A stretch of 11,142 nucleotides of DNA from positions 1-11,142 of the forward strand of contig JABLTI010000088.1 in the NCBI GenBank assembly GCA_013166835.1. The letters are read 5' to 3'. Made by a program: the position numbers and the translations under genes. A model generated the notes under the pieces. It was not told the origin of the DNA. It was given only the letters and a program-made list of their open reading frames with translations, and did no database searches. Below are positions 1 to 11,142 of this stretch, piece after piece (the stretch's first letter is position 1; every line of letters starts with the position of its first letter). This DNA comes from Promethearchaeati archaeon (GTDB lineage Archaea > Asgardarchaeota > Heimdallarchaeia > JABLTI01).

Positions 1-33
1 TATAATGATTTGTTTATTTCAAGAGATAGTAAA

Positions 34-1032
34 ATGGCGATAACAGATTTTCTTGGTGAATTAGCAGCTATTGGTGGAGCAGTCTGTTTTGGATTAGGAA
101 ATGTAATCATAAAATCTCAAGGTAGTAAAATTAAACCAATGGCAGTTAACGCAATTAGATTATCCTTTACAGCTATTTTTTATCTGATACTATTACTATC
201 AATGGGAGCATTACGTACAGCATTTTCTCTTGATTACAAAACAGGATTGCTGCTCTTCGGTGGTTCTACTCTTGGAATTATTATAGGAGATGTTGTTTTC
301 TACTATAGTCAGCAGCTAATAGGATTATCTCGAGCATACCCAATTGCAGTAAGTTACCCTTTACTAACATATCTAATTGGAATTATTTTAGGTTATGAAT
401 TCTATGATCTTTTCAGAATCCAAGGTGTAATGTTGGTTGTTTTGGGAGTATATCTAATATCTAGTTCTACTGAAAGTGAAATCGATAAGTATATCCGAAC
501 TAATGAGAATTCTTCAGTAACTTGCCACAATGTGATAGAACAAGAACATATAGATGAAACTAATTCATCATCAAGTGATCAAGTTAAGAAGAAAAAACGA
601 AACGTCATTTTAGGAATTATTGGTGCTGCTACGACTGCTGTTTGTTGGACCATTGGAACCATTATGCTTGATAGAGCTTTAACAATAGATATACCTGGTA
701 TTAATGCCAATGCATACAGAATGATTTGCATAGCTCCTTTGACACTAATCGTTTTCTTTGTAGGAAATCGAGGTAAACAGAAAAGTAAATTCACAAAGAA
801 AGGAGTAATTCTAATTTTATTAGCGGGTATAATTGGAAATACAGCAGGAAGTTTACTCTATTTATTTTCTCTCTCTTTTACAGAAGCTTCTACTACTGCA
901 GCAATTACTGCCGCATCACCATTGATTGCTTCACCACTTTCAATCTTACTATTAAAAGAAAAAATGTCATTAGTACTTGTTATGGGAACTCTACTAACGA
1001 TTTCAGGTATATGGTTAATAATTCTGTTTTAA
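34..1032 (+). CDS. EamA/DMT-family (drug/metabolite) transporter, ~10 TM
   Basis: Two 5-TM repeats with EamA-type motifs (IGLSRAYPIAVSYPLLTYLIGIILGYE; SPLIASPLSILLLKEKMS...GTLLTISGIWLI). ORF track starts at TTG 10; ATG at 34 (MAITDFLGE) is the more likely start. Confidence 0.9.
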   Translation: MAITDFLGELAAIGGAVCFGLGNVIIKSQGSKIKPMAVNAIRLSFTAIFYLILLLSMGALRTAFSLDYKTGLLLFGGSTLGIIIGDVVFYYSQQLIGLSRAYPIAVSYPLLTYLIGIILGYEFYDLFRIQGVMLVVLGVYLISSSTESEIDKYIRTNENSSVTCHNVIEQEHIDETNSSSSDQVKKKKRNVILGIIGAATTAVCWTIGTIMLDRALTIDIPGINANAYRMICIAPLTLIVFFVGNRGKQKSKFTKKGVILILLAGIIGNTAGSLLYLFSLSFTEASTTAAITAASPLIASPLSILLLKEKMSLVLVMGTLLTISGIWLIILF

Positions 1033-1202
1033 CCTTCTTTTGGATCTGCAACTAAGAAATTCATTCGTGTATATGAGCCACAAATAGAACAATTGTATTC
1101 TGAGAGAATTACAATCCCCGCTTCTGTATGATAGACTATCTTTACAGATTTACTTCCACAGAGAGGACATTTTTCTGTAACTTTGATGGAACCTTTGCTC
1201 AT
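1029..1202 (-). CDS. Small zinc-ribbon protein (57 aa, CPLCG...CSICG), ZPR1-finger-like; absent from ORF track
   Basis: Manual translation: MSKGSIKVTEKCPLCGSKSVKIVYHTEAGIVILSEYNCSICGSYTRMNFLVADPKEG*. Two CxxCG knuckles; GAGGAG (1215-1220) 12 nt upstream; stop interlocks with the EamA stop in TTAA 1029-1032. Confidence 0.8.
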   Translation of the reverse strand: MSKGSIKVTEKCPLCGSKSVKIVYHTEAGIVILSEYNCSICGSYTRMNFLVADPKEG

Positions 1203-1276
1203 CGATATATTGAACTCCTCTTATCATTGAATGTATTGTTTCTCTCTCTACCACACGTTATTTAAAAAATCCATGG

Positions 1277-1294
1277 TTTATAAACTTTATAAGC
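1277..1294. promoter_or_regulatory. Tandem TATA-like boxes in the divergent Zn-ribbon/YbjN intergenic region
   Basis: TTTATAAA-C-TTTATAAG; reads as an archaeal TATA box on either strand. Confidence 0.45.
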
Positions 1295-1444
1295 TTACCA
1301 AAAGTTCCAATTCAATGTCATAATAAAATACCTTAGATTTATACTTTTCGACAAAAAGATTGCGGGTAATTTTTACTTATTTAGAAAGGTTTTTTTGTGA
1401 TACAGTTTCTAAAGGAGTAAAGACGAACGGAGTTAAGAAATAAA

Positions 1445-1894
1445 ATGACCGATGTTCTAGAATACGTTGAAAAAGTGAAAGGTTGGTTAGATGAGCTAAA
1501 TTTGAACTATTTTGTTTCGCAAAGTGGAACTGAGATTATGCTACCATATAAAATTGATGAACGAACCTTTAATGTTAGAATTGTTGTTGCACCTGAATGG
1601 ATGCAATTATTCTGCCAGATTATGGCTGCAAATGAAGTCCCCCAAGAGCTTGTGAGCACTATTCATGCAAACCTTTTGTTAGCAAATTTCAATCTAAATG
1701 AAGTAACATATTCAATTGATCCTGAAGGTAATATTTATTCCGAAAATGATATGCCGGTAGAATCTGATCTTGTAACTTTTAAATCAGAATTAGGGGCAGT
1801 AGTTTTTGGTTACCAATACTTCTTTGAGCAGTTAGCACCAAAAATCGGTGGAGCTGTTGAAAAGATGTCCAAGGAAAAATTAGGAATAACATAG
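1445..1894 (+). CDS. YbjN-domain (type III secretion chaperone-like fold) protein
   Basis: 149 aa acidic protein with a YbjN-type pattern (WLDELNLNY...IMLPY...LLLANFNLNEVTYSIDPEGNIY); GGAG at ~1429-1432 upstream. Confidence 0.7.
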   Translation: MTDVLEYVEKVKGWLDELNLNYFVSQSGTEIMLPYKIDERTFNVRIVVAPEWMQLFCQIMAANEVPQELVSTIHANLLLANFNLNEVTYSIDPEGNIYSENDMPVESDLVTFKSELGAVVFGYQYFFEQLAPKIGGAVEKMSKEKLGIT

Positions 1895-1917
1895 GAATTC
1901 TTTACTGTATTTCCTAT
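1891..1917. terminator. Inverted repeat spanning both stop codons of convergent genes (possible bidirectional terminator)
   Basis: ATAGGAA (1891-1897) / TTCCTAT (1911-1917), followed by T-rich sequence on the + strand. Confidence 0.35.
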
Positions 1918-2903
1918 TTTATTTTCTCTATTTTCGCACCGATTCTATTTATTTTTGAGGATAGAATTAAATTGAATTCATTTTTAGGAAAAACATCTTT
2001 TACTTCTTTGATTATTTTCTTTGCTTTTTCATCCGTATCTGTTAAGGCAAAAATTGTTGGTCCAAAGGAGCTTAATCCTGATCCATAAATAGCTTGGTTT
2101 TTTCTTGTAAAATTCAGTAAATCGTGTACAATTCCTTTTTTGTAGCGATTCATCCCAAATTGTTTAAAATTGGTTTGCATTTCAGTGAGTCCTTCACCGA
2201 AAGCATGAATGTCTTTCTCAACAATCGCAGGGAGGATTTTTATCAAAATTAATCTGGATAGTTTTTCTACTTCTGCAGCAGGTATAGGGCAATTATCACT
2301 GAACAAATCGATTTCTTCTTTGTCAAATGCTCCTTGTTCAATTTTTGGAGTCAATAAAACGAACTGCCAGTTATTTGGAGGATTATGTCTAAAAATAACA
2401 GGAGGGGGTGGTGCAGCTGAAATACTTGATGGTTTAAAGGATTCTGTCTGTTTACCGGATCCAAAAGTGTGTCCCCCATCAAGGATTATACCACCTTCAG
2501 CAAAAGCAGCAACACCGATACCACTTGTTCCACCTCTTTTAACAGCATTAGCGATATCTACAACTGTAGTTTTAATTTTATGGATTTTCGCTAATATTAT
2601 TCCAACAGCCAGAGAAAATTGAGTATTAGAGCCTAATCCAACATGCTGTGGAATTTTCTTTAAAATTTCAAAATCAATATCATTAGAAGTTGTACTGAAA
2701 TATTCATCGAATCTATTGATGACAGTAATCATAGGGAGGGAAAGAGAAATTTTATTATCACTTTTCTCAGTAATCCACCCTTTTATCTCCCATCCTGGTT
2801 GTTCTAAGGCAACCCCTAAACCACCATTTATTCGACCTAATTGACCATTTAGATCAATTAAACCGAAATGTAATCGACAAGGGGTTTTCACTTGAATTTC
2901 CAA
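1914..2903 (-). CDS. mptG: Beta-ribofuranosylaminobenzene 5'-phosphate (RFAP) synthase, GHMP-kinase superfamily; methanopterin biosynthesis
   Basis: N-terminal TPCRLHFGLIDLNGQLGRINGGLGVAL, GHMP motif IPQHVGLGSNTQ, RGGTSGIG...GGIILDGGH, GLSSFGPT. Likely start TTG at 2903 with GGTG SD at 2911-2914 (ORF track extends to 2936). Confidence 0.9.
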   Translation of the reverse strand: MEIQVKTPCRLHFGLIDLNGQLGRINGGLGVALEQPGWEIKGWITEKSDNKISLSLPMITVINRFDEYFSTTSNDIDFEILKKIPQHVGLGSNTQFSLAVGIILAKIHKIKTTVVDIANAVKRGGTSGIGVAAFAEGGIILDGGHTFGSGKQTESFKPSSISAAPPPPVIFRHNPPNNWQFVLLTPKIEQGAFDKEEIDLFSDNCPIPAAEVEKLSRLILIKILPAIVEKDIHAFGEGLTEMQTNFKQFGMNRYKKGIVHDLLNFTRKNQAIYGSGLSSFGPTIFALTDTDEKAKKIIKEVKDVFPKNEFNLILSSKINRIGAKIEKIK

Positions 2904-3085
2904 ATAGACACACCAAACAAATTGTAGCAAGCACATAATATTTCTTGTTAGATATAAAAATAATTACTGTAATTTAGAAAATCAGCTAGTTAATCCCCTG
3001 TAAGATGTAAACATGACGATTGTGAAAGATTTTTTTAGTACTTATTATACTCGTTCTTTATCGAAATATGTTATTGGTGAAAAAA

Positions 3086-3727
3086 ATGGCAGAAGACAAA
3101 ATAATTTATCATGTTGCCAAGGAAAAATTAATTCCTATCAAAGAACCTACCTTTAATACTGGAGATTCTTATGTTATCGACTTGGGAAAAACCATCTGGA
3201 TTTGGATTGGAAAAGGATCACAAGTTGACGAAAAATTCATTGCAGCGAAATCAGCACAAGAATTAGACATGAAGCGAAGAGGAATACCAAAAGTTGATTC
3301 AGTCTTCGAAGGAGAAGAAGAACCTGAATTACTAAAAGCTTTAGGACCTGATTTCAAAGTTGTAGAAGGTGATACACCTTCTTTGCTCATTCATGTAGAT
3401 ACGAGATTTAAACCGCAATTCCGAATGATAAGAGTTCAACAAGTGGGCAATGATATTGACTATGAAAAAGTGAAATTCTCTAGAGATTCCTTAGATTCAA
3501 ATGATGTCTTTGTTGTAGCAGGCTTGATGGGCGAAGAAGCCATGATGATTTACACTTGGATTGGTAACAAAGCTCGACCAAAAGAAAAGTTCTTTGGAGC
3601 AATTAAATCAGATTTAATCGACAAAGAATTTAGAGAAGCACCTCAAACCATTACTATCAATGAAGGCGAAGAAACAGGCGGATTTAATTTCGTCTTTAAG
3701 GCCTATAAAGATTTTATTAATAAATGA
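3086..3727 (+). CDS. Two-domain gelsolin/villin-family actin regulator (Asgard 2DGel-like)
   Basis: Two gelsolin repeats: FNTGDSYVIDLGKTIWIWIGKGSQVDEK...VFEGEEEPELLKALG and LDSNDVFVV...IYTWIGNKARPKEK...INEGEETGGF. GGTGA SD at 3076-3080 favours ATG 3086 over 3068. Confidence 0.9.
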   Translation: MAEDKIIYHVAKEKLIPIKEPTFNTGDSYVIDLGKTIWIWIGKGSQVDEKFIAAKSAQELDMKRRGIPKVDSVFEGEEEPELLKALGPDFKVVEGDTPSLLIHVDTRFKPQFRMIRVQQVGNDIDYEKVKFSRDSLDSNDVFVVAGLMGEEAMMIYTWIGNKARPKEKFFGAIKSDLIDKEFREAPQTITINEGEETGGFNFVFKAYKDFINK

Positions 3728-3761
3728 AAAGAGTAACATCTTTTTCATTCTTTTTTCTTTT
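3723..3761 (+). terminator. Hairpin plus oligo-T terminator of the gelsolin gene
   Basis: AATGAAAAGA / TCTTTTTCATT imperfect stem overlapping the stop, then CTTTTTTCTTTT. Confidence 0.6.
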
Positions 3762-3773
3762 AAATGGGTATAG

Positions 3774-3983
3774 TACTCTGAAAGTATCTTTCAATTATTT
3801 GAACAAATAGAATTCCTTGATGATTTAGAATATGGTTCTATTACCTTAGTGGGTTCTGGTTTAGGCCTAGGATTTTATACTACAATTATTTGTGGAGGAT
3901 TAATTGCCGCAACAGCTGGAACTTTGTTAGGATTAAAGCTTTATAGCGCATTTTCTAAGAAGAAAATTAAACAAGAAGAATGA
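3774..3983 (+). pseudogene. Start-less or frameshifted small membrane-protein reading frame (TM helix plus basic tail)
   Basis: Frame reads YSESIFQLFEQIEFLDDLEYGSITLVGSGLGLGFYTTIICGGLIAATAGTLLGLKLYSAFSKKKIKQEE*, bounded upstream by TAG 3771-3773. No in-frame ATG (GTG at 3849 possible). Followed by its own terminator. Confidence 0.55.
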
Positions 3984-3990
3984 AATTTCT

Positions 3991-4025
3991 ATAGCAAAAT
4001 TATTGCTATCTTTTTTCTTTTTTTT
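3991..4025 (+). terminator. Hairpin plus oligo-T terminator
   Basis: ATAGCAA-AATTA-TTGCTAT (3991-4009) then TTTTTTCTTTTTTTT (4011-4025). Confidence 0.6.
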
Positions 4026-4101
4026 AACGAAAACAAATTAATTTGAAAATATTGATTTTCTGTGAATAAAAAAAATAAACTGAAAAGAGGAAAAAATTAA
4101 A

Positions 4102-4677
4102 TCAGAATTCTTCCTCTAATGCACCTACTTCCTTGAGTATTTCATAAGTTTTCCTTGTGGATTCACTAACGAATTCTTCTTTTTTAGCACCAGTGCAAAC
4201 AAAAGCACCACTCTGGAATAATAAGAGAACTGTTTTTGGTTCTCTGATTCGATATATTAAACCTGGAAATTGTTCTGGTTCATACATGCTACCTTCAAGC
4301 ATAATTGAAGCAAGTTCTAGATTTATAATGGCATTGATGTTCCCAGATGCTACAATATTTTGAACAGTAACTTGTGGTTTCCCAGTAATCTTAGCTCCAG
4401 CAGCTTTGAGAACTTTTACAATTTCATCTGCAGCTACATGAAGCATTTCTGCACTTTTCGCTCCTGTAATAACCATTTTACCGGAAGCAAAAATAAGAGA
4501 ACTTACTTTTGGTTTTGGGATTTTTAAGACAAGTCCTGGAAATTTCTCTGGTTCGTAAGATACAAAGTATTCTGGTTTTTCACCTAGTCGATCAGCAAGT
4601 GCATATAAGTCAATTCTAGAAGTTTCTACGCTTCCTGATGCTACACAGTTTTGGATCTCATAATCTATTTTAACCAT
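4102..4677 (-). CDS. tbp: TATA-box-binding protein (archaeal TBP)
   Basis: Two TBP repeats: IQNCVASG...YEPEKFPGLV...LIFASGKMVITGAKS and VQNIVASG...YEPEQFPGLIYR...LLFQSGAFVCTGAK; short acidic tail LEEEF; GGAG SD at 4687-4690. Confidence 0.97.
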   Translation of the reverse strand: MVKIDYEIQNCVASGSVETSRIDLYALADRLGEKPEYFVSYEPEKFPGLVLKIPKPKVSSLIFASGKMVITGAKSAEMLHVAADEIVKVLKAAGAKITGKPQVTVQNIVASGNINAIINLELASIMLEGSMYEPEQFPGLIYRIREPKTVLLLFQSGAFVCTGAKKEEFVSESTRKTYEILKEVGALEEEF

Positions 4678-4716
4678 TGGTCTAATCTCCTGATTAAGGG
4701 ACTAAAGATTGATTCA

Positions 4717-4790
4717 TTTATAAGCTAGATGTCCTTTATAAAGGGTTATTTATAAATGAACCCTTATTAATGGTTTATAAAGGGTTTTAT
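4717..4790. promoter_or_regulatory. Cluster of TATA boxes with direct and inverted repeats upstream of tbp
   Basis: TTTATAAG 4717-4724, TTTATAAA at 4735, 4749 and 4774, TTATTAA 4764-4770; 13-bp direct repeat TTTATAAAGGGTT (4735-4747, 4774-4786); AAGGGTT/AACCCTT inverted repeat (4741-4747, 4759-4765). Confidence 0.7.
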
Positions 4791-4842
4791 GTGGTATTTT
4801 TAGGCTGACAAAAACAACGAAAATAGTTTTTCAGTTCCTTTT

Positions 4843-4858
4843 GGAAATCCTTATAAAT
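4843..4858 (+). promoter_or_regulatory. Candidate BRE/TATA promoter for the ileS leader transcript
   Basis: Purine-rich GGAAAT followed by CCTTATAAAT; standard archaeal spacing predicts a TSS near 4878-4882. Confidence 0.55.
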
Positions 4859-4906
4859 TTCACTTTCTTCAGTTAGAATGATGATATTATATGCACAGGT
4901 GACAAA

Positions 4907-4939
4907 ATGAGGGGTCATGAAATTATATCCCGGACATAA
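4907..4939 (+). CDS. Candidate ileS leader peptide MRGHEIISRT
   Basis: Strong SD AGGTGA (4897-4902) 4 nt before ATG; tandem Ile codons ATT ATA; lies upstream of ileS. Confidence 0.3.
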   Translation: MRGHEIISRT

Positions 4940-4974
4940 ACTCTTATTCTGGAAATCACCTAGTGTAGACTATA

Positions 4975-4994
4975 ATCACTTCTCGACTAATTTT
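4975..4994. repeat. 20-nt dispersed repeat, copy 1
   Basis: ATCACTTCTCGACTAATTTT; 19/20 identical to 10775-10794. Confidence 0.75.
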
Positions 4995-5063
4995 AGGAGT
5001 CTAAATTTAAAATGAGGAATCACTTTATTAGAAACTAAAAATAATGATAGGAAACAAGAGCTC

Positions 5064-8000
5064 ATGAAAGAGCAGAACAATCAACTCTTCCCAGATGTAA
5101 CTTCAAGCTTAGATTTACTTGCGCTTGAATTAGATGTACTTGAATTCTGGGAACAAAACAAAGTTTTTGAGAAGCTAGTTGAGAAAAACAGTCAATCCAC
5201 AAAGAATTATTCTTTCATAGATGGTCCTATAACTGCCAATAATCCTATGGGATTACATCATGCTTGGGGTCGCTCATTAAAAGATCTTATACAAAGATAC
5301 TGGGCTATGAAGGGTTATGAACAAAGATTTCAAAACGGATTTGATTGTCAAGGACTTTGGGTAGAAGTTGAAGTTGAAAAAGATCTTGGACTGAATTCTA
5401 AGAAAGCTATAGAAGAATTTGGTTTGGAGAATTTTTCAAATAAATGCAAGGAACGAATTGATCGCTATTCGAGTCTTATAACAAAGCAATCAAAAAGACT
5501 CGGACAATTCATGGATTGGGATAATTCATACTATACTCATACTGACACTAACATTTCGTACATTTGGTATTTTCTCAAAAAGTGCCATGAGAATGGTTGG
5601 ATAATCAAAGGTAATTTTCCGATGCCTTGGTGTACCAGATGTGGAACATCATTATCCCAACATGAACAACACGATTCATACAAGGAAATGCAACATACAG
5701 CGGTCTTTACTAAATTTCCATTGATATCTAGACAAAAAACAGAACAAGAAAAGAGCTATTTACTTGTATGGACAACTACACCTTGGACATTAACTGCGAA
5801 TACAGCTGTAGCGGTTCATCCTGATCTAACTTATTGCAAAGTTATGAAGGATAACGAAATATTATATTTAGTTGAATCAAAGCTTTCACTATTGAAAGAT
5901 GATTATGAAGTTCTGGATACTTTTCCAGGGAAAGAGCTCATTGGCTTGAAATACGAATCACCATTCAACCATCTCTTAGCTCAAAAAGGAGTTAAGCATA
6001 GAGTGATTGAATGGATAGAAGTTTCAGGTGAAGAAGGAACAGGATTTGTTCATATTGCTCCTGGCTGTGGAGCTGAAGATTATGAATTGAGTAAAATACA
6101 CAAGCTCGCTATAATCTCACCTATAGATGACTATGGAATCTTCCAAAAAGAATCTGATGAGTTTCAAGGATTATTTGTTACAGAAACTTCTGAGAAAGTT
6201 GTCGAATCATTAAGAAAAAGAAATCTTTTGCTTAAAACAGAAGAATTTACTCATAGATATCCAACGTGTTGGAGATGCCATGAAGAACTAGTATTTAGAC
6301 TAGTGCAAGAATGGTTCATCGATTCTGAACACATAAGACCTCTATTGAAAGAAGCGACAACTAAGGTAGAATGGGTTCCAAGTTTCTATGGGAAACGCAT
6401 GATAGATTGGTTAAACAATATGGGTAATTGGTGTATCTCGAGAAAGAGATACTGGGGATTACCTTTGCCTTTCTTTGAATGCAAAAGCTGTGGTGAACTC
6501 ACTGTTATCGGTACTAAAGAAGAATTATTCGAGAAAGCAGTTGATGGCTTGGATAATTTGAAAGAATTACACAGACCTTGGATTGATGAAGTGAAAATAA
6601 AATGTCCGAAATGCAACAAAATTGTTTCTAAAGTAACCGAAGTCGGTGATTGTTGGTTAGATGCCGGAATCATCCCATTTTCAACCTTGAAGTACTTAGA
6701 AGATCCTGAATATTGGAATAAGTGGTTTCCAGCAGAAGCAGTATGTGAAATGCGAGAACAAATAAGACTATGGTTTTATTCATTACTCTTCATGAGTGTC
6801 ACACTGAAAGGTGAAACACCATACAAGCGGGTTGTTGTTCATGAAAAAGTTCATGATAAAGATGGTAGAGCTATGCATAGAAGTTGGGGAAACGCAATTT
6901 GGTTCGCAGAAGCAGCTGATAAAGTTGGTGCTGAAATCATACGCTGGGCTTCAGCAAAGCAACAACTCTCACAAACGTTGAATTTTGGTTACCATTTAGA
7001 AGATGAACTTAAGCCTTTCTTCCTTACTATATGGAATATATATTCATTCTTCTCTACTTTCGCAAATTTAGATCAGTTCAAACCATATGACAAACAAATT
7101 GGTACTTTGAAGTCACAACCTTATCTTGACAAATGGTTGCTATCGAAATTAAATGGATTAGTAAAGCAAGTTCGAAAAGATCTGGACAAAATGAATTTCA
7201 AAAATGCTACTGTAGAAATTGAACAATTTGTTGATCAATTATCAACTTGGTTTTTACGTAGAAGTCGCAGAAGATTTTGGAAACATGAAAACAGCGAGGA
7301 AAAACTAAGTGGGTACTATGCACTATATGAAACATTACTAAAACTCAGTAAAATTTTAGCCCCATTTGTACCCTTTTTCAGTGAAAAACTATATCAGAAT
7401 TTGACCAAGTTCAATAATACTGAAATGCCAGCAAGTGTCCATCTTTGCGCTTATCCGAAATTTATGAAATCAAATTATAACAAAGAGCTAAATGAGAAAA
7501 TGGATGTAGTTCTTCAAGTTGTTAAACTTGGAAGATCTGCAAGAAGTGCATCAAATTTTAGATTAAGACAACCTCTCTCAGAAGTAATTGTTTGGAGCAA
7601 AGATAAAAAACTTGAAAATGCTCTGAGTGAATTTAAAAATGAAATACAATCTGAACTCAATGTCAAGAATCTTCGTTTTGCTAAAAATCCTGAGAAGTTG
7701 TTAGAGTTTAAACTTAAGTTAAATTATCAAGTTCTCGGTCCTAAACTCAGAGGGGAAATAACCTTCTTGGAAGATAAAATAAAGGAAATTGATCAGAAAA
7801 TAGTTATCGAAGCTTACTATAAGAAAGATCAAGTTTTAGAAGTAGTATTGGATCCAAGCAAGAAACCTTTGAAATTAAGACTGCATGATGACTTGATCCT
7901 TGAAGCTATACCACTAGGTGAACGCTCTATAGCAGTAAACGAAAAATTCGCTGTAGCAATTGATACAAAAATAACAGAAGATCTATTGCTAGAAGGTTTT

Positions 8001-8249
8001 GCTCGAGATATAGTACGTCATATACAAAATCTGAGGAAAGAAGAAGGATTACAGGTTACTGATAAAATAACAATAAGCTATAAGACCAAAGGAAAACTTG
8101 AACAGGCATTCACGAAATTTACTGACTATATTTGCACAGAAACATTGACCACAACTTTAACCAGAAAAGAAAAATTAACCAAAGGTGAAAGATTAACAAT
8201 TCAAGGTGAAGAGTTAATCCTATCTTTATCTAAGAATAAACAAAAATAA
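5064..8249 (+). CDS. ileS: Isoleucine--tRNA ligase (IleRS type 2-like, non-canonical GLHH / AMHRS motifs)
   Basis: DGPITAN, GFDCQGL, VWTTTPWTL editing motif, GTGFVHIAPG, HRYPTCWRC, WCISRKRYWG, RLRQPL, EGFARDIVRHIQNLRK; 1061 aa; no C-terminal IleRS1 Zn finger. Confidence 0.95.
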   Translation: MKEQNNQLFPDVTSSLDLLALELDVLEFWEQNKVFEKLVEKNSQSTKNYSFIDGPITANNPMGLHHAWGRSLKDLIQRYWAMKGYEQRFQNGFDCQGLWVEVEVEKDLGLNSKKAIEEFGLENFSNKCKERIDRYSSLITKQSKRLGQFMDWDNSYYTHTDTNISYIWYFLKKCHENGWIIKGNFPMPWCTRCGTSLSQHEQHDSYKEMQHTAVFTKFPLISRQKTEQEKSYLLVWTTTPWTLTANTAVAVHPDLTYCKVMKDNEILYLVESKLSLLKDDYEVLDTFPGKELIGLKYESPFNHLLAQKGVKHRVIEWIEVSGEEGTGFVHIAPGCGAEDYELSKIHKLAIISPIDDYGIFQKESDEFQGLFVTETSEKVVESLRKRNLLLKTEEFTHRYPTCWRCHEELVFRLVQEWFIDSEHIRPLLKEATTKVEWVPSFYGKRMIDWLNNMGNWCISRKRYWGLPLPFFECKSCGELTVIGTKEELFEKAVDGLDNLKELHRPWIDEVKIKCPKCNKIVSKVTEVGDCWLDAGIIPFSTLKYLEDPEYWNKWFPAEAVCEMREQIRLWFYSLLFMSVTLKGETPYKRVVVHEKVHDKDGRAMHRSWGNAIWFAEAADKVGAEIIRWASAKQQLSQTLNFGYHLEDELKPFFLTIWNIYSFFSTFANLDQFKPYDKQIGTLKSQPYLDKWLLSKLNGLVKQVRKDLDKMNFKNATVEIEQFVDQLSTWFLRRSRRRFWKHENSEEKLSGYYALYETLLKLSKILAPFVPFFSEKLYQNLTKFNNTEMPASVHLCAYPKFMKSNYNKELNEKMDVVLQVVKLGRSARSASNFRLRQPLSEVIVWSKDKKLENALSEFKNEIQSELNVKNLRFAKNPEKLLEFKLKLNYQVLGPKLRGEITFLEDKIKEIDQKIVIEAYYKKDQVLEVVLDPSKKPLKLRLHDDLILEAIPLGERSIAVNEKFAVAIDTKITEDLLLEGFARDIVRHIQNLRKEEGLQVTDKITISYKTKGKLEQAFTKFTDYICTETLTTTLTRKEKLTKGERLTIQGEELILSLSKNKQK

Positions 8250-8259
8250 AATTCCTCAT

Positions 8260-8300
8260 TGATAATTTACACCCGTAAATTATCATTAATTTCTTTTTTT
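8260..8300 (+). terminator. Hairpin plus oligo-T terminator of ileS (possibly bidirectional)
   Basis: Perfect 11-bp stem TGATAATTTAC-ACCC-GTAAATTATCA (8260-8285), then TTAATTTCTTTTTTT. Confidence 0.7.
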
Positions 8301-8313
8301 ATTCAATCATTTT

Positions 8314-8847
8314 TTAGAAAATTAAAAAGACAACAGTAGATATTATTGCCATACAAATACCTGCTATGAAATAAGTTAATGAATGAACAAAAGCAAAACG
8401 CAAACTTCTATCTTTTGATTCGCCAACGCTTCGTTTAGATCTTTGTTCTACAACTACTGAACGTCTGGGAACAGATAAACCTGAAAATAATAATAACAAA
8501 CCACTTTCACCAAACATTATCCATGAAAGAAAACTATCATCACTTCCTACGTTGTTTAATCCGTAATCCGTTGAAAAATAAATAATCAAGTTAACCATCA
8601 TTAAGAACCCAAGAACAATAGCAATTGCTTGGCAAATACAAGCAAAATCAAAACGATACTCTACGTAATCTTGTCTTAGAACTGTATGTTCCTCTCTGAA
8701 AGCTTCTCGGTATATTTCCTTTTTTGCTTCAGAGGGCGTACGATTTTTATAGGATTTGCGAAGTAGTTGTGAATGGGAAATTGTATCTTCATCACTTTTT
8801 TTGGAGATAGTTTTTCGTACAGCATCTAAATCCATGTCTTCGCTCAT
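8314..8847 (-). CDS. Uncharacterised 3-TM membrane protein with charged N-terminal region (paralog of the upstream gene)
   Basis: Three hydrophobic segments; likely start ATG 8847 (MSEDMDL) with AGGT upstream, which avoids overlap with the neighbour. Confidence 0.75.
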   Translation of the reverse strand: MSEDMDLDAVRKTISKKSDEDTISHSQLLRKSYKNRTPSEAKKEIYREAFREEHTVLRQDYVEYRFDFACICQAIAIVLGFLMMVNLIIYFSTDYGLNNVGSDDSFLSWIMFGESGLLLLFSGLSVPRRSVVVEQRSKRSVGESKDRSLRFAFVHSLTYFIAGICMAIISTVVFLIF

Positions 8848-8924
8848 TGGATAGAACCAACCTATAATATATAGAATTGCTTTCTCTAAAAATATATTTT
8901 CATTAGAACTATATATTATAGTGG

Positions 8925-9404
8925 TTATAGTGATTGAATAAGCCAAGCAAGAAACGATGCAAGACCAAGAAGCAATCCACTTAAGATGTAGGTATAGGCA
9001 CTACCTATAGCTATTTTTGTATCTGCACCTGTAATACTTTCACCTTTAGTAAATCTCTTCTTTATTCTGTCTATTGTAAAAGATTGACGAACAGTTCCAA
9101 TACAGCCACCAAAAATCAAGAGTAATCCTGTTTCAATAAGAAAAACCCATGATAAAAAAAAGAAAACTAATACTTCATCATATTGTCTTCCTAGAATCCA
9201 AAAAATAAGAAGAGTTATTCCAACTACAACAAAAGAAATTACAATAGCTACAATTATTACTCGAGACCATTTAAGCTTAACCTCTAGTGATTCATATGGT
9301 TCTTTTGGAATCTCAGAATCACTGATTTGTTCGATGAATTCATCTGGATCTTCACTAACTTCAGATGTAGTTTGTTGATCGGGTAATTGGGACAAGTCAA
9401 ACAA
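8925..9404 (-). CDS. Uncharacterised 3-TM membrane protein with acidic N-terminus
   Basis: Acidic N-terminal ~40 aa followed by three TM helices; start TTG 9404 or TTG 9395. Confidence 0.8.
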   Translation of the reverse strand: MFDLSQLPDQQTTSEVSEDPDEFIEQISDSEIPKEPYESLEVKLKWSRVIIVAIVISFVVVGITLLIFWILGRQYDEVLVFFFLSWVFLIETGLLLIFGGCIGTVRQSFTIDRIKKRFTKGESITGADTKIAIGSAYTYILSGLLLGLASFLAWLIQSL

Positions 9405-9454
9405 CTCAGGTTATTTTTCAGTGTGAATTTACTAAAATATTGTGAAGAATCTTA

Positions 9455-9490
9455 ATAAAAGAAAAATTTTGGGTAGCTAATAAGCTACTC
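9455..9490 (-). terminator. Hairpin plus T-rich terminator of the TM2-domain gene
   Basis: GTAGCT-AATA-AGCTAC (9473-9488); minus strand continues AAAATTTTTCTTTTATT. Confidence 0.5.
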
Positions 9491-9493
9491 AAA

Positions 9494-10768
9494 TCACTTC
9501 CAATTGAAAACTTGCTTATCATCACTATCATAGAAGCTACCGGTAATTATAGCGACAAGATCAATGAGATAACCTATACCTAGGAATCCAAATGTACAAG
9601 TGAAAACAATTCCAGTCCCAATTTTGCCGACTATATAACGTTGTAGACCAACAAAACCAATAAGTCCTAGGAATAGCAGTAAAAGTCTACTATGGGGTGA
9701 ATACTCTTTTTCTTCTTCTATTTCTTCTACACCTTTCATCTTAGACCAAATAGCACCAAGCTCTTCTCTTAAATCAAAAAATGTTTCTTTTATATATTTA
9801 CCAGGTATTGATAAAACATAATATTTCAATTTTGTGAGAGACCATACAACTGGTGGCAAGACGACTTTTTGAAATGCGAAGAACAGAACTATACAGACTA
9901 ATAGAAGAATTGCAAATATTAATGACCAGTAAGTCTCACCAAATGCTCTCGCATATTCATAATCGTAAATTATTGTTCCTGAAACTCCTCCATAGAATTC
10001 TTCGTGCCAAATCAAAAGATGATAGTGATTTTCTACTTCAGGATCTGGATTTGGATCCTTTAAAGTTTCAAATTCCAAGGTGATATTGAAGGAATCTTCC
10101 TCACCCTCATAAACACTATAAAGATTTGGTCTTTCATTTGGGTCATCTATATAGCTGTCAAATTCATCTTGTGTCATGATATAACAACTAACACTTGCAT
10201 TTACATTGAAAATCTGAACAGTGTCTTGAGTAGTTCTGTCACTTTCAAGAATTTTTTGATAATATGGTTGATAGATAGTTTCAGCTAATCCTTCAGTCCA
10301 GATGAAGTTCCCATTAACTACTTCCCCTTCTGAGTAAATTATAAGCTTGGGGCTAATTGTGGAAGTAAACTCAAATCGAAGATAACCATCACAGATATCA
10401 TGTCTGAAATAAACTGTGGGGGGATCACCTATGAAATCACGTTCGTAATCCAAATAATCCACAGTATCAAGAATGAAAATTTCTACTCGTTTATTATCTT
10501 CAGTCCAAATTTCAAAGAAATAAGAATATGAGTCTGTGTGTGCTGTACCAACAGCTGCTTCTAGTGGTAAACCAAAGACATAATCATTTAAATTATTTAA
10601 AGTAAAGTCCATTTCAGCTATAACTTCAGGTTTCGATGCTTCAATATAGAAATCAGAATAGATTAATTGATAGGTTTCTCCTTTTGTAGCAAGAAAAGGA
10701 GTTATGAGCAAACTCAGAATTATTACCGATAACATTAAACTTGACTTTCTGACTTTGAGATTATTCAT
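9494..10768 (-). CDS. Membrane protein: signal peptide, acidic ectodomain, TM helix and C-terminal TM2 domain
   Basis: N-terminal K/R plus hydrophobic signal; TM YWSLIFAILLLVCIVLFFAF; TM2 motif LGLIGFVGLQRYIVGKIGTGIVFTCTFGFLGIGYLIDLVAIITGSFYD. GAAGTGAT SD favours ATG 10768 over the track start 10813. Confidence 0.85.
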   Translation of the reverse strand: MNNLKVRKSSLMLSVIILSLLITPFLATKGETYQLIYSDFYIEASKPEVIAEMDFTLNNLNDYVFGLPLEAAVGTAHTDSYSYFFEIWTEDNKRVEIFILDTVDYLDYERDFIGDPPTVYFRHDICDGYLRFEFTSTISPKLIIYSEGEVVNGNFIWTEGLAETIYQPYYQKILESDRTTQDTVQIFNVNASVSCYIMTQDEFDSYIDDPNERPNLYSVYEGEEDSFNITLEFETLKDPNPDPEVENHYHLLIWHEEFYGGVSGTIIYDYEYARAFGETYWSLIFAILLLVCIVLFFAFQKVVLPPVVWSLTKLKYYVLSIPGKYIKETFFDLREELGAIWSKMKGVEEIEEEKEYSPHSRLLLLFLGLIGFVGLQRYIVGKIGTGIVFTCTFGFLGIGYLIDLVAIITGSFYDSDDKQVFNWK

Positions 10769-10774
10769 TTCGAT

Positions 10775-10794
10775 ATCACTTCTCGACTGATTTT
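10775..10794. repeat. 20-nt dispersed repeat, copy 2 (covers the SD of the TM2 gene)
   Basis: ATCACTTCTCGACTGATTTT; minus strand AAAATCAGTCGAGAAGTGAT ends 6 nt before ATG 10768. Confidence 0.75.
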
Positions 10795-10844
10795 TTGAAC
10801 TACGATTTATCAAAGACTAATGATTATCAATTTTACTTCTGTCT

Positions 10845-10858
10845 TTTATATATTTTCG
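10845..10858 (-). promoter_or_regulatory. BRE-TATA promoter of the TM2-domain gene
   Basis: Minus strand reads CGAAAA-TATATAAA, about 77 nt upstream of the ATG. Confidence 0.55.
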
Positions 10859-10960
10859 TGGTCTTGAAATTAAGTATGAAACTTGGTTTTAAAGGATTTT
10901 CCTCAGAATGTTATTTGAAATAATGATTAAGAAGCAAGTACAAAAACAACTGCTCGGAAC

Positions 10961-10998
10961 AAAAAAAAGAAAAAAGAAATAAGCCGTGTGGCTTATTT
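10961..10998 (-). terminator. Hairpin plus oligo-T terminator overlapping the stop of the last gene
   Basis: AAATAAGCC-GTGT-GGCTTATTT perfect 9-bp stem (10977-10998); A-tract 10961-10975 is a U-tract on the minus strand. Confidence 0.7.
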
Positions 10999-11142
10999 TC
11001 TTCTCTTTAAGAAGAAGACTTGACTTGCACCAGCAAGAGCTAGTATTCCTATTACAACGTATAGACCAATACCTGTAATTGATGTTTCTGGATAAACGAA
11101 ACCAGCATCTTCCATCTTTTGTTTGGCGAGGTCAATACTGTA
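10993..11142 (-). CDS. 3' end of a C-terminally anchored surface protein, probably an ABC-transporter family-5 (peptide/nickel) solute-binding protein (partial)
   Basis: Manual translation YSIDLAKQKMEDAGFVYPETSITGIGLYVVIGILALAGASQVFFLKRRK*. YxxxxAKxxMExAG resembles the DppA/OppA YDxEKAKxLLxEAG motif; TM helix plus KRRK tail. Runs off the window edge. Confidence 0.65.
   Translation of the reverse strand, partial: YSIDLAKQKMEDAGFVYPETSITGIGLYVVIGILALAGASQVFFLKRRK

Follow-up and report, generated by a model that had tools for sequence, protein, structure and literature searches.

A candidate two-stage, ribosome-read sensor of charged tRNA-Ile upstream of an Asgard archaeal ileS gene, predicted to work through +1 frameshifting

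How archaea match the level of an aminoacyl-tRNA synthetase to the supply of its amino acid is, to our knowledge, largely unknown, T-boxes and classic attenuators being bacterial. The question is raised by an 11,142-nucleotide contig of a Heimdallarchaeia genome (JABLTI010000088.1, assembly GCA_013166835.1; hereafter the window), on which short open reading frames crowd the region upstream of ileS. The product of this gene is the second, type-2-like IleRS paralog of the genome (743.6 bits against NCBIfam TIGR00392, over the cut-off), the other paralog being encoded on a different contig (G000:C129). A preliminary description of the window had suggested that four upstream ORFs (uORF0 to uORF3), all with Ile codons and linked by ATGA overlaps, report the supply of Ile-tRNA to ileS. 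We propose, with a probability of about 0.6, that the leader is a two-stage sensor of charged tRNA-Ile, read by the ribosome and working through hungry-codon +1 frameshifting resembling that of bacterial prfB.

The four short ORFs, the TATA-like box, the two ribosome-binding sites and the ATGA overlaps of uORF0 with uORF1 and of uORF3 with ileS are all present exactly as first described (Table 1). A similar TATA-like box was recognised by eye at the equivalent position in the 11 leaders that come from genera g1 and g2. Contigs from three public DNA runs show an identical leader, free of indels, and in a 94%-like strain from a fourth run positions 4878-5067 have no indel either; the assembly may itself derive from some of these runs. 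This interval was compared with 2000 dinucleotide shuffles, a composition-matched check that the preliminary description had suggested. The window has 5 ATG-initiated ORFs of 4-12 codons against a shuffle mean of 2.4 (P = 0.07), and Ile occurs in every one of the 5, where the shuffles average 1.3 Ile-containing short ORFs (P = 0.008). These window-only statistics are no more than suggestive.

Table 1. Features of the ileS leader and gene in the window (positions count from the first nucleotide of the window).
Feature	Position	Strand	Remark
TATA-like box of the predicted leader promoter, TTATAAAT	4851-4858	+	sequence read
uORF0	4878-4910	+	present, not conserved
uORF1 ribosome-binding site, AGGTGA	4897-4902	+	4 nt 5' of the uORF1 ATG
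uORF1, first sensor ORF, 10 codons	4907-4939	+	conserved in 19/20 loci
SD-like GAGGGG inside uORF1	4909-4914	+	
Proposed slip site of uORF1, GAA-ATT	4919-4924	+	
Connecting +1 frame from the uORF1 slip site, 31 sense codons	4920-5015	+	
Conserved element with CACCTAGTG	4956-4973	+	predicted CCTAG/TTAGG pairing with the uORF2 ribosome-binding site
uORF2 ribosome-binding site, AGGAG	4995-4999	+	GGAG kept in 10/11 aligned leaders; GGGG in L002
uORF2, second sensor ORF, 8 codons	5012-5038	+	conserved
SD-like GAGGAA inside uORF2	5014-5019	+	
Proposed slip site of uORF2, TTT-ATT	5024-5029	+	
uORF2 +1 frame	5025-5063	+	open, in frame with ileS; homologous to the IleRS N-terminal extension of relatives
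uORF3	5044-5067	+	present, not conserved; corresponds to IleRS coding sequence in relatives
ileS, second (type-2-like) IleRS paralog of the genome	5064-8249	+	Pfam PF00133, PF08264, PF19302

Comparison with relatives separated uORF1 and uORF2 from the other two ORFs. In 19 of 20 related loci with this IleRS paralog, a ribosome-binding site is followed by a short sensor ORF of the pattern ATG/GTG/TTG, (R/W), D/N, x, x, Ile (ATT) that soon reaches a stop, and 17 of the loci have both copies. The ribosome-binding site, the invariant ATT and the early stop are retained across six families, while the start codon varies between ATG, GTG and TTG and codon 2 is present or absent as a 3-nt indel. The core GGATC..GAAATT is fixed even at third-codon positions, GAT never being GAC and ATT never ATC or ATA. 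At the position of uORF1 the ribosome-binding site reads GGTGA or GGAGTGA in 18 of the 19 first copies (15 displayed), and GGAGAGTATGA in L016. A search pattern from which the Ile codon was left out gave 14 matches in 41 genomes against 1 control match; they comprised 10 ileS leaders, every one with ATT at codon 6, a single hisS leader and 3 chance matches inside ORFs. The exact 19-base pattern had 14 matches in 185,579 species genomes, 13 of which sit 141-318 nt before an IleRS2 gene. Five extra loci from a phylum-wide pattern scan were inspected, and proved to be chance matches inside ORFs (4) and one further ileS2 leader. A search for related loci with an IleRS alignment returned mostly bacterial and DPANN type-2 IleRS genes and no new leaders.

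By contrast with this conservation, just 2 of the 4 nearest genomes have uORF0 at full length, and elsewhere it is absent or 3-4 codons long. The ATG of uORF3 is lacking in L004, and L002, L003 and the strain of run X8 do not have its Ile codon. Of the proposed chain, only uORF1 and uORF2 are conserved: uORF0 and uORF3 are lineage-specific, and uORF0 is probably not part of the device. Nor is the part given to AUA codons and agmatidine supported; the invariant codon is AUU, and the AUA codons of the leader are not kept beyond genera g1 and g2. A leaderless uORF0 and the coupling of uORF3 to ileS through ATGA likewise find no support, the conserved coupling going via the +1 frame, which the preliminary description had not noticed. 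The core idea of Ile-codon uORFs reporting Ile-tRNA supply to ileS is supported by the conservation of uORF1 and uORF2 and by cognate sister ORFs before other synthetase genes.

These sister ORFs carry a sensor codon that would be cognate to the gene behind it, His for hisS, Leu for leuS and Pro for proS2, as Ile is for ileS. A MWDxxH-type ORF lies upstream of hisS in 11/11 loci of family f1, one of which has a premature stop; an MRNxVLL ORF precedes leuS in 4/4 loci of the same genus; and the motif F-P precedes proS2 in 3/3 loci, also of the same genus, together with a second Pro ORF that overlaps the proS2 start. No such cognate-codon ORFs were found before the paralogs ileS1 and proS1. A survey of as many as five genomes from this genus found no cassette before canonical trpS, before valS, metS, thrS, glyS and argS, or before three Asp/Asn/Lys-class genes, all but trpS being recognised through size and N-terminus and not through family assignment. 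A scan of the window's own genome for other M(R/W)(D/E)-type ORFs returned the hisS leader only (and ileS with a looser pattern), the remaining matches looking like chance. The same genome also has a trpS2 leader of clearly classic design, with a 16-codon ORF, two Trp codons and a 9-bp pairing that hides a ribosome-binding site.

We compared the three reading frames that follow the sensor codon in 42 cassettes. The median number of open codons was 2 in frame 0, 46 in the +1 frame and 11.5 in the +2 frame, and the +1 frame was the longest in 40 cassettes, the exceptions being L010 and L076. Across cassettes, the +1 frames end in ATGA, TTGA, GTGA or TAAATG or no more than 12 nt away from the following start, or else they run in frame with the next ORF or the synthetase. 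For the first ileS copy, the connecting frame is open over 19-63 codons in 14/14 non-redundant copies, and ends at most 12 nt from the next start codon or continues in frame with uORF2. In the window, the connecting frame of uORF1 stops on the uORF2 start codon, its TGA (5013-5015) overlapping the ATG (5012-5014) in a stop/start arrangement of the termination-reinitiation type, and the +1 frame of uORF2 is that of ileS. A 1-nt difference in L002 puts the connecting-frame stop 16 nt beyond the uORF2 ATG, and in the hisS leader L047 both frames stop early.

The +1 frame could also be entered by ordinary initiation, because many lineages carry ATG or GTG at offset +10: 8/19 first and 6/17 second ileS copies, 4/4 leuS leaders and 5/11 hisS leaders (absent in the other 6). 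Elsewhere the +10 codon is AAG, ACG, GCG, GTC, GTA, GCC, ACT, GCT, GTT, ATC, GAC, AAC, ATT or TAT, and the frame is still open. The ATG of ileS itself lies at this offset inside uORF2 in four relatives (L005, L006, L008 and L009), the window having ACT there; in uORF1 of the window, the ATG at 4917 is a possible alternative start of the connecting frame. Furthermore, the residue that a cassette would sense is scarce in its connecting +1 ORF. Ile makes up 29 of 692 codons (4.2% against a 9.3% baseline, P about 3e-7) and is lowered, not zero, Leu 6 of 279 (2.2% against 9.7%), His 1 of 265 and Pro 1 of 103 in the respective ORFs, figures for which P-values ignore relatedness, the baselines come from the window's genome (G000) only, and several cassette sets were chosen by motif patterns.

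A GG(G/A)AT block lies 7-11 nt 5' of the sensor codon. Of the 42 cassettes, 35, 36 and 29 have G at -11, -10 and -9, 40 have A at -8 and 38 have T at -7. The block is SD-like in sequence; the 3' end of the 16S rRNA was not found in the assembly. In 42/42 cassettes the preceding codon is NAA before ATT, NTT before codons starting with C, or TTT before ATT, the last combination occurring in the window and in L007. Re-pairing of the preceding codon's tRNA in the +1 frame would keep 2 of 3 pairs in most cassettes, and is perfect for AAA-A and TTT-C only. It is imperfect in the window, where a shift from GAA to AAA would leave the first position mismatched and one from TTT to TTA the wobble position.

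From the sequence features, their conservation and the statistics, we infer slippage, its dependence on Ile-tRNA, reinitiation and a role for the pairing at the uORF2 ribosome-binding site, in the following way. When Ile-tRNA is plentiful, ribosomes starting at 4907 would decode the ATT at 4922-4924 and stop at 4937-4939, those on uORF2 (from 5012) would stop at 5036-5038, and little IleRS would be made. Under a shortage of Ile-tRNA, ATT would stand in an empty A site and the peptidyl-tRNA would slip one base forward from the codon before it, GAA in uORF1 and TTT in uORF2, presumably assisted by the SD-like block. The shifted uORF1 ribosome would read the +1 frame from 4920 to 5012, through the element that possibly masks the uORF2 ribosome-binding site, stop at the TGA overlapping the uORF2 ATG and restart there; a second slip at TTT-ATT (5024-5029) would then bring it into the ileS frame. 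For Heimdall-group Asgard archaea at large, we lean slightly towards the view that modular cassettes, each combining a ribosome-binding site and start codon with an SD-like block, a slippery codon and a single cognate sense codon, act as amino-acid-specific sensors of tRNA charging, whose hungry-codon +1 frameshift would be relayed by stop/start overlap, by way of two serial sensors in the window, into the matching synthetase gene.

RNAalifold on an alignment of 11 leaders kept the CCTAG/TTAGG pairs with 0 compensatory changes, and the consensus fold consists of two short helices only, with no covariation; we do not lean on the predicted structure because no compensatory pairs were found. The element at 4956-4973 is conserved at the nucleotide level, since L011 reads it in another frame. 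The leader of the window folds modestly better than shuffled sequences (z = -1.73), and a GGGAT/ATCCC hairpin is missing from genus g4. No terminator-like site was found in 4678-5200, a weak test as archaeal termination signals differ. An Rfam search across the complete window (E <= 1) returned no T-box and no family matching the leader, the sole match being a chance one to an unrelated sRNA family at 2896-2965, and a tRNA scan of the window gave nothing relevant. Ideas of a T-box-like element, a tRNA mimic or an anti-SD mimic were dropped early because start-codon variation and the frame evidence indicate translation.

We considered the possibility that the leader acts by classic leader-peptide control, without any frameshift. 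Stalling at the Ile codon of either sensor ORF would then change the pairing of the leader RNA, freeing a ribosome-binding site or blocking early termination; this is the model of the preliminary description in general form. Conserved, translated ORFs with cognate codons fit such control equally well, the trpS2 leader shows the design to exist in the same genome, and the CCTAG/TTAGG pairing predicted across the uORF2 ribosome-binding site would suit it. Yet, classic control gives no account of a +1 frame that is open to the next start in 40/42 cassettes, often start-less, of the avoidance of the cognate residue in that frame, or of a preceding codon that is always NAA, NTT or TTT. A ribosome stalled on uORF2 would also cover the +10 ileS start of relatives and so give less, not more, expression, and there are neither terminator-like hairpins nor a covarying pair. 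We hold this explanation to be unlikely. If, instead, translation of the +1 frames began at the +10 codon, as for any small leader ORF or for ileS itself, the sensor ORF would merely compete with that start. The start codons counted at +10 agree with this, and GAGG at codon 2 could be the ribosome-binding site of such a start. However, the frame is open in other lineages whose +10 codon is not a start, as with the ACT of uORF2 here, and stalling would repress the gene under starvation; competition between starts appears quite improbable.

The fixation of GGATC..GAAATT at third-codon positions too, and its two occurrences per leader, would fit an RNA element bound by a protein or tRNA, T-box-like or a tRNA-mimicking IleRS operator, with incidental ORFs. 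Such an element would leave the start-codon changes, the 3-nt indel, the stops and the +1 frame unexplained, and neither an Rfam match, covariation nor, in genus g4, the GGGAT/ATCCC hairpin is there to support it; we give it very little credence. Finally, functionless short ORFs arising by chance in an AT-rich spacer would agree with the marginal ORF number of the window (P = 0.07), and uORF0 and uORF3 do look like chance. This explanation is contradicted for uORF1 and uORF2 by their retention across six families and by the 13 of 14 collection-wide pattern matches that lie before IleRS2, and as an account of the leader it is scarcely credible. The reading through +1 frameshifting is the one that we prefer.

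The shift site of bacterial prfB consists of AGGGGG, a 3-nt spacing and CUU UGA. As in the leaders proposed here, a short frame 0 runs into a slow A-site codon whose decoding needs the gene's own function, an NUU-type P-site codon slips +1 behind an SD-like block, and the product lies in the +1 frame; in sequence logic, we find the same features in a cognate A-site codon, an SD-like purine block upstream, a frame 0 that ends early and access to the synthetase in +1. prfB is described as both sensor and effector in the passages of a 2016 review on which we draw (PMC5009743). In prfB the sensor is a stop codon and its reader a release factor; the sensor proposed here is a sense codon, decoded by an aminoacyl-tRNA. 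The present system, a prediction from sequence, also differs in its upstream mini-ORFs, its two serial sensors joined by stop/start overlap and its archaeal host. Bacterial leader-peptide attenuation (trpL, hisL, pheM-pheST) is similar in that, through the cognate codons of a short translated leader, the ribosome measures charged tRNA and the corresponding gene is expressed more strongly. Unlike these attenuators, the leader has only one or two cognate codons and no terminator/antiterminator pair that we could find, and its proposed output is a frame change followed by reinitiation, not transcriptional read-through. T-box riboswitches likewise sense tRNA charging via a codon-like specifier to control the cognate synthetase; here, in contrast, there is no Rfam match and no evident tRNA-binding structure, and the specifier lies in a translated ORF with ribosome-binding site, start and stop.

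In the ermC leader, according to the same passages, a ketolide-induced frameshift sends ribosomes into the spacer, opens a structure and permits downstream initiation (PMC5009743). Here too, a leader-ORF frameshift would let ribosomes enter the spacer in another frame, but the trigger would be an empty A site and not an antibiotic in the exit tunnel of a bacterial ribosome. Hungry-codon frameshifting was described in E. coli by Gallant and Lindsley, the P-site tRNA slipping at defined sites when one aminoacyl-tRNA is limited, work cited in two reviews (PMC8211752, PMC5009743), the 2016 one of which calls its natural use unclear (PMC5009743). Known as a laboratory phenomenon, it would in the present leaders be a regulatory device shaped by selection. 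For Archaea, the passages that we cite of a 2021 recoding review report a single -1 frameshift case and, as far as they go, no +1 case (PMC8211752). Our literature search found no published account of such synthetase control.

The specifier codon appears to be swappable (Ile, His, Leu, Pro), and the model therefore makes sharp and cheap predictions: exchanging the codon should change which amino acid the leader senses. Gene calling would change as well, because annotation pipelines would miss start-less +1 frames and N-terminally extended synthetases. If the proposal is true, these leaders would be the first natural readout of sense-codon aminoacyl-tRNA limitation by programmed +1 frameshifting. 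Hungry-codon frameshifting would then have a natural use, favoured by selection, and archaea an equivalent of T-boxes and attenuators.

Re-reading of the sequence confirmed the exact positions that the preliminary description gives for the TATA-like box, both ribosome-binding sites and all four short ORFs before ileS, and ATG 5064 indeed has no clear ribosome-binding site, as had been stated. The identity of ileS is backed by NCBIfam TIGR00392 (743.6 bits, cut-off 621.4). The leader sequence is identical in contigs from three public DNA runs, some of which are possibly the assembly's own source, and a 94%-like strain in public DNA shows zero indels across it. The same window holds a gelsolin-repeat gene, which fits an Asgard archaeon: such eukaryote-like signatures of the cytoskeleton are typical of this group. 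The stretch 4717-4790, flanked by the TBP gene start on one side and the ileS promoter on the other, contains four TATA-like boxes (TTTATAAG, CTTTATAAAGGG, TTATTTATAAATGAACCC, TTTATAAAGGG) and an inverted repeat (AAGGGTT / AACCCTT); boxes and repeat are kept in the closest relatives, as judged by eye, and the boxes may serve the TBP gene as a multi-TATA promoter or as an autoregulatory decoy.

Features of the window around the ileS leader
Feature	Position	Orientation	Remarks
Gelsolin-repeat protein gene	3068-3727		two repeats; PF00626, 5.5e-24
TBP gene	4677-4102	opposite to ileS	Pfam TBP, 4.7e-53
Spacer	between TBP gene and ileS		386 nt; genes diverge
uORF0	4878-4910
uORF1	4907-4939		ATT at 4922-4924
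uORF2	5012-5038
uORF3	5044-5067
ileS	5064-8249	+	PF00133, Anticodon_1, DUF5915

The preliminary description had proposed the chain of Ile-containing ORFs as a sensor of Ile-tRNA supply. Compared with shuffled sequence, the window alone is only mildly unusual: its leader has 5 ATG-ORFs of 4-12 codons (2.4 in shuffles, P = 0.07), and all 5 contain Ile (1.3 in shuffles, P = 0.008). An ortholog of this IleRS, 56-94% identical in the N-terminal 300 residues, was found in 20 of 41 related genomes; a second IleRS paralog (36-41% identity) occurs in nearly all of them and in the window's own genome, there on contig C129. Conservation among these relatives holds for uORF1 and uORF2 and fails for the other two. 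The uORF1/uORF2 motif is present at 19 of the 20 orthologous loci, in two copies at 17 and in one at L018 and L019; it is absent from L017, the genome of which has a second, broken IleRS2 locus (L032) that does bear it. uORF0 is full length in only two of the four closest genomes, and uORF3 lacks an ATG in L004 and an Ile codon in L002, L003 and the run X8 strain; the DNA of uORF3 encodes an N-terminal extension of IleRS in relatives. Each motif copy has a GGTGA, GGAGTGA or GGAG ribosome-binding site, a start codon (mostly ATG; TTG in L020 copy 2, GTG in L011 copy 2 and L019), in some copies an (A/T)GG codon, then GAT or AAT, two variable codons and ATT; a stop comes 0-7 codons after ATT.

Since the patterns used for the 20-locus count themselves contained ATT, the invariance of this codon in the copies so found is circular. 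ATT is, independently of these patterns, invariant in both copies in a MAFFT alignment of 11 leaders. Furthermore, a pattern ending before the sensor codon (the cognate amino-acid codon, here ATT) gave 14 matches versus 1 in the control; ten fell on ileS leaders, where codon 6 was ATT in every case. An exact 19-base pattern matched 14 times across 185,579 species genomes; in 13 of these an IleRS2 gene follows 141-318 nt downstream, and the other is a chance match in a bacterium. A phylum scan (400 genomes) with a pattern without the ribosome-binding site yielded 24 matches versus 4 in the control, 21 of them in the window's class, from 20 genomes; five extra loci inspected proved to be four chance matches inside ORFs and one further ileS2 leader.

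Reading frames past the sensor codon were measured in 42 cassettes (ribosome-binding site plus sensor ORF) from non-redundant loci: 26 of ileS, 7 of hisS, 3 of leuS and 6 of proS2. The median open run was 2 codons in frame 0, 46 in the +1 frame and 11.5 in the +2 frame, and +1 was the longest frame in 40 of 42 (exceptions: L010 copy 1 and L076 copy 1). The synthetase gene itself forms the +1 frame in 11 cassettes, and an open frame is then to be expected as a matter of course if the gene starts at offset +10 inside the sensor ORF. The other 31 have a +1 frame connecting to the next start, which is the longest frame in 29. These connecting frames are 19-99 codons long, with indels that preserve the frame. 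They end on the next start codon (ATGA 5012-5015 in the window; TTGA, GTGA or ATGAxTGA elsewhere), directly before it or at most 12 nt before it, or inside the next ORF at most 13 nt past its start (16 nt in L002), or else run in frame with the next sensor ORF (L013, L014, L015, L077). Shuffle probabilities of the open frame are modest per locus (0.003-0.27, the relatives' values not being independent; 0.058 and 0.14 for two window segments).

We considered the possibility that ribosomes stall at the sensor codons without shifting frame. The open +1 frame points away from such simple stalling, which we regard as unlikely, and moved our interpretation towards a +1 frameshift relay with two sensors, by which the ileS leader would read Ile-tRNA supply; from the sequence comparisons, we put its probability at about 0.6. 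Plain competition between start sites appears more doubtful than stalling. Only 8 of 19 first ileS copies and 6 of 17 second ones have a start codon at +10, and 6 of 11 hisS leaders lack it. In genus g4 (L012-L016), the stretch from uORF2 to ileS holds a frame of 39-46 codons, +1 to uORF2, whose protein sequence is conserved. This frame does not begin with ATG, GTG or TTG (the +10 codon is GTA, GCG, ACG or GCC), stops 4-8 nt after the ileS start codon, and may encode a small protein that only frameshifted ribosomes would make. If ribosomes must get through the +1 frames during a shortage of the cognate tRNA, the cognate amino acid should be rare in them. This prediction held in these related loci, with L047 and synthetase-identical frames excluded, against baselines from one genome, the window's own. 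Ile accounted for 29 of 692 codons (4.2% versus 9.3% in long ORFs, P about 3e-7), Leu for 6 of 279 (2.2% versus 9.7%, P about 5e-7), His for 1 of 265 (0.4% versus 1.7%) and Pro for 1 of 103 (1.0% versus 3.8%). The remaining probability falls jointly to chance and to an RNA acting as a binding site. The window's leader folds at -36.9 kcal/mol (z = -1.73 versus shuffles), and the consensus of 11 leaders has a predicted GGGAT/ATCCC hairpin over the first slip site and a predicted CCTAG/TTAGG pairing of the conserved CACCTAGTG element with the uORF2 ribosome-binding site; the 13 consensus pairs show no compensatory changes among these leaders. We infer that the latter pairing would make uORF2 dependent on ribosomes arriving in the connecting frame. 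No hairpin-plus-T-tract terminator was found in the leader.

Alignment of the 42 cassettes on the sensor codon revealed GG(G/A)AT at -11 to -7 (majority base in 35, 36, 29, 40 and 38 of 42), owing to which a 'peptide' M-(R/W)-(D/N) seems conserved across synthetase leaders. The preceding codon is NAA when the sensor is ATT and NTT when the sensor begins with C (CAC, CTT, CCG, CCA); TTT precedes ATT in the window's uORF2 and in L007. A one-base slip leads to AAA, TTC or TTA, and two or three base pairs would therefore be kept. Bacterial prfB has AGGGGG, 3 nt, CUU and then a slow UGA; by analogy, the cassettes would follow the same plan of a Shine-Dalgarno-like block, a slippery codon and a slow codon.

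The hisS gene (Pfam tRNA-synt_His, 1.7e-37) was reached via a stray match of the ATT-free pattern. A ribosome-binding site and an M-W-D/E-x-x-His (CAC) ORF precede it at 11 of 11 loci of the window's family, the ORF being interrupted by TAA at codon 4 in L047; nothing like it was seen by eye at 14 hisS loci of other families. In the window's own genome (contig C19, L050/L093), a 6-codon ORF ending His-stop lies about 141 nt before hisS, and a 47-codon +1 frame runs from offset +10 to end on the hisS ATG as ATGA. The leuS leader has M-R-N-x-V-Leu-Leu in all four genomes examined, of the same genus; no leuS gene was found in the window's assembly. In L110-L113, the leuS 'leader' is a +1 frame of 83-100 codons with several Cys and only 2-3 Leu, beginning at +10 of the sensor ORF and stopping 1-5 nt past the leuS ATG. 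A second ProRS paralog, proS2, occurs in three of five genomes of the genus, including the window's, and is preceded by an ORF ending F-Pro-x-stop and by a second Pro ORF overlapping the gene start at offset +10. In the window's genome (C206, L078), the first ORF ends F-P-N-stop, with its stop region in the 5' arm of a 10-bp hairpin and its +1 frame ending 2 nt before the second, which starts with TTG and the +1 frame of which is the proS2 frame.

No sensor ORF was found before ileS1, proS1 or the canonical trpS (L240) in the genomes examined, nor before putative valS, metS, thrS, glyS, argS and three Asp/Asn/Lys-class genes, identified by size and N-terminus. The trpS2 and tyrS leaders have a different, classic-looking design. 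That of trpS2 (C213, L230; also L236 and L237) has a 16-codon ORF 174 nt before the gene, with two Trp codons near its end and an adjoining 9-bp pairing that hides a ribosome-binding site; CCTCCTAGA after the ORF is perfectly complementary to downstream TCTAGGAGG (a ribosome-binding site) and partly to CATCTAGA within the ORF, and no open +1 frame was found. The tyrS leader (C128, L235; also L232 and L234), present in three of five genomes of the genus, has a TTG-initiated ORF of 8-9 codons, three of them Tyr, 137 nt before the gene in the window's genome, and several conserved complementary stretches.

The window's IleRS is type-2-like, scoring high against NCBIfam MupA and MupB, below their cut-offs. 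IleRS sequences of DPANN archaea and of many bacteria (Chloroflexota, Planctomycetota, others) share 50-64% identity with its first 300 residues, which suggests a horizontal origin of this ileS. The window's copy bears the leader with sensor ORFs, and the other paralog (C129:3658-5556) has a short leader without one. In L005, L006, L008 and L009, ileS starts with an ATG located within uORF2, at offset +10; this start would be the 'old' one. The +10 codon is GTG in L011 and L020, ACT or GCT in the window and its three closest relatives, GTT in L007 and ATC in L010, and in the window, these three relatives, L007 and L010 the frame from +10 is open to the annotated ATG 5064 even without a start codon there.

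No description of such a frameshift leader system was found in the openly searchable full-text literature. PMC5009743 treats prfB and antizyme as sensor/effector frameshifts, covers the ermC leader frameshift, judges pheL frameshifting incidental and calls the natural role of hungry-codon shifts unclear; PMC8211752 reports one -1 frameshift case in Archaea.

With ample Ile-tRNA, the proposed relay would have uORF1 and uORF2 both read in frame 0, with early termination. If the A site stays empty at ATT, the peptidyl-tRNA would slip +1; after a slip in uORF1 the ribosome would read 4920-5012, stop at TGA 5013-5015 and restart at ATG 5012, and a second slip at 5024-5029 would bring it into the ileS frame. 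ATG 5064 would possibly serve basal expression of ileS, and two serial sensors would give a sharper response.
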